From: Candidatus Firestoneibacteriota bacterium
Lineage (GTDB): Bacteria > Oederibacteriota > D2-FULL-39-29 > CAIOVX01
DNA length: 64,000 nt
Direction of reading: 5' to 3'
NCBI GenBank assembly: GCA_903861835.1
Contig: CAIOVX010000060.1
Location: 100,504 to 164,503 of the forward strand
Part shown: piece by piece, positions 1 through 64,000 of the stretch
Layout: the number at the start of each line of letters is the position of its first letter
Position numbering within the stretch: the first letter of the stretch is position 1
Position numbers and translations under genes: made by a program
The notes under the pieces: generated by a model
The model's database searches: none
Told to the model about the DNA's origin: nothing
What the model saw: only the letters and a program-made list of their open reading frames with translations

Positions 1-754
1 GCGCCAACGAAAAGGCCGTGTATTTTAGCGCCTGAATATGCTGCCCCGCGCCCAGGAGATAGGGGTTTGAATTAAAAATACCTGGCTTTTCCCCGGCGTT
101 TCTCAGCAATGCGGAAAGTTCGGCCACAAGTTTTTCGTTTTCCGCAAGGCCCGGGCCTGAACACTTAAATTTCAGGTAGAGAATCCCTGTCCTTCTCTCG
201 AATCTTGCCCGCAGGAACCTGTCGCGGAGCTTAAAAAAAGAAAGTTTGTTAAGTTCCTGATCCTTGACGGTATGCGCCGTAAGGATACTTTCACGCGGAA
301 CCCCTTCGTAGCCGGCAGGTTTGTACAGTTCAAGCAGACACGGTTTGAAACCCTTGGACAGGACGCTCTCTTTATTAAAAATTTGATTATTCACAAAAAG
401 CACGCGCGCGCCCGGAGGCAGCCCGGAGAGCTTTCCGCCTTTTTCATAATCGGCTTTATAAATTATCCCCAGTCCGTTCTTCTTAGCGGCAGTTTCCCCG
501 TCAGACCTGTCCGAAGAATCGACTATCACGGAAGTGAGTCCGGCATTCCTTAGCGCGGCAAGCTCAGCGTCCGTATTTTTCCCTAGGGCGCCGGAGAGTT
601 CTCTAATCTCTAAATAGGCGGCTGCCAGGTCAAAGGTCGTCAGTTCCCGCTCCACCCTGACCCGGCCTGCTGAAACAATAATAGCCCAAATGAGCGCGGC
701 AGCCAGGCAGACCAAACCGGTTATCAGAAGCGCTTTTTCGGTTCTTTTTTCCAT
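1..754 (-). CDS. Hypothetical membrane-anchored protein, 3' truncated by the window edge. It has an N-terminal TM helix, LITGLVCLAAALIWAIIVSAG.
   Basis: Minus strand reads ATG at 754..752, then a stop-free frame continuous to position 1. The 3' end of PAP2 overlaps it by 31 nt. Not in the ORF track because no stop lies in the window. No family recognised. Confidence 0.45.
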   Translation of the reverse strand, partial: MEKRTEKALLITGLVCLAAALIWAIIVSAGRVRVERELTTFDLAAAYLEIRELSGALGKNTDAELAALRNAGLTSVIVDSSDRSDGETAAKKNGLGIIYKADYEKGGKLSGLPPGARVLFVNNQIFNKESVLSKGFKPCLLELYKPAGYEGVPRESILTAHTVKDQELNKLSFFKLRDRFLRARFERRTGILYLKFKCSGPGLAENEKLVAELSALLRNAGEKPGIFNSNPYLLGAGQHIQALKYTAFSLA

Positions 755-1278
755 TCAAAATTCCTATAGAAAAAGACAGTGAGGAACCCGATGGCCGCGC
801 CTATTGCCGCGCCGCCGAACACATCCAGCGGATAATGGACTCCGCAGTAAACTCTTGAAAAGGATATAAGAAACGCGAGCCCAAGAAACCAGACCCCGGC
901 TTTTCTGTTAAAGAATGTAACCACAGTTGCCGCGGCGAAAGTGTTTGCCGCGTGGTTTGAAGGAAAAGAATATCCGGCCGCCCCCGCCAACTGCAGAACG
1001 TGCGGAATGGATTCGAACGGACGTATCCTTTCGAAGAAGGGTTTCAGTATCCTGTAACAGAACGCGTCGGTCAGTGCTACCGCAACAATACAGAGCGTCA
1101 CCGTTATTTTAGTTTTTTTTCCGCCTTTTACCAGGAGGTAGAGGGCAAGAAGCGCGAGCGGAGGCAGCCAGATCCACTGATTTGTCAGCGTCTGCATTAT
1201 CACATCGAGCACGGGATTGTGCAAACGATTGTTCACAAAATAGAAAATTGCGCGGTCTATTCCCGTAAGAAACTCCAT
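724..1278 (-). CDS. PAP2 family phosphatase (phosphatidic acid / undecaprenyl-diphosphate phosphatase-like)
   Basis: PAP2 motifs KPFFERIRP, PSNH and SRVYCGVHYPLD. ORF track starts at TTG 1290. ATG 1278 (MEFLTG) has GGAGGG upstream. Confidence 0.8.
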   Translation of the reverse strand: MEFLTGIDRAIFYFVNNRLHNPVLDVIMQTLTNQWIWLPPLALLALYLLVKGGKKTKITVTLCIVAVALTDAFCYRILKPFFERIRPFESIPHVLQLAGAAGYSFPSNHAANTFAAATVVTFFNRKAGVWFLGLAFLISFSRVYCGVHYPLDVFGGAAIGAAIGFLTVFFYRNFEWKKEPKKRF

Positions 1279-1298
1279 AAATTTAACCAATCGCCCTC

Positions 1299-1431
1299 CA
1301 GTTTAGATGCTTGGATGTTTGGATGATTAGACGCTGGCACAAAACATCTTCCTATCCTGAACCTATTGTGAGGCAGAGGTTTTGACCTTGCTTTTGAGCG
1401 TCCAACCTTCCAACCCTCTAAGCATCCAACT
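1299..1431. repeat. Family A interspersed intergenic element, full copy R1, about 133 bp
   Basis: About 80-85% identical to 10556..10694 by eye. The 5' end carries TTGGATG octamer repeats and the 3' end carries CATCCAAC repeats that are inverted to them. It sits between the asmA stop and the PAP2 RBS. Confidence 0.75.
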
Positions 1432-4008
1432 TCACTTACCGAACAGTCCCTTCAGCAAATCAACGCCCTTCTTCTTCAACCCTTCCCCTTCTTCCTGCAG
1501 TTTCTTCTTTGCCGCGTTCTCAGCGTTTTTACCGGCGTTGGCAAGGGATCTGTCCATGTTTGGGCTGAAAGAAGGTGCCGCAAGCCGCCCGAAAACATCA
1601 AAATCAACAGGTACCCAGCCGTCCGGCCCGGCGGAATATTTTCCCGCGTCCCCCAGTTTTGAAGAAATTGAAGGAGAAAAATCATTCCTGACGGGAAGCT
1701 GCAGTTCTGAATCCAGGTCCCGGTCAAAACCCACCCAGCCGCCTGACCCGAAATTATACCTCGCGTCATCGCAGACGACCTTCATTTCGTCAATATTAAC
1801 CTTCTGCCCGCCTATCCTGGTCCTGCCGGTCAGCTGCCTGAAGGGTATCTCTCCGGAAGGATTGACTCCGAGAGCCTTGAACCCGTCGCTGAGCGCCTGC
1901 CAATTCTTAAGTTTGCCGTCAACAAGTTTAAAGTTCAAAGAGCCTACGAGATTCTGCTTAACTTCCTTTTTGTTGGCGCCCCTGCCGGAAAAGTTGAAAT
2001 CGGAAACGGCTGCTCCCGCCACCTTGTTCTTCACCACACCTGACATCCAGCCTTCGAGAAAAGAATCAGCCGCGTCATTGACAAAATCGCCTGTCTGCAC
2101 CCCAGAGAGCGTGCCGGCAATAGAATACCCGATACCGGGGATATTCAGGTCAATCTTCGCAGCCGTCTTCACCGTTCCTCCGTATCCGTTCATGGAAGCC
2201 TTTATATCCGCCGCTCTCTTCGCGAGTTTTACATTGGAAACAATGTCTGTGAATTTTATCTTCTTAAATGCTATTTCCTTGATGTTCAGGTCGGCTTCAG
2301 CCGAAAGTTTTCCGTAAACATATCCCGTATACGCCTTTATCTCCTCGTCGGTAAAACCTGAGTCCGCGGGAACGGCCGTTCCGGGCGCGGCAGCCGTCTT
2401 TGTCTTCGCGGGAAGCGCGTCCCAGACTTCGTCCACCAGGAACTTTTGGCACGAAAGCCCCGCCTTGATATCCCCCTCGAACTTTGTCTTCCAGTCGGAC
2501 ATCGTCTCCAGGTTAAAATTAGAAGCGGTTACATATCCGGAGAACGCGGAGGTCCCTGCAAGAAAGCTGATATCCGGCAGCCGCAGCTGCTTTTCCGTAA
2601 GCAACAGGGAAGAGTTTAGTTTTGAGACACCGTACTTTACCCCGCCGTACATAAAGCCGAGGCCCGCGAGCATTCCCGAACCATTGATTTTTATTCCCTT
2701 ATAATTAACCGAATAATCTTTTGTTATGGGAATGAACATTTTGATATCCACGGAAGCAGAGCCTTCGGTTTTCATATCGCTCATTTGCGGGAGCATTGAG
2801 ACCAGTTCCTGCACTGACAGGTTTCCGGAGACCGCCACATTGACCTTCGGCGCTCCGAATATTTCAGTAATGGACTTATCTGCCTTAAAAACTGACGCGC
2901 CCGTCTCTATGTTCGAGACCGCGCGGACCGCGTCCCTCTTAACATCAAAATCAAAAGAGATCTTCGTCTTAAGACCTTTGGGTTTTGTGAACAAATCGGA
3001 GTACTTCGCTTCAACCTGGGAAAGATCCGCGTTCCCCGAACCGGACGCGTAAATATCATAGGCTTTTCCGGATTGGCGCGCTTCCCCTTTTACCGAAAGA
3101 TCAAAAGAAGCAGTGCCGGAGAGAAGGACATCTTTCATATAGGCTGCCATAACCGCAGGGAGCATAGGGGAAACTGTATTTTTAAGCTCACCGCAATCCG
3201 CGGCAACCTTTGCCTGCAGAGAAAACGCAGGGGATTCCAGGAACTTTTTCACCTCGCCTGTGGCGGTAAAGGCAAGACCCGGAAGTCTTGCCGTGAAATC
3301 CCGCAAGTACACTTCCTGCTCGTCAAACTTCACCTGCATGCTTCCTTCGGCCGACAGATTAACAGGCGCCTTGTTGTATTCCATTACGGCGGACGCTTTA
3401 ATTTTGAAAGGCTTGTCCCCTTCAAGCGACAGGCCGGTTACCGACACATTTAGTTCTTTGATTCCCGCTTTGACGGCAGGAACAGCGGAGTAATCGCTGT
3501 AGCCTATCTCACCTGAGTTTATCACGAACTTTGACATGGAAAGCTTGACCGGGAGTTTCCCGGAGGCGTTTTGACCGGGTTCAGCCGCGAGGTGAGCAAC
3601 CTTCGTCCCATTCGCCAGGTCGGCAAAATTGTACTCGCCTTTTTTGTTCTTCTCTATTAATATCTTCGGAGAGTCAAGTTCAACGGTGGTGAGGTTGACT
3701 TTTCCGAGCAGCAATGGCAGGAACTCGTACCCCGCCGAAGCCTGTTCCGCCGCGATGAAAGCCCCTGAAGTAAAACCCTCTCCGTTTCTGTTGCCTATAT
3801 AGAAACCTTTGATTCCGATGCCTTTGAAAATATTAAAATCCAGCTTCTCTATGCGGACCTCCCGGTTCAACTGCTTTGAAGCTTCGGCCGCGGCAGCATC
3901 TTTGACTTTATCCCAGGGAACAAAAAAAGCGAGCGCCGCGCCGAGAAGAAGGAGAAGCAGTACCAGTATTCCAGCGGTCAGGGCGAGAATTTTTGCTGTT
4001 TTTTTCAT
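1432..4008 (-). CDS. AsmA-family (AsmA/TamB-like) outer-membrane assembly protein
   Basis: 858 aa. N-terminal signal-anchor MKKTAKILALTAGILVLLLLLLGAALAFFVPWD, then a long beta-rich domain. ATG at 4008 is preceded by GGAGGAG. Confidence 0.65.
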   Translation of the reverse strand: MKKTAKILALTAGILVLLLLLLGAALAFFVPWDKVKDAAAAEASKQLNREVRIEKLDFNIFKGIGIKGFYIGNRNGEGFTSGAFIAAEQASAGYEFLPLLLGKVNLTTVELDSPKILIEKNKKGEYNFADLANGTKVAHLAAEPGQNASGKLPVKLSMSKFVINSGEIGYSDYSAVPAVKAGIKELNVSVTGLSLEGDKPFKIKASAVMEYNKAPVNLSAEGSMQVKFDEQEVYLRDFTARLPGLAFTATGEVKKFLESPAFSLQAKVAADCGELKNTVSPMLPAVMAAYMKDVLLSGTASFDLSVKGEARQSGKAYDIYASGSGNADLSQVEAKYSDLFTKPKGLKTKISFDFDVKRDAVRAVSNIETGASVFKADKSITEIFGAPKVNVAVSGNLSVQELVSMLPQMSDMKTEGSASVDIKMFIPITKDYSVNYKGIKINGSGMLAGLGFMYGGVKYGVSKLNSSLLLTEKQLRLPDISFLAGTSAFSGYVTASNFNLETMSDWKTKFEGDIKAGLSCQKFLVDEVWDALPAKTKTAAAPGTAVPADSGFTDEEIKAYTGYVYGKLSAEADLNIKEIAFKKIKFTDIVSNVKLAKRAADIKASMNGYGGTVKTAAKIDLNIPGIGYSIAGTLSGVQTGDFVNDAADSFLEGWMSGVVKNKVAGAAVSDFNFSGRGANKKEVKQNLVGSLNFKLVDGKLKNWQALSDGFKALGVNPSGEIPFRQLTGRTRIGGQKVNIDEMKVVCDDARYNFGSGGWVGFDRDLDSELQLPVRNDFSPSISSKLGDAGKYSAGPDGWVPVDFDVFGRLAAPSFSPNMDRSLANAGKNAENAAKKKLQEEGEGLKKKGVDLLKGLFGK

Positions 4009-4108
4009 GGTTCTCCTCCGGAATGCTTGACGTGACAACATTATAACCTTCTGGAGGTAAAAATCAAAGGATAAAGAAACCGGCGCTCAGATCTCAAACC
4101 TTCCCGCA

Positions 4109-4138
4109 TTGACAGGCGCTCTTTTAATATAGTATACT
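4109..4138 (+). promoter_or_regulatory. Sigma70-like promoter TTGACA-18-TATACT for the outer-membrane barrel gene
   Basis: TTGACA at 4109..4114 and TATACT at 4133..4138. AGGAG SD lies before ATG 4184. Confidence 0.5.
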
Positions 4139-4183
4139 CCACTAATGTAAATTTTTTTCAGTCCTCATTGAGCTAGGAGCAAA

Positions 4184-5176
4184 ATGAAGAGCCGCAAGTT
4201 GTTCCTTACCGCTCTACTGCTACTGATGATTTCTTCAGCCTGCACGGCCGGTTCCGGTACCTCAGCCCTCACCTTTCTCCGCATAGCGCCCTCGGCTCGG
4301 GCGGCAGGCATGGGAGAAACCTTCACAGCCGTCGCGGACGATGTTAACGCCTCCTACTGGAATCCCGCCGGCATCGCGAACCTTGACACCATGCAGCTTT
4401 CTTTTATGCACATGTTCTACTGGGATTCAAGTTCTTACGAGTATCTTGCTTTTACCGCTCCTCTCACCGACAGAATAAAACTCGGAGCTCACCTTGCCTA
4501 CCTTAATTACGGCTCTATGGATAAAACACTGGCGGGCGACAGCACAGTCGTGGGAAGTTTCAGCCCTTTTGATCTGGTGCTTGCCGGAACTGTGGCGTAC
4601 AAACTGAGCAGCGCGCTTCAGGCAGGCGTAAACATCAAACTGGCAATGCAGACTATAGATACTGATTCTGTTTCAGCCCTGGCCTTTGACGGCGGGCTGC
4701 TTTATGAAATGCCTTTTTTCCTTGAGAGCCTCGGCGGCCATGACTTTGTCCTGGGAGCCGCAATAAGCAACCTCGGAGGGGCGGTAAACGGCGACAACCT
4801 GCCGCTTACCCTGCGAGGGGGCTTCTCGGCAAAATTTAGCGTGCAGTCTGAAAATGACCTGCTGGTGGCGGCAACGGCCTACTACCCCTTCGACTCAGGG
4901 ACACTCTGCGAAAATTTGGGCGCGGAATTCTCAGTTGAGAAAGAATTCGTCCTTAGGGCAGGCTACAAGTTTGGTTACGACGCGGGAAGCCTTACGGCAG
5001 GACTTGGCTACAAGGGAACGCTTCCCGGAATATTTGCTTTTACGGTTGATTACGCGTACGCGCCTTCCGGAAATCTGGGTGACACGCACAGGGTCTCTCT
5101 CGGACTGGTTTTTGAACAGGAATACAGGGCCGGAAGATCCGGGCCAGGCGTAAAGATAGCGCCAAGACGTTTTTAA
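4184..5176 (+). CDS. Outer-membrane beta-barrel protein, FadL/PorV-like
   Basis: Signal peptide plus an N-terminal motif ARAAGMGETFTAVADDVNASYWNPAGIA, resembling the FadL/TodX/PorV-type motif. Alternating beta-strand pattern. C-terminal aromatic residue. Confidence 0.55.
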   Translation: MKSRKLFLTALLLLMISSACTAGSGTSALTFLRIAPSARAAGMGETFTAVADDVNASYWNPAGIANLDTMQLSFMHMFYWDSSSYEYLAFTAPLTDRIKLGAHLAYLNYGSMDKTLAGDSTVVGSFSPFDLVLAGTVAYKLSSALQAGVNIKLAMQTIDTDSVSALAFDGGLLYEMPFFLESLGGHDFVLGAAISNLGGAVNGDNLPLTLRGGFSAKFSVQSENDLLVAATAYYPFDSGTLCENLGAEFSVEKEFVLRAGYKFGYDAGSLTAGLGYKGTLPGIFAFTVDYAYAPSGNLGDTHRVSLGLVFEQEYRAGRSGPGVKIAPRRF

Positions 5177-5215
5177 TAAGCCTGCAGGACTGAAAGCCCG
5201 GCCACCCATTTTTGC

Positions 5216-5244
5216 TTGACTGTTTTCACGCCCGCTTATATAAT
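5216..5244 (+). promoter_or_regulatory. Consensus sigma70 promoter TTGACT-17-TATAAT
   Basis: TTGACT at 5216..5221 and TATAAT at 5239..5244. ATG 5254 is only about 10 nt after the -10, so the mRNA is leaderless or nearly so. Confidence 0.6.
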
Positions 5245-5253
5245 CAAAGCACT

Positions 5254-6546
5254 ATGAAAACACTATTCCTTGCGCTGCTCGCCGGCTATATCATCTTTCG
5301 CTCTTTTATGATTTATCTCTCTCATAAGGGCCGAAAAACAGCCTCCAATGAAACCCTGGCGCTTAAATACTTCACGCCTGAAGAGATTAAAAATGGCGAA
5401 GAGTACGCGAGAAAAAGCTTCGGCCTCAGCGTTTTGCAGAGGGCGGTTGACTTCCTCTTCCCGTTTGTTTTCTTTTTCCTGGCGGCTAAACCGCTGTCAT
5501 GGACGCTTCATGAAGTTCTTAAGGGGATGGGGATACATATTGTAACCCTGCAAGTCCTGATATTCCTGGCGGTCTACTTCCTCTGCTCTTTCATTATTAT
5601 GCTCCCCTTCCGCTTTCACTTCGGCTACACCCTTGAACACAAGTTCGGCTTCTCCAATATGACAAAAAAAGAATGGTTCCTTTATTCTTTCAAACAATTC
5701 GCCGTCGGGACCGTGATAACCGCGATTATTGTTTGCGCCGCCTACTATATATTCAGAAGACCCACAATTTACCTCTGGCTCATACCGGTAGTCCTGCTGG
5801 CCTTTGAATTTATCATTACTTTCCTGTATCCTTACCTGATACTGCCTCTCTTTTACAAAAAGTCCAGGTTTAAAGATGAAAATTACGCGAGACCGATGCG
5901 CGAGGTAGCCGAGAAAGCCGGCGTAAAGGTAAACAAAATATTCCAGATAAACGAGAGCAAGTATTCAAAACACACAAACGCGTTTTTCACGGGGTTTGGC
6001 CCTGAAAAATCCATCTATATTTTCGACACGCTCATAAAGACAAACACGCCGGAGCAGGTTGCCTCCGTCGTGGCACACGAGATAGGACACTGGAAAAACA
6101 ACCACGTCCTGAAGAATATATTTCTTTCCTTTGCCGGCTCAGTGCTTATGACCTGGATAGTTTATTTTACTTATAGCGCGATCTGTTGTTATACTGGCTC
6201 TGACTACCCACATTTCAGCCTGTTAGACGGCAGCGCATTGACTATGAGTATTTCAGATATTGGCGGCTTGCCTTTAATTTCCGCAATACTGACAATATTC
6301 TCCTTCTGGCTGGCCCCGATAGAAAATATTGTCAGCAGAAAGTTTGAGGTAACAGCCGACACCTATGAGATTGGTATGGGCGGCCATCCTGAAATCTACA
6401 TAAAGAGCATGGTACAGCTGGCAAAGGACAACAGGTCCTTCCTTTTCCCGCACCCGCTGGTCACCTTCTGGTACGCCTCCCACCCGCCTATACTGGAAAG
6501 GGTTAAACTTGGAGAGAGCTACGAAAAGAACCAGAGGACAAAGTAA
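5254..6546 (+). CDS. M48 family zinc metalloprotease (Ste24/HtpX-like)
   Basis: HEIGHW zinc motif and multiple TM helices. Start MKTLFLALL. Confidence 0.8.
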   Translation: MKTLFLALLAGYIIFRSFMIYLSHKGRKTASNETLALKYFTPEEIKNGEEYARKSFGLSVLQRAVDFLFPFVFFFLAAKPLSWTLHEVLKGMGIHIVTLQVLIFLAVYFLCSFIIMLPFRFHFGYTLEHKFGFSNMTKKEWFLYSFKQFAVGTVITAIIVCAAYYIFRRPTIYLWLIPVVLLAFEFIITFLYPYLILPLFYKKSRFKDENYARPMREVAEKAGVKVNKIFQINESKYSKHTNAFFTGFGPEKSIYIFDTLIKTNTPEQVASVVAHEIGHWKNNHVLKNIFLSFAGSVLMTWIVYFTYSAICCYTGSDYPHFSLLDGSALTMSISDIGGLPLISAILTIFSFWLAPIENIVSRKFEVTADTYEIGMGGHPEIYIKSMVQLAKDNRSFLFPHPLVTFWYASHPPILERVKLGESYEKNQRTK

Positions 6547-6785
6547 TGAGAGTACTCTTTTTCTTCATCGGCGGCGCTATAGCCGCCTTTCTTGTCTGCA
6601 AGTTCTTCGTCCTGAGCGGTTCTGAACTCGAAACTCTCGGGGCATTCTGGAACAACCTCGGCACCGAGAAACCGCAGAATGTCGAGACCCTGGTAAAATC
6701 AGGCGCATTTTTGAAACTCATTGTGGGGATGGCTCTCGGCGGGTTCCTCGGAGCGCTCTTCAGCAATGTTTTCGGAAACGATTAA
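6546..6785 (+). CDS. Small hypothetical membrane protein, 79 aa with 2 TM helices
   Basis: GAGGA SD 8 nt upstream. Its ATG overlaps the M48 stop. Hydrophobic segments present. Confidence 0.4.
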   Translation: MRVLFFFIGGAIAAFLVCKFFVLSGSELETLGAFWNNLGTEKPQNVETLVKSGAFLKLIVGMALGGFLGALFSNVFGND

Positions 6786-6801
6786 GGACCAAGGACGGCA
6801 A

Positions 6802-7911
6802 ATGTTAAAAACCATACGAGTTAAATTAAACACTTCTTCCAACCGTTCCTATTCAATAATAATAGGGCGCGGCATACTGGGAGCCGCGGGCAAAGCCCTA
6901 AAAAAACTCGGAGTTGGCAAGGATCTTTTCCTGATTACCGATTCCAATGTCAACCGGTTGTACGGAAGAGCGGTGCTTAGCAGTTTCAAGCGGGCCGGCT
7001 TTAAAGGCACCGGCAAGTCTGTCATCAAAGCAGGGGAACCGAGCAAATCCCTTGCCTCTTTCGCTAAAATTCAAAATGCTCTGTATGGGTTTGACAGGAG
7101 CGGTGACCGGCAGATAACAATAGCGACGCTCGGCGGCGGTGTTCCCGGAGACCTCGGCGGCTTTGTCGCCGGCACCTACAAGCGCGGTGTGAGCTTCATT
7201 CAGATACCTACCACCTTGCTTGGATTCGTGGACTGCGGGCTTGGCGGAAAGACCGCGGTAAACTTCAGGGAAGCAAAGAATTCCATAGGCATCTTTTGGC
7301 AGCCGAAAATGGTGTATATGGATTTAGAGGCTCTAAAGACCCTGCCGCTCCGTGAACTAAAATCGGGACTGGCTGAAACCTTAAAGTACGGCGTGATAAG
7401 CGACCCGCGGCTCTTTGATTACCTTGAGTTCAATTCCGACAGATTACTTGCTCTCGATATGGCGGTTTATGAAAAGATTATTCCGGCCTGCGTTAAAATA
7501 AAGGCGGATGTTACTTCTGCTGACGAGCGGGATGAGAAAGATATCCGCATAATGCTTAACTTCGGGCATACCGCCGGGCACGCGATAGAAGCGGCGACAA
7601 ATTACAAAAAATACACCCATGGCGAAGCAATAGCTCTCGGTATGCTCATCGCGGGGCAGATAGCAAAAGAACTCGGTCTATTTAAAGAAGCTGACCTCTT
7701 CCGCCTTGAAAATCTCACCGAAAACCTGGGCCTGCCGGTAAAACTCTCCGGCTGCAAAGTGAGTTCTGTACTAAATGCTATGAAGCATGACAAGAAGTTC
7801 AAATCAGGAGTGAACCGCTTCATACTCCCGGTCAAAATAGGCTCCTGCAAAGTCGTCAACAACATCCCTGAAAAAGTAATCGCAAAAGCAATCAAATCCA
7901 GAATGGCTTAG
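6802..7911 (+). CDS. aroB: 3-dehydroquinate synthase
   Basis: DHQS motifs GGGVPGDLGGFVA and HTAGHAIE. ATG 6802 follows an AAGGA SD. The ORF-track start at 6721 overlaps the previous gene. Confidence 0.85.
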   Translation: MLKTIRVKLNTSSNRSYSIIIGRGILGAAGKALKKLGVGKDLFLITDSNVNRLYGRAVLSSFKRAGFKGTGKSVIKAGEPSKSLASFAKIQNALYGFDRSGDRQITIATLGGGVPGDLGGFVAGTYKRGVSFIQIPTTLLGFVDCGLGGKTAVNFREAKNSIGIFWQPKMVYMDLEALKTLPLRELKSGLAETLKYGVISDPRLFDYLEFNSDRLLALDMAVYEKIIPACVKIKADVTSADERDEKDIRIMLNFGHTAGHAIEAATNYKKYTHGEAIALGMLIAGQIAKELGLFKEADLFRLENLTENLGLPVKLSGCKVSSVLNAMKHDKKFKSGVNRFILPVKIGSCKVVNNIPEKVIAKAIKSRMA

Positions 7912-7924
7912 TTAATCACCCCCG

Positions 7925-7954
7925 ACAATGAAAAAGGGCGGCTTTCGCCGCCCT
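7925..7954 (+). terminator. Rho-independent terminator after aroB
   Basis: Stem AGGGCGGC/GCCGCCCT, loop TTTC, then TCGTTTTCTT. Confidence 0.7.
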
Positions 7955-8031
7955 TCGTTTTCTTGCTATTTTGTCAGTCAACTGTCCTCTGCCTTCCGTC
8001 TTCCGAACTGCTGCGCCTTCGCACCTCTCAT

Positions 8032-8772
8032 TTAATACGCGTAAAGCCGCCCGTAAGGTCTATGCGAAAATGGATATAGTTTTATAAAATGCGCCTTCAA
8101 TATCTCTTCTGCTTTAAGTTTCGGAAAATATGAACAGTAATCCCTCACGTATTTCTCAAGCAAAACCCTGTCTTTTTCGTCCAGTTCGACCGCCTTTACT
8201 TCCTTGCCAAGCAGCCTCGGGTCTATAGTTTTCGTCCTGATAAAGATTGTGCCTCCGTGCATTCCGGTTCCTACGAAATCCCCCACAGGCAGCTTATCTG
8301 TGCCAAGGCCCAGGACTATCGCCAGCCCTCCGGCCATATATTCTCCGAAGAAATCCTTTACTTCCTCTCCTATTATTACGACCGGAAAGTTTTCTTCGAA
8401 GGCCTTCATATGTATGCCCACGCGGTAGCCCGCGTTTCCGCGGATATAGATCTTCCCGCCTCTCATCGAATAGCCGACGATATCGCCCGCGTTTCCGTGG
8501 ACGACAATGAGCCCGCTGTTCATAGTATTGCCGATGGCGTCCTGCGCGTTCCCGTGAACGATTATCTCGGGCCCGTTCATAAAAGCTGCCATATCGTTCC
8601 CCGGCACGCCGTTTATGACAAACTTGACCTTCTTGCTGACCGCGTCGCCGATGTACCTTTGCCCCATGGCGTTGTTTATAACAATCTCGTCAGCGTCCGC
8701 GAGAACCGCGTGAATCTTCTCATTTAAATCCCTATAATGCAGTTTGTCGGCGTCTATTGTTATCTTCTTCAT
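8032..8772 (-). CDS. Glutamate synthase C-terminal GXGXG beta-helix domain subunit, archaeal-type GltB3
   Basis: Repeated VHGNAGD, IRGNAG and VINGVPGND units. ATGA start/stop overlap with the upstream gene. Confidence 0.75.
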   Translation of the reverse strand: MKKITIDADKLHYRDLNEKIHAVLADADEIVINNAMGQRYIGDAVSKKVKFVINGVPGNDMAAFMNGPEIIVHGNAQDAIGNTMNSGLIVVHGNAGDIVGYSMRGGKIYIRGNAGYRVGIHMKAFEENFPVVIIGEEVKDFFGEYMAGGLAIVLGLGTDKLPVGDFVGTGMHGGTIFIRTKTIDPRLLGKEVKAVELDEKDRVLLEKYVRDYCSYFPKLKAEEILKAHFIKLYPFSHRPYGRLYAY

Positions 8773-10043
8773 ACTTCAGTACCCTCTCCGGTCACAAAGT
8801 GTTTCCTGAAATCCGTAGGAAGCAGCAGGAAACCGAAATCATCAGTCAGCAATTCTTTCTTCAGCGCCAATACATCCAGTTTTTCCTTTATCAAAAGGCC
8901 GTAGATGCCTGCGCGCTCTATACAGTTGACGAGTATCACGCCCACCAGCCTGTTATCCTTTACGACTATTTTCTTGTACTTTCCTTCACCGCTCTTTTTA
9001 ACAACCTCATAGCCGTCCTCTTTGGGGTTGGTTATCCCGAACGAGATTGAAGGCACTCCGAGTATTTCCACAGAGTTCATCGCGAAGCTTCCGCCAAACA
9101 CATCCTTCGCTCCGGACATATTATGCCCGGCCACTTTTCCCTGCTTAGCGGCGGTCGGCCAGATCGCGATAACCGCGCCCTTTCCGGAGAGGAATTCCAG
9201 CCCTTCGGCGCAGTCTCCCGCGGAAAAAACACCCGGCACATTCGTTTCCATCCTGGCGTCAACGACAATGCCTCGGTTTACCGCTATCGGCGTGCCTTTG
9301 GCGAGAGAAACCTCCGGGCGCACGCCCACAGCCATAATCAGCAGTTTCGCTTTCAGCTTCTTTCCGTTGCTTAGGACCAGCTCTTCTATTTTGCCGGCCT
9401 TTGAAACTACCTTCTTTATGGTGGTCTCTTTAAGAAACTCGCAGCCGTTCTCTTTCAATTTTTCTTCAATGATGGCTGAAGCTTCTCTGTCGAACGTATT
9501 GGCAAGCAGACGGTCGGCGATATCAAGAATCTTGAACTTCATCTTCTTGCCGAGCAGGGCTTCGGCGGCCTTCATACCGATAAGCCCGCCGCCGAGAATC
9601 ACGGCTTCTTTTACCTTGTTCTTCTCTATGTATTTTTCTATCTCTTTCGCATCGGCTAATTTTGTAAATGTGAACACTCCCGAAAGATTATCTTTCAGAC
9701 CGTCTACAGGAATCTTTATCGGTGTTCCGCCCGAGCAGATAAGCAGCCGGTCATAGGGCAGTTTCTTTTTGTTATTGATTTCGACATGGCGGCTTTTCGT
9801 CTCTATCTTCACCGCTTCGGTGTTATAAAGCACTTTCACGCCCATATCTTTCTCGAAATCCGTCGAGGTAAAACCGATCTTATCCTTGCTAAGCTTGCCC
9901 GCAAGGTAGTACGAGATCAGGGGGCGCGAGTAGAGCCGGTCCTCGTTGCTAATGACCGTAATCTCTCCTGTTTTGTCCGATTCCCTTATGGCGGTTATGG
10001 CGTTTACAGCAGCCACGGAATAACCCACTATCACATATTTCAT
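8769..10043 (-). CDS. FAD/NAD(P)-dependent oxidoreductase, NADH:ferredoxin (rubredoxin/putidaredoxin) reductase-like
   Basis: N-terminal VIVGYSVAAVNA dinucleotide fold, LYSRPLISYYL motif, a second GGGLIGMKAA fold, and no redox-active Cys42. GGGAGA SD present. Confidence 0.7.
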   Translation of the reverse strand: MKYVIVGYSVAAVNAITAIRESDKTGEITVISNEDRLYSRPLISYYLAGKLSKDKIGFTSTDFEKDMGVKVLYNTEAVKIETKSRHVEINNKKKLPYDRLLICSGGTPIKIPVDGLKDNLSGVFTFTKLADAKEIEKYIEKNKVKEAVILGGGLIGMKAAEALLGKKMKFKILDIADRLLANTFDREASAIIEEKLKENGCEFLKETTIKKVVSKAGKIEELVLSNGKKLKAKLLIMAVGVRPEVSLAKGTPIAVNRGIVVDARMETNVPGVFSAGDCAEGLEFLSGKGAVIAIWPTAAKQGKVAGHNMSGAKDVFGGSFAMNSVEILGVPSISFGITNPKEDGYEVVKKSGEGKYKKIVVKDNRLVGVILVNCIERAGIYGLLIKEKLDVLALKKELLTDDFGFLLLPTDFRKHFVTGEGTEV

Positions 10044-10065
10044 AAGCTTCTCCCGTTAACAGTTC

Positions 10066-10506
10066 TTACTTTTTCATTTTTATTGCTTCGTTGGGGCAGT
10101 GCTCCACGCAGGCCGGTGTTTCGCGGTCTCCGCAAAGGTCGCATTTTGAAGCCACTCTCTTATTCTTCAAGTCCGGCTTAATGACTCCAAAAGGACAAAC
10201 CATTATACACATCCAGCAGCCGACGCATTTATCCTTGTCGTGAAGGACCGTTGCTTCCTTGTCCTTGTACATAGCCGAGGTAAGACAGGCCTCGATGCAA
10301 GGCGCGTCGTGACAGTGCCTGCACTGCAGGGCGAAGGTGGTATAACCGCATTTTTCGAAAGCAATGCAGGAATCCGTAAGCGGCTTGAAACCTTCGGACT
10401 TGAAGGTCTTGATTATGTCCTTGGATTTCGAGTGCGCGGTAACGCAGTGCACTTCACAGAGCCTGCACCCTAGACAGTATTCTTCATTTATCACTATTCT
10501 TTTCAT
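10066..10506 (-). CDS. Polyferredoxin with several 4Fe-4S clusters
   Basis: Several CxxCxxCxxxCP motifs. Upstream is a GGGGGAAAGAGG SD. Confidence 0.8.
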   Translation of the reverse strand: MKRIVINEEYCLGCRLCEVHCVTAHSKSKDIIKTFKSEGFKPLTDSCIAFEKCGYTTFALQCRHCHDAPCIEACLTSAMYKDKEATVLHDKDKCVGCWMCIMVCPFGVIKPDLKNKRVASKCDLCGDRETPACVEHCPNEAIKMKK

Positions 10507-10555
10507 ATTCGCCTCTTTCCCCCTGGTTTTCAGTGCCTTCCCGCTAAAAACTCTC

Positions 10556-10694
10556 TTCTTTGATGCTTGGACGGTTGGATGTTTAGATGATTAGACGTTG
10601 GAATAAAACATCTTTCCATCCGGATCCTTTTGAGGTAGAGGTTTTGACCTTGCTTTTAAGCATCCAACCCTCTAACCTTCCAACCATCCAACAA
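10556..10694. repeat. Family A interspersed intergenic element, full copy R2
   Basis: Homologous to 1299..1431 in the same orientation. It starts 1-2 nt after the gltB2 stop and ends about 50 nt before the ferredoxin ATG. Confidence 0.75.
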
Positions 10695-12188
10695 CTACCA
10701 GGCTTCGCCTGCGTGCTTAATATCCAAAAGCCTGAGCTCAAGCTCGGTAAGGTCCACACCGCGAAGCTGCGCGCGGTTGCCGCGGAGAGATTCAAGCGCG
10801 TTTATACCCATTCCGCCGAGCATTTCTTTTATTTCAAGAGACCACGCCCGAAGAAGATTAAAAGCCCTCGTAGCGCCCACATCCGGATTCAACCTCTTCT
10901 TCAGGTTTGGATCCTGGGTCGCGATACCCCAGTTACATTTTCCCGTGTAGCATTTCTGGCAGAGATGACAGCCGAGGGAAATAAGCGCCGAGCTTCCAAT
11001 GTAGCACGCGTCAGCTCCCAGCGCTATCGCCTTAATAATGTCTCCGGAATTTCTGAAACCGCCGGCGGCGATGACTGAAGCCCTCTGGCGTATTCCTTCT
11101 TCCCGAAGCCTCGTGTCAACCGAAGCAAGCGCGAGCTCTATCGGAATACCTACATTATCCCTAATCACAGTCGGAGCGGCTCCGGTGCCGCCTCTGATAC
11201 CGTCTATCACAACAAAATCCGCTCCTGCCCTTACAAGACCTGAAGCTATAGGGGCAATATTATGAACGGCGGCAATTTTCACGCCCACCGGTTTTGAATA
11301 TCTGGTTGCTTCTTTAAGCGCAAAGATCAGCTGTTTCAAATCTTCGATTGAGTAAATATCATGGTGGGGCGCAGGTGAAATGGCGTCCGACCCGACAGGA
11401 ATCAATCTGGTTCTGGAAACTTCCTCATCAACTTTTTCTCCCGGAAGATGCCCGCCGATGCCGGGTTTCGCGCCCTGCCCGACCTTTATCTCAATGGCCG
11501 CCGCAGAATTCAGGTATTCGGTGTCTACTCCGAACCTGCCTGAAGCTACCTGAACGATCACATTCTTGGCGTAGGGTTTTAGGTCACGGTGCAAACCGCC
11601 CTCGCCGGTATTCCAGTAGGTGCCGTATTCCGTCGCCGCTTTCGCGAGCGATTTCTGGGCATTCAAGGATATCGACCCGTAGCTCATCGCGGAAAACATT
11701 ATCGGGGTTGTAAGTTTTAACTGGGTGGAAATCTTCTGCTTGGGTTCGAACTTATCGGGTTTGCTGCCTATGAAGGTTGTGAGTTCCATCGGCTCGCGGA
11801 GCGGGTCAATGGAAGGATTTGTGACCTGTGAAGCGTTAAGCAATATATGATCGAAATATTCTTTGTATTCCTTATCGCTTCCCATACCGGTAAGGAGTAT
11901 TCCGCCGGTTTCGGCCTGTTTTATAATGCCGTAAACATCCCCCGCCTTCCAGTGGGCATTCTCCTTTATCTCCGGAGCGCTCTGCACTATGGTAATAGCC
12001 GAGGTCGGGCAGATATCCTCGCAGAAATGGCAGCCGACGCAATTCCCGTCGCAGGAAGAGAGGGTATTGCTCTCCTCGTCATAAAGATGCGCGTCGTTGC
12101 TGCACATGCGGACACAGGCCTGGCACTTTATGCACTTATCCGGGTCCCTGTTTATTTTGAAATTTCCCCTGAATTTAGACTTTGCCAT
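10695..12188 (-). CDS. Glutamate synthase FMN-binding subunit with an N-terminal 2x[4Fe-4S] ferredoxin domain, archaeal-type GltB2
   Basis: CIKCQACVRMC...CVGCHFCEDICP, then the GOGAT FMN/TIM-barrel region including GGTGAAP. Confidence 0.85.
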   Translation of the reverse strand: MAKSKFRGNFKINRDPDKCIKCQACVRMCSNDAHLYDEESNTLSSCDGNCVGCHFCEDICPTSAITIVQSAPEIKENAHWKAGDVYGIIKQAETGGILLTGMGSDKEYKEYFDHILLNASQVTNPSIDPLREPMELTTFIGSKPDKFEPKQKISTQLKLTTPIMFSAMSYGSISLNAQKSLAKAATEYGTYWNTGEGGLHRDLKPYAKNVIVQVASGRFGVDTEYLNSAAAIEIKVGQGAKPGIGGHLPGEKVDEEVSRTRLIPVGSDAISPAPHHDIYSIEDLKQLIFALKEATRYSKPVGVKIAAVHNIAPIASGLVRAGADFVVIDGIRGGTGAAPTVIRDNVGIPIELALASVDTRLREEGIRQRASVIAAGGFRNSGDIIKAIALGADACYIGSSALISLGCHLCQKCYTGKCNWGIATQDPNLKKRLNPDVGATRAFNLLRAWSLEIKEMLGGMGINALESLRGNRAQLRGVDLTELELRLLDIKHAGEAW

Positions 12189-12215
12189 TTTAATCCTCTT
12201 TTCCGCAATTAGCGT

Positions 12216-12252
12216 CTTTTACTTTATAAACCTTATGAACTTTATAAACTTT
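12216..12252 (-). promoter_or_regulatory. Family C motif AAAGTTTATAAAGTTCATAAGGTTTATAAAGTAAAAG
   Basis: Overlaps the gltB1 stop codon and ends about 30 nt before the gltB2 ATG. Homologous copies lie at 36421..36454, 20155..20200 and 20307..20350. Confidence 0.4.
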
Positions 12253-13360
12253 TTGTTTTTGTAAACACCCCTATCACCGGCTTCCCCGCGTCAGGCATCC
12301 AGATGCGGTCAAGCACGGGGCTGACCGTGCGGATGGAGGCTTCTTCCGAAGCAATAAATAATTTCGACCCCTTCTCCCCGCAGACCAGAGGCCTAAGTTT
12401 GGTCCTGTCGTTTAAGCCAAGCATCATATTGCCGTCTGAAACTATTATCGCGAACGGCCCGTTCAAGAGCGCCGGCGCATAGATCATACGCATTCTGGTG
12501 TGCAGCTCCTTTTCTTCCGGGCTCATCCGGTCTATCTGAGACCAGAAGGGAGCAGCTATGGCCTTGCAGGCGTACTCATAGGAGAGCCTGTGCTTCCTGA
12601 CCAGCAAGTCAAAAAGATAAGCAATAACTTCCGTGTCGGTAAAGAGCGTGCAATAATATCCGAAGTTCTCAAGATACCTTCTGTTTATACCGTAGGAGGA
12701 AATCTCTCCGTTGTGCACCACGGTCCAGTTTAGCAGACCGAAGGGATGCGCCCCGCCCCACCACGCCACGGAGTTGGTAGGAAACCTGTTATGCGCAGTC
12801 CAGATATTGGCCTTGTAATCCGGTATCTTGAAAAATTCCGCTATTTCATCGGGGTTGCCGACGCCCTTAAACGCGCCCATATTCTTGCCGGAGGAGAAGA
12901 TAAAAGCTTCTTTTACCGTGCGGTTGAGCTCAAAAGCTTTTTCAGCGGTGTATTCGTCTTCAATTTCTTTCTTTGAGAAATCTTCAAGGAAGATGAGTTT
13001 CTCTTCTTTAGGCTTAAGGAAATACCTCTTCAGTATCGGAGGAGTTTTAAGGGTCTTTACAAACTTGGTCGGTATAGGTTCCGCGAGCCGGATATCAAAG
13101 TTCTTCTTCAGGAAAGCTTCCGATTCTTCAACAGCCGCTTCTCTGCCGAACATCATATGGAAACAATAGTAGTCCGCATGCTCGGGATAGATACCGTAAG
13201 CCGCGTAGCCGGAACCGAGACCGTTACCCCTCTCCATCATATTGCAGATAGAAGCAACGATATCCCCGCCGGAAAACACCGCGCCGCTTCTATCCATAAT
13301 ACCGGTTACGCCGCAGCCAGAAGGTATCTTATGAAGCCTGTCATCTAAAGGTCTTAACAT
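12242..13360 (-). CDS. Class II (Ntn) glutamine amidotransferase subunit, archaeal-type GltB1
   Basis: GATase-II features include an N-terminal propeptide before CGVTGI. ATG at 13360 with AGGAGA SD. The ORF track extends to TTG 13381. Confidence 0.8.
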   Translation of the reverse strand: MLRPLDDRLHKIPSGCGVTGIMDRSGAVFSGGDIVASICNMMERGNGLGSGYAAYGIYPEHADYYCFHMMFGREAAVEESEAFLKKNFDIRLAEPIPTKFVKTLKTPPILKRYFLKPKEEKLIFLEDFSKKEIEDEYTAEKAFELNRTVKEAFIFSSGKNMGAFKGVGNPDEIAEFFKIPDYKANIWTAHNRFPTNSVAWWGGAHPFGLLNWTVVHNGEISSYGINRRYLENFGYYCTLFTDTEVIAYLFDLLVRKHRLSYEYACKAIAAPFWSQIDRMSPEEKELHTRMRMIYAPALLNGPFAIIVSDGNMMLGLNDRTKLRPLVCGEKGSKLFIASEEASIRTVSPVLDRIWMPDAGKPVIGVFTKTKSL

Positions 13361-13386
13361 CTTGTTCTCCTGTCTTCCCAAAAAAA

Positions 13387-13419
13387 ATGTCCGCCGCGGC
13401 TTTTAACCGCGGCGGACAT
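13387..13419 (-). terminator. Perfect 13-bp GC-rich hairpin followed by U8, in the GOGAT leader
   Basis: ATGTCCGCCGCGG, loop TTAAAAG, CCGCGGCGGACAT, then TTTTTTTT on the minus strand. It lies between promoter 13448..13476 and the gltB1 SD. Confidence 0.55.
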
Positions 13420-13447
13420 CATTGTCTGCCACATCACTGTTTCAAAA

Positions 13448-13476
13448 TTATATATCAGCGCCAACCGCTTGTCAAG
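13448..13476 (-). promoter_or_regulatory. Perfect-consensus sigma70 promoter TTGACA-17-TATAAT on the minus strand
   Basis: TTGACA is the reverse complement of 13471..13476. TATAAT is the reverse complement of 13448..13453. Predicted TSS near 13441. Confidence 0.6.
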
Positions 13477-13579
13477 CGCTCTTTTCGGAAAAAAGGCCTG
13501 TTTCCGGCTCCCGAGAGGCTATTCCTCCGGAAAAATATGTTTTTATGCAAAAGAAAGGCGGCCGGAGAATACTCCCGGC

Positions 13580-15352
13580 TTACGGCCGCTTGACACCGTG
13601 CTCCGCAAGCTTCTCTGCCGCAGGTCCAAAGGTTTTCTCAAACTCCAGCGCCTTTAAATAAGATGCAACCGCCTCATCCTTTCGGCCGAGCTTGTCCAGT
13701 ATTAAACCCATATTGTAGCGCGCATCAGCGTAATAAGAATTCAACGCTATCTCTTTTTCAAATTCAAGCCTGGCCTCTTCATATTCTCCGCGGGTATAGT
13801 AAATATTACCTTTATAAAAATGGGTGCGCAGATCCCTCGTGTAATCAAGACCGTCGCTAAGCCGCAAAGACCTGTCAAAATACGCGAGCGCCTCAGGGTA
13901 CCTGCTCCGGTCATACAAGAGTATGCCGTAACCGGTTTCCAGGTTAGAGACAAAATATAGCGCCGCGACGGCAACCGTCAGCAGAAGAACGAAAACGGAG
14001 CCGGTAAGAAATACTATCCCGTAAAACCTGTTCTTTATTCCGGAAACAACGCCCTGCCCTGATAACAACACTCCGCAGTAAACGCAGAAGGTTCCGAAAA
14101 GCGGGGCCAACTTCATGGGAAAATTAAAGAAAGCATGTACGGCGTAACCCGCGACGGCGGCGAGCAGGCCAAAATACAATATTCTTTCCGTGCCGCTTTT
14201 TTCTTTTGCCGCGGAGAACCCGAACGCCAGGGAAAAACCTATTATCAGGAGGAAGATAAATACGCCGAAGATCCCGAGCTCAGCCCAGATTTGTATATAA
14301 TCGTTGTGCGCGTCCTTCGTCATCTGGTAGGGATAATCCGTGTAACCGGGAGAGTTGAGCACGCGCCCTTCATATTTGGAAACGTATACTTTATAGGAAG
14401 CCGCGCCGAAACCGGTGAGCGGTCTTTCCTTTATCATCTCAAGCCCGGCCTTCCACATAACGAGGCGCCCGCGCTCCGAGAGTGTTTTGAAACTCCCGGC
14501 GCTCTTTAGCTTGGAAAAAGCTTCTTGCGGGTGCATCACGGCAACCGCCGAGATACCAAGCAAGGAAAGTACCAGCAGGGAAAGGATGAGTTTCTTTCTC
14601 TTTTCCCGAGCATAAGACAAGGTAAGGACGATAAAGAACAGAAATCCCAGCGCCGCCGAGGCCCAGGCATTAGCGGTCTCCGTCTTGACAAGGCAGAGCA
14701 GACCCAGCAGGGTAGCGCTTCCGTAGTAGACGGCCTTTTTGAGCCCGTCAGACCCTATGAAAAGCGCAAAGGCTACCGGCACAGAGAGGACAAGATAACC
14801 TCCGAAGAAATTTGCGTTTCCCATCGTCGAAGAAATTCTGTCTTTAAACTTTAGGAACTCGAGCGAACGTTCCGTAAAGAGGAGGTTCATAGTCAGTTCA
14901 AAGAAATCTATGTGAAAAACCTGCAAGAGGCCGAGCAAAGAAGCGACAATAGTGGCGGCGCAAACAGCGTTCCCGAAACCCGCAAGGTTCTTCTTATCCG
15001 AGGCTGCGCAATGAGCCGCGCCCAGAACAAGCACTCCGTAAAGCATAATATCCAAAGCGTATTTAAGCGAAACTAGTTTGTTGGCAGAATAAATACAGGA
15101 GAGCAGGGAAAGCAGAAAGAACGCTGAAAAAAGCGCGGCCACGGGGACCGACAGCCTAACCTTCTTTAAAACTCCGCGCTTTGCAAGCAGAGCCCCGAGC
15201 AGAGCGCAAGCTGCATATACAAACAGGTTCTTGGGCGCGCTAAAAGCGTCTTTGGCTGCGGGAAAATAGAGCAGAGGCGCAAGGAACAGTATCAGTATGA
15301 TTATCGCTGCCATCAGGCAATTATGGCATTTGGAAAAGCTTATTTTCAACAT
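13580..15352 (-). CDS. O-antigen ligase (Wzy_C) family membrane protein with a C-terminal TPR domain
   Basis: DAHNDYIQIWAELGIFG O-antigen ligase motif, many TM helices, and TPR repeats at the C-terminus. Confidence 0.8.
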   Translation of the reverse strand: MLKISFSKCHNCLMAAIIILILFLAPLLYFPAAKDAFSAPKNLFVYAACALLGALLAKRGVLKKVRLSVPVAALFSAFFLLSLLSCIYSANKLVSLKYALDIMLYGVLVLGAAHCAASDKKNLAGFGNAVCAATIVASLLGLLQVFHIDFFELTMNLLFTERSLEFLKFKDRISSTMGNANFFGGYLVLSVPVAFALFIGSDGLKKAVYYGSATLLGLLCLVKTETANAWASAALGFLFFIVLTLSYAREKRKKLILSLLVLSLLGISAVAVMHPQEAFSKLKSAGSFKTLSERGRLVMWKAGLEMIKERPLTGFGAASYKVYVSKYEGRVLNSPGYTDYPYQMTKDAHNDYIQIWAELGIFGVFIFLLIIGFSLAFGFSAAKEKSGTERILYFGLLAAVAGYAVHAFFNFPMKLAPLFGTFCVYCGVLLSGQGVVSGIKNRFYGIVFLTGSVFVLLLTVAVAALYFVSNLETGYGILLYDRSRYPEALAYFDRSLRLSDGLDYTRDLRTHFYKGNIYYTRGEYEEARLEFEKEIALNSYYADARYNMGLILDKLGRKDEAVASYLKALEFEKTFGPAAEKLAEHGVKRP

Positions 15353-15393
15353 AATACTTGTATTGTAAGGGTATCGGTGATAATATTTTTACG

Positions 15394-16683
15394 ATGAACA
15401 GATTAACTCGTTTCTTTTATCCCGGTGTCAGGCTGAAACGCTGGATATTTCTTTTTATCCTTAGTTTCATCCTCTTTTCAATAGGAATAACCGGCGCGCT
15501 CAGCAAAGGTCTGATCGGTATCGACCTGCCTTACTTTAAGTTAGATAAATATTTGAATCCCCTGAGGGATTTCTTCCTGAAATCCACAAAGCTCGTCACC
15601 ATTGACATAATAGTGGTCGTTCTCGGCGGACTTGGCCTTTACTATGTCATAAAAAGCTTCTCCCGATATCTTAAAGCCCTCTATCCGGGAAAGATAGATC
15701 ATGTAAAAGCGGGAACAGATGAGATACGCTTAAGCCGCGGGCCCAAGCTTGTGGCCATCGGAGGCGGCACGGGACTCTCCACTCTGCTGCGCGGCCTAAA
15801 AATGTACACCAGCAACATAACGGCCGTCGTTACCGTCGCGGATGACGGAGGAAGTTCCGGACGGCTGCGCAAAGATCTTAAGATTCCCCCTCCGGGAGAC
15901 ATAAGAAATTGTATGGTTGCGCTTGCGGACTCTTCAGACCTTATGGGCAAAATCTTTCAGCACAGGTTCAAAGGAAAAAACGATGAACTCAACGGCCACA
16001 GTTTCGGCAATCTTTTCATAGGCGCGCTCACAACCTTGTCGGGAAGTTTTGAGAAGGCAGTCAAGGAATCAGGCAACATCCTCTCCATCCGCGGGCGCGT
16101 GCTTCCGGTCACACTGGAGAAAGTCACGCTCACAGCCCGACTCAAGAACGGAAAATTAATAAAGGGGCAGAGCACCATAACTAAAATCGGCAAACCAATT
16201 AGCAGGGTCAATATCGTTCCGGAAGCTCCCATACCCTCCCCCGAAGCTCTGCAGGCAATAAAAAAGGCGAACCTCGTTATAATGGGGCCGGGAAGTCTTT
16301 ATACCAGCATAATTCCTAACCTGCTTGTGAAAGGCGTCTGGGAAGAGATCCGGAACACCAAAGCCAAGGTTGTCTATGTCTGCAACATAATGACACAGCC
16401 CGGAGAGACCAAGTCTCTCTCCGTTTCAGGACACATAAATGCGATAATCAAGCATACCGGAGAGAACTTTATTGATTATGTCATCATCAACACCGGCGAA
16501 ATACCGGAGAACGTAATAAAGAATTACCGCAAAAAAGGCTCGGAACCGGTCCGGATAGACTACAAAGCAATACACGAACTTGGCATTAAGACGGTTGGAG
16601 ATAACCTTATGCTCCTATCTGACGGACTCGTCAGACACGATCCTGAAAAACTCGCAAAAGCCGTAATGCGGCTATTCGTTTAA
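15394..16683 (+). CDS. YvcK/GlmR (UPF0052, CofD-like) family protein with an N-terminal membrane anchor
   Basis: VAIGGGTGLSTLLRGLK motif. Two predicted TM helices precede the YvcK domain. ATG at 15394. Confidence 0.75.
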   Translation: MNRLTRFFYPGVRLKRWIFLFILSFILFSIGITGALSKGLIGIDLPYFKLDKYLNPLRDFFLKSTKLVTIDIIVVVLGGLGLYYVIKSFSRYLKALYPGKIDHVKAGTDEIRLSRGPKLVAIGGGTGLSTLLRGLKMYTSNITAVVTVADDGGSSGRLRKDLKIPPPGDIRNCMVALADSSDLMGKIFQHRFKGKNDELNGHSFGNLFIGALTTLSGSFEKAVKESGNILSIRGRVLPVTLEKVTLTARLKNGKLIKGQSTITKIGKPISRVNIVPEAPIPSPEALQAIKKANLVIMGPGSLYTSIIPNLLVKGVWEEIRNTKAKVVYVCNIMTQPGETKSLSVSGHINAIIKHTGENFIDYVIINTGEIPENVIKNYRKKGSEPVRIDYKAIHELGIKTVGDNLMLLSDGLVRHDPEKLAKAVMRLFV

Positions 16684-16695
16684 AGGAAGGTTAAA

Positions 16696-18063
16696 ATGAG
16701 TACAGCAAAAAGCACTCTGATGATAGGTGTTTCAGGCGTCAGAGGGGTAATCGGAGAAACTCTTACCCCCGAGGTGGTCACACGCCTCTGCATGGCCTTC
16801 GGCACATATTTGAACGGAGGGCGCGTGGTTCTCGGGCGGGATACAAGGACTTCCGGCTTGATGATAAAACACTCGGTGATTGGGGCATTGCTCTCAGCCG
16901 GCTGTGAAGTAATGGACCTGGATGTTGCCACAACGCCTACCTGCGCGCTGATGGTGGAAGAACTTAAGGCCGCCGGCGGTGTAATAATAACAGGCAGTCA
17001 TAACCCCGTCCAGTGGAACGCCCTCAAGTTCCTAAAAAGCAACGGCGTCTTCCTGAATGACGAGGAAGGCAAGCAAATGCTCAATGTCTATTACCAGAAC
17101 GCTTTCAGAACGGCTGCCTGGGACGGGCTCGGACTTGTCAACAACGACTATAACGGAATAGAATTTCATATCAAGAAAGTTCTGGATATAGTGGATGTCG
17201 AGCTGATAAGAAGCAAGCGTTTCAAGGTTGTGCTGGATTCCTGCAACGGGGCCGGGGCGGTCATTACTCCTTCCCTTCTTTCAGAGCTAGGCTGCGATGT
17301 TGAATGTATAAACTGCGAGCCGAACGGGAACTTCGCGCATAATCCCGAACCGACCATCGTCAACCTCAAGGAACTCTGCGCCAAGGTCAAATCCACAAAT
17401 TCCGACATCGGCTTTGCCCAGGATCCGGACGCTGACAGGCTGGCCCTGATAGACCACACGGGACATTACATCGGCGAAGAATACTCCGTCTGCCTGACTT
17501 CTGATTACATCCTCAGGAAGAATCCCGGAAAGACCGCGGTTGTGAACATGTCAACCACCATTGCGATGGAAGACATCTGCAGAAAGTACAAGTCTAAGCT
17601 CATAAGGACAAAGGTCGGAGAGGTTCATGTGGCCGAAGCGATGCTTAAAGAGAATGGTATTATCGGCGGCGAAGGCAACGGCGGAGTAATGTACCCCCTC
17701 GTTCATCCGGGAAGAGATTCGCTAATAGGCATAGGGCTGATTCTTCAGTATATGGCGGAATCCGGCAAGTCCATAAGGGCTCTCTCGGCGGAGATACCAA
17801 AATATTTCATAGTGAAAGATAAGATTAACCTGACCAAGAACAATGGGTTCAAAATAATGGAGAGACTCAAAGGCGAGGCGGGCAAGTTTAAACTGGAAAC
17901 CATAGACGGCATTTCTCTTTCTGCTCACGAGGTCAAGGTAAACATAAGGCCGTCCAATACGGAACCCATCATCAGGATTTTCGCGGAATCAAAATCAGAG
18001 GCAAAATCGAAGAAACTGGTGGCGGATTACAGGAAGATAGTTAAAGCGTTGATGAACATCTAA
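16696..18063 (+). CDS. glmM: Phosphoglucosamine mutase / phosphomannomutase family enzyme
   Basis: Phosphohexomutase active-site loop TGSHNP and GVSGVRG. Adjacent to yvcK. Confidence 0.75.
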   Translation: MSTAKSTLMIGVSGVRGVIGETLTPEVVTRLCMAFGTYLNGGRVVLGRDTRTSGLMIKHSVIGALLSAGCEVMDLDVATTPTCALMVEELKAAGGVIITGSHNPVQWNALKFLKSNGVFLNDEEGKQMLNVYYQNAFRTAAWDGLGLVNNDYNGIEFHIKKVLDIVDVELIRSKRFKVVLDSCNGAGAVITPSLLSELGCDVECINCEPNGNFAHNPEPTIVNLKELCAKVKSTNSDIGFAQDPDADRLALIDHTGHYIGEEYSVCLTSDYILRKNPGKTAVVNMSTTIAMEDICRKYKSKLIRTKVGEVHVAEAMLKENGIIGGEGNGGVMYPLVHPGRDSLIGIGLILQYMAESGKSIRALSAEIPKYFIVKDKINLTKNNGFKIMERLKGEAGKFKLETIDGISLSAHEVKVNIRPSNTEPIIRIFAESKSEAKSKKLVADYRKIVKALMNI

Positions 18064-18072
18064 AGCAGACTG

Positions 18073-18168
18073 ATTGCGCAGATTAGAAAAAGAGATTACG
18101 CGGATTAAAGCAGCTAAGCCGTATAATCTCTTTCCCTACAAGGTCTTTCTGATTCAACCTGCGCAATC
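18073..18168. terminator. Bidirectional terminator hairpin between convergent glmM and nagB
   Basis: Inner 13-bp stem 18091..18103 pairs with 18119..18131. T-runs on both strands. Outer 10-bp inverted repeat GATTGCGCAG/CTGCGCAATC. Confidence 0.5.
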
Positions 18169-18187
18169 TAATTCCAAAACCGTCTAA

Positions 18188-18937
18188 TCAATACTTTCCT
18201 TTCAGTTTTGAGGCCGCTTCTTTTTCAAGAACAAATACCGTGTCGGGGTGGAACTGAAGGAAGCTTGCAGGAATCAGGTGTGTTATAGGGCCTTCCACTG
18301 CAGCCGCAATAACATCTGCTTTGTTGCTGCCGCTGGCAAGCAGTATAATCTTCTTTGCCTTAAGAATAGTACCTATGCCCATGGTAACAGCGGTTTTAGG
18401 CACTTCATTCATAGACTTAAAGAATCTTGCGTTATCGGTTATCGTTCTCTGAGATATTGCCACTTTTCTGGTCCTGGTCATTATGCCTGAAAGCGGCTCG
18501 TTAAACGCGATATGCCCGTTGCTTCCTATGCCGAGCACCTGAAGGTCAATGCCTCCCCAGGCATTTATCTTCGCCTCGTATGCCGCGCAGGACTTTTCTA
18601 TGTCTTTCGCGAGCCCGTCGGGAACATTGGTATTCTTCTTATTTATATTTATATGGTTAAAAAGATTTTCGTTCATAAAATACCTGTAGCTCTGGTCATG
18701 CGTTCCCGGCAACCCCACGTATTCGTCAAGGTTAAAAGTCCTTGCCTTTTTAAAATCCAGAACGCCGTTTTTGTAAAGTTTTATAAGCTCCGCGTACATT
18801 TTTACAGGCGTGCCGCCGGTGGCAAGTCCGAGCACGGCTTTAGGATTCCTCTTTACCGCCGCCGCGACAATCTCCGCCCCTTTCTTTGACATTTCCTCAG
18901 CCGAATTGAGTATTATTATTTCCATTTTTTCCTCCAA
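18188..18937 (-). CDS. nagB: Glucosamine-6-phosphate deaminase
   Basis: NagB/6-phosphogluconolactonase fold motifs: LGLATGGTP, and DEY at the active site. Confidence 0.85.
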   Translation of the reverse strand: MEEKMEIIILNSAEEMSKKGAEIVAAAVKRNPKAVLGLATGGTPVKMYAELIKLYKNGVLDFKKARTFNLDEYVGLPGTHDQSYRYFMNENLFNHININKKNTNVPDGLAKDIEKSCAAYEAKINAWGGIDLQVLGIGSNGHIAFNEPLSGIMTRTRKVAISQRTITDNARFFKSMNEVPKTAVTMGIGTILKAKKIILLASGSNKADVIAAAVEGPITHLIPASFLQFHPDTVFVLEKEAASKLKGKY

Positions 18938-18951
18938 AAAGTATTTTCATC

Positions 18952-20130
18952 CTATTTAATTTTGCAGCCGTTCCCCTTGTATAGGGGGGAGAGCTTTCTG
19001 AGCCGGTCAACTATTTCCGTGAACCTATCCACGACAAAATCCAACTCCTCTTTGGAAGTGGACTTCCCGAGAGAGAACCTGATGGAACCGTGTGCCTGTT
19101 CCGGGGGAATGCCTATGGCGGACAGCACGTGCGACGGTTCAAGGGAACCCGATGTGCAAGCGGAGCCCGTCGAAGCGCAGATGCCGTCCATATCCAGGTT
19201 CAAAAGCATGGATTCGCCTTCTATGTATTTTACCGCGATATTAATGTTTCCCGGCAGCCTCTTTACCGCATGACCGTTCAATTTGATTTCCGCTATCTTC
19301 TTCGTTAGTTTCGCTATCATGCTGTCCCGAAGAGCCGAAAGCCGCTTGCTTTCCGCCGGCAACGCAGCAACTGCCAGCTCAACCGCTTTTCCGAAACCTA
19401 TTATCCCGGCGGTATTTTCTGTTCCTGCCCTTCTTCTTCTTTCCTGCTCGCCGCCGTGCATCAACTTTGAACACTTCACGCCTTTCCTGATGTAAAGAGC
19501 GCCGACGCCTTTGGGGCCGTAGAGTTTATGGGCGGAAACAGATAGTAAATCTATGTTCAGCGCTTCCACATCTATCGGCAGGCTGCCGAGCGCCTGCACC
19601 GCGTCGGTGTGAAATATTACGCCGTTCTCGCGGCATATGGCGCCAATCTCTTTAACGGGTTGCACTGTCCCTATTTCATTATTTGCAAACATTACAGAAA
19701 CAAGAACCGTTTCTTTTGTCAGGGCCCTCTTCACTTCAGCCGGATCAACGAGCCCGTCGCGGTCAACGGGCAGGCAGGTAACCTTGCAGCCTTCCTTTTC
19801 AAGGAAATGACAGGTCTCAAGAACGGCGTGGTGTTCTATTTTGGAAGTTATTATATGCGCGGCCTTTTTGCTTGAAGCTCTTACAACCCCTATGATGGCG
19901 TTATTGTCCGATTCCGTTCCGCCGCTGGTGAAAACTATCTCTGAAACATCGGCGTTTATAGCTTTGGCGAACTTCTCCCTGGCAATTTCAATGCCTTCTT
20001 TCGCTTCCCGCCCAAAATAGTAAATGGTCGAAGGGTTGCCGAACTTCTCCGTAAAGTAAGGCGTCATAGCCGCCAAAACCTCCGGATGCACAGGGGTAGT
20101 GGCTGCGTGGTCTAGATAAATGCGTTTCAT
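18952..20130 (-). CDS. iscS: Cysteine desulfurase, class V aminotransferase
   Basis: SAHKLYGPKGVG PLP-lysine motif. NifS/IscS-like along the whole length. Confidence 0.85.
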   Translation of the reverse strand: MKRIYLDHAATTPVHPEVLAAMTPYFTEKFGNPSTIYYFGREAKEGIEIAREKFAKAINADVSEIVFTSGGTESDNNAIIGVVRASSKKAAHIITSKIEHHAVLETCHFLEKEGCKVTCLPVDRDGLVDPAEVKRALTKETVLVSVMFANNEIGTVQPVKEIGAICRENGVIFHTDAVQALGSLPIDVEALNIDLLSVSAHKLYGPKGVGALYIRKGVKCSKLMHGGEQERRRRAGTENTAGIIGFGKAVELAVAALPAESKRLSALRDSMIAKLTKKIAEIKLNGHAVKRLPGNINIAVKYIEGESMLLNLDMDGICASTGSACTSGSLEPSHVLSAIGIPPEQAHGSIRFSLGKSTSKEELDFVVDRFTEIVDRLRKLSPLYKGNGCKIK

Positions 20131-20154
20131 AGGGCTCCTTCATAAAATGCTTAG

Positions 20155-20350
20155 AAAGTTTGTAACGTTTATAAGGTTTATAACGTTCTTAACGTAAAAC
20201 TGATAAACACAAAATTCTAAACTCTAAGAAATTACCTGCTTCTTTACTTTTTGCTTAGGATTTATCGCTTTGTGATTACACTCTGGTCTTGTTTTCTTCT
20301 CTCTGGCTTTACGTTACAAACGTTAAGAACGTTACGAACGTTATAAACCG
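20155..20350. repeat. Composite about 196 bp element with about 40 bp terminal inverted repeats built from AACGTT / GTTTATAAMGT units (family C), enclosing family B heptamers
   Basis: 20155..20200 is the reverse complement of 20307..20350 with mismatches. TTCTAAACTCTAAG lies at 20215..20228. The element abuts the recN stop and ends 25 nt before the iscS ATG. Confidence 0.5.
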
Positions 20351-22045
20351 TCATTTAAGTAATTCCCTCGCATGCCTTATCGCTATTTCCTTATTCGAAT
20401 CCCCGAGCATTCTTGCCACTTCTTTGACCCTCTCTTCACCCGCGAGTTTATCCATAAATACCTGAGTCTTGCCTTTAAGCGCTTCTTTCCGGACATTCAA
20501 ATGCGTAGAAGCCTTCGCCGCAATCTGCGGCAGGTGGGTAATGCAGATTACCTGGTGGCTCGCCGCAACGCTTTCAATTTTCTCCCCTATGACGGAGCCC
20601 ATATTCCCGCCAAGCCCCGTGTCTATCTCGTCAAATATCAGGGTCGCAACCTTATCGCTCTCGCCAAGTATTACCTTAAGCGCGAGCATTATCCTTGAAA
20701 GTTCCCCGCCTGACGCTATCTTGTCAAGCGGTTTGAGCTCTTCCCCGAGGTTCGGAGAGATAAGGAAACGCACGAGGTCAACGCCTTCTTTAGTGAGCAT
20801 ATACTTTTTCCCGTCAAGCTCAATATGACCGGTATCACTTTCGGCGCGCGTAATGTCCGCCTTGAATTTTACCTTTGCCATCCCCAGGTCCTGCAGTTCC
20901 TTCACGACCTTTTTCTCAAACTCTTTCGCGGCTGCCGCCCTTTTCCCGGACAGCGCAACCGCCATTCTTCCCGTTTCTTTCCTTACCCCTTCAAGTTCCT
21001 TATTGAGGGCTTCTATGGCTTCCTCGTTCTTGGTTATATTCCTCAATTCGCCCTTTATTTTGGAGAGGAACTCGAGGACTTCTGCGAGGCTTCCGCCATA
21101 CTTCTTCTTGAGTTTCAGCAGCAAATCCCTTCTGTCTTCAAGGGTTTCCAGCTCTTTAGGATCAAAATCAAGCTTTTCCTTCAAATCTGAGACCGAATCC
21201 GAGGCGTCCTTGACCTTCGCCGCGGCATCGGTCAGTTCTTCCAGCGCGGTTTTTAATCCGCTGTCCAAGCCGGAAAGATACAGCACCCTCTTTATCGCTT
21301 CTTCAATTCCCGCAAGCGCCCCCGAAGTATTTTCATCGCCGTGAAGAAGCCCGTGCGCCTCATTAACTGAAACCGCGGCTTTCTCGGAGTTTATCATCAT
21401 ATTCCTGCGGTTCTCTATCTCTTCATCTTCTCCGGCAACAAGCCCGGCTTCTTCTATCTCTTTAACCTGAAAACCCAGCATATCTGTCTTTCTCTGCTTC
21501 TCTGATTCACTCATTATCAAAGAATCGCGCTCCGCGGCCAGCGCGGAGAGCTTAGCAAAACGCTCCGCGAATGCCGTTTTCTCCTTGCCTGCCTTTGCGA
21601 ATGCGTCAAGCAGGTCGAGCTGGTTTTCAGGATTCAGGAGCGTCTGGTGCTCGTGCTGACCGTGAACATCCGCAAGGAACTCGCCGATGGCCTTAAGCGC
21701 CGAAAGCGTAACTAAGCTGCTGTTTACATAGCATTTGTTTTTTCCGGACCTTGAAATCTCCCTCTTTATAATGAGAGAATCTCCGGCATCAACACCGGCT
21801 GCATTGAGTTTTTCAACGGTTTCTTTTCCGATACCTTCGAAAAGTCCTTGAACGATCGCGTTTTCCTGACCTGTACGAATGAGTTCAGAATCTGCCCTCT
21901 CTCCGAGAACGCAATTGACGGCGTCTATTATTATGGACTTCCCGGCGCCTGTCTCTCCCGTCATAACATTGAACCCATCCTCAAAATTGACGGTCATGTC
22001 ATCGATCAGCGCGAAGTTCTTTATGTGAAGTTCCTTAAGCGGCAT
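20351..22045 (-). CDS. recN: DNA repair protein RecN
   Basis: N-terminal Walker A GETGAGKS, long coiled-coil, C-terminal signature. Confidence 0.9.
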   Translation of the reverse strand: MPLKELHIKNFALIDDMTVNFEDGFNVMTGETGAGKSIIIDAVNCVLGERADSELIRTGQENAIVQGLFEGIGKETVEKLNAAGVDAGDSLIIKREISRSGKNKCYVNSSLVTLSALKAIGEFLADVHGQHEHQTLLNPENQLDLLDAFAKAGKEKTAFAERFAKLSALAAERDSLIMSESEKQRKTDMLGFQVKEIEEAGLVAGEDEEIENRRNMMINSEKAAVSVNEAHGLLHGDENTSGALAGIEEAIKRVLYLSGLDSGLKTALEELTDAAAKVKDASDSVSDLKEKLDFDPKELETLEDRRDLLLKLKKKYGGSLAEVLEFLSKIKGELRNITKNEEAIEALNKELEGVRKETGRMAVALSGKRAAAAKEFEKKVVKELQDLGMAKVKFKADITRAESDTGHIELDGKKYMLTKEGVDLVRFLISPNLGEELKPLDKIASGGELSRIMLALKVILGESDKVATLIFDEIDTGLGGNMGSVIGEKIESVAASHQVICITHLPQIAAKASTHLNVRKEALKGKTQVFMDKLAGEERVKEVARMLGDSNKEIAIRHARELLK

Positions 22046-22060
22046 AGACCTTTTGTTCCC

Positions 22061-22888
22061 TCAGCCCCATCTTAATTTTTCACGCAAGATTCTGAAATAA
22101 CTGTTCCTTGAAGGTATTATCATATTTACCGCGCCTTTTGCTTTCTTTATTGTCAGGAGCGCATTCTTTTTTAGTTCGTATCTTTCCTGCCCGTCTGTCG
22201 CAATTACTGTCGTTCCGCCGCGCAGCTCCAGCTTCAACTCAATGAGGCTTTCTTCCGGCACCAGCAGCGGCCTGTTCGTAAGCGAGTGGGGGCAAATCGG
22301 CGTTATAATTATGCCCTTCACATTGGGCGCTACTATCGGGCCTCCGGCCGAGAGAGAATAAGCAGTAGAGCCGGTGGGCGTCGAAATAATTATGCCGTCG
22401 GCGCTGTAAGTGTTGACGAACTCACCGTCCACGCTAACGGAAAGGCTTATTACCCTGCCTGTCGTCCCGGCGATTACAAACTCGTTCAAAGCGGTAAGCC
22501 TTTTCCCCGGACCGAGGCAAGCCTCAAGCGCCATCCGCTCGTCTATATGATAATCTCCGTCCAAAACCTTCTCGACTGCTTTCTTCATTTCAGGAAGTTT
22601 AATCTCGGAAAGAAACCCAAGGGAGCCGAGGTTGATGCCTAGCATAGGAGCGGATGACGGGAAGATAGAGCGCGCCAGCTTAAGAAAAGTGCCGTCGCCT
22701 CCCAGGGCTATAAATAGTTGGGCTTCACATTTTAGCGGGTTAGAGGGTTTCTTCCCCGAGATCAAACCGGCTCCGGGCCCAAAGAAGGCCTCAACACCTT
22801 TCTTCTTCAGGAGTTTCGAAAGAGCCGCAAGCGTCTCTTTTACCTGTTTTTTTCCTGGATTCGCCTCTATGAATACCTTCTTTATCAT
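22061..22888 (-). CDS. nadK: NAD+ kinase
   Basis: GGDGT motif and the NAD-kinase fold. Confidence 0.85.
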   Translation of the reverse strand: MIKKVFIEANPGKKQVKETLAALSKLLKKKGVEAFFGPGAGLISGKKPSNPLKCEAQLFIALGGDGTFLKLARSIFPSSAPMLGINLGSLGFLSEIKLPEMKKAVEKVLDGDYHIDERMALEACLGPGKRLTALNEFVIAGTTGRVISLSVSVDGEFVNTYSADGIIISTPTGSTAYSLSAGGPIVAPNVKGIIITPICPHSLTNRPLLVPEESLIELKLELRGGTTVIATDGQERYELKKNALLTIKKAKGAVNMIIPSRNSYFRILREKLRWG

Positions 22889-24747
22889 CTTCCGAGCGCT
22901 TCCTCAACACCTGCCGCAATACCCTCACCGTTAAGTCCATACTTCTTAAGGAGCAGGCTTCTATGCCCGTGTTCTATGAATTTGTCGGGAAGCCCGAGCA
23001 GTTTCACGTTTGCTTGTACCGCATTTTCATTGAAATATTCAAGAACAGCGCTGCCGAAACCTCCGGCGAGCATATTCTCTTCAACTATAACAAGTGCTTT
23101 ATAACGTTTCGCAGCGCTCTTAAGGGTTGCTTTATCAAAAGGCTTGACGAAACGCGCATTAATGACACCGACTTTTATGCCTTTCGCTTTCAGTATTTCG
23201 GCCGCCTTCAGCGCCTCGCGCAGCTTGGAACCCAGGGAGATTATGCAGGCATCCGAACCCGTTCTTACCGTAGCCGCTTTCCCAACGGCCACCTTGGCCT
23301 TTCCGCCTATTTTGTCAGTTACGATTTCACCCCTCGGGTAGCGTATGGCTACTCCGCCTTCAAGCTCTGCCGCGAGAGCCAGCATTTCCCTAAACTCCGG
23401 CTCATCCGCAGGAGCCATCAAGGTCATATTCGGTATATGGCGCAGGTAGGAGACATCAAAAACACCCTGATGTGTCTCACCATCGTCTCCCACAATGCCC
23501 GCGCGGTCTATGGCAAAGATAACATGCAGGTTCTGGGTCGCCACATCGTGGAGCACCTGGTCGTAGGCCCTCTGCAGAAACGATGAATACATCGCCACCA
23601 CTGGCAGATAGCCGTCAACGGCAAGTCCGGCCGCGAAAGTCACAGCGTGCTCTTCGGCAATACCCACATCAAAGAATCTTTCAGGATATTTATCCTTGAA
23701 AGCTTCAAGACCTGTTCCTGAAGACATCGCCGCCGTAATGGCGACAATTTTCTTGTTTGTTTTGGCCAGCTCTACCAGGCACTCGCCGAAAACCCCGGTA
23801 TAGGTCCTTTTCGCTCCGGTATTTGCCTCGCCGCTCTCTATCTCAAACGCAGGCGTCCCGTGAAAGGAAGTTGGATCATTTTCCGCGGGTCTATAACCCT
23901 TGCCCTTAGTGGTAACCACATGGAGCAGGACCGGTTCTTTAAATCTCTTTATGCTTCTGAGCGTGTCTACCAGAATCTTTATATTGTGCCCGTCTATAGG
24001 CCCGAAATATCTAAAACCGAGTTCTTCAAAGAGCATCCCGCTGGAGATTACGCCCTTGATGCTCTCCTCAATTACGCGTCCTACGCGCACGAGAGGAACC
24101 CCAAGGAACTTTGACTTTTTAATAATCCGTTTTATATTTTCTTTTACTTTAAGATAGCGGTCATCGGTGCCGATCTTATCAAGATAATTCGCAAGAGCCC
24201 CCACATTGGCCGAGATAGACATTTCATTGTCATTAAGAATGACTATCAGATCTTTTTGAAGGTGCCCTGCGTTGTTAATCGCCTCAAAAGACATTCCGTT
24301 TGATAGGCTGGCGTCACCTGTGACCGCGATGACCTTGTAGTTCTTCCTGTCGAGGTCCCTCGCGCAGGCCATTCCGAGCGCCGCAGAAATAGAGGTACCT
24401 GAATGCCCGGTGTCAAAGGTGTCATACTCGCTCTCACACCTTTTCGGAAAACCGCTCAACCCGCCGTACTGCCTAATGGTATGGAATTTGTCAGCCCGGC
24501 AGGTAAGCATTTTATGAACATAGGCCTGGTGCCCGACATCCCAGACTATTTTATCTTCCGGAGTATTAAACACATAATGCAGCGCTACGGTGAGTTCCGT
24601 AACCCCGAGATTAGAGGCTAGGTGCCCCCCGGTCTTTGAAACAACCTCAACCAGCCTCTCTCGCAGTTCCGCCGAGAGGCCTACCAGCTCTTCCTGCTTC
24701 AGCTTTCTGAGATCAGAAGGAGATTTTATGTGATCCATCATAGTCAT
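22885..24747 (-). CDS. dxs: 1-deoxy-D-xylulose-5-phosphate synthase
   Basis: 620 aa. TPP-binding GDG...N motif. Transketolase-like. Confidence 0.9.
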   Translation of the reverse strand: MTMMDHIKSPSDLRKLKQEELVGLSAELRERLVEVVSKTGGHLASNLGVTELTVALHYVFNTPEDKIVWDVGHQAYVHKMLTCRADKFHTIRQYGGLSGFPKRCESEYDTFDTGHSGTSISAALGMACARDLDRKNYKVIAVTGDASLSNGMSFEAINNAGHLQKDLIVILNDNEMSISANVGALANYLDKIGTDDRYLKVKENIKRIIKKSKFLGVPLVRVGRVIEESIKGVISSGMLFEELGFRYFGPIDGHNIKILVDTLRSIKRFKEPVLLHVVTTKGKGYRPAENDPTSFHGTPAFEIESGEANTGAKRTYTGVFGECLVELAKTNKKIVAITAAMSSGTGLEAFKDKYPERFFDVGIAEEHAVTFAAGLAVDGYLPVVAMYSSFLQRAYDQVLHDVATQNLHVIFAIDRAGIVGDDGETHQGVFDVSYLRHIPNMTLMAPADEPEFREMLALAAELEGGVAIRYPRGEIVTDKIGGKAKVAVGKAATVRTGSDACIISLGSKLREALKAAEILKAKGIKVGVINARFVKPFDKATLKSAAKRYKALVIVEENMLAGGFGSAVLEYFNENAVQANVKLLGLPDKFIEHGHRSLLLKKYGLNGEGIAAGVEEALGR

Positions 24748-25638
24748 TTAGGATTCCCTCTCTATCACGTAATCTGCAAGCGCGTTGAGTAACGCGGCCT
24801 TACGGCCAAAATGCCCGGCTGCTTTTCCTGCTCGCTCCCTAAGTTCTCTTACTTTCCGTCGGCTCTCTTCGATGCCGTAAAGCGCCGGGTAGGTGACCTT
24901 CTTCCTTGCAGCGTCGCTGCCCACGCTCTTTCCCAACTTCTTCTCGACGCCCGTTACATTCAGTATATCATCCACTATCTGGAATATCAGCCCGAGATTC
25001 TCGCCGTAGATTCTGAGCGCCTTTTTCTCTTTTGCGCCGGCGGCGCAAAGTTCCGCCGCAGCCATTATGGGGGCAAGAATCAGCGCGCCTGTTTTGTGCG
25101 TGTGTATATATTGAAGAACCGGCAGGGAAGGCTCTTTCTTCTCGGAGATCATATCAACAACCTGCCCGCCCACCATGCCTCCTGTGCCTGAAGCGGCGGC
25201 AATCAGGCGCAGCGCTTCTATTACGCCGGCGGGCTTTACTCCTTTTGCAGCAGCGTTCCTTGTGATAAGTTCAAAAGCGAAGGTCAGCAGAGCGTCCCCG
25301 GTTAACACCGCCACAGCCTCTCCGAAGACTTTATGATTTGTAGGTTTTCCTCGCCTAAAATCGTCATCATCCATACAAGGAAGGTCGTCGTGTATGAGGG
25401 AATAGGTATGAATAAGTTCAAGTGAGCAAGCGGCCGGCAGCACCCTTTCTGCTTTATAACCAAGCGTTTCAGCGGTCATTATCGCAAGAATTGGCCTCAC
25501 TCTTTTCCCGCCGGCAAAAACCGAATAGCGCATCGCCTCGTGAATAACCCGCGGATAGGCCTTGCCTCCCGGCAGGTATTTGTGCAACGCCGCGTCAACA
25601 ATTTTACAACGCGATTCCAAATATGCCTTAATATCCAT
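24748..25638 (-). CDS. ispA: Farnesyl/geranyl diphosphate synthase
   Basis: Two DDxxD motifs. Classic xseB-ispA-dxs context. Confidence 0.85.
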   Translation of the reverse strand: MDIKAYLESRCKIVDAALHKYLPGGKAYPRVIHEAMRYSVFAGGKRVRPILAIMTAETLGYKAERVLPAACSLELIHTYSLIHDDLPCMDDDDFRRGKPTNHKVFGEAVAVLTGDALLTFAFELITRNAAAKGVKPAGVIEALRLIAAASGTGGMVGGQVVDMISEKKEPSLPVLQYIHTHKTGALILAPIMAAAELCAAGAKEKKALRIYGENLGLIFQIVDDILNVTGVEKKLGKSVGSDAARKKVTYPALYGIEESRRKVRELRERAGKAAGHFGRKAALLNALADYVIERES

Positions 25639-25664
25639 GGACCCTCTTTTACAGCGCTTTCGGT

Positions 25665-25904
25665 CTACTTGCTGTCAGGCTTGTTGAATTCTTTTGTTCC
25701 GGTTGCCTTGCCGTTCTTGTCTTTCGTTAAGACCTCTATCTTTTTCTCCGCCTCTTCAAGCTTGACAGTGCATAACCTCAGGAGTTTAACGCCTTCTTCG
25801 TAGCGTTTAAGGGATTCGTCCAGTCCGACATCCCCGCTCTCCAGCGTTTCCACAATCTTCTCAAGCTTCTTCAAAGCGTCTTCAAACTTGATTTCTTCCG
25901 GCAT
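25665..25904 (-). CDS. xseB: Exodeoxyribonuclease VII small subunit
   Basis: 79 aa coiled-coil protein, XseB-like. Sits between xseA and ispA. Confidence 0.85.
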   Translation of the reverse strand: MPEEIKFEDALKKLEKIVETLESGDVGLDESLKRYEEGVKLLRLCTVKLEEAEKKIEVLTKDKNGKATGTKEFNKPDSK

Positions 25905-25969
25905 AAAGCCTCCTGTAAGACAAAATCAAAACCTTAAATACCAAGCGACAAGTTTGCCTATTTCTTAGG

Positions 25970-27268
25970 TTATTTTGTTTCTGTTATTTCAGCGACTGCA
26001 ATTCCCTTTGCGAACCTGAGTTCCACCGTATCACCTTTTTTCAAATCCTCAGCATTTTTAATTATTACACCACTCAATTTATTCAGCGTGACGCTGTACC
26101 CCCTTTCAAGTATCTTTAGAGGATTCAGTCCCTCAAGCCTGCTTGCAGCAAGTATCAGCTCGCGCCTTTTTAGCTCCATAAAATGCCTGTAGGCCTTTTC
26201 TTCTCTCTGTTCCAGGTCGTCAAGCTCCTGCCTGAGTTCATCTATCAATTCCGCGGGCCTTGAGAGAACCCGGTTCTTCCGTAAACTGCTGATTCTTTCC
26301 TTGTAGACCTCAACCGTTTTTTTAAGAGCCGCCGCCAACCCTGTTTTACCGAGCCAGGAAAGTCTTTCCCGGTACTTTTCCGTCATCCCGGAAAGCGCCT
26401 GGTTCAATCTGGCCCAATTGCCTTCGAGAACTGCCGCTATATCGTTCTTGTCCTTAACTACAAGTTCGGCCGCGGCAGAAGGCGTCGGAGCCCTAAGATC
26501 GGCCACAAAATCAGCAATCGTGAAATCTATTTCGTGACCAACTGCCGATATTACCGGGACTTTTGAGGCGTAAATTGCCCTGGCAACCGGTTCTTCATTG
26601 AAAGCCCAGAGGTCTTCTATCGAACCCCCTCCCCTGCCAACTATTAAAACATCGAAGCCGCCGAAAGAATTCAGGCGGGCTACCGCATCCGCGATCTCTT
26701 CTGCCGCTCCCTCTCCTTGAACTTTCACCGGATCCAGCACCACGGTCACGTTCGAGAACCTGCGGCTGATAATGTTAAGCATATCCTGTATAGCGGCGCC
26801 TGTCGGAGAAGTGATGATACCTATCTTTTCCGGGTAAGACGGAATAGGCCGCGGGTTTGCTTTCCTGTGCGTTCCGTTGCTTTGCTTCGCTATCAACCCT
26901 TCTGCGACCAGCTTATCCCTTAGCTCTTCAAACTTCTTTTGCAGAATACCGCGCCCGTCTGCCTCTTCCATATAGTCGGCTATTATCTGATACTGGCCGC
27001 TCTTTTCATACACATCTACGCGGCCGTGCACAACAACATTCATTCCGTTGGCGGGCTTGAATTTAAGTTTTAAGTTCGCGCCCTTAAACATTACCAGCTT
27101 GATTACCGAGTTCTCGTCCTTTAAAGAGGCGTACAAATGCCCGGAAGAGTGCAATAGAAAGTTTGAGAGCTCGCCCCCGACCTTAATATCGTCAAATTCG
27201 TCCGTAAGGACGTCTTTTATCCCGCGATTAAGCTCCGTAACTGTAAGAGCTTTTTGTATTTCTGTCAT
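25970..27268 (-). CDS. xseA: Exodeoxyribonuclease VII large subunit
   Basis: OB-fold N-terminus and ExoVII catalytic region. ATG 27268 (MTEIQK). Confidence 0.85.
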   Translation of the reverse strand: MTEIQKALTVTELNRGIKDVLTDEFDDIKVGGELSNFLLHSSGHLYASLKDENSVIKLVMFKGANLKLKFKPANGMNVVVHGRVDVYEKSGQYQIIADYMEEADGRGILQKKFEELRDKLVAEGLIAKQSNGTHRKANPRPIPSYPEKIGIITSPTGAAIQDMLNIISRRFSNVTVVLDPVKVQGEGAAEEIADAVARLNSFGGFDVLIVGRGGGSIEDLWAFNEEPVARAIYASKVPVISAVGHEIDFTIADFVADLRAPTPSAAAELVVKDKNDIAAVLEGNWARLNQALSGMTEKYRERLSWLGKTGLAAALKKTVEVYKERISSLRKNRVLSRPAELIDELRQELDDLEQREEKAYRHFMELKRRELILAASRLEGLNPLKILERGYSVTLNKLSGVIIKNAEDLKKGDTVELRFAKGIAVAEITETK

Positions 27269-27276
27269 ATGTGTTA

Positions 27277-27305
27277 ATAATAACATGTATAACGCCTGTT
27301 TTCAA
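27277..27305 (-). promoter_or_regulatory. Candidate promoter TTGAAA-17-TATTAT ending 8 nt before the xseA ATG, giving a leaderless transcript
   Basis: Hexamers read from the minus strand. No SD between the -10 and the ATG. Confidence 0.4.
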
Positions 27306-27350
27306 GAAACGGATTTTTCCCTCGTTTTTAAGCTGGGTTCAAGCGCCTTA

Positions 27351-28430
27351 TCAGGCAAGCAAAAAAGCGATTAAATTGAAAAGAGCGGCCACGAGCCAGA
27401 TTATGACGACCGCCTGCAGGGGAGAAAGCCCGAGGGCAAGCAGCCTGTGATGCACGTGGGATTTGTCTGAGACCGAGACAGGAAGCCCCCGGCTTAGCCT
27501 GCGCGCGACCGCGAAGATTATGTCAAATATCGGCACGCTGAGTATAAGTGCCGGCGTGAAAAGCGTAATGGCGGTAACCCCTTTGAAAGAACCAAGGAGC
27601 GAAAGCGAGGCAAGCATAAACCCGAGGAACATCGAGCCCGGGTCGCCCATAAAGATCCTTGCCGGCCTGAAGTTAAAGAAAAGAAAACCCAGGATGCTCC
27701 CGCAAAGAGTTACGGCGACAACGGCGATAAAAGCCGAAATATTTTCACCTGCGAGCGACATTGAGGGTTTAAGGAAAGCGAGAGCAAAGAAAGTAGCTGC
27801 GGAAATAAAGGAGATACCGCCGGCTAGCCCGTCCAAGCCGTCTATGAAGTTCATGGAATTAATCACTGCCAGTATCCACACTATCGAAACTGTCGCGGAA
27901 AAAAGAAAAAGCGCGGCTCCGGCAAAACCCTGACCTGAAGTAAGGCTTACATAATGATTCATAAAGGGAATATTAAATCCCAGCACGCGCACGCCAAAAG
28001 CAACAACTATCAGCGCCGCAACAAGCTGTCCGAGAAGTTTTCTTTTTGGAGAAAGACCGTACCTGTCGTCTATCATCCCCGTTATGAGCACAGTCAGCCC
28101 TCCGAGGAGGAGTCCGGCAAGTTTCAGCCGCAAGGCCCCGGAACTCATGCCGAGACGGCCCCTGAAATCCATGCTGAACCTGGAGAAGTCTGTGGCGCTG
28201 AAAAGACTGAAAGGAAATAGGTCTGAGCTCAGCAAGTAGAACAAAAAGAGCGCGAGGACAAAGGACAGAAAAATGGCAACACCGCCCCAAAGCGGTATTA
28301 TCTTTCTGTGAACCTTGCGGGTGGTTGGCTTGTCAACGACATCCAGTTTCACAGCTTTCTTAATTACACGCGGAACTATGAGGACGCAAAGCAGAAGGGA
28401 AATCATGAAAAGGATGGCGTACTTAAGCAT
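27351..28430 (-). CDS. Glycosyltransferase family 4, WecA/TagO-like polyprenyl-phosphate GlcNAc-1-phosphate transferase
   Basis: RKVHRKIIPLWGG and NFIDGLDGLAGG motifs, 10-11 TM helices. More WecA-like than MraY-like. Confidence 0.7.
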   Translation of the reverse strand: MLKYAILFMISLLLCVLIVPRVIKKAVKLDVVDKPTTRKVHRKIIPLWGGVAIFLSFVLALFLFYLLSSDLFPFSLFSATDFSRFSMDFRGRLGMSSGALRLKLAGLLLGGLTVLITGMIDDRYGLSPKRKLLGQLVAALIVVAFGVRVLGFNIPFMNHYVSLTSGQGFAGAALFLFSATVSIVWILAVINSMNFIDGLDGLAGGISFISAATFFALAFLKPSMSLAGENISAFIAVVAVTLCGSILGFLFFNFRPARIFMGDPGSMFLGFMLASLSLLGSFKGVTAITLFTPALILSVPIFDIIFAVARRLSRGLPVSVSDKSHVHHRLLALGLSPLQAVVIIWLVAALFNLIAFLLA

Positions 28431-28448
28431 GCTGCTCCGGCCTGGCCG

Positions 28449-28922
28449 TCAGGTGCGGACGCCGTATTTCGTGAGTTTTATTTTCGCTTCTTTGAGCATT
28501 TCTATGGCAAGTTTATCGGGATATTCCCCGCCGAATATTACCTCTACTATGCCTGCGTTTATTATCATTTTCGCGCAGGTGACGCAGGGCTGATGAGTGC
28601 AATAAATAACAGAATCCTTTATGGAAATCCCGAATCTGGCAGCCTGGATTATCGCATTCTGTTCGGCGTGCAGACCGCGGCAGATTTCCTGCCTCTGGCC
28701 GGAGGGTATGCCGAGTTTTTCCCTGAGGCAACCGCGAACCAGACAATGCTCTATTCCTTTTGGCACGCCGTTATAGCCGGTAGCCAGCACCCGCTTCTCT
28801 TTTACTATTATCGCCCCCACTCCCCGCCGGATGCAAGTGGTCCTGGTTGAAACCAGCTGAGCCATATTCATGAAATACTCGTTCCAGCCAGGCCTTTTGT
28901 TTTCTATGTTTTTATTCGGCAT
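28449..28922 (-). CDS. dCMP deaminase (ComEB/deoxycytidylate deaminase family)
   Basis: HAEQNAI and PCxxC zinc-binding motifs. Confidence 0.8.
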
Positions 28923-30176
28923 TTATATCTCCACGGGAAACTTATTGCAGAGTACCTTGACCTTCTTCCTGACTCCGGCCGCTACCTTGGCGCTCGTCGG
29001 GTGATTGAGTATGTCTGCTATCATTTCGGCAATCGCGAGGCACTGATCTTCCTTCATACCGCGCGTCGTAAGAGCCGGAGTTCCCAGTCTGACCCCGCTC
29101 GTTTCAAAAGCTTTCAGCGGATCAAAAGGTATCCTGTTCTTATTCGCAGTGATGCCTGCCTTATCCATGGCCAGCGCGGCTTCCCTTCCGGTAAGCTGCT
29201 TATTCCGAAGATCCACCAGCATCAGGTGATTGTCAGTCCCGCCTGTTACCAGATTGAACCCGTTCTTTGACAGGTAATCTGCTATCACTTTGGCGTTTTT
29301 TACTATCTGCTTCTGGTATTCCCTGAACTCAGGCTGTAGAGCTTCTTTGAACGCAACGGCCTTTGCGGCGACAACATGCATCAGCGGACCGCCCTGTATG
29401 CCGGGGAAGACAGCCGAGTCTACTTTCTTCATCCATTCGCTCTTGCAGAGAATAAAGCCGCCCCTCGGGCCCCTTAAGGTCTTATGAGTCGTGCCGCCTA
29501 TGAAATCGCAATAAGGCACCGGGTCAGGGTGAACCTTCCCTACTATTAGCCCCGCAATGTGAGCTATGTCGGCCATAAAGAGAGCTCCGACTTCTTTTGC
29601 TATGTCGTGGAATTTTTTGAAATCTATTTGCCTGGGGTAAGCGCTTGCCCCTGCTATCAGCAGTTTCGGTTTATGCTTTTTTGCAAGGTTCCTAATGGCT
29701 TCATAATCCAGCAGATTAGTATACTCGCTTACTCCGTAAGAAACTGCCTTGAAGAACTTCCCTGAGAAACTCACCGAAGCTCCGTGAGTCAGATGTCCTC
29801 CGGAGGCAAGATCCATGCCCATAATGGTATCGCCGGGATTCAGGCAGGAAAGATATATTGCCATATTAGCCTGTGAACCGGCGTGAGGCTGAACATTGGC
29901 GTGCTCTGCACCAAACATTTTCTTTAGCCTGCTGATGGCCTCCGCTTCCACTTTGTCAAGATATTCGCAGCCCTGGTAAAACCTTTTCTCCGGGTAACCT
30001 TCAGCGTATTTGTTAGTAAGGACGGAACCTTGCAAAGCCATTACGGCTTTACTCGTATAGTTTTCTGAGGCAATCATTTGGAGTTTGGTGTCTTGTCTCT
30101 TAAACTCCTCGTTCACCAGCTTAGCTATCTTTTTGTCTTCCTTCTGAAGGAAGTTCTCAAAATACCCTCTGTACAT
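28923..30176 (-). CDS. glyA: Serine hydroxymethyltransferase
   Basis: SHMT along the whole length, including the PLP-Lys region [15 protein letters not shown] 30176 with GAGGAG SD. The ORF-track start at 30263 would be 29 codons further upstream, reading through family A copy R3. Confidence 0.9.
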
Positions 30177-30190
30177 ATAAGCTCCTCTAA

Positions 30191-30264
30191 ACAGATGCTC
30201 GGAAGTTCGGATGCCCGGAGGGTTGGACGCTGCACTTAAGCATCCGCGCATCTGACCCTCCAAC
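30191..30264. repeat. Family A element, internally deleted short copy R3, about 74 bp
   Basis: Shares both end modules with R1 and R2: AGATGCTCGGAAGTTCGGATG at the 5' end and TTAAGCATCC...CCCTCCAACC at the 3' end. Same orientation. Runs from the rpiB stop to the glyA SD. Confidence 0.55.
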
Positions 30265-30714
30265 CTACTTCATCAGTTTCTTTTCAAGCGCGTCTATCTG
30301 TAAAATACGGTCAGCATGTCTGCCGCCGTCAAAATCAGTCTTAAGCCAGACATTTACTATCTCTTTTATGGTCTCAGGTTTTGTGGTTCTTCCGCCTACA
30401 ACCAAGATATTTGAATCATTGTGCTGGCGGCTCATCTCAGCCGTATATTTATCGTAAACCAAGGCTGCCCTTACTCTCGGAAATTTATTAGCCACTATAG
30501 ACATACCTATTCCGGATCCGCAAACGAGAATTCCTCTTTCCGCCTCGCCCTTGCTCACGGCGCCCGCGACAGAGGCCCCATACTCGGGGTAATCCACCCT
30601 TTCATTAGTTTCCGGGCCGAAATCCTTATAGGGAACCTTGTTTTCATCAAGGACCTTCTTAATTATTTCCTTGCCTTCAAAACCCGCATGATCCGATGCT
30701 ATCACGAGCCTCAT
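30265..30714 (-). CDS. rpiB: Ribose-5-phosphate isomerase B
   Basis: RpiB/LacAB motifs including [15 protein letters not shown] 30714 with AAGGAG SD. Confidence 0.85.
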
Positions 30715-30720
30715 AATTCT

Positions 30721-30769
30721 CCTTGTTCCTACCGCGCTTACCGAACCTCTGACCATCCAAGCATCCGCC
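30721..30769. repeat. Family A element fragment R4, solo end module
   Basis: The minus strand reads GGCGGATGCTTGGATGGTCAGAGGTTCGG directly after the PTP stop codon. This is homologous to the first about 30 nt of R1 and R2. Confidence 0.4.
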
Positions 30770-31201
30770 TCACAACACCCTGGGAAGGACATTCTTCTCT
30801 ATTGCCTGCCGTATTTCCTCAAAAACCTTTTTATAGGCCTCAAGACCTGCTCCTATCGGATCAGGAATATCCTTATCGTCCAGCATCTGCGCCTTGAACT
30901 TACTTTCGGGAAACCCCGCCACTATTTGGTCAAGATGACCGCGTGTAAGAGCGAATATAAGTTCTGCCTGCGCCGCAATCTCTTTGCTTAGAAGTCTCGA
31001 TCTGTGCCCTGCGGCATTAATACCATAATCATTAAGCAAGGCTGCAGCGTTAGCAGAAACCGTGTCTCCTGGTATAGCATACGTTCCCGCCGAAGAGACC
31101 TTTATGCCGCCGGCTTTTAGTTCATGCAGCCTTTTCTTTAAAATGTATTCCGCCATAACGCTCCGGCAGGAATTGCCGGTACAAACAAAAAGTATATTCA
31201 T
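30770..31201 (-). CDS. Low-molecular-weight protein tyrosine phosphatase / arsenate reductase family
   Basis: P-loop CTGNSCRS at the N-terminus. Confidence 0.8.
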   Translation of the reverse strand: MNILFVCTGNSCRSVMAEYILKKRLHELKAGGIKVSSAGTYAIPGDTVSANAAALLNDYGINAAGHRSRLLSKEIAAQAELIFALTRGHLDQIVAGFPESKFKAQMLDDKDIPDPIGAGLEAYKKVFEEIRQAIEKNVLPRVL

Positions 31202-31836
31202 CTTATATCTATTACCACGTCTTCCAGTTTGGCCTTCTTGAGCGCGCCTTGCCTTACAATCTTGGGATGCTCCCCGGTTACATCTACTATAGTTGAAACC
31301 ACCTGATGAAGCGTGGTTCCTGTATCAAGTATATAATCAAGACTGTCCCCGAGCTCGGCAAGCACCTCGCCAGCGGTAACGGGATCCTTCTTTCCGGAGA
31401 TATTCGCGCTTGTTACGACCAGCGGCTCTTTAATCGCCTTCAAGATATCTATGACCGGTTTACAATCAGGGATCCTGACGCCGATGGTCTTCAGACCGGC
31501 GGTTATTTCCCTTGATAGAGATTCCGCCGCCGGGAAAATCAGAGTGAGAGGTCCTGGCCAAAATGTTTCCATAAGGTCAATCGCGAATGGGGGCATTTCC
31601 TCTATAAAATCATCAACCTGGTGCGGATCGCTTACGAAAATAATAAGCGGTTTTGTTCTCGGTCTGTTCTTTATCCTGTAAATCCGGTCAACAGCCTTAA
31701 GATCTTTCATACGCGCCGCTATGCCATACACGGTGTCCGTCGGGATACCGATAACCGCTCCCTCTTTCAGTTTCTCAACCAAGAATTTAATCTTAGATTT
31801 ATCCACTATCTTATTTTGGTGCGCCGGCGCCGTCAT
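31198..31836 (-). CDS. tsaC: L-threonylcarbamoyladenylate synthase (YrdC/TsaC/Sua5 family)
   Basis: YrdC domain with the PTDTVYG motif. Confidence 0.8.
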   Translation of the reverse strand: MTAPAHQNKIVDKSKIKFLVEKLKEGAVIGIPTDTVYGIAARMKDLKAVDRIYRIKNRPRTKPLIIFVSDPHQVDDFIEEMPPFAIDLMETFWPGPLTLIFPAAESLSREITAGLKTIGVRIPDCKPVIDILKAIKEPLVVTSANISGKKDPVTAGEVLAELGDSLDYILDTGTTLHQVVSTIVDVTGEHPKIVRQGALKKAKLEDVVIDIR

Positions 31837-32366
31837 TTCTTCCCCATTTCCTCTATATATTTCCTGTAACCTTTTCGCTTAAGAGTTTTGGATTTTGTCA
31901 TAATAACTTCGGCAAGTTTTTTCTTGTGTTCCGCCATCCAATTCTTATATTTTCCGTCAGAAAGCGCGAGTATCTGCACCGCAAAAACTCCGGCGTTAAC
32001 GGCTCCTGCTTTTCCTATGGACATGGTCCCGACCGGAATGCCGCCGGGCATCTGAACTATCGCGTAAAGAGCGTCTATTCCCTTAAGAGAGGAGCCATCA
32101 AGCGGCACTCCGATTACCGGGAGGGTGGTTTCCGCCGAAATAACTCCGGGGAGCGCGGCAGCCATGCCCGCGGCCGCTATGAAAATCTTCACGCCTTCGG
32201 CTTCAAGTTCCTTTACCCGCTGCTGAACGAAGCTGATGCTTCTGTGGGCCGAAGCTATAACAAATTCGAAAGGGACTCCTGCTTTTTCAAGGATAACAGC
32301 CGTGTCGGCCATAACCGGAAGATCCGAATCAGAACCGAGAAAGATTGCAACCAAAGGCTTTATCAT
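31833..32366 (-). CDS. purE: N5-carboxyaminoimidazole ribonucleotide mutase
   Basis: PurE motif GSDSD and the conserved SAHR. ATG at 32366. The ORF track uses GTG 32372. Confidence 0.85.
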   Translation of the reverse strand: MIKPLVAIFLGSDSDLPVMADTAVILEKAGVPFEFVIASAHRSISFVQQRVKELEAEGVKIFIAAAGMAAALPGVISAETTLPVIGVPLDGSSLKGIDALYAIVQMPGGIPVGTMSIGKAGAVNAGVFAVQILALSDGKYKNWMAEHKKKLAEVIMTKSKTLKRKGYRKYIEEMGKK

Positions 32367-32475
32367 AACCACCCCTTATTGCATAACGATAGAAGCATTG
32401 CGAATAAACTCTTGATAATTAGTATAACAGAAGGCGTCTGGAATTTTCAAGGAATAAGGAAAACCAAAGAACAAA

Positions 32476-32503
32476 TTCTAAACTCTAAATACTAAACAAA
32501 AAA
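32476..32503. repeat. Family B tandem heptamers TTCTAAA-CTCTAAA-TACTAAA-CAAAAAA
   Basis: Three to four 7-nt direct repeats about 110 nt upstream of the purE ATG. Related arrays lie at 20215..20228 and 46886..46913. Confidence 0.4.
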
Positions 32504-32641
32504 ACAAGCAGGAAATGGAGAAAGGGTAATCTGGCTTTTTGCCGTTTGGCTAGCGCTTAATGCTTTGGTTGTTGGCATCAAAAACGAAGGATATTGGGAA
32601 TTGCCCATACCGGATTAATTCGTTGAGACTGGACCGGCAGC

Positions 32642-35600
32642 TTAACCGGCGTTCTCTTTGGTAACTTCGGGAGCTTTTGCGAGGCCTGATTCGTCTATAT
32701 CTTTCAGTTTGACGGAGATTATTCTGGAGACGCCTGGTTCAGTCTGGGTAACCCCGTAGAGTACGTCAGCGGTTTCCATTGTTATCTTGTTATGGGTTAT
32801 CATTATGAACTGCACATTCGGGAATGAGCCTGTAAGCATATCTCTGAACCGGATGACATTTGAATCGTCAAGCGGCGCGTCTATTTCGTCCAGGATACAG
32901 AACGGCGAAGGTTTGACCATGAAAACCGCAAAGAGCAGTCCGATGGCTGTCATAGCGCGTTCTCCGCCTGAAAGCATAGCAACACTCTGCGGGCGCTTGC
33001 CCGGGGGCCTGGCGATAACTTCAATGCCGGTCTCGAGCAAATTCTCTTCGTCAAGGAGTATCAGGTCCGCATGTCCGCCGTTAAAGAGTTTCCTAAAAAC
33101 CTCATTGAAGTTGTTCTTGATTTTCACGAAGGTCTCGAGGAAGAGCTGCTTTGTGGTCGTGTTAAGCTGGTTAATGGTCTTTACCAGGGAGCTCTTGGCT
33201 TCTGAAAGGTCTTTTTCTTGTGTTGAAAGGGTGTTGTAGCGTTCAGTTAACTCCGCATACTCATCCATCGCCATCATATTGACCGGGCCGATTTCTTCTA
33301 TGCCTTTCTTAAGCTCGGCAATTTTTTCTGCGGCTGCTTCAGGCGCGAGAGAGTTAAGCGTTAAATAATCGCTCTCAAGCGTAAGACCTTCAAGCTCCAG
33401 GCGGTAATCCTTCTTGACCTGCTCTCTGATGCCGCCCGCCTTTGACTGCATCCGGCTTATTCCCATCATATTCTCAAAGGACAACTTCTGTTTAACTTCA
33501 TGATCCTTGCGGAGAACCCTGAGTTTTTCCTCGTCCTTGTAAAAAGCTTCCCTAATGGCTTCATTATTCTTTCTTTCAGCAGAGACTGAGTTCTCAAGCT
33601 CTTCTTTCCTGGCTTTGTTCTCTCCCAGAAATTTCTGCAGTTCCGCCGCCTCTTCCCCGTTCTTTACAACAGAGGAGGTCTTTGCTTCTATTTCCTTAAC
33701 ATACATCTTCTTGCTGACCTGGATTTCTTCAAGGTTTAAGGCCAGCCGGTCTATATCATTTTTAAGGTTTATCTCTTTTTGCTCAAGGAAAGTAAGCCTG
33801 ACCTTAAGGTCGGTGAAGGCAATATTGTCGGCCTCTTCGTTCTTTCTGGCGTCCGCTATTGAACTTTCCAGTTCCTTTATTTTCGCGCCATGCCCCGCAT
33901 GCTTTCCTTCAACCCAGGTCATTTTTTCTTTTACCGTAGCGGCTGATTTGGTCAAGCCCTCAAGCTCAGAATCAAGCTGGGCTATTTCGGCATCAATTAC
34001 GCGCTCAAATTTGCCGGAGCGCTCCAGATCCGCGACCAGGGATTGTTCTTCGTGTTTTTTAGCAACCGTTCCGTCCACATCCTGCAGAATAAGAAAGAGC
34101 GGCTTTACTTTCTTCAGGTATAAATTCCACTTTTCGCGCAGGCCCGCTACTGCCGCCTTTAGCTCTCCGAAGTCGCCAGCTTTAGCGGCTTCCCTAAAAT
34201 CAGCCTCAATGGAAACCTCCGCCTCTCCTGCTTTCACAACTTCGTCGGCGGTATATTCGTATATTTTTTCCGACGAAGAGAATTTGCCGCTGTCTCCGAG
34301 AGCAGAGAGCGCCTTCCTGATTTCTTTCAACTTGCCGTCTATAACCTCGCGCTGGTTTACATATTCCTGTTTCTGGGCCGACTTCTTTCCTTTCGCGGCC
34401 GCGAGTTCGGCAGAGCGGTTCTCGCAGTTCTTGAGATCATTTCTTAAATGGACTGCCTCGTTCATAATGTCAAAGAGCTGGACCTTGAACTCTTCCAGAT
34501 TCTTAACATCCTGTTTATACTTGTCTTTTGCCTGCCGGATGGCATCCATCTGTTTCGCAATCTTTTCTTTTTCCGAAGCGAGAGAGGTTACGGTTTCGTT
34601 ATATTCGGCGGTTGATCTGTCGGCAAGGGATTTCGCATTCTCGGCCTTCTTGTCCAAATCCGCAATCCTTGAATTAAGTTCTTCGGTCTCGCGGGCTATG
34701 CGTTCCTTGGTCTCGCCGAGCATATTAATCTTGTTGAAAACATTATTCAACTCCGCGGCGAGCCTGTAATATTCATCCTGCTTGCCGGAGAGGTTCTTTT
34801 CTTCTTCAAAAAGCTTCTTGCGCCCTTCAACAAGCCTGGTTTCTTCGCCGGTAATACCTGTTTCAAGCGCCTCTACCTCGGCTTTAAGCGCGGCTTCGCC
34901 TTTTGTGAGCTTGTCAAGTTCGGCCATGAGAGAGCTGTACTCGAAATGCCGAAGCGAGACTTCTACCTCACGCAACTCTTCGTTTAACTTTTTGCTCTTC
35001 TCGGCTTTCTTCGCGTAGCGCTCGAGGCTTCCTACCTGTCTTTTAACCTCGCCTATTATGTCCTTAATGCGGAGCAGGTTCTGCTCCGTCGCTTCAAGTT
35101 TCTTTAACGCCTCATCCCGGCGGAGCTTGTATTTTGATATTCCGGCGGCTTCTTCGAAAATGAATCTTCTTTCCATCGGGCGCGCAGAGAGAATCGCGTC
35201 CATCTTGCCCTGCTCCATGATGTAATAAGTATCGGTACCGACGCCGGTATCCAGGAAGAGTTCGTTTATGTCTTTCAGGCGGCAGGGTGATTTATTGATG
35301 AAATATTCGCAATCAGCGCCGCGGAAGATCTGGCGCATGATGGTGGCTTCTTCAAAATCAAGAGAGAGCTGCCCTTTTGTTTCGGAGAAGGTAAGCCCGA
35401 CCTCCGCCATGCCAAGCTGCCGCCTGGTGTCGGTGCCGTTAAAAATAACGTTATCCATCTGGTTGGATCTTAAGGATTTGGCGCTCTGCTCTCCGAGCAC
35501 CCAACGGATGGAGTCAACAACATTAGATTTGCCGGCGCCGTTGGGACCGACTATGCAGGTGATACCGGGTTCAAAATTAATGACGGTTTTGTCTGCGAAG

Positions 35601-35656
35601 GATTTGAACCCGTATATTTCAAGCTTTTTTAACTTCAAGTCTGTCCGGTCCCCCAA
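32642..35656 (-). CDS. smc: Chromosome segregation protein SMC
   Basis: 1004 aa with N-terminal Walker A, a long coiled coil, a hinge, and C-terminal signature and Walker B motifs. Confidence 0.9.
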   Translation of the reverse strand: MGDRTDLKLKKLEIYGFKSFADKTVINFEPGITCIVGPNGAGKSNVVDSIRWVLGEQSAKSLRSNQMDNVIFNGTDTRRQLGMAEVGLTFSETKGQLSLDFEEATIMRQIFRGADCEYFINKSPCRLKDINELFLDTGVGTDTYYIMEQGKMDAILSARPMERRFIFEEAAGISKYKLRRDEALKKLEATEQNLLRIKDIIGEVKRQVGSLERYAKKAEKSKKLNEELREVEVSLRHFEYSSLMAELDKLTKGEAALKAEVEALETGITGEETRLVEGRKKLFEEEKNLSGKQDEYYRLAAELNNVFNKINMLGETKERIARETEELNSRIADLDKKAENAKSLADRSTAEYNETVTSLASEKEKIAKQMDAIRQAKDKYKQDVKNLEEFKVQLFDIMNEAVHLRNDLKNCENRSAELAAAKGKKSAQKQEYVNQREVIDGKLKEIRKALSALGDSGKFSSSEKIYEYTADEVVKAGEAEVSIEADFREAAKAGDFGELKAAVAGLREKWNLYLKKVKPLFLILQDVDGTVAKKHEEQSLVADLERSGKFERVIDAEIAQLDSELEGLTKSAATVKEKMTWVEGKHAGHGAKIKELESSIADARKNEEADNIAFTDLKVRLTFLEQKEINLKNDIDRLALNLEEIQVSKKMYVKEIEAKTSSVVKNGEEAAELQKFLGENKARKEELENSVSAERKNNEAIREAFYKDEEKLRVLRKDHEVKQKLSFENMMGISRMQSKAGGIREQVKKDYRLELEGLTLESDYLTLNSLAPEAAAEKIAELKKGIEEIGPVNMMAMDEYAELTERYNTLSTQEKDLSEAKSSLVKTINQLNTTTKQLFLETFVKIKNNFNEVFRKLFNGGHADLILLDEENLLETGIEVIARPPGKRPQSVAMLSGGERAMTAIGLLFAVFMVKPSPFCILDEIDAPLDDSNVIRFRDMLTGSFPNVQFIMITHNKITMETADVLYGVTQTEPGVSRIISVKLKDIDESGLAKAPEVTKENAG

Positions 35657-35713
35657 GAATACAACTCTGTTAAAGCTCCGGATATCGCGCCGGCCGTAAA
35701 ATAAAGAAATATC

Positions 35714-35777
35714 CTATAGTATGAGCTTAAGGCTTACTATACTACATATAGTATAGCTATTTTGCATGTTTTGTCAA
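35714..35777 (-). promoter_or_regulatory. smc promoter TTGACA-16-TATACT overlapped by palindromes CTATACTA-N4-TAGTATAG and repeated TATAGTA boxes
   Basis: -35 is the reverse complement of 35772..35777. -10 is the reverse complement of 35750..35755. A perfect 8-bp inverted repeat spans 35737..35756. Confidence 0.5.
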
Positions 35778-35840
35778 TGGAAAGTTGCTTTTGCGGATGT
35801 TTTCTTGTGCAAAACATTGAATTAGGCACTACCTGTTGTA

Positions 35841-36389
35841 TTAGCGGGTTTTCAGGGCTGCTTCCAGGGAAAGGACCATTTTCTGGTATTTTGAGAAATC
35901 ACTTGTCAGATCAAAAACCTTACAGGCTTCGAGCATTGCCGAATGTTCCTTATGCTCAAAATAGTTCATTGTGGGGATAAAGAAGGTTTTGTCCTCTTTT
36001 TGTATATGGGCGGAATAGAAGACGGCAAGCTTTGAGAAAACGGAGATTAATTCTGTCAGCTTGCCTTTCTCTCCGGCTTTGTACTCAGAGTTCAGAGAAA
36101 CGAGCCTGTCAACCAGGCTTCGCCCGTAGAAATGGTCCGAGATAAGGTCTCCCATTATCTTTTTATGCTCGCGTGAAATGTCCTTCTTCGCGAGCTCTTT
36201 AAAAAGCAGTCCTTCTTCCTTCCCGTGATGGCACTTGTCTGCATAAAAGCGCATGAAGTCAACGAAAGCTTCTATATCTAACGGATTCAGAGAGCCTTCC
36301 CTGCCGGCATTCTCAAGCGCTTTATCAACAACCTTCACCATCCTCTCTATTAGGCGGTGTTCAATCATCAATTGACCGATTATCATCAT
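35841..36389 (-). CDS. Hemerythrin-like (HHE cation-binding) domain protein
   Basis: His/Glu patterns MIEHRLIE, HHGKEE and AHIQKEDKTFF spaced as in hemerythrin four-helix bundles. Confidence 0.6.
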   Translation of the reverse strand: MMIIGQLMIEHRLIERMVKVVDKALENAGREGSLNPLDIEAFVDFMRFYADKCHHGKEEGLLFKELAKKDISREHKKIMGDLISDHFYGRSLVDRLVSLNSEYKAGEKGKLTELISVFSKLAVFYSAHIQKEDKTFFIPTMNYFEHKEHSAMLEACKVFDLTSDFSKYQKMVLSLEAALKTR

Positions 36390-36420
36390 AATCCCTCCGC
36401 GTTCCCGTAACCCACCTCGC

Positions 36421-36454
36421 GCACCTTACAAACCTTATACACTTTATAAACTTT
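36421..36454 (-). promoter_or_regulatory. Family C motif copy AAAAGTTTATAAAGTGTATAAGGTTTGTAAGGTG
   Basis: Overlaps the prfB stop and ends about 35 nt before the hemerythrin ATG. Confidence 0.4.
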
Positions 36455-37550
36455 TCTTGCCCCCCGCCTTCATTTTCAAATATGCCTCAATAAATCCGTC
36501 AATTTCTCCGTCCAGCACGCCCTGGGAGTTGCTCGTCTCGAATCCGGTACGCACGTCTTTTATCATCTGGTAGGGCTGGAGTACATAGGATCTGATCTGG
36601 CTGCCCCACTCTATGTCTTTTTTCTCGCCTCCGACCTTGCTCATCTTCTCATCCTGCTGCGCCTTGTAATATTCATAGAGGCGGGATTTTAGGACTTTCA
36701 TTGCTATAATTTTGTTCTTTAACTGAGACCTCTCGCTCTGGCAGGTTACCACGATGTTAGTCGCGTAGTGTGTCATCCTCACTGCCGAGTCTGTTCTGTT
36801 GATATGCTGCCCTCCGGCCCCTGAGGCCCGAAAGGTGTCAAGCCTGTAATCTTCTTCCTTCACTTCAATCTGCACGTCATCCACTTCAGGAGAGATGTCA
36901 ACAGAAGCAAAGGAGGTATGCCTTCTCTTATTGGCGTCAAACGGGGAAATACGCACCAGCCGGTGAACGCCTTTCTCGGATTTCAAATATCCGTACGCGT
37001 TCGGACCGGAGACAAGAAGCGTGGCATCTTTAACACCGGCTTCTTCGCCGGGCAGCAGGTCTATGGTCTCAACTGCGAAGCCCCTGCGTTCTATCCATCT
37101 TGAATACATGCGCAGAAGCATGGAGGCCCAGTCCTGGGATTCCGTGCCGCCGGCGCCGGGGTGAATGGATAAGAAGGCGTTATTGGCGTCATACTCGTCG
37201 GTAAAATAGACGTAAAGCTCCTGAGCTTCTATGTCTTTTTGGAGTTTAACGGCTTTAGCTTCAAGTTCTTTGAGGAAGGAATCGTCCTGTTCGAGAGCCA
37301 GCAGTTCAAGCCCCGCCTTTAGGTCTTCCCGGTCGGCGTTAAGTTTATTCCAGCCGTTTATGTCCCGGAGAAACTGTTCTCTTTTCTTAAGAAGCTTTCT
37401 TGCCTTCTCGTTGTCTCCCCAGAAATTATTACCTGCAGACTCTTCATCTATCTTTTTTATCTCTTCCTGTTTACCGTCGATGTCAAAGATGCCCCCGTAA
37501 CTCAAGAACTCTCTTTTCCAGCGCCGCGTATTCGTATTTAAGGTCTGACA

Positions 37551-37551
<1 letters not shown>
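36444..37551 (-). CDS. prfB: Peptide chain release factor 2 with a programmed +1 frameshift
   Basis: Frame-0 ATG 37551..37549 encodes MSDLKYEYAALEKRVLELRGHL, then CTT TGA C at 37488..37482 with CGGGGG SD-like upstream. The +1 frame continues DIDGKQEEIKK... through SPF and GGQHINRTDSAVR. Confidence 0.9.
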
Positions 37552-39259
<1,708 letters not shown>

Positions 39260-39436
39260 TCAGAACCTAAACAAATATAAGCACCAAATCACAAGCATCA
39301 AATAACAATCAAACTAAATCACCTAAGCCTAAATCACAAAGTCCAAGCACCAAATCCCATATAAAATAATAAAAATAAAATCGCAAAATACTTTTGAAAC
39401 ACTTTGTTTTTACTTTTTTATGTTTATTTGGTGCTT

Positions 39437-40303
39437 TTAACTTACTGCTGCTGCTCCGCCGACAAGATCGGCCAGCTCACGCGTAATGCTTCCCTGCCTT
39501 GCCTTATTGTAAACCAGGGTAAGGTCGCGTATCATATCCCTTGCATTCCTGTTCGCCTGTTCCATACTTGTCATGCGCAAACCCTGTTCTGAAGCGTTAG
39601 CCTCTACTAGCATCTCATAAACGCTGACCTTGATGTATTTTGGCAGCAGCACTTCCATGATTTTTTCCAGTTTCGGCTCATAGATATAGTCTGCCGCCTG
39701 TCTCTTCCCGTCTTTTAGTTTTAGCGGAAAAAGCTGTTCGGTCTTTATGGTTGCCTGGGCGACGTTTTTAAACTCGCTATACATAAGAGTTACTTCATTG
39801 TATGCCCCGCTTGTAAAAGAATAGGTAAGCCGCTCGGAAACCTGAACCGCCGATTCATAATTGAAATTCTGATAGAGATTCAGGAATGAATCCACGACAT
39901 TCCAATCTCTTCGAGACAGATAATCCTTTATCTTTTTGCCCACGGCGATTACATCAACATTATCTCTTCCCTTCTCATTAAGATACTTTACCGCCGCCCG
40001 CAGGACATTGCTGTTGTAACTCCCGCAGAGGCCCTTATCGGAACCCACCACCAGCAAGAGTTCTTTCTTTGCGTTCTTGTCCGCCTCAAAGAAGCTGTTT
40101 TCATAGGAGTCGCCTAAACTGCCCCCGACATCCGCCACCATATCCCTGATGCTCTTGGAATAAGGCCTTCCGGCCGAAACCATCTGAAAGGCCCGTTTAA
40201 AGCGAACGGAAGCAACCATCTTCATGGCTTTGGTGAGCTGCTCGGTGTCGCCGACGCTCCGTATGCGTTTTTTTATTTCACGGGGGTTCTTAACTTCAGG
40301 CAT
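39437..40303 (-). CDS. atpG: ATP synthase gamma subunit
   Basis: N-terminal IKKRIRSVGDTEQLTKAMKMVA and the C-terminal helix. ATG 40303. Confidence 0.85.
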   Translation of the reverse strand: MPEVKNPREIKKRIRSVGDTEQLTKAMKMVASVRFKRAFQMVSAGRPYSKSIRDMVADVGGSLGDSYENSFFEADKNAKKELLLVVGSDKGLCGSYNSNVLRAAVKYLNEKGRDNVDVIAVGKKIKDYLSRRDWNVVDSFLNLYQNFNYESAVQVSERLTYSFTSGAYNEVTLMYSEFKNVAQATIKTEQLFPLKLKDGKRQAADYIYEPKLEKIMEVLLPKYIKVSVYEMLVEANASEQGLRMTSMEQANRNARDMIRDLTLVYNKARQGSITRELADLVGGAAAVS

Positions 40304-40438
40304 TCCTATTCTCCCCCTCCCCTTCATGATAAGGGGAGGACCGGGGTGGGGTTGAAATCCCCCCGGGAAAAACATTCCAGCTATTCCTGTTTTATCCCCC
40401 TCCGGCTCCCCCTTATGTTGAAGGGGGAGTGAAAGAGG

Positions 40439-41989
40439 TTATTCCCACTCTATCGTCGCGGGCGGTTTACTGCTTATGTCATAGACAACACGATTTACGC
40501 CGCGAACTTCATTGATAATCCTGTTAGAGATGGAGTTCATAACTTCGTACGGTAGTTTTACCCAGTCTGCGGTCATGCCGTCCACGCTTTCTACAGCGCG
40601 CAGGGCCACTACATTCTCATAAGTTCTTTCGTCTCCCATTACCCCAACCGTCTTGATCGGAAGCAGTACCGCGAAAGATTGCCAGATGCTCCTGTAAAGA
40701 CCGGCCTTTTTAATTTCCTCGGTAACGATGGCGTCGGCCTCTTTAAGTATTCCCGTGTGCACTTTGTTAACTTCCCCGAGAATTCTAACCGCAAGCCCCG
40801 GACCAGGGAAGGGTTGGCGCCATAGGATATCCTCTGGTATTCCGAGTTCCTTGCCTACCAACCGGACTTCATCCTTAAAGAGCTCGCGGAGCGGCTCTAT
40901 CAGCTTGAATTTGATGTCCTTCGGGAGCCCGCCGACATTGTGATGCGATTTAATGGTCGCGGAAGGCCCTTTAACAGAAATGCTTTCAATCACATCCGGA
41001 TAGAGCGTGCCCTGGGCAAGAAATTCAATGCCGGAAAGTTTCTTCGCTTCTTCTTCGAAGACGCGTATAAACTCAGCACCTATTATCTTTCTTTTTTCTT
41101 CCGGGTTCGTTATACCCTTCAGTTTGTCGATGAACCTGTCTTCGGCGTCAACATAATGCAGATTCAGTTTATAAGTGTCGCGGAATGTATTAACAACTTT
41201 TTCCGGTTCGTTCTTTCTCAGCACACCGTTATTGACAAAAACGCAGTGCAGGTTCTCTCCTATGGCCCTGTGAATGAGAACCGCCGCTACGGAGGAATCA
41301 ACGCCGCCTGAAAGCGCGCAAATTACTTTCTTATCCCCTACCTGAGCCCGGATGGCGTTTATAGATTCTTCAACAAAAGATTTCATGGTCCAGTCGGCCT
41401 TGCAGCCGCAGATTTTGAAGAGAAAGTTTTTGATGAGTTCCTTGCCGGACTGCGTGTGAGCGACTTCCGGATGAAACTGGACGCCCCAGATATTTTTGAG
41501 TTTATGGCGGATCACCGCATTGGGGCAGGTAAGCGTGTAGCCGATGGCTTCAAATCCTTCGGGCGTCTTTGCCACCTGGTCTCCGTGGCTCATCCAGACA
41601 TTTAGCGTCGACCTCATATTCCACATAAGGTCTCCGAAATCCTTGACCATTAGTTTAGCCAGGCCGTACTCCCTCTTCTCTGCCTTAGAGACTTTTCCCC
41701 CCAGCAGGTAAGAGAAGAGCTGCATGCCGTAGCAGATGCCGAGCACCGGCACTCCGAGTTCCAGGATAGCCTTGTCCATAGTCGGGGCATTTTCCTGATA
41801 AACGCTCGCGGGACCTCCTGAAAGTATCACACCCCTCAAGCCCTTGAACTCACTTAGCTCTTTCGCCGTTACGGTGGGCGGGAGGATTTCGCAGTAAACG
41901 CTGTGCTCTCTGATGCGCCGCGCGATCAGCTGGTTGTACTGTGAACCAAAATCAAGAATGACTATTATCTCTTTGCCGTACTTTTCCAT
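40439..41989 (-). CDS. guaA: GMP synthase (glutamine-hydrolysing)
   Basis: GATase-I Cys/His plus ATP-PPase SGGVDS. Confidence 0.9.
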
Positions 41990-42019
41990 GACAGCCCCTT
42001 AATACTCCATTATGAATAT

Positions 42020-43300
42020 CTATTTGTTAAGAACAGCGTAAAAATCCTGCCCTATCTTGTCCGAAAATACCTTCAACTCGGTCAGGGACAGCTCTTTAAA
42101 ACCGATCTCTTCTTTAACACAATGCAGCACAATCTTGCCGATGACATTATGCGCGGCCTTGAAACTTAAGCCTTTCTTGACAAGGTAGTTCGCGGCCTCG
42201 ACGGCATCCGAGAAATCATTCTGCATGGCGTAGGTGATATTTTCTTTATTGAATTTTACACCTGCCATCACGAGCGCGGTAATGTCCAGAGCTTCTTTTA
42301 CGGAATCCGCCGCGCTGAAGAGGTGTATCTTGTCCTCCTGCATATCGCTGTTATAGGCGAGCGGCAAGCCTTTCAGTATAGTCAGTATCCCTGCAAGATT
42401 CCCGTAAACCCGGCCGGTCTTCCCGCGGAGAAGTTCGAAGATATCAGGGTTTTTCTTCTGCGGCATAATGCTGGACCCTGTTGAGTATTCATCGGGTATC
42501 TCTACGTACTTAAATTCCTTGGTTGACCAGATAACCATCTCTTCCGCCAGCCGGCTCAGATGCATGAACACAATCGCCGAAGCAGCAATGAACTCCACCA
42601 CATGGTCGCGGTCAGAGACAGCGTCTATGGTGTTCTTTACAACAGAAGGAAAACCGAGTTGTTTCGCGACAAAAACACGGTCTATCGGAAGCGAGGTTCC
42701 GGCAAGGGCGCAAGCCCCGAGCGGCATAATATTCACGCGCTTAAAGCAATCTTTGAAGCGCTCCGCGTCCCGCGAAAGCATCGCAATATAGGCGCCTGTC
42801 CAAGCGGAGAGGCTCACCGGCTGGGCGTGCTGCATATGGGTAAAACCTGGCAGCGCCAGACCCTTATTTTCTTTCGCGATTTTAGCAAAAACAGAAATGA
42901 GCTCTTCTATCTCTGCCGTTATGCTGTTAATCTCGGCGCGCAGGTACATCCGCTCGTCAAGCGCGATCTGGTCGTTACGGCTCCGGGCAGTGTGCATCTT
43001 CTTACCCGCTTCGCCCGCCAACTTTATTACGCGCTTCTCAATGTCCGTATGAATGTCCTCGCAGGAAACATCAGAAACGAATTTCCCAGACTTTACGGAA
43101 GCCAGCACCTTCCACAAGGCTTTAATTATCTTCGAGGCATCAGCCTTAGGAATTATTTTTTGTTTACCGAGCATTTTGACATGGGCAATACTGCCGAGCA
43201 CATCATACTCGGCAAGCCGGTAATCAAAGAAGATGGAGCTTGTAAACTTCTCCGCCGCCTTCGACGGCTCTTTCTCAAAACGCCCGCCCCAGAGTTTCAT
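42020..43300 (-). CDS. argH: Argininosuccinate lyase
   Basis: MKLWGGRF N-terminus and the fumarate-lyase signature GSSIMPQKKNPD. Confidence 0.9.
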   Translation of the reverse strand: MKLWGGRFEKEPSKAAEKFTSSIFFDYRLAEYDVLGSIAHVKMLGKQKIIPKADASKIIKALWKVLASVKSGKFVSDVSCEDIHTDIEKRVIKLAGEAGKKMHTARSRNDQIALDERMYLRAEINSITAEIEELISVFAKIAKENKGLALPGFTHMQHAQPVSLSAWTGAYIAMLSRDAERFKDCFKRVNIMPLGACALAGTSLPIDRVFVAKQLGFPSVVKNTIDAVSDRDHVVEFIAASAIVFMHLSRLAEEMVIWSTKEFKYVEIPDEYSTGSSIMPQKKNPDIFELLRGKTGRVYGNLAGILTILKGLPLAYNSDMQEDKIHLFSAADSVKEALDITALVMAGVKFNKENITYAMQNDFSDAVEAANYLVKKGLSFKAAHNVIGKIVLHCVKEEIGFKELSLTELKVFSDKIGQDFYAVLNK

Positions 43301-43391
43301 TTGCGCTCCTCATTCTTAACGTGGTCATGCTGATTTTAAAATAAAATTACGCGGATTTTGATTGTTTCGTCCGCACAACTAAAGAGCAGTG

Positions 43392-44603
43392 CTATTTTCT
43401 TCCCTTATCCAGCATTGCTTTTATTTTAATCGGGAGGCCAAAGAGGTTAATGAAGCCCTCGGCATCCTTGTGGTCGTAATGCGAATCCTTCTTAAAATTC
43501 GCCACATTCCGGTCATAAAGAGAGTAGGGCGACTTTCTCCCCACCGCCATGCAGGAGCCTTTGTAAAGTTTCATTCTTACGGTTCCGGTCACCGTACGCT
43601 GGGTGAAATTGACAAACTCATCAAGCGCCTGACGAATATCCGTGTACCACTGGCCGTTGTAGACCAGCTCGGCATATTTTGGCGCGATTGTTTCTTTGTA
43701 ATGATACGCGTCGCGCTCCATCGTTAACAGTTCAAGGTCTTTATGCGCTGCCATAAGCACGGTTCCTGCCGGAGTTTCATAAACGCCGCGCGACTTCATC
43801 CCGACCAGGCGGTTCTCAACGATGTCAACACGTCCGACGCCGTTTCGCCCCGCGATTATGTTGAGCTTTTCTATAAGCTGCACCGACCCGTAACTTTTGC
43901 CGTTTATTTTCACCGGCTTTCCCTTCAGAAAATCAATTTCCACATACTCTGGCTTGTTTGGCGCCTTTTCAGGGCTCTTTGTCAGCAGATACATCTCTTC
44001 CGGAAGAGTGAACCACGGATCTTCCAATATCCCGCCCTCATAACTTATGTGCCAGAGGTTCCGGTCCATGCTATAAGGCTTTTTCTTGGTTACCGGAACG
44101 GGTATCCCTCTCGCAGCCGCATAATCCATGGCATCTTCGCGGGAAGCTATGTCCCACTCGCGCCAGGGGGCGATAATCTTGACTTCCGGCATAAGCGCTT
44201 TGAAGGTTAGCTCAAACCGCACCTGATCATTGCCCTTGCCGGTGGCTCCGTGGCAAACCGCATCGGCTTTCTCTTTCTTGGCTATATCCACTATCTTTTT
44301 CGCGATTACCGGACGCGCGAAGGAGGTGCCGAGTAAATAGCGCCCTTCATATACGGCGCCGGCCTTGAGCACCGGGAAAATGAAATCCTCCACAAACTCT
44401 TTTTTTGCGTCAATAATATAAATCTTGCTTGCCCCGGTCCTTATGGCTTTTTTGCGGAGAGGCGCAAGTTCCTCGCCTTGCCCGACATCAACCGCGCACG
44501 CAATCACTTCGCAGCCGTAATTCTCTTTCAGCCAGGGTATTATTATTGAAGTATCGAGTCCTCCTGAATAAGCAAGGACAACTTTCTTCGCCTTAAATTG
44601 CAT
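43392..44603 (-). CDS. argG: Argininosuccinate synthase
   Basis: [11 protein letters not shown]-loop motif. Confidence 0.9.
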
Positions 44604-45525
44604 CTTTTCCTCCCAGAAGGAAATAGAGTACCGCTTTCTGCACGTGCATGCGGTTCTCTGCCTGCTCGAAAACCACCGAGTTCTTGCTTTCCATAACCTC
44701 GTCCGTTATCTCATCGCCGCGGTGCGCAGGCAGGCAATGCATTATCAGATAATCTTTCTTTCCGGAGGCGGCAAGCAACTCTGTGTTGAGCTGGTAAGCT
44801 TTCAAATCTTTCTTCCTTTTTGCGGCCTCTGCTTCGGCTCCCATGCTGACCCAGACATCGGTATAGATAACATCCGCGTTCCGCACTGCCTCTTTCGGAT
44901 CCGAAGTAACTTCCAGCTGCGTGTTCGCGTTTAATTTTTTCGCGGTCTCAATAACTTCTTTCTTGGGCCGGTACCCTTCCGGCGAGGCTACGCTTAGGGG
45001 AATGCCCATCAGCGCGCAGATAAAGACCAGCGAGTTGGTCACATTATTGTCTCCGTCGCCGACATACGCGACCTTTATCCCGGAAAAGCCTTTTTTCTCG
45101 TAAATAGTATAAAGGTCCGCGAGCGCCTGGCAAGGGTGCTCGAAATCTGAGAGCGCATTTATCACGGGAACCGACGCGTTTGACGCCAGCTCAACAACCT
45201 TCCGGTGTTCAAAAGTCCGGATAGTTATAGCGTCAACATAACCGGAAAGTACCCTCGCGGTATCAGCGATGGTCTCTCCCCTGGAAAGCTGTATCTCCGT
45301 GGAATTCAAGACCACCGGCATACCGCCAAGCTGATAAATGGCGCATTCAAAAGAGACCCTGGTGCGGGTGGAAGGCTTCTCAAATATCATGGCAAGCGTC
45401 TTGCCTGAAAGCGGCTTGTCAGTCCGTTTCTTCTCTTTGAAGTCCGCAGTCACACGGAAGATCGCTTCAACCTCTTCCTTTGTGAGCCCGGCTATTCCCA
45501 ATAGATCCTTAGATTTAAGTTTCAT
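44593..45525 (-). CDS. argF: Ornithine carbamoyltransferase
   Basis: [16 protein letters not shown] and [10 protein letters not shown] motifs. The classical ornithine-binding SMG motif is present. Confidence 0.9.
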
Positions 45526-45674
45526 TAACTTCTCCCAAAAAAGATAAATTGCCTGTCAGGCTTTGCGCCGTAAGGCATAATGAGTTATTATTTTACCACA
45601 AAAGGCGGGATTATTTCATTCTTAATAGGCGGCAAAGAGCCGTTTTTCAAGCAAAAGAGGGGTTCTTAGCTCTA

Positions 45675-46862
45675 TTATTCTGAAAGTGTTTCGTCAAGAG
45701 CGCGAATCATAGAATCAATATGCTTCTTTGCTACTATGAAAGGCGGGAGGAAACGGAGGACCTTATCGTTCGTGCAGTTTATCAGGAAACCTTTGCGGAG
45801 CATTTTACTCACTGCCTCTTTGCCCGGCATTTCAAGTTCTATCCCGCAAATAAGACCGAGACCGCGGGCTTCCTTTATAATAGGATGTTTTTCCTTTAGC
45901 TTCTTCAATTCGGATAGCAGATAAGAACCCATCTCCGAAACGTTTTTTAAAAGATTCTTCCTCTCAATGGTTTCAAGTACCGCAAGCCCGGCTTCGCAGA
46001 CAATAGGGCCTCCGCCGAATGTGCTCCCGTGACTGCCGGGGACAAAAGCCGCTGCAACTTTCTCAGAGGCAGCCATAACACCCAGAGGAAGTCCTGCGCC
46101 TATAGTCTTTGCCAGCGTCAGTATGTCGGGAAGAATGTTTTCCTGCTGAAAGGCGAACATCTTCCCTGTTCTTCCCATGCCGACCTGCACTTCGTCGAGA
46201 ATAAGCAGCAGCTTTTTCTCATCGCAAAGAGCCCGCAGCTCTTTCAGATACCCGGCCGCGGGAACCAGCACGCCGCCTTCGCCCTGCACCGGCTCCACCA
46301 TAACAGCGCAGGTTTTTTCGTCTATCGCGTCCCTTACGGCTTTTATCTCGTTGTAATTAACATATTTAAAACCCGCAGGCAGGGGTTCATAGCCCTTATG
46401 AAATTTTTCGTGCGGGGTTGCCGTAAGCGTCGCCAGAGTTCTACCGTGAAAAGCGCCGCGCATGGTAATTATCTCAAACTTTTCAGGACCGAGGTTCTCC
46501 TTGGCATATTTTCTTGCAAGTTTAATAGCCGCTTCGTTCGCTTCTGCGCCGCTGTTGCAGAAAAAACTCTTGTTCAGTCCGGATAACTGCGCGAGTTTTT
46601 TTGCGAGCTTCACCTGTGGGATGGTGTAATACAGGTTTGAAGTGTGGGAGAGCTTTTTCGCCTGATTCTTGATAGCGTTCACCACGGCAGGATGGCAGTG
46701 CCCAAGAGCATTAACCGCGATACCTGAAAGGAAATCAAGGTACTGCTTCCCTTCATTATCCGTTACATACATCCCCTTGCCTTTTGTAATAAGGACCGGA
46801 AACCTGGCATAGGTCTGGAAGATGTATTTCTGCTCATCAAGGAAAATGTCTGTGTTTCTCAT
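45675..46862 (-). CDS. argD: Acetylornithine aminotransferase
   Basis: Class III aminotransferase. ATG 46862 with AGGAGA SD. The ORF track starts at 46883. Confidence 0.85.
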   Translation of the reverse strand: MRNTDIFLDEQKYIFQTYARFPVLITKGKGMYVTDNEGKQYLDFLSGIAVNALGHCHPAVVNAIKNQAKKLSHTSNLYYTIPQVKLAKKLAQLSGLNKSFFCNSGAEANEAAIKLARKYAKENLGPEKFEIITMRGAFHGRTLATLTATPHEKFHKGYEPLPAGFKYVNYNEIKAVRDAIDEKTCAVMVEPVQGEGGVLVPAAGYLKELRALCDEKKLLLILDEVQVGMGRTGKMFAFQQENILPDILTLAKTIGAGLPLGVMAASEKVAAAFVPGSHGSTFGGGPIVCEAGLAVLETIERKNLLKNVSEMGSYLLSELKKLKEKHPIIKEARGLGLICGIELEMPGKEAVSKMLRKGFLINCTNDKVLRFLPPFIVAKKHIDSMIRALDETLSE

Positions 46863-46882
46863 GGAGGTCTCCTGGCAGAACA

Positions 46883-46985
46883 AAGCACTAAATACTAAAT
46901 TCTAAATACTAAACAAGGCAAAGTGAAAAACGCCGGCAACAGCAAGAAAGATTGTTTTGTCGCTTTTGTTTAGAATTTAGTGCTT
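46883..46985. repeat. Family B heptamer array (CACTAAA-TACTAAA-TTCTAAA-TACTAAA) forming the 5' arm of an about 100 bp hairpin with 46967..46985
   Basis: TTGTTTAGAATTTAGTGCTT is the reverse complement of the heptamer arm. Located 20-120 nt upstream of the argD ATG. Confidence 0.45.
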
Positions 46986-47014
46986 AGCATTTTTTTGGTT
47001 TTCTTTTTTACGGC

Positions 47015-47800
47015 TTAGAGCCTTGCCGCCAGATGTTTCTTCATCCACTTGGCGGTGTAATCTATAACCTCCGGCTCGGTTCCACTTTCTCCGTAGGTAT
47101 GCCCGCCGCCTTTAATTTTTCTCAATTCCCTTATTTCTGACCCTGAGGTCTTGTAGTAAAGTTCAGCGTCGGAGAAAGGCACAGCTTTATCATTATCGCT
47201 ATGAACAATCAGGAGTGGTTCCCTGAATTCGTTAATTGAAATGAGATTTAACCCGTCGTACCAGATCCCCGCCTTAAAGAATCCTTTGCCGACGGACACA
47301 CCGCCGACATCTTTTACTTTTATATTCTTTGCCCTGAAGTTTACCTTCAGGTTTTTGCCGAATACTTTTTTGTACTGCCCGACTGCGCTCCACAAAGCAA
47401 CCGCCTTTATCCCCGGTACATTGCCGGACAGATAAGCCGCTACGAAGCCGCCCATAGACAACCCTATGAGCCCCACTTTTTTCGCCTCAATATTCTTCTG
47501 TTTTCTTATGAACTTAACCGCCTCTTTCGCGTCGCTTATCTCAGTTCCGACAGTCATGCGTTCAAACGCGCCTTCGGAATCCCCTGAACCGCGGCAATCA
47601 AAACGGAAAGCCGCTATGCCTTTCTCTGCCAGTTTTCTTGCGGTCTTAGTAAAGAGAAAATGGTCTTCCGCCTTATGCCCCGTGAACCCGTGGCACATTA
47701 CCACGCAGGGATATTTCGTGGACGCGGAAGGCAGGTGAAGCACGCCAAATAGTTTTTCGCCTTTGTTTGTGAATTGAAGGGGCAGTTCTATTTTTTTCAT
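47015..47800 (-). CDS. Alpha/beta hydrolase (COG1073/FrsA-like esterase family) embedded in the arg operon
   Basis: GLSMGG nucleophile elbow, HSDNDKAVPF Asp and GGGHTY His. ATGA overlap with the argB stop. Confidence 0.75.
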   Translation of the reverse strand: MKKIELPLQFTNKGEKLFGVLHLPSASTKYPCVVMCHGFTGHKAEDHFLFTKTARKLAEKGIAAFRFDCRGSGDSEGAFERMTVGTEISDAKEAVKFIRKQKNIEAKKVGLIGLSMGGFVAAYLSGNVPGIKAVALWSAVGQYKKVFGKNLKVNFRAKNIKVKDVGGVSVGKGFFKAGIWYDGLNLISINEFREPLLIVHSDNDKAVPFSDAELYYKTSGSEIRELRKIKGGGHTYGESGTEPEVIDYTAKWMKKHLAARL

Positions 47801-48630
47801 TTTATGATCTCCGTGCCAATACCGGTTTTGGTAAATATTTCAAGAAGCAACGAGTGTTTTACCGTTCCGTTAATAATATGCGCTTTCTTCACGCCGCCTG
47901 CTATTGCGGTCATGCAGGAATGCACCTTGGGAATCATGCCCCCGGTAATAACTTCATCTTTTATCATCTGTTTTGTTTTTTTCATGCTGATGGAATGAAC
48001 CAAAGCCTTCTTATGAATTACTCCGGAGACATCAGTGATGAGAATAAGCTTTTCAGCATTGACGGCAACCGCGAGAGAGGCCGCAGCGTCATCCGCGTTT
48101 ATGTTGTAGGAATTACCGTCCCTCCCGATCCCGATCGGCGCAATGACAGGGATAGAATCGCGGTGTTTTTCAAGCTCTCCCGCATTAACCTTTACTATTT
48201 TTCCCACAAACCCGAGAGCCGCGTCGAGCATTTCAGTCACAAGCAGCCTTCCGTCCTTTCCGGAAAGCCCCTTAGCCTTACCGCCGTGAATATTGAACAT
48301 GCGCACTATCTCTTTGTTAGTCTTTCCCGCCAGGACCGCTTCTACTATCTCCATTGTCGCTTTATCGGTCACGCGCCTCCCGTTCACAAACTTTGCCTTT
48401 AGCCCGGCCTTTTCCATCGCGGCAGTAATCTCCGGCCCGCCGCCATGCACAACCACCGGATTTATGCCGATATACTTCATCAACACAATATCTTGAACAA
48501 CGGAGTTCTTCAGCGCCTTATCTATCATCGCTTTTCCGCCGTACTTAATCACAAAGGTTTTGCCTGAGAATTCCCGCATATAGGGCAGGGCCTCTATGAG
48601 AACACCTGCTTTCTTTATTATTTCTTCCAT
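47797..48630 (-). CDS. argB: Acetylglutamate kinase
   Basis: AAK-family motifs including KYGG. Confidence 0.9.
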   Translation of the reverse strand: MEEIIKKAGVLIEALPYMREFSGKTFVIKYGGKAMIDKALKNSVVQDIVLMKYIGINPVVVHGGGPEITAAMEKAGLKAKFVNGRRVTDKATMEIVEAVLAGKTNKEIVRMFNIHGGKAKGLSGKDGRLLVTEMLDAALGFVGKIVKVNAGELEKHRDSIPVIAPIGIGRDGNSYNINADDAAASLAVAVNAEKLILITDVSGVIHKKALVHSISMKKTKQMIKDEVITGGMIPKVHSCMTAIAGGVKKAHIINGTVKHSLLLEIFTKTGIGTEIIK

Positions 48631-48646
48631 ACCGCCTCCGTTTGTT

Positions 48647-49507
48647 CTATGCTCTTGGATGCGCTTTCTTGTAAATCTCTTTTAATCTTTCAGTTGTCAC
48701 GTGTGTATATATCTGGGTGGTAGTGAGATTGGAGTGTCCCAGCAGTTCCTGGACGCTCCTTAGATCAGCCCCGTGATTTAGAAGGTGCGTGGCAAAACTA
48801 TGCCGGAGAGAATGGGGACTGATATTCTTGCTCAAACACGCCGCTTTCACCTGCTTATCAACGAGGAAGCGCACCATCCGCTGGTCAAGCTGCCCGCCTT
48901 TGTCGTTGGTAAACAGCCATTCCGAGTCCTGTGTTCTGACCGCCAAATAGGCGCCGGCCGCATCAACTGCCTTTGACCCAACAGGCACAATTCTTTCCTT
49001 AGAACCTTTACCGAAAACTCTGACAATCGCGTTTGCAAGGTCCAGATCTTTGACTTTCAAGCCGGAGAGTTCTCCAACGCGCATTCCCGTGGAATAAAGC
49101 AGCTCCAGCACAGCCAGGTCCCGCGCGCCGTTCTTTTCCTTTATGTTAACCGAGTCAAGCAGGTGCCTTACTTCGTTCTCTTCCAGGAACCTCGGCAGTT
49201 TCTTCTCTTTCCTCGGGAAAGAAATCCCGGAGGCTGGGTTTGTTTTATACAGGCCTTCCCGCTTGAGGAACTTGAAAAAACTCTTCAGGGTCGCAATCTT
49301 GCGTTCCATCGTGGCCTTGCTGAAGTTCCTTCCGCTCATACCTACAACAAATTCTCTGATAGTTACGGGATCAACTTCCTTCGCCTTTTTCTTCTCGAGG
49401 AATCTTATGAATTCGTCAAGATCACCCGAATAGGCCGCGGCCGTATTGGCCGAGTAGTTTCTCTCGTTGGTAATGTAACTCAAGAATTTATTCTTTAGCT
49501 GGCGCAT
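48647..49507 (-). CDS. Tyrosine recombinase XerC/XerD
   Basis: R...HxxR...Y catalytic residues: HSLRHSFATHLL and LGHSNLTTTQIYTHV. Confidence 0.85.
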   Translation of the reverse strand: MRQLKNKFLSYITNERNYSANTAAAYSGDLDEFIRFLEKKKAKEVDPVTIREFVVGMSGRNFSKATMERKIATLKSFFKFLKREGLYKTNPASGISFPRKEKKLPRFLEENEVRHLLDSVNIKEKNGARDLAVLELLYSTGMRVGELSGLKVKDLDLANAIVRVFGKGSKERIVPVGSKAVDAAGAYLAVRTQDSEWLFTNDKGGQLDQRMVRFLVDKQVKAACLSKNISPHSLRHSFATHLLNHGADLRSVQELLGHSNLTTTQIYTHVTTERLKEIYKKAHPRA

Positions 49508-51749
49508 CTTCCTTGGCTTCTTCCTCGTGCTTACATTCCGCGTTGAGGCACTTTATTTTGCCCTTAACCAACGAGGTAACCGGATACCCGCATTTCGTAC
49601 AGGCCTTAGCGACCGGCTTGGCGTTGGTAATAAAGTCGCACTTCGGGTAATTGCCGCAGCCGTAAAAAGACCCTTTCTTGCCGCGCCGCGAGACCACATC
49701 TCCGCCGCATTTCGGGCATTTGATGCCGATTCCGATGGATTTTGTGCTCTTGCATTCCGGGTACTTCTCGCAGGCAAGGAATTTTCCGAACCTGCCAAAT
49801 TTAAGAATCATATTCGCCCCGCATTTCTCGCAGACCACCCCGGTCGGAGCCGTTTCTTCAGCCTCGCCGCCGATGGACTTTGTGCTCTTGCATTCCGGGT
49901 AGCCCGTGCAGGCAAGGAACTTCCCGCGGAAGCCAAACTTAACCGCCATCGGCTTGCCGCATTTCTCGCATTTTTCCGCATTGGGATCGGCTTCCTTCTT
50001 CATTTCTCCGAGAGTCAAGGCTGCCTTGGAAAGTGATTCGGAAAAGGGTTTATAGAAATCCATGACAACTTTCTGCCAGGTGCTGGTGCCTTCTTCAACA
50101 GTATCCAGCTCTTCTTCCATCCCGGCGGTGAATTCCACGTTTAGAATATTCGGGAAATTTTTAACCAGAATATCGCATACGAGAAAACCGAGCTCGGTCG
50201 GTTTAAACCTCTTGTCCAACCTCTCGATATAGTTCCGATCCAAAATTGTGCTTATAATGGCCGCGTAGGTACTCGGCCGTCCGATATTGTTCTCTTCAAG
50301 CGCCTTAACCAGCGAGGCATCGTTGAATCTCGGGGGCGGCTGCGTAAAATGCTGATCCGGTATCAGCTTTACCAGTATGAGCTTTTGCCCCTCTGAAAGC
50401 TTCGGCAGCACCGGATTCTTGTCGGAGTCCGTCTCGTCTTCTTCGCCCTCTTTCTTCTCGTCCTTATCTTCGGTTATGTCATAAACGCTTAAGAAGCCTT
50501 TGAACTTTATGACATTACCCGTAGCTCTGAAAAGATACTCGCCGGCCGCTATATCTATGGAAGTTACCTCGAGCAGAGCTCCCTTCATCTGTGAAGCGAC
50601 GAAGCGCTTCCAGATAAGGTCATAAAGCTTAAACTGGTCCGTGTTAAGGAACTGCTTGATGGCAGCAGGCTCACGGAGTACGGAGGACGGCCGTATTGCT
50701 TCGTGGGCATCCTGTGAATTTTTCTTATTCTTGAAAGTATTCGGGACTTCAGGAAGATTCTCCGCTCCGTATTTGTCTTTAATTAGGCCCCTTACCTCTG
50801 CCAACGCGTCTTCGGAAACCCTTACCGAGTCGGTTCTCATATAGGTTATGAGTCCTGTCTCGCCTTCCTCTCCGACATTGACGCCTTCATACAGGCTCTG
50901 CGCTATCATCATCGTCTTTCTCGCCGTAAAACCGAGCTTCTTGGACGCTTCCTGCTGAAGCGTCGAAGTGATGAATGGCGGAGCAGTGTACCTGTTCTTC
51001 TCCCGGCTGTCTATCTTCCTTACAATATATTCCGCCGAGATACATTCAGAGACTATCTTATCTCCCTCTTCTTTTGTCTTGATGACTGCTTTGGCGCCTT
51101 TCACCTGGATAAGTTTCGCGTTAAACTCCGCAGTCTCCTCACCCTTTAGCCTCGCAATCACGCTCCAGTATTCCACGGGTTTGAAGGCTTCAATTTCCCG
51201 TTCCCGCTCGCAGATCATGCGAAGCGCTACGGACTGCACGCGACCGGCAGAGAGTCCGCGCTGTATACTCTTCCAGAGCAGCGGGCTGATCTTATAACCG
51301 ACCAGCCTGTCAAGGATGCGCCTCGCCTGCTGGGCGTAGACAAGGTTGGCGTTAATCTCGCGCGGCGAAGCAAGGGCCGCGAGCACGGCTTTTTTTGTAA
51401 TTTCATTGAACTCTATCCTGTGCGTTTCTTTCTTTTCAAGTTTTAGTTTGTTCTTTAGGTGATAACTGATGGCTTCGCCTTCCCTGTCCGGATCGGTCGC
51501 GAAGTATATGATATCCGCTTTGGAGGCGGCAGCCGTAATTTCTTTCAGCATCTTGCTCTTTGTGCGCATTACTATGTACGACGGCTCAAAATTATTCTCT
51601 TCGTCAAGCCCGAGCTTACTCTTGGGCAGGTCAATAATATGCCCCATCGTCGCCCGGACCGTATAGGTTTTGTCCAGGAACTGGGTGATAGTGTGCACCT
51701 TTGTAGGAGACTCCACCAGTATAAGTTTCTTGCTTACTTTATTTGCCAT
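49488..51749 (-). CDS. topA: DNA topoisomerase I with C-terminal zinc ribbons
   Basis: TOPRIM, the Tyr region, and several C4 zinc fingers (CEKCGKPM..., CEKCGANM..., CPKCGG...). Confidence 0.9.
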   Translation of the reverse strand: MANKVSKKLILVESPTKVHTITQFLDKTYTVRATMGHIIDLPKSKLGLDEENNFEPSYIVMRTKSKMLKEITAAASKADIIYFATDPDREGEAISYHLKNKLKLEKKETHRIEFNEITKKAVLAALASPREINANLVYAQQARRILDRLVGYKISPLLWKSIQRGLSAGRVQSVALRMICEREREIEAFKPVEYWSVIARLKGEETAEFNAKLIQVKGAKAVIKTKEEGDKIVSECISAEYIVRKIDSREKNRYTAPPFITSTLQQEASKKLGFTARKTMMIAQSLYEGVNVGEEGETGLITYMRTDSVRVSEDALAEVRGLIKDKYGAENLPEVPNTFKNKKNSQDAHEAIRPSSVLREPAAIKQFLNTDQFKLYDLIWKRFVASQMKGALLEVTSIDIAAGEYLFRATGNVIKFKGFLSVYDITEDKDEKKEGEEDETDSDKNPVLPKLSEGQKLILVKLIPDQHFTQPPPRFNDASLVKALEENNIGRPSTYAAIISTILDRNYIERLDKRFKPTELGFLVCDILVKNFPNILNVEFTAGMEEELDTVEEGTSTWQKVVMDFYKPFSESLSKAALTLGEMKKEADPNAEKCEKCGKPMAVKFGFRGKFLACTGYPECKSTKSIGGEAEETAPTGVVCEKCGANMILKFGRFGKFLACEKYPECKSTKSIGIGIKCPKCGGDVVSRRGKKGSFYGCGNYPKCDFITNAKPVAKACTKCGYPVTSLVKGKIKCLNAECKHEEEAKEDAPAKE

Positions 51750-51770
51750 TCTTGACCGCTCCTTTTGCCG

Positions 51771-52829
51771 TTATTTGCGGGCCTTTACGAATATTTTCCC
51801 CTGATACTGCTTCAGATAACCCTTTAATTCCAGACCGACAAGCACAGAAAGCACTTTACTTACTTGCATTCCGCAGGTCTTGGCTATATCGTCCACGTGA
51901 ATCTCTCCTTCTACGGCAGAAAATACACGACTTTCTTCCTCGGAAAGGCTGATTATCGGTAGTTCTATCTGTCCGCTCCTGTTAAAAAATCCTTCGGGGA
52001 GCACTCCTGACAGTTCGCTTACAATATCCTCGGCGCTTTCTACCAGCTTTGCGCCGGCTTTAATCAGCCCGTTAGTACCTTTGCTCATTGCGCTCGTTAC
52101 ATTTCCGGGGAGCGCAAAAACCTCGCGCCCCTGTTCAAGCGCGTATTTAGCAGTGATAAGAGCCCCGCTTTTTTCACCCGCTTCAATAACCAGCGAGCCG
52201 AGTGAGAGCCCGCTGATAACACGATTCCTGCGCGGAAAATTCCACTTTTCTGGGCCCAGCAACAGCGGAAACTCAGAAATAAGCGCCCCGTTTTCGCAAA
52301 TCTTTTCGGCAAGCCCGCGATTCTCTTCCGGATATATTTTCAAGAGTCCGGTCCCGAGCACAGCCAATGTCCTGCCGCCTCTCTTTAGCACAGCCCCGTG
52401 CGCCGCGGAATCTATCCCTCGTGCAAGACCGCTGACAACACAAAACCCCAGAGCCGACACTTCAGCCGAAAGCTTTTCGGCCTGGCTTCTGCCGTAAACC
52501 GAGGGCTTCCGGCTTCCTACTACGCCTATGGCAATGAGATCTTCCTGCTTGAGTTCGCCCTTTATATAAAGGATGTAGGGCGGGTCCGGAATGTATCTTA
52601 GTGGAGCGGGGTATCCGGGATCTTCAATCCCGAGTATCTTCACATGTGATTTGCCGGAAAAAACTATCTCTTTGTCGGCGGCAATAAGCGCCTCTTTCTC
52701 TTCCTTCCCCTTATGCTTCAGGGCTTCCCGGAGAACAAGCGCATCGTCGCGCAGCTTTTCCTTGAGCTCCCTGTACATAAGGGGAGTCACTCCCGCGATA
52801 TTAAGCGCGGCCAGTTCCCTTATGCTCAA
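51771..52829 (-). CDS. dprA: DNA processing protein DprA (Smf)
   Basis: GLARGIDSAAH motif and the Rossmann DprA domain. TTG start with GGGAG SD. Confidence 0.85.
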   Translation of the reverse strand: MSIRELAALNIAGVTPLMYRELKEKLRDDALVLREALKHKGKEEKEALIAADKEIVFSGKSHVKILGIEDPGYPAPLRYIPDPPYILYIKGELKQEDLIAIGVVGSRKPSVYGRSQAEKLSAEVSALGFCVVSGLARGIDSAAHGAVLKRGGRTLAVLGTGLLKIYPEENRGLAEKICENGALISEFPLLLGPEKWNFPRRNRVISGLSLGSLVIEAGEKSGALITAKYALEQGREVFALPGNVTSAMSKGTNGLIKAGAKLVESAEDIVSELSGVLPEGFFNRSGQIELPIISLSEEESRVFSAVEGEIHVDDIAKTCGMQVSKVLSVLVGLELKGYLKQYQGKIFVKARK

Positions 52830-52884
52830 AACAACTCCCGTAAAAAGACTGAATGATACTTTTGCAATTATTCAGAACCAAGCC

Positions 52885-52914
52885 ATTATATAAATAAATC
52901 CTGTCTTATGTCAA
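52885..52914 (-). promoter_or_regulatory. Sigma70 promoter TTGACA-18-TATAAT upstream of dprA-topA-xer-arg
   Basis: -35 is the reverse complement of 52909..52914. -10 is the reverse complement of 52885..52890. Confidence 0.55.
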
Positions 52915-52935
52915 TAACCGCAAGAAGCGGCCAAG

Positions 52936-54075
52936 TTAGCGCAATTTCTCTTCAAACCACCTAAAAGCGTCTTCCTGCATTGAAACATCGAACTTGTGAC
53001 CGCCGGGATAAAACATGCCTCTGTAATTTCCGGCGGCGTTAGCCTTTTTATATATGGCGGCAAGCCTTCTATCTGCGTCCTGCTGCCCTTTCAGCGTATA
53101 GAGTCCGTCGTGAATATCATACTGAACCATGAGCGGCGCGGGAATTCTGATAGCAGCCATATCGGTATAATCCATATAGCGCGACTGGTAGGGGAGGTTC
53201 AGCATCCAGGTGTGGTTCTTGATGCGGTTATCCAGAAATCCTTCGAAAGTATCCATGAAACCAATGCAAACCGCGCATTTTATTCTTTCGTCCAGACCGG
53301 CAAGATAGGCGGTCCTTAATCCTCCGCCGGATAACCCAAGGCAGCCTACTCTTTTCGGATCTACTTCCTTTCTGGTAAGGAGGAAATCAACTGCCCGCCT
53401 GTCTTCGTAAGAGAAGACCCCCTGGATAGTAGTCCCGAGGGTAATCAGATATTTGGCAATTACATTTTCGTAGTCCCGCTGGATTAAATTGTACGACTTT
53501 ATGTAGCCCTCGGAACCGGGTTTTTTCCCTTTAAGCGGCTCAAGAAAAACATCTGAGAGCTCGCTTTCATGGAACCTGCGGCTGCCCCACATAAAACAGT
53601 CGTGGACCAGCACTGCAAAACCCTGCTTTGCCAGCTCGTTGGCGTAGGCGCGCCCACCGTAGTAATCATCCCTGTATCCCTTGAGCATTCTGTGCTCATC
53701 GGGAATTTCCGTAATCTTTTCCTTTCCGAAATACTTAAAACCCCCGTGATCATGCAGGGCAAGTATTCCCGGAAGCTTGCCCTTAACTCCCTCGGGATAT
53801 AGGAAAAAGGCTTCTGTTTTTGGACCGTAAGACAAAGAGTATTCCAATTTCTCTATTATGATGCCGTCTTTCCTTACTTTCGCTTTTATTCTTTGAGAAA
53901 ACGGGACCTCTTTAGGGGCAAACGCCAAAAGGTCATGCATTTTTTTGCGGGCCTTCCTGCTCCAGGCAGAAACAGTCTGCCTCCCTGCGTTTAGAAATGA
54001 AAGCGGATATTTGTTTCCTGCGGACATCAGGTCTATAAGTCCGGTATAACCGGCAAAATCATTCTTTTTCTTCAT
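52936..54075 (-). CDS. Alpha/beta hydrolase (acetyl-xylan-esterase / dienelactone-hydrolase-like)
   Basis: GLSGGG nucleophile motif, with HDHGG upstream of it. Confidence 0.65.
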   Translation of the reverse strand: MKKKNDFAGYTGLIDLMSAGNKYPLSFLNAGRQTVSAWSRKARKKMHDLLAFAPKEVPFSQRIKAKVRKDGIIIEKLEYSLSYGPKTEAFFLYPEGVKGKLPGILALHDHGGFKYFGKEKITEIPDEHRMLKGYRDDYYGGRAYANELAKQGFAVLVHDCFMWGSRRFHESELSDVFLEPLKGKKPGSEGYIKSYNLIQRDYENVIAKYLITLGTTIQGVFSYEDRRAVDFLLTRKEVDPKRVGCLGLSGGGLRTAYLAGLDERIKCAVCIGFMDTFEGFLDNRIKNHTWMLNLPYQSRYMDYTDMAAIRIPAPLMVQYDIHDGLYTLKGQQDADRRLAAIYKKANAAGNYRGMFYPGGHKFDVSMQEDAFRWFEEKLR

Positions 54076-54120
54076 GAGCCCTCCGACTTCCAGTCCATTG
54101 TAGCAAAAGGCCGCCTAACA

Positions 54121-54156
54121 AAAAAGGGCTCCCGCTCTCGCGGAAGCCCTTTTGTT
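54121..54156. terminator. Bidirectional rho-independent terminator after rplQ
   Basis: GGGCTCCCGC, loop TCTC, GCGGAAGCCC, flanked by A5 and T-rich runs. Confidence 0.7.
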
Positions 54157-54161
54157 CTCTT

Positions 54162-54608
54162 TTATTTCTTTGTAACTTCTGTCTTCTTGGCGTCTTTAAC
54201 TTCAGCCACCGCTTCTTTGCCCTCTTTTTTGACCTTTTTTTCCTTCTTTACACGGTCAACGAGTTCAATTATCGCGATTAAAGCATTGTCGCCTTTCCTG
54301 TTTCTAAGCTTCATTATCCTGGTATAGCCGCCTTGCCTGTCCTTGTACCTCGGGGCAATGACTTTTACCAGTTTCCCGACAGTGTCCTTATTATGAAGGA
54401 GCGCGCCTTCAAGCAGCCTGATATTCGCCAGCCCGCCCCTCTTCGCCCAAGTGATCATCCGTTCTGCTTTTACACGGAGAAGCTTCGCCTTTGCAAGGGT
54501 TGTTTCAATCCTTTCGTGACGGAAGAGAGAAATCGCCATATTGCTGAGCAGCGCTTTCTTATGCTCGTATGTTCTGCCTAATTTTTTATCCGCAACTCTA
54601 TGCCTCAT
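54162..54608 (-). CDS. rplQ: 50S ribosomal protein L17
   Basis: Family-level similarity to L17, with a Lys-rich C-terminal extension. Gene order rpoA-rplQ. Confidence 0.9.
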   Translation of the reverse strand: MRHRVADKKLGRTYEHKKALLSNMAISLFRHERIETTLAKAKLLRVKAERMITWAKRGGLANIRLLEGALLHNKDTVGKLVKVIAPRYKDRQGGYTRIMKLRNRKGDNALIAIIELVDRVKKEKKVKKEGKEAVAEVKDAKKTEVTKK

Positions 54609-54632
54609 AATCAGCTCCCTTTATCTTTTTCT

Positions 54633-55634
54633 TTATTCCGGTGTTTCGGTCTTAAACTCTTCAAGGATCTCCGGCGACAGGTTCATGCCGAAGGAAAGTC
54701 CCATCGTGCCGAGTATGTCGCTGATTTCCTTGAGAGACTTTTTGCCGAAATTCCTGTATTTCAACATATCTGACTCGCTCTTTGAAACCAGCTCGCCTAT
54801 GCTCTTGATGCCTGCAACCTTAAGGCAGTTCGCTGACCTGACGGATAGCTCAAGTTCGTCCACGCTCTTCTTAAGAATTTCTTTGAGTTTTTCTTTGTCT
54901 TTGTCAACCGGGGTTTCTTCCTCAACTTCCATATCCTCTTCGATATTGATAAATATCGGAAGATGGTCTCTCATGATTTTAGCAGAGAAGGAAAGCGCGT
55001 CTTCCGGTTTAATCCTGCCGTCCGTCCAGATCTCGAGCACGAGTTTTTCGTAGTCGGTTATCTGTCCGACCCTGGTGTTCTCTACTTTGAAATTCACCTT
55101 GCTCACCGGGGTGTAGATTGAATCAACGGCAATGGTGCCTATGGGTGCTTCATCTTTCTTGTTCTGTTCGGCCGGAACATAGCCCCTGCCGGAATCCACA
55201 GTCAGCTCAATGTGTATCTTCGAACTGGGGTTTGACAGCGTGCAGATTACAAGTTCCGGGTTTATGATCTCGACTTCGGCGTCTTCCTTAATATCAGAAG
55301 CCTTGACCACTTTCTGTCCCTTGACATTCAGCTCTATTTTTTTCTGGTTAGAGCCATTCAGCCTGATTTTAAGCTGCTTGATGTTAAGGATTATATCTGT
55401 CACGTCCTCGGACACGCCGGCAAGCGTGCCGAACTCGTGGCTTACGCCGTCTATCTTTACGCTGGTTACAGCGGCAGCCTGTATCGAAGAAAGAAGCACG
55501 CGCCTTAAAGCCGTACCTATGGTCTGGCCGTAGCCTCTCTCAAAAGGTTCCGCAACGAACTTCCCGTAAGTGCCGGTAAGTGTTTCCTTTTCGGGTTCAA
55601 GCTTGCTCGGCATCTCCATTCTTTTCCACTTCAT
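54633..55634 (-). CDS. rpoA: DNA-directed RNA polymerase alpha subunit
   Basis: Family-level similarity to RpoA. N-terminal and C-terminal domains both present. Confidence 0.9.
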
Positions 55635-55659
55635 ATTTTGTTTCCCCCTTGAGGAATTT

Positions 55660-56295
55660 TTACCTTCTGTAGAACTCGACGATGAGCTGATCGTTTATTA
55701 CGGCGCCGATTTCGTCTTTTTCCGGCATCTTCTTGAAAGTCGCAGTAAGCAGTTCATGATTTACTTCAAGCCAGCCGCCCTGCGGAAGCATACCGCGTTC
55801 CTTGATTCTCACAACCGCAGCCTTGACTCCGACAAGTTCTTTTGACTTGTCCTTGAGCGAGACCACGTCATTGGGCTTCATTATGTAGGAAGGAATATTT
55901 ACGCGTTTCCCGTTCACCAGTATATGCCCGTGAAGCACCAGCTGTCTTGCCTGGTCCCTGGAACCGCCGAAACCTGCGCGGTAAACGATATTGTCAAGAC
56001 GGCTCTCAAGCAACTTGAGCAGGTAAAGTCCCGTTACGCCGGGTTTGCTCGCAGCGATTGAGAAAAACCGTTTGAACTGGGCTTCATTTAAGCCATAGAT
56101 TCTTTTCGCTTTCTGTTTTTCGCGAAGCCTTATCCCATATTCGGAAGGCTTCCTGGTCATCTTGCCGTGCTGTCCCGGGGCGTAATCGCGTTTTTCGAGA
56201 GCGCACTTCGGGGTGAAACATCTGTCGCCTTTCAGGAAAAGTTTTGTCTTTTCTCTGCGGCACAACCTGCATTTAGAACCGGTATTCCTTGACAA
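55660..56295 (-). CDS. rpsD: 30S ribosomal protein S4
   Basis: Family-level similarity to S4. Zinc-ribbon-like [18 protein letters not shown] at the N-terminus. Confidence 0.9.
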
Positions 56296-56378
56296 TTGTA
56301 TTTCCTCCTGTTTTTCTCTTTCAGTTTACAGCCGTAGCCTTAATCCTGAAAGTTATCAGCCGATTATGACGGCCGGTT

Positions 56379-56855
56379 TTAGACTCTTCTCTTCTTTCTG
56401 GGCCTGCAGCCGTTGTGCGGTATCGGGGTAACGTCTTTGATTACCGCTATCTTTAACCCGATGGTTTGAACTGCCCTGATGGCGGATTCCCTTCCCGCTC
56501 CGGGACCTTTTACGTGGACTTCCGCGTGAGTTATTCCCTTATCCATGGCTTTCCTGGTTGCCTGTTCGGCTGCTATCTGCGCCGCGAACGGGGTTCCCTT
56601 CTTTGAACCTTTGAATCCAAGACCGCAGGAACCCGCGCTGCTCCAGGCAACTACGGCTCCCGACATGTCGGTTATGGATACAATCGTATTGTTGAAAGTC
56701 GAATGTATATGAACCACGCCTCTCTTCATCGGCCGGTTTCTGACTTCCCTTACCGGAGCCACAGGCACTGCGGCAGGCGCTGCTGCCGTGGGCGCCGCTG
56801 GTGCAGCTGCCGCCGGCTTTACGTCTTTAGGTGTTTCCTTTTTTATCTCGCTCAT
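56379..56855 (-). CDS. rpsK: 30S ribosomal protein S11 with an Ala/Pro-rich N-terminal extension
   Basis: S11 core follows about 30 residues of [22 protein letters not shown]. Confidence 0.85.
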
Positions 56856-56868
56856 TTAATATTTCTCC

Positions 56869-57264
56869 TTAGTCCTTCTTTTCCATTGTAGCTTTAACTT
56901 CTTTTCTCATTACGCCGACCGTCTTTCTCTTTCCTTTCCTGGTCCTGGCGTTGGTTTTTGTCCTCTGGCCGCGCACCGGCAGGTTCCTCTTGTGACGGAG
57001 CCCTCTATATGATCCGATGTCGATGAGACGCTTAATGTTCATGGAAATCTCTCTGCGGAGATCGCCTTCGACGCGGTATTCCTGGAGCGCTTCCCTTATC
57101 TTCTTAATGTCCTGCTCAGTTAGCGCGGAAACCCTGAGTGACGGGTCAACGCCTATCTCTTTCAGTATTTTTTTGCCCAGGGACCAACCAATACCGTAAA
57201 TATACGGAAGGGCCGCGTCTATCCTTTTGTTCTTGGGCAGATCAACACCCGCAATTCTAGCCAT
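56869..57264 (-). CDS. rpsM: 30S ribosomal protein S13
   Basis: Family-level similarity to S13, with [10 protein letters not shown] at the N-terminus. Confidence 0.9.
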
Positions 57265-57336
57265 ACTTGTTCTCCTTGAATTTATTCCTTCACATTAGCA
57301 GCTCGGCACGCAGAGCGTTCCGGCGCCGCTTGCCGC

Positions 57337-57450
57337 TTATCCCTGGCGCTGTTTGTGTTTCGGGTTGGTGCATATTACCCGAATCACACCCTTGCGCTTT
57401 ATTACCTTACATTTGTCGCATATTTTTTTTACCGAAGCTCTTACTTTCAT
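57337..57450 (-). CDS. rpmJ: 50S ribosomal protein L36
   Basis: Hand-translated [37 protein letters not shown]. Absent from the ORF track because it is under 60 aa. Confidence 0.8.
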
Positions 57451-57452
57451 AA

Positions 57453-57671
57453 TCACCCTATCCTATAAGTTATCCTGCCCCGCGTAAGATCATACGGTGA
57501 CAGTTCTAGTTTTATCTTGTCGCCCGGGAGCAGTCTGATGTAATGCATTCTCATTTTCCCGGAAATATGGGCAAGCACCTTATGCCCGTTATCAAGTTCA
57601 ACCCTAAACATCGCGTTGGGGAGAGACTCAAGTATCTTGCCCTCTACTTCAATGCTTCCTTCCCTTGCCAT
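57453..57671 (-). CDS. infA: Translation initiation factor IF-1
   Basis: 72 aa S1-like OB fold, IF-1 family. Confidence 0.9.
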
Positions 57672-57685
57672 TTTTTACCTTTACC

Positions 57686-58432
57686 TCACAGCGCGGTAAG
57701 GACATCCACGCCGCCCTTTACCACTGCCACGGCCGCTTCAACATGCGCCGACAGCTTTTTGTCTTTGGTGGTTACAGTCCAGCCGTCGTCTCCGACAACC
57801 ACATTGGAAACACCGGCATTTATCATCGGCTCAATACAGAAGGTCATCCCTTCTACAAGCCTTACTCCCGTCCCCGGTTTACCGTAGTTCGGGACTTGAA
57901 GATCTTCGTGAAGGCTCCTGCCTATCCCGTGGCCGGTAAAATCCCTGACCACCGAATAACCGTTCGCCTCGGCTTTGGACTGGACCGCGTAAGCAACATC
58001 ACCCATCCGCGCGTCCGGTTTCACCTGCGCAATCGAATCAGCCAAACACTCTCTCGCGACTCGAAGCAGCATTTCCGCTTCCCTGCTCACGGCGCCCGCG
58101 GGGAAAGATCCCGCCACATCGCCGAAGAAACCGTCTTTAATCACTCCGACATCAAGACTCACGATGTCACCTTTCTTTATCTTTCTCGCTGAAGGTATAC
58201 CGTGCACCACCTCTTCGTTAAGAGAGATGCAGATATTTGCGGGGTAGCCCCTGTAGCCTTTGAAAGCCGATACAGCCCCTGCCTTCTCCATCAGCGAAAC
58301 CGCGAACCTGTCAAGTTCGGAGGTCTTGACCCCCGGCTTTACTGCTTCGCTGACCTTTTTCAATACTTCAGCGGCAATCCTGCCCGCCGCTCTTAAACAC
58401 TCTATCTCTGAAGCGCTCTTTAAAATAAGCAT
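57686..58432 (-). CDS. map: Methionine aminopeptidase type I
   Basis: Family-level similarity to MetAP-I, including the metal-ligand residues. Confidence 0.9.
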   Translation of the reverse strand: MLILKSASEIECLRAAGRIAAEVLKKVSEAVKPGVKTSELDRFAVSLMEKAGAVSAFKGYRGYPANICISLNEEVVHGIPSARKIKKGDIVSLDVGVIKDGFFGDVAGSFPAGAVSREAEMLLRVARECLADSIAQVKPDARMGDVAYAVQSKAEANGYSVVRDFTGHGIGRSLHEDLQVPNYGKPGTGVRLVEGMTFCIEPMINAGVSNVVVGDDGWTVTTKDKKLSAHVEAAVAVVKGGVDVLTAL

Positions 58433-59091
58433 TAAACCAGTTTTTTGTCTTTCAGAAGCTTTTTAAGAGAATCTATTATCTCGGCGATGCCTTTTTCCGC
58501 TGCTACATCGCTAAGCAGCCCTTTCTGCTGATAGAACTCTATCAGCGGCTGCGTGTCTCTCATATATACGGTCAGACGGTTCTTAATGGTCGCTTCATTG
58601 TCATCCGCGCGCTGGTAAAGCTCTCCGCCGCACTTATCGCAAATCTTCTCGCCCTTCGCCGAAGGCTGTGAGAATATGTTAAAGATTGCGCCGCAGGACT
58701 TGCATACCCGCCTGCTGGTAAGCCTCTTCAAAACAAGAGCGTCGGAAACCTGAAGATTTACGACCAAATCTATATTTAAAGAAAGCTCTTTCATTGTTTT
58801 ATCGAGCTCTACTGCCTGATTTAAAGTCCTGGGGTAGCCGTCCAGCATGAAACCTTTTTTGCAGTCTGCCTGCTTGACCCTGTTTTTCAGTATGTTATTG
58901 ATGATATCATCGGAAACCAGACCGCCGCTTTTCATAATCGACTCGGCCTTTTTACCTATCTCAGTTCCTTCTTTAACTTCCTTGCGGAGCATATCCCCGG
59001 TGGATATCTTTGGCAGATTGAACTCCTTTGTCATCACGTCGCCTGTCGTGCCTTTGCCTGCACCCGGAGCGCCGAGAATTATCAGTATCAT
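58432..59091 (-). CDS. adk: Adenylate kinase with a zinc lid
   Basis: GAPGAGKGT P-loop, plus CKSC...CDKC in the lid. Confidence 0.9.
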   Translation of the reverse strand: MILIILGAPGAGKGTTGDVMTKEFNLPKISTGDMLRKEVKEGTEIGKKAESIMKSGGLVSDDIINNILKNRVKQADCKKGFMLDGYPRTLNQAVELDKTMKELSLNIDLVVNLQVSDALVLKRLTSRRVCKSCGAIFNIFSQPSAKGEKICDKCGGELYQRADDNEATIKNRLTVYMRDTQPLIEFYQQKGLLSDVAAEKGIAEIIDSLKKLLKDKKLV

Positions 59092-60405
59092 TTAGAAACC
59101 CGCCCTGCTCTTCAATTTTGAATCCTTCATAAAACCTTCATAGTGGCGCATCAGCAGGTGCGACTCAATCTGCTTCATAGTATCAAGCGCAACACCTACA
59201 GCGATCAAAAGCGAAGTTCCGCCGAAGTAGAAAGGTATATTTGCCTGTTTCATTATGATGTCGGGAACAACCGCTATGAAAACTATGAAAACCGCGCCCA
59301 CCAAAACCACTCGATCCAAAGAATACTGGATGAAATCCGCAGTCGGCTGGCCGGGTCTTACTCCGGGAATGAACCCGCCGTATTTTTTTATGTTCTCCGC
59401 TATGTCCGGCGGATTAAATACGACTGCCGTATAAAAATAGCAGAAAAATATTATGAGAATAGCATAAAGCGACATATAAACAACCGCACCCGGAGTAAAC
59501 CAGCCCGCAAGCATCAGCAGGAAGGGTATCTTTGTCCCGAGCGTCTGGGACAGAATGCCGGGCAACGAAAGTATCGATGAAGCGAAGATAATCGCTATGA
59601 CGCCCGCGAAGTCAACCTTAAGAGGAAGATAGGTGCTCTGACCGCCCATGACCCTGCGCCCTACAACCCTCTGCGCGTATTGCACAGGGATTCTTCTTGC
59701 CGCAGTTGAAAAATAAACCACAACCCCTACAAGAAACACAACGAAGGCGAAAATGACTAAAACTACAATAGCATTTTGAGCCCCCGCGCTTACCATTTTC
59801 CCTATCATCAATATTTCCGCAGGTATTCTTGCAACGATACCGGCAAAAATCAGCATCGACATACCGTTTCCTATTCCGTTCTCCGTGAGCTTTTCACCAA
59901 GCCACATAATAAAGATAGTGCCTGCTGTAAGTGTCAGGACCGTCATCAATTTGAAACCTAAGCCGGGATTTATTACCAGGCCGTACTGTTCCATCATGAT
60001 GGTCATCGCGCTGGACTGAATAACGCAAAGAACGACAGTGCCGTAACGCGTGTACTGGGTTATTTTCTTGCGTCCCGATTCGCCTTCTTTAGCCAGTTTT
60101 TCTAAAGAAGGTATAACTGCCTGCAGCAACTGCATAATAATAGAAGTGCTGATGTAAGGCATAATTCCGAGCGCGAATACCGAGAACTTGTTGAAAGCGC
60201 CGCCCGTGAAAAGATCCAAAAATCCAAGAATCCCGCCTGCGCTCTGGGCCATTTTTGCAGCCAGCAGTTCGCCGTTTATACCCGGGGTTGGAACGTGACA
60301 GCCGATACGGTACACGAGAATGATGCCCAGCGTAAAAAGGACCTTCTTTTTGAGCTCCGGGATTTTGAAAATATTTGCCAGACCCTCAAAGAGGTTCTTA
60401 AACAT
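59092..60405 (-). CDS. secY: Preprotein translocase SecY
   Basis: 10 TM helices. SecY family. Confidence 0.9.
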   Translation of the reverse strand: MFKNLFEGLANIFKIPELKKKVLFTLGIILVYRIGCHVPTPGINGELLAAKMAQSAGGILGFLDLFTGGAFNKFSVFALGIMPYISTSIIMQLLQAVIPSLEKLAKEGESGRKKITQYTRYGTVVLCVIQSSAMTIMMEQYGLVINPGLGFKLMTVLTLTAGTIFIMWLGEKLTENGIGNGMSMLIFAGIVARIPAEILMIGKMVSAGAQNAIVVLVIFAFVVFLVGVVVYFSTAARRIPVQYAQRVVGRRVMGGQSTYLPLKVDFAGVIAIIFASSILSLPGILSQTLGTKIPFLLMLAGWFTPGAVVYMSLYAILIIFFCYFYTAVVFNPPDIAENIKKYGGFIPGVRPGQPTADFIQYSLDRVVLVGAVFIVFIAVVPDIIMKQANIPFYFGGTSLLIAVGVALDTMKQIESHLLMRHYEGFMKDSKLKSRAGF

Positions 60406-60844
60406 TTACCTTGACCTCGCCGGATTTCGCCTTAATCATTTCTGCAGCCCTCTTGGTGCAAAACTTTGTAACAACAGTGAGCTTTTTTGTCAACGCGCCG
60501 GAAGCCAGAACCTTAAACTTGTTGTATTTCATCGAAACCAGGCCCTTCTTCTGCAGCGTCTCTATTGTAACCTGCTCACCGTCATTAAATTTATTGTCGA
60601 GGTCGCGCAGCGTTACTTCGGCATACTGAACAGCGAAAGCGGTGTTCTTGAAACCGCGTTTCGGGGTACGCCTTACAAGCGGCATCTGACCGCCTTCAAA
60701 ACCAAGCCTAACACCCCTGTTCCTGGCGCCCTGGCCTTTCATTCCGAAGGTCGACATCTTGCCGTGGCCTGAGCCCGGCCCGCAACCTATTCTTTTCCTT
60801 TTCTTTCTGCTGCCCGTATTGGGTTTTATCTCATTAAGATTCAC
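60398..60844 (-). CDS. rplO: 50S ribosomal protein L15
   Basis: Family-level similarity to L15. Follows rpsE directly, with no rpmD gene. Confidence 0.9.
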   Translation of the reverse strand: MNLNEIKPNTGSRKKRKRIGCGPGSGHGKMSTFGMKGQGARNRGVRLGFEGGQMPLVRRTPKRGFKNTAFAVQYAEVTLRDLDNKFNDGEQVTIETLQKKGLVSMKYNKFKVLASGALTKKLTVVTKFCTKRAAEMIKAKSGEVKVNV

Positions 60845-60853
60845 TTGTATCTC

Positions 60854-61354
60854 CTATATCAGTAACTGTTCTATTTTTTTATCGCGCAGTTCCGCGAGGT
60901 GTTCTATTTTCTTCAGTGACTTTAGTGCGCCAAGCGTAGCCTTTGTGAGGTTGTAAGGGTTCGTAGAGCCTATCGCTTTGGTCAAAATATCTTTAATACC
61001 GGCAAGTTCCACAATCGCTCTGACGGGACCCGCGGCAACAACGCCGGTTCCCGGGAAAGCGGGTTTCATCCAGATAGTGGTAGCACCATATGTAAAGGTC
61101 ATTGCGTGCGGAATAGTTACCCCGCTCATGGATATCGATACAAGGTTTTTCTTGGCGTCTTCCACGCCTTTCTTGATGGCATCAGGAACTTCGTTCGCTT
61201 TGCCTACTCCAATGCCTACCTTGCCTTTTTCGTCTCCGACGATAACAATGGATGAGAAACTCATCCTCTTACCGCCCTTAACTACTTTGGACACCCTCTT
61301 AATGCTTATGACCTTTTCTTTTAATTCAAATTTTGAAGCGTCTATTCTAGCCAC
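60854..61354 (-). CDS. rpsE: 30S ribosomal protein S5
   Basis: Family-level similarity to S5. Confidence 0.9.
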   Translation of the reverse strand: MARIDASKFELKEKVISIKRVSKVVKGGKRMSFSSIVIVGDEKGKVGIGVGKANEVPDAIKKGVEDAKKNLVSISMSGVTIPHAMTFTYGATTIWMKPAFPGTGVVAAGPVRAIVELAGIKDILTKAIGSTNPYNLTKATLGALKSLKKIEHLAELRDKKIEQLLI

Positions 61355-61365
61355 CTACTGCCTCC

Positions 61366-61734
61366 TTAAAATTCCAGCCCTGCTTTTCTTGCGGCGTCAG
61401 CCAGAGCTTTGATCCTGCCGTGATAAAGATATCCCGACCTGTCAAATACTACTTTTTTAATTCCTTTCTCTATGCATTTCTTAGCAACGGCGGCGCCGAT
61501 GAGCTGGCAGGCTGCCATGGTATCGCTGGATTTCTCCGTTGTCTTAAGATCTTTTGAGAGCGTGGAAACTGTCATAAGTGTCTTGCCGATAGAATCATCT
61601 ATTACGCTTGCATAAATGTGCTTCAAGCTTCTGAACACATAGAGCCTGGGCCTTTCCTGAGAACCTGAAATCTTCTTCCTTATTTTCAGGTGCCTTAAGA
61701 CTCTGGTATTTTTAATTTTTCTAAGTTTCGCCAT
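61366..61734 (-). CDS. rplR: 50S ribosomal protein L18
   Basis: Family-level similarity to L18. Confidence 0.9.
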
Positions 61735-61736
61735 TA

Positions 61737-62297
61737 TTATTTGCCTCCGCCGGTCGTGCCGGTCGCGGTCTTTCCTGCCTTCCTTCTGATGTATTCATTC
61801 TGGAACCTGACGCCTTTCCCCTTGTAGGGGTCCGGGTCCTTTACTTCCCTGATCTTCGCACAGATATTGCCGAGCGCGTCTTTATTTGCGCCTTTCACGG
61901 TAATGATGGTTGCCTTTTCAACGGTAGCCGTTATACCCTGAGGTAGCTCTATCTCAACGGGGTGAGTAAAACCAACATTCAAGGTGAGCTTGTTGCCGAC
62001 AACCGCGGCCTTATAACCGACGCCTTGAACTTCAAGTATCTTTACATATTCCGCGACTGCGCCCTGAACCATATTCATTATGTGCGCGCGCATCGTGCCG
62101 TGCGCAGACTTGGTCAGTTTGTCTTCTGATTTTCTTGAAATCAGGACTTGCCCATCCTTTACATCTATTACTAGGAGCGGATTATTAATCTTGGCCGAAA
62201 GCTTTCCTTTGGGCCCTTCTACCATTACCATGCCGCCGCTTACAACAACCTTCACGCCGGCAGGGACAATTATTGGACTGTTGCCTACTCTTGACAT
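61737..62297 (-). CDS. rplF: 50S ribosomal protein L6
   Basis: Family-level similarity to L6. Confidence 0.9.
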
Positions 62298-62309
62298 TTA
62301 TTCCTCCGA

Positions 62310-62705
62310 TTACCAGATGTAACAAATAACTTCGCCGCCGGCTTTTACCGCCCTAGCAGCCTTATCGCCCATAATTCCCTTTGAGGTTGAAATCACGGCA
62401 ACGCCGTAGCCGTCAAGGACTTTGGGAAGTTCTTTCGAACCCTTATAGATACGAAGCCCCGGAGTGCTAACGGACTTTATTCCGGTGATAACTCTTTCCT
62501 TGTTAAAGTATTTCAGATAGATTCTTATAATGCCCTGTTTCTTGTCCTCTATCCTCTTAAAGTTCTTAATGTAACCCTCATCCTGGAATATTTTCAGGAT
62601 CTCAAAACTGAACCAGGAATAGGGCACGTCAACCGATTCCTTGAACGCTGTGTTAGCGTTCCTTATTTTTGTTAACATATTGCTGATTGTATCTACAGAT
62701 GCCAT
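62310..62705 (-). CDS. rpsH: 30S ribosomal protein S8
   Basis: Family-level similarity to S8. Confidence 0.9.
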   Translation of the reverse strand: MASVDTISNMLTKIRNANTAFKESVDVPYSWFSFEILKIFQDEGYIKNFKRIEDKKQGIIRIYLKYFNKERVITGIKSVSTPGLRIYKGSKELPKVLDGYGVAVISTSKGIMGDKAARAVKAGGEVICYIW

Positions 62706-62720
62706 ATTTTCTCTCCTGTC

Positions 62721-62906
62721 TTACCAGCTTGCTTTTTTAACGCCGGGTATTTTACCCTCATGCGCAAGGCGCCTGAAACAGATCCTGCAGACTCCGAACT
62801 TCCTGTAATAAGCCCTAGGCCTGCCGCAGATCGAGCACCTGTTGTACTTGCGTGTCTTAAATTTTGGGGTTTTCTTCTGCTTTAAAACCAGCGACTTCTT
62901 AGCCAC
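62721..62906 (-). CDS. rpsN: 30S ribosomal protein S14 type Z (zinc-binding)
   Basis: 61 aa with [22 protein letters not shown]. Confidence 0.85.
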
Positions 62907-62918
62907 ATTTCCTCCCTA

Positions 62919-63473
62919 TCACTTCTTGAACGGCATACCGTAGAGCTCGAGCATCGCTTTCGCGTCCTCATCCTTCTCAGCGGTGGTTACTATCGTTATG
63001 TCCATTCCGTGTATCTGGTCAGTCTTTTCAACGTCTACTTCGGGGAAAATAACCTGTTCCTTCAGACCGATACTGCAATTCCCCCTGCCGTCAAAGAGCT
63101 TGCCCTGGATGCCTTTAAAATCTCTGGCCCTCGGGAGCGCAACGTTTATAAATTTGTCAAGAAAATCAAGCATACGGTCGCCGCGAAGAGTTACCCTCAC
63201 GCCTATCGGCATGCCTTTCCTGATCTTGAAGTTGGAGATGTCTTTCTTGGATCTGGTAAGGACCGCTTTTTGACCGGTGATAGCCGTAAGTTCAGCCACC
63301 ACGCTGTCAAGCAGCTTGATATTTTCGGTAGCCTCGCCCATGCCGACGTTCAGCACAATCTTCTCTACCCTGGGCACCTGCATGGTGCTCTTGTAACTGA
63401 ACTTCTTCATCATTGCAGGTACTACGTCTTTATTGAATTTTTCCCTCAGTCTTGAAACATATTTGCCGGCCAT
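62919..63473 (-). CDS. rplE: 50S ribosomal protein L5
   Basis: The core starts [28 protein letters not shown] 63473 overlaps the rplX stop (TAATG). The ORF-track start at 63569 adds a spurious 32 aa. Confidence 0.9.
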
Positions 63474-63799
63474 TAGAACACCTCGCTGCACTTCTTGCAC
63501 ATTCTGGACTTCTTGCCGTCCTTCAACATTTTCATACCTATCTTTGTCGGCCTGTTGCAACGCGGACAAAGAATCATTACCTTTGAAACAGCGATAGGCG
63601 CTTCTCTCTGTATTATGCCGCCCTGCTGCGCCTGCTTATTGGGCCGTGTATGCTTTTTGACAAAGTTGACGCCTTCGATTATAATCTTGAAAGTTTCTTT
63701 TTCAGTGAGAGGGAATAGTTTTAATATTTTGCCTTTCTTGCCCTTTTCATCACCGGTAATAACCTGAACTGTGTCGCCTTTTTTAAGATTTGTGTTCAT
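63473..63799 (-). CDS. rplX: 50S ribosomal protein L24
   Basis: KOW motif [20 protein letters not shown]. Confidence 0.9.
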
Positions 63800-64000
63800 T
63801 AGACCACCTCGGACGCGAGCGATATTATTTTCATAAAGTTCCTGTCGCGGAGTTCCCTGGCCACGGGTCCGAAAACGCGCGTGCCCCTGGGCGCGAGCTG
63901 ATCGTTTATGATAACAACCGCATTATCATCAAACTTCACGTAGGAGCCGTCCGGCCTTCTGGTCTCCTTCTTGCACCTTACTATGACAGCCCTGACTATT
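63799..64000 (-). CDS. rplN: 50S ribosomal protein L14, C-terminal part, 5' truncated by the window edge
   Basis: Hand-translated C-terminus ...[44 protein letters not shown]. The stop overlaps the rplX ATG. Confidence 0.85.

Follow-up and report, generated by a model that had tools for sequence, protein, structure and literature searches.

Stop-anchored octamer arrays around rpiB in a Candidatus Firestonebacteria genome: partly decayed copies of a repeat family specific to the lineage

Based on the sequence, pattern and comparative evidence presented here, it is well supported that two short elements beside rpiB, R3 and R4, are genuine, partly decayed copies of family A, a repeat family found in a Candidatus Firestonebacteria genome and specific to its lineage, and equally so that this family is not a classical fixed-end transposon, its arms being slippage-prone arrays of an 8-nt unit. 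Comparison with relatives gives good support to the view that R3 and R4 were inherited vertically from an ancestor shared with a lineage near synonymous-site saturation, and are not recent insertions. For these two elements the result is a modest one: they are old, drifting copies.

Structure and folding of the family A copies

The window (the whole 64-kb stretch of DNA that was analysed) contains R1 to R4 and the following features:

1301..1430, minus strand: R1, full-length family A, four octamers + 53-nt core + four octamers, between the AsmA-like and PAP2 genes
10558..10692, minus strand: R2, full-length family A, between the glutamate synthase (Glu_synthase domain) and 4Fe-4S genes
28923..30176, minus strand: glyA, serine hydroxymethyltransferase (Pfam SHMT, 5e-159)
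30182..30189, minus strand: glyA SD UAGAGGAG, immediately 3' of R3; the glyA ATG is at 30176
30190..30264, minus strand: R3, two-armed, core-less family A copy filling the rpiB-glyA spacer (from sequence)
30190..30229, minus strand: R3 far arm, five octamers CGUCCAAC CCUCCGGG CAUCCGAA CUUCCGAG CAUCUGUU (from sequence and pattern)
30230..30240, minus strand: R3 loop CUUAAGUGCAG (from sequence and comparison with R1 and R2)
30241..30264, minus strand: R3 stop-side arm, three octamers GUUGGAGG GUCAGAUG CGCGGAUG (from sequence and pattern)
30265..30267, minus strand: rpiB stop UAG, 0 nt from R3
30265..30714, minus strand: rpiB, ribose-5-phosphate isomerase B (Pfam LacAB_rpiB, 6e-55)
30719..30724, minus strand: rpiB SD AAGGAG, 21 nt past R4; the rpiB ATG is at 30714
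30738..30745, minus strand: degenerate fourth unit of R4, UUCGGUAA (from sequence)
30746..30769, minus strand: R4, one-armed array of three octamers GGCGGAUG CUUGGAUG GUCAGAGG (from sequence and pattern)
30770..30772, minus strand: stop UGA of the low-molecular-weight phosphatase gene, 0 nt from R4
30770..31201, minus strand: low-molecular-weight phosphotyrosine phosphatase gene (Pfam LMWPc, 5e-28)

All genes flanking R3 and R4 are on the minus strand, and both elements lie within a Sua5-phosphatase-rpiB-glyA gene string with which they are presumably co-transcribed; neither a promoter nor a terminator was found in their region, no terminator-like site occurs at either element, and no U run adjoins the R1 and R2 hairpins. 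The start of rpiB is the ATG at 30714, which yields a product of 149 aa as in homologs, and does not lie farther upstream. A public gene call places this start within R4, and the glyA frame is open across R3. Among JGI sequences, contig Ga0114951_10000774 of 3300009502 has an identical glyA and a contig of 210 kb an identical PAP2; these contigs occur in many ENA/JGI samples.

Read in the sense direction, the stop-side arm consists of three to four tandem repeats of the octamer GUUGGANG and the far arm of four to five repeats of the complementary octamer CNUCCAAN; the unit of the family is NUYRGANG in sense, with its complement in the far arm, and long copies carry an optional unique core of 51-53 nt between the arms. 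The octamer-pair pattern KYRGANGNKYRGANG has 17 matches in the 64-kb window against 0.5 expected, all of them within R1-R4 (three in R3 and two in R4), and TRF agrees with these pattern statistics, reporting period 8 and 3-18 copies. R3 is collinear with R1 and R2 once their cores are removed (z ~15), and its ortholog in the relative L147 aligns better still (z 35, one gap); the loop CUUAAGUGCAG matches the core-flanking junctions in R1 and R2 (CUUAA... and ...GUGCCAGCGUC). An earlier note on this DNA had described R3 as two arms without the centre, and that description holds, except that the missing piece is 51-53 nt, as follows from this collinearity, and not about 60 nt. The likeness of R4 to the 5' arm of R1 and R2 is modest (z 3.5-5.8); it is a half copy as proposed, in the form of a one-armed array, but its proper extent is 24-32 nt instead of 49. 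The core AAGCAAGGUCAAAACCUCU...GAUGUUUU is absent in both R3 and R4, which are therefore core-less derivatives or relatives and not full family A members.

A nearly invariant stretch of 19-33 nt of the core recurs in long copies at three unrelated loci (AsmA-PAP2, glutamate synthase-4Fe-4S and POR alpha-beta). A metagenome scan with the 19-nt core returned 25 stretches. True copies among them are limited to L137 and L141; most of the others are a transposase-end repeat of other organisms. Rfam gave no match in the window at gathering thresholds, and a relaxed search gave only chance-level hits (E 0.6-6) around R1, R3 and R4.

The RNA of R1 and R2 is predicted to fold stably (dG -52 kcal/mol, z -5.2, and dG -47 kcal/mol, z -4.7, respectively). 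The L147 ortholog of R3 has a hairpin z of -2.5. The fold of R3 itself is not significant (z -1.7), and no significant fold was obtained for R4 (z -0.4) or for element E, which occupies the R1 slot in the relative L159 (z +0.3); the hairpin therefore cannot be the common denominator of these elements. The sense RNA of the long copies folds more stably than the antisense RNA (-51.8 vs -43.4, -47.1 vs -39.1, -74 vs -51 and -91 vs -56 kcal/mol), a gap that is partly automatic from G+U richness; G-U pairs are equally numerous in the two folds of R2 and more numerous in the sense folds of the other four long copies. The predicted pairs of the core consensus structure, derived from five copies, are invariant and show no compensatory change. 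At the L137 copy the 5' arm has expanded beyond the pairing reach of the 3' arm (19 vs 7 units).

Placement at stop codons, inheritance and turnover

The earlier note had also placed the same end of each element beside the upstream stop codon, and this is borne out, with gaps of 1 nt in R1, 2 nt in R2 and 0 nt in R3 and R4. Its companion statement, which puts the opposite end at the next gene's SD, applies to R1 (1-2 nt from GGAGGG) and R3 (0 nt), but R2 and R4 end about 41 and 21 nt short of it. Copies were mapped in about 90 kb of non-redundant sequence of the Candidatus Firestonebacteria lineage; a contig scan with a four-octamer pattern gave at least 120 matches, mostly from unrelated phyla, with four Firestonebacteria loci among the matches listed. 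At seven of seven independent loci, including copies beyond the window, the G-rich array is on the sense strand and on the stop side, and the shared orientation proposed from the window holds in all further copies that were found; the first octamer is offset from the upstream stop by +1, +2, 0, 0, -20, -6 and +7 nt, and an eighth copy (L085) is in sense orientation too. The further copies thus show neither the random placement nor the random orientation that would have spoken against anchoring. At about 10 of 11 informative loci the array lies closer to the stop than to the RBS, after correction for the SD (hand count; sign test ~0.01), and C-rich arrays are found only downstream of a G-rich arm, as its partner. 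Since every gene of the window lies on the same strand, orientation with respect to transcription is inseparable here from orientation with respect to replication. The anchoring may reflect insertion-site selection or selection for a function. Array-free spacers of 30-65 nt persist within the same operons. They rule out a purely neutral model in which deletion trims all but the array.

In a relative with a 92% identical RpiB, both R3 and R4 are found at the same stops with one extra octamer each, so the two elements are old and inherited; in L147 the R3 ortholog has 4+5 units and the R4 ortholog four. Unit by unit, R3 is about 73% identical to its ortholog (hand count) and adjacent 4-fold sites are 61-67% identical; R3 and R4 drift nearly neutrally, their divergence almost matching that of synonymous sites. 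For the R2 spacer, identity to the L159 ortholog is 92%, vs 52-57% at 4-fold sites of the flanking genes, and this conservation covers the non-repetitive core and an invariant 33-nt 3' arm.

Unit number differs between orthologs: 3 vs 4 in the R3 stop-side arm and in R4, 4 vs 7 in R2, 7 vs 19 at the POR alpha-beta locus (L141 vs L137), 6 vs 5 after the P-II gene (L056 vs L118) and 3 vs 5 in a 9-mer family. These changes would have arisen by slippage. Slots also change hands. The AsmA-PAP2 slot holds family A (R1) here, element E in L159, and is empty (36-nt spacer) in L162/L163, a more distant relative; two further slots, between ATP synthase gamma and beta and behind the GXGXG gene, carry different repeat families in the two lineages. 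Unrelated repeats (9-mers, 7-mers) are found in the same stop-adjacent slots in this genome and its relatives, including slots before terminators, and the phenomenon is therefore wider than family A. As arrays also follow last genes, ahead of terminators, coupling to a downstream gene or RBS cannot be their general purpose. Arrays of different families take each other's place in a slot, probably through recombination or a fresh insertion, and the distribution of the core suggests that whole long copies have dispersed to at least three unrelated loci.

Explanations for the anchoring

The explanation we favour, to which we give an even chance, is that of an inherited octamer-array family anchored where ribosomes stop, shaped by a survival filter and by an RNA-level effect of the two-armed copies. 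The anchor would be the stopping point of the ribosome, with the G-rich, C-poor strand as mRNA. Surviving copies would be those that leave intact both the reading frame before them and the RBS after them, and that avoid exposing long C-rich, unstructured, untranslated RNA as a Rho loading site. In two-armed copies the imperfect hairpin would begin 0-2 nt past the stop, so that, as we propose, a terminating ribosome must melt its base, for which ribosome-assisted unfolding of intercistronic structures offers a precedent (PMC4538824). Such melting should affect how the upstream cistron is terminated and degraded; in R1 and R3, whose far arm abuts the SD, it should also affect access to the downstream RBS. 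Every functional step of this mechanism is one that we infer from sequence. The conserved long copy R2 is likely the one that does something; R3 and R4 look like weakly functional or non-functional relics. One-armed arrays that hug the stop although 20-40 nt of spacer remain are left unexplained by the filter alone.

Long copies that share a nearly invariant 19-33 nt core at three unrelated loci, and an R1 slot that is empty in one relative and replaced in another, are what would be expected of a classical non-autonomous transposon (MITE- or REP-like), with a transposase acting in trans on targets at or beside stops and R3 and R4 as deletion derivatives devoid of host function. GTAG precedes the first octamer in R2 and R3 and GTGA in R1 and R4, and the elements sometimes supply the stop and last codons of the upstream gene, as also reported for GTAG REPs (PMC3733652); in orthologs the flank reads GTAA or ATAG. 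In each case it coincides with the stop codon, and the far arm begins CGUC in all copies. Inspection of the flanks by eye found no target-site duplication at R1, R2 or L141, and the TAG...TAG around R3 is unique to that copy, being absent from its ortholog. We therefore consider a transposon unlikely: unit number in the arms is variable where terminal repeats would be fixed, one-armed arrays are common, neither a transposase gene nor a RAYT was seen in annotated neighbourhoods (about 90 kb of the lineage), the same slots are used by unrelated repeat families, and R2, R3 and R4 have kept their positions while 4-fold sites diverged to 52-67% identity. It is likewise unlikely, in our estimation, that these are neutral simple-sequence arrays left, with no selected function, by a mutational process acting where nascent RNA loses its ribosomes (e.g. 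R-loop slippage with a G-rich non-template strand). Such a process would account for the fast change of unit number between orthologs, the near-synonymous divergence of R3 and R4, the sharing of slots by several unrelated unit families (also before terminators), and the G-rich-sense bias, the G-rich arm being far more expandable than the C-rich one; in other phyla, too, 20% of 126 octamer arrays have a G-rich sense strand and start at -30 to +12 of a stop, vs 6.8% of random positions. It does not readily account for the 92% conservation of R2 with its core and 3' arm, for the dispersal of a unique core to three loci, or for a unit consensus that persists between loci and lineages even though synonymous sites are close to saturation, and the AT-rich 9-mer family, although not G-rich, is equally stop-anchored.

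A function residing in single-stranded RNA motifs, either two-tetrad G-quadruplexes or GGA/SD-like ladders that hold a post-termination 30S or a CsrA-type regulator, we regard as very unlikely. The array (GGUUGGAN)n does resemble the thrombin aptamer GGTTGGTGTGGTTGG and has the GG-N2-GG-N2 spacing, and ViennaRNA with G-quadruplex energies predicts quadruplexes in well-formed arrays (the L147 ortholog of R4, the R2 5' arm alone and the L159 7-mers), but none in R3 or R4 of the window, and a two-tetrad quadruplex is less favourable than the hairpin of two-armed copies (-30 to -90 kcal/mol). GGA, GAGG or GGAGG is present in most array families (octamers, AGAGGAC, GACGGAA, GGAUUUA), yet GGA is not invariant, A being frequent at position 4 of the unit (UUAGAGG), and the same slots are home to the 9-mer (GUUUAUAAC), A-rich 8-mer and AAGCACCAAAU families, which have neither G-runs nor GGA. 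Quadruplex-forming heptamers with the same positional bias (PMC4692102), and S1, Csp and CsrA as proposed binders of TAACTGA repeats (PMC4679880), are precedents for such motifs. We also entertain, as quite unlikely, a general intercistronic class of stop-anchored short-period arrays, so far undescribed as such, whose position is set by translation termination. Loss of ribosome cover on the nascent RNA could then lead to R-loop-linked birth or expansion of repeats with a G-rich non-template strand, or the arrays could have been selected as landing ladders or structures for post-termination ribosomes or for a GGA-binding regulator; R2 would be a working example and the post-stop octamer arrays of many other phyla its wider footprint.

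If stop anchoring reflects function, operons of an uncultured phylum would possess a compact and evolvable means of tuning the expression of neighbouring genes; if it reflects a mutational process, the end of translation would leave its imprint on the dynamics of DNA repeats. In either case the arrays give rise to false in-frame starts, some lend stop codons and last codons to upstream genes, and, as they vary in length between strains, they could be used as strain markers.

Comparison with known repeat systems

Similar elements are already known in other bacteria. Several candidate identities were tried and rejected. GTTGGAT and ATCCAAC fit the integron attC motifs RYYYAAC/GTTRRRY, but in the reverse order relative to the genes, beside core-metabolism genes and with no integrase seen; the RfaH ops site agrees with R4 at 9 of 12 positions and was discarded, as was the elemental pause motif (weak or wrongly oriented matches). 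MIRU are mycobacterial units of 40-100 bp with small frames whose ends overlap the flanking genes. Like them, family A is intercistronic within operons, has a single orientation to transcription and varies in tandem number; the octamer-AUG frames in R1 and R2, by inspection, end 70-80 nt before the next start, and a MIRU-like coupling unit was rejected on this ground. A small protein encoded by R1 and R2 was rejected as well, since the R2 differences between lineages are all non-synonymous and include a frame-shifting indel.

Cyanobacterial STRR heptamers form tandem arrays between genes, with a 7-nt unit whose copy number varies, and TAACTGA heptamers share with them and with family A the intergenic variable-number arrays, the stop codons within units and, for TAACTGA, a proposed role with RNA-binding proteins. 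TAACTGA arrays, however, lie just upstream of start codons and not at stops, and are direct repeats without a complementary array or core. Bacterial MITEs (Correia/NEMIS, ERIC, RUP, BOX) are non-coding, have inverted ends and are co-transcribed, forming long RNA hairpins able to affect mRNA stability. Family A resembles them in its length (~130 nt), its inverted ends, its multiple dispersed copies (three loci), its internal-deletion derivatives and its presence/absence polymorphism (empty in L162/L163, another element in L159); it differs in lacking a fixed terminal inverted repeat, the arms being inverted but made of variable-number octamers, and in its one-armed arrays and strict sense orientation. 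The TAACTGA repeats were described in Beggiatoaceae, cyanobacteria and Bacteroidetes (MacGregor 2015, PMC4679880), and MITEs have been reviewed (PMC2229807, PMC3184786).

The closest known cases are REP elements and the G-rich heptamer arrays of Xanthomonas and Nostoc. Like the GTAG- and CGTC-tagged REP/BIME repeats (Di Nocera et al. 2013, PMC3733652), whose ends can supply the flanking stop codon and whose G-T pairing suggests action at the RNA level, family A comprises small intergenic repeats with the REP placement, mostly downstream of coding regions and between unidirectional or convergent genes, which vary in copy number or presence between strains. A REP is, however, a single palindrome of 20-40 bp with a 5-13 bp stem, a short loop and a tetranucleotide tag, often RAYT-linked, whereas the elements described here measure 75-310 nt and their imperfect arms are octamer arrays of 24-150 nt with periodic mismatches. 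The heptamer arrays (GGGAATC / GGGGAYT) of Rehm et al. 2015 lie on the coding strand at most 50 bp from stops, are transcribed and include inverted copies capable of forming stem-loops (PMC4692102). Family A shares with them G-rich tandem arrays whose unit is short (6-9 nt) and which are enriched where neighbouring genes are co-directional, a G-rich coding strand within 50 bp of the stop of aligned genes (7/7 loci), unit number and sequence that vary among close relatives at the same gene pairs, and inverted copies with stem-loop potential. It departs from them in its 8-nt unit with GG runs only, hence at best two tetrads, in its tighter anchoring (0-2 nt), in its regular pairing with a complementary downstream array, in the dispersed unique 51-53 nt core of the long form, in the several non-G-rich families that occupy its slots, and in belonging to a different phylum.

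Structure and gene setting of the short copies

The genes around R3 and R4, the two short copies of family A, are all encoded on the minus strand and were assigned with Pfam; the long copies R1 and R2 have the same strand as sense.

31198-31836, minus strand: Sua5/YrdC
30770-31201, minus strand: low-molecular-weight phosphatase
30265-30714, minus strand: rpiB
28923-30176, minus strand: glyA
following glyA in the local gene string, minus strand: dCMP deaminase
30190-30264, minus strand: R3
30746-30769, minus strand: R4
1301-1430, minus strand: R1, four octamers, a unique core of 51-53 nt and four to five complementary octamers
10558-10692, minus strand: R2, to which the same description applies

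The window's lineage lies within Candidatus Firestonebacteria. The glyA product has an identical protein on one JGI metagenome contig, a MAG of that name (L082) carries DNA orthologous to the window, and the name recurs on more distant PAP2 homologs.

On the sense strand, R3 begins directly after the rpiB stop with three octamers (GUUGGAGG GUCAGAUG CGCGGAUG), followed by a loop of 11 nt (CUUAAGUGCAG) and five complementary-type octamers, the end of which abuts the glyA Shine-Dalgarno (SD) sequence. R4 starts directly after the phosphatase stop and consists of three octamers and a degenerate fourth, without a partner arm. A pattern of two octamers matched the window 17 times against 0.5 expected, with all 17 matches inside R1-R4, and a four-octamer pattern matched only R1 and R2, at their four arms. 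Both long copies are predicted to fold into long imperfect hairpins (-52 and -47 kcal/mol; z -5.2 and -4.7). Neither R3 nor R4 matched an Rfam family, a promoter or a terminator.

The description of R3 as an internal-deletion derivative, proposed in the earlier note, holds because R3 aligns collinearly with core-removed R1 and R2, without internal rearrangement (z about 15, rising to 35 for its ortholog in a relative with 92% identical RpiB); the missing piece measures 51-53 nt rather than roughly 60, and the alignment would fit the insertion of a core into a short form as well as its loss.

The repeats also touch gene calling. The second octamer of R4 contains an AUG in frame with rpiB, at which a public gene call begins, giving 163 aa in place of 149, and the glyA frame stays open across the whole of R3, from a UUG at 30263. 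R3 and R4 are thus an annotation hazard, with in-frame starts inside or through the repeats.

Anchoring to stop codons and vertical inheritance

The distances of 0-2 nt between stop codon and element that had been noticed for R1-R4 were confirmed, and at the other loci the offset falls between -20 and +7 nt.

Start of the G-rich array relative to the upstream stop codon (nt)
R1: +1
R2: +2
R3: 0
R4: 0
POR alpha: -20
P-II: -6
creatininase-acetyltransferase spacer in L159, a locus from another genome: +7

Placement and orientation elsewhere, which could have been random, were not: all seven independent loci whose upstream gene is known have the G-rich array on the sense strand, and an eighth copy (L085) runs in the sense direction of the gene that follows it. 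At two of these loci the gene reads into the array and its stop is inside an octamer (GGU UAG in POR alpha, GGA UGA in P-II). The companion claim, that the far end sits at the next SD, stands for R1 and R3 only, since R2 ends about 41 nt and R4 about 21 nt short of it. Adjacency at both ends is trivial for elements that fill their spacer (R1, R3 and the copy in L141); more can be learned from R2, R4 and the one-armed arrays, which stay close to the stop despite 20-40 nt left over. In a hand count that included other repeat families, and in which about 12 nt (SD and spacer) were subtracted from the start-side gap, the stop-side gap was the smaller at about 10 of 11 informative loci (sign test, about 0.01).

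Contigs of relatives were reached via RpiB homologs. In the relative with 92% identical RpiB (L147), both spacers hold the same elements at the same stops: the R4 ortholog is a UAG followed by four octamers, and the R3 ortholog, which also lacks the core, is a UAA, four octamers, CUUAAUUUCAA and five octamers, with a better hairpin than the window's R3 (z -2.5). At four-fold degenerate sites, the genes on either side share only 40-67% identity across the two lineages, and R3 and R4 therefore predate a deep split. Unit by unit, R3 and its ortholog are about 73% identical (hand count), near the synonymous level, and R3 and R4 each differ from their orthologs by one whole unit; on this account they look like copies passed down vertically and decaying slowly. 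In relatives with 72% and 69% identical RpiB, both spacers carry other periodic arrays that begin at the stop or close to it, namely A-rich 8-mers and a hairpin of GGAUUUA heptamers.

Unit number changes at other copies as well: R2 has four units in the window and seven in L082 and L159, the copy in the spacer that separates the alpha and beta genes of pyruvate/2-oxoacid:ferredoxin oxidoreductase (POR) has 7 in L141 and 19 in L137, and the one-armed array after the P-II gene has six or five between orthologs. The C-rich far arm varies much less in unit number than the G-rich arm. The arms are simple-sequence arrays of octamers, most likely prone to slippage.

Other repeat families in the same slots and in other phyla

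A survey of the window's spacers revealed further families.

12189-12252, 20131-20350 and 36390-36455, minus strand: 9-mer family, sense RGUUNNUAA
39260-39436, minus strand: hairpin starting AAGCACCAAAU, directly after the ATP synthase gamma stop
46884-47014: third family, hairpin of 7-nt units UUUAGUA / UCUAAAU, its far arm abutting the next gene's start

The 9-mer units at 12242 and 36444 provide the final two codons and the UAA of the gene upstream, with more in-frame UAAs every 9 nt, and at 20131-20350 two inverted 9-mer arrays form a hairpin about 200 nt long, starting 1 nt past the stop. Relatives have five 9-mer units (L082 5178-5255) against three in the window. The release-factor gene upstream of a 9-mer array is prfB, with a classical programmed +1 frameshift site at 37482-37497 on the minus strand (CGGGGGCAU CUU UGA C, with an SD-like GGGGG ahead of CUUUGAC; conserved in L147, 3120-3136), which explains split or short prfB gene calls. 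The 269-nt spacer before purE contains a single 7-mer array (32462-32499), located upstream of a promoter-like region.

Between the window and the lineage at 88-92%, the same family is retained in the R2, R3 and R4 slots and at two 9-mer arrays. The ATP synthase gamma-beta spacer of the 92% relative (L147 1265-1379), however, holds a 9-mer hairpin in place of the AAGCACCAAAU hairpin, and one slot therefore carries different repeat families in two lineages. The AsmA-PAP2 slot has family A in the window and an unrelated element in L159 (9877-10000), made of GGACAGAGGUCNGU units, 7-mers of the type AAUCAGY and, immediately ahead of the SD, a small hairpin CCGGCGGAGCCGG at its end; in a 58% relative this spacer is 36 nt long, without an element. 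Modules recombine, since family A octamers, 7-mers and the 3' module of the L159 element are joined in one spacer (L085 1-264). The glutamate synthase cluster ends with the GXGXG gene, after which the window has 7-mers rich in purines (GGAAGAC GGAAGGC AGAGGAC; 7925-8031, minus strand) followed by an intrinsic terminator (GAAGGGCGGCGAAAGCCGCCCUUUUU), and L159 has four 9-mers (3260-3349); arrays anchored to a stop thus also occur where no cistron follows. From these comparisons, the slot appears to matter more than the repeat family.

The four-octamer pattern also matched loci of many phyla. Among the matches listed, 25 of 126 arrays (20%) read G-rich in the sense direction and begin -30 to +12 nt from the stop of a frame of at least 100 codons, and 14 (11%) have the same placement with the C-rich strand as sense, against 6.8% and 6.0% at random positions in the same loci; gene calling was crude, and these figures are indicative only. 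Hairpins with tandem-octamer arms (e.g. ACGUCYAA/UURGACGU and GGUCGGAC/GUCCGACC) occur 4-13 nt after stop codons in MAGs of Phycisphaerales, Gemmatimonadales, Flavobacteriales, Anaerolineae and Saprospiraceae (L080 4305-4404; L098 6576-6770; L121 2345-2461; L016 749-952; L029 2330-2393; L020 111-175), and the Phycisphaerales one extends exactly from its stop codon to the following SD. A 19-nt string of the core also ends a repeat (...AAGCAAGGTCAAAACCTCTGGGACGC...TGAACAGTTAC) found at many contig ends in other metagenomes (L122, L124-L126, L128-L129, L131, L138, L142, L145-L146); despite this common string the repeat is not related to family A, and it is probably an insertion-sequence terminus.

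Constraint, possible function and known repeats

Over 186 aligned positions the lineages share 92% identity in the R2 spacer, with an invariant far arm (33 nt) and a core about 91% identical; because the flanking genes reach only 52% and 57% at four-fold sites, at least this long copy is under strong constraint. The first 19-33 nt of the core are identical in copies at three unrelated loci. Across the five copies compared, predicted pairs in the core are invariant, and no compensatory changes were found. The predicted sense RNA fold beats the antisense by 8-35 kcal/mol in long copies, a difference absent in R3; G-U pairs are equally frequent in both folds in R2 and more frequent in sense in the other four long copies, and such a bias is to some degree expected from G+U richness alone. 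No significant fold was predicted for R4, its ortholog or the L159 AsmA-PAP2 element. Foldless copies, G-rich arms far longer than their partners and arrays before terminators argue against a universal hairpin function.

R3 and R4 are most likely inherited, drifting members of an intercistronic repeat family whose long form is dispersed and whose position is tied to the end of translation. We think that the placement has two causes, a survival filter and an RNA-level effect. Only copies sparing the upstream frame and the downstream ribosome-binding region would persist; their sense strand would have to be the C-poor one, or the C-rich arm would have to be buried in a hairpin, which, given the established properties of Rho, would avoid Rho loading. 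In two-armed copies the helix begins 0-2 nt past the stop, and a terminating ribosome would therefore have to open it. In E. coli, expression of the upstream gene is reportedly lowered by REP hairpins that lie no more than about 15 nt from the stop. It is well established that ribosomes can couple cistrons by helping to unfold the structures between them (PMC4538824). The main rivals to this filter and RNA-level effect are a transposon of the classical type that targets stop codons, an origin purely by mutation that is connected with the release of ribosomes, and functions of G-quadruplexes or of GGA/SD-like motifs; prediction gives a two-tetrad G-quadruplex in some of the well-formed arrays, but in neither R3 nor R4 of the window.

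The closest description to family A is that of the G-rich heptamer arrays of Xanthomonas and Nostoc, which lie between aligned genes on the coding strand, within 50 bp of the stop or overlapping it, differ between close relatives, are sometimes inverted, and are transcribed without known function (PMC4692102). REP elements resemble family A in lying downstream of genes, in supplying stop codons and in the argument from G-T pairing (PMC3733652), whereas TAACTGA heptamers are located at start codons (PMC4679880). To these known arrays family A adds a unit of 8 nt, G-rich arrays that are regularly paired with C-rich ones, a unique core that has been dispersed, anchoring very close to the stop and the coexistence of several other unit families in the same slots.
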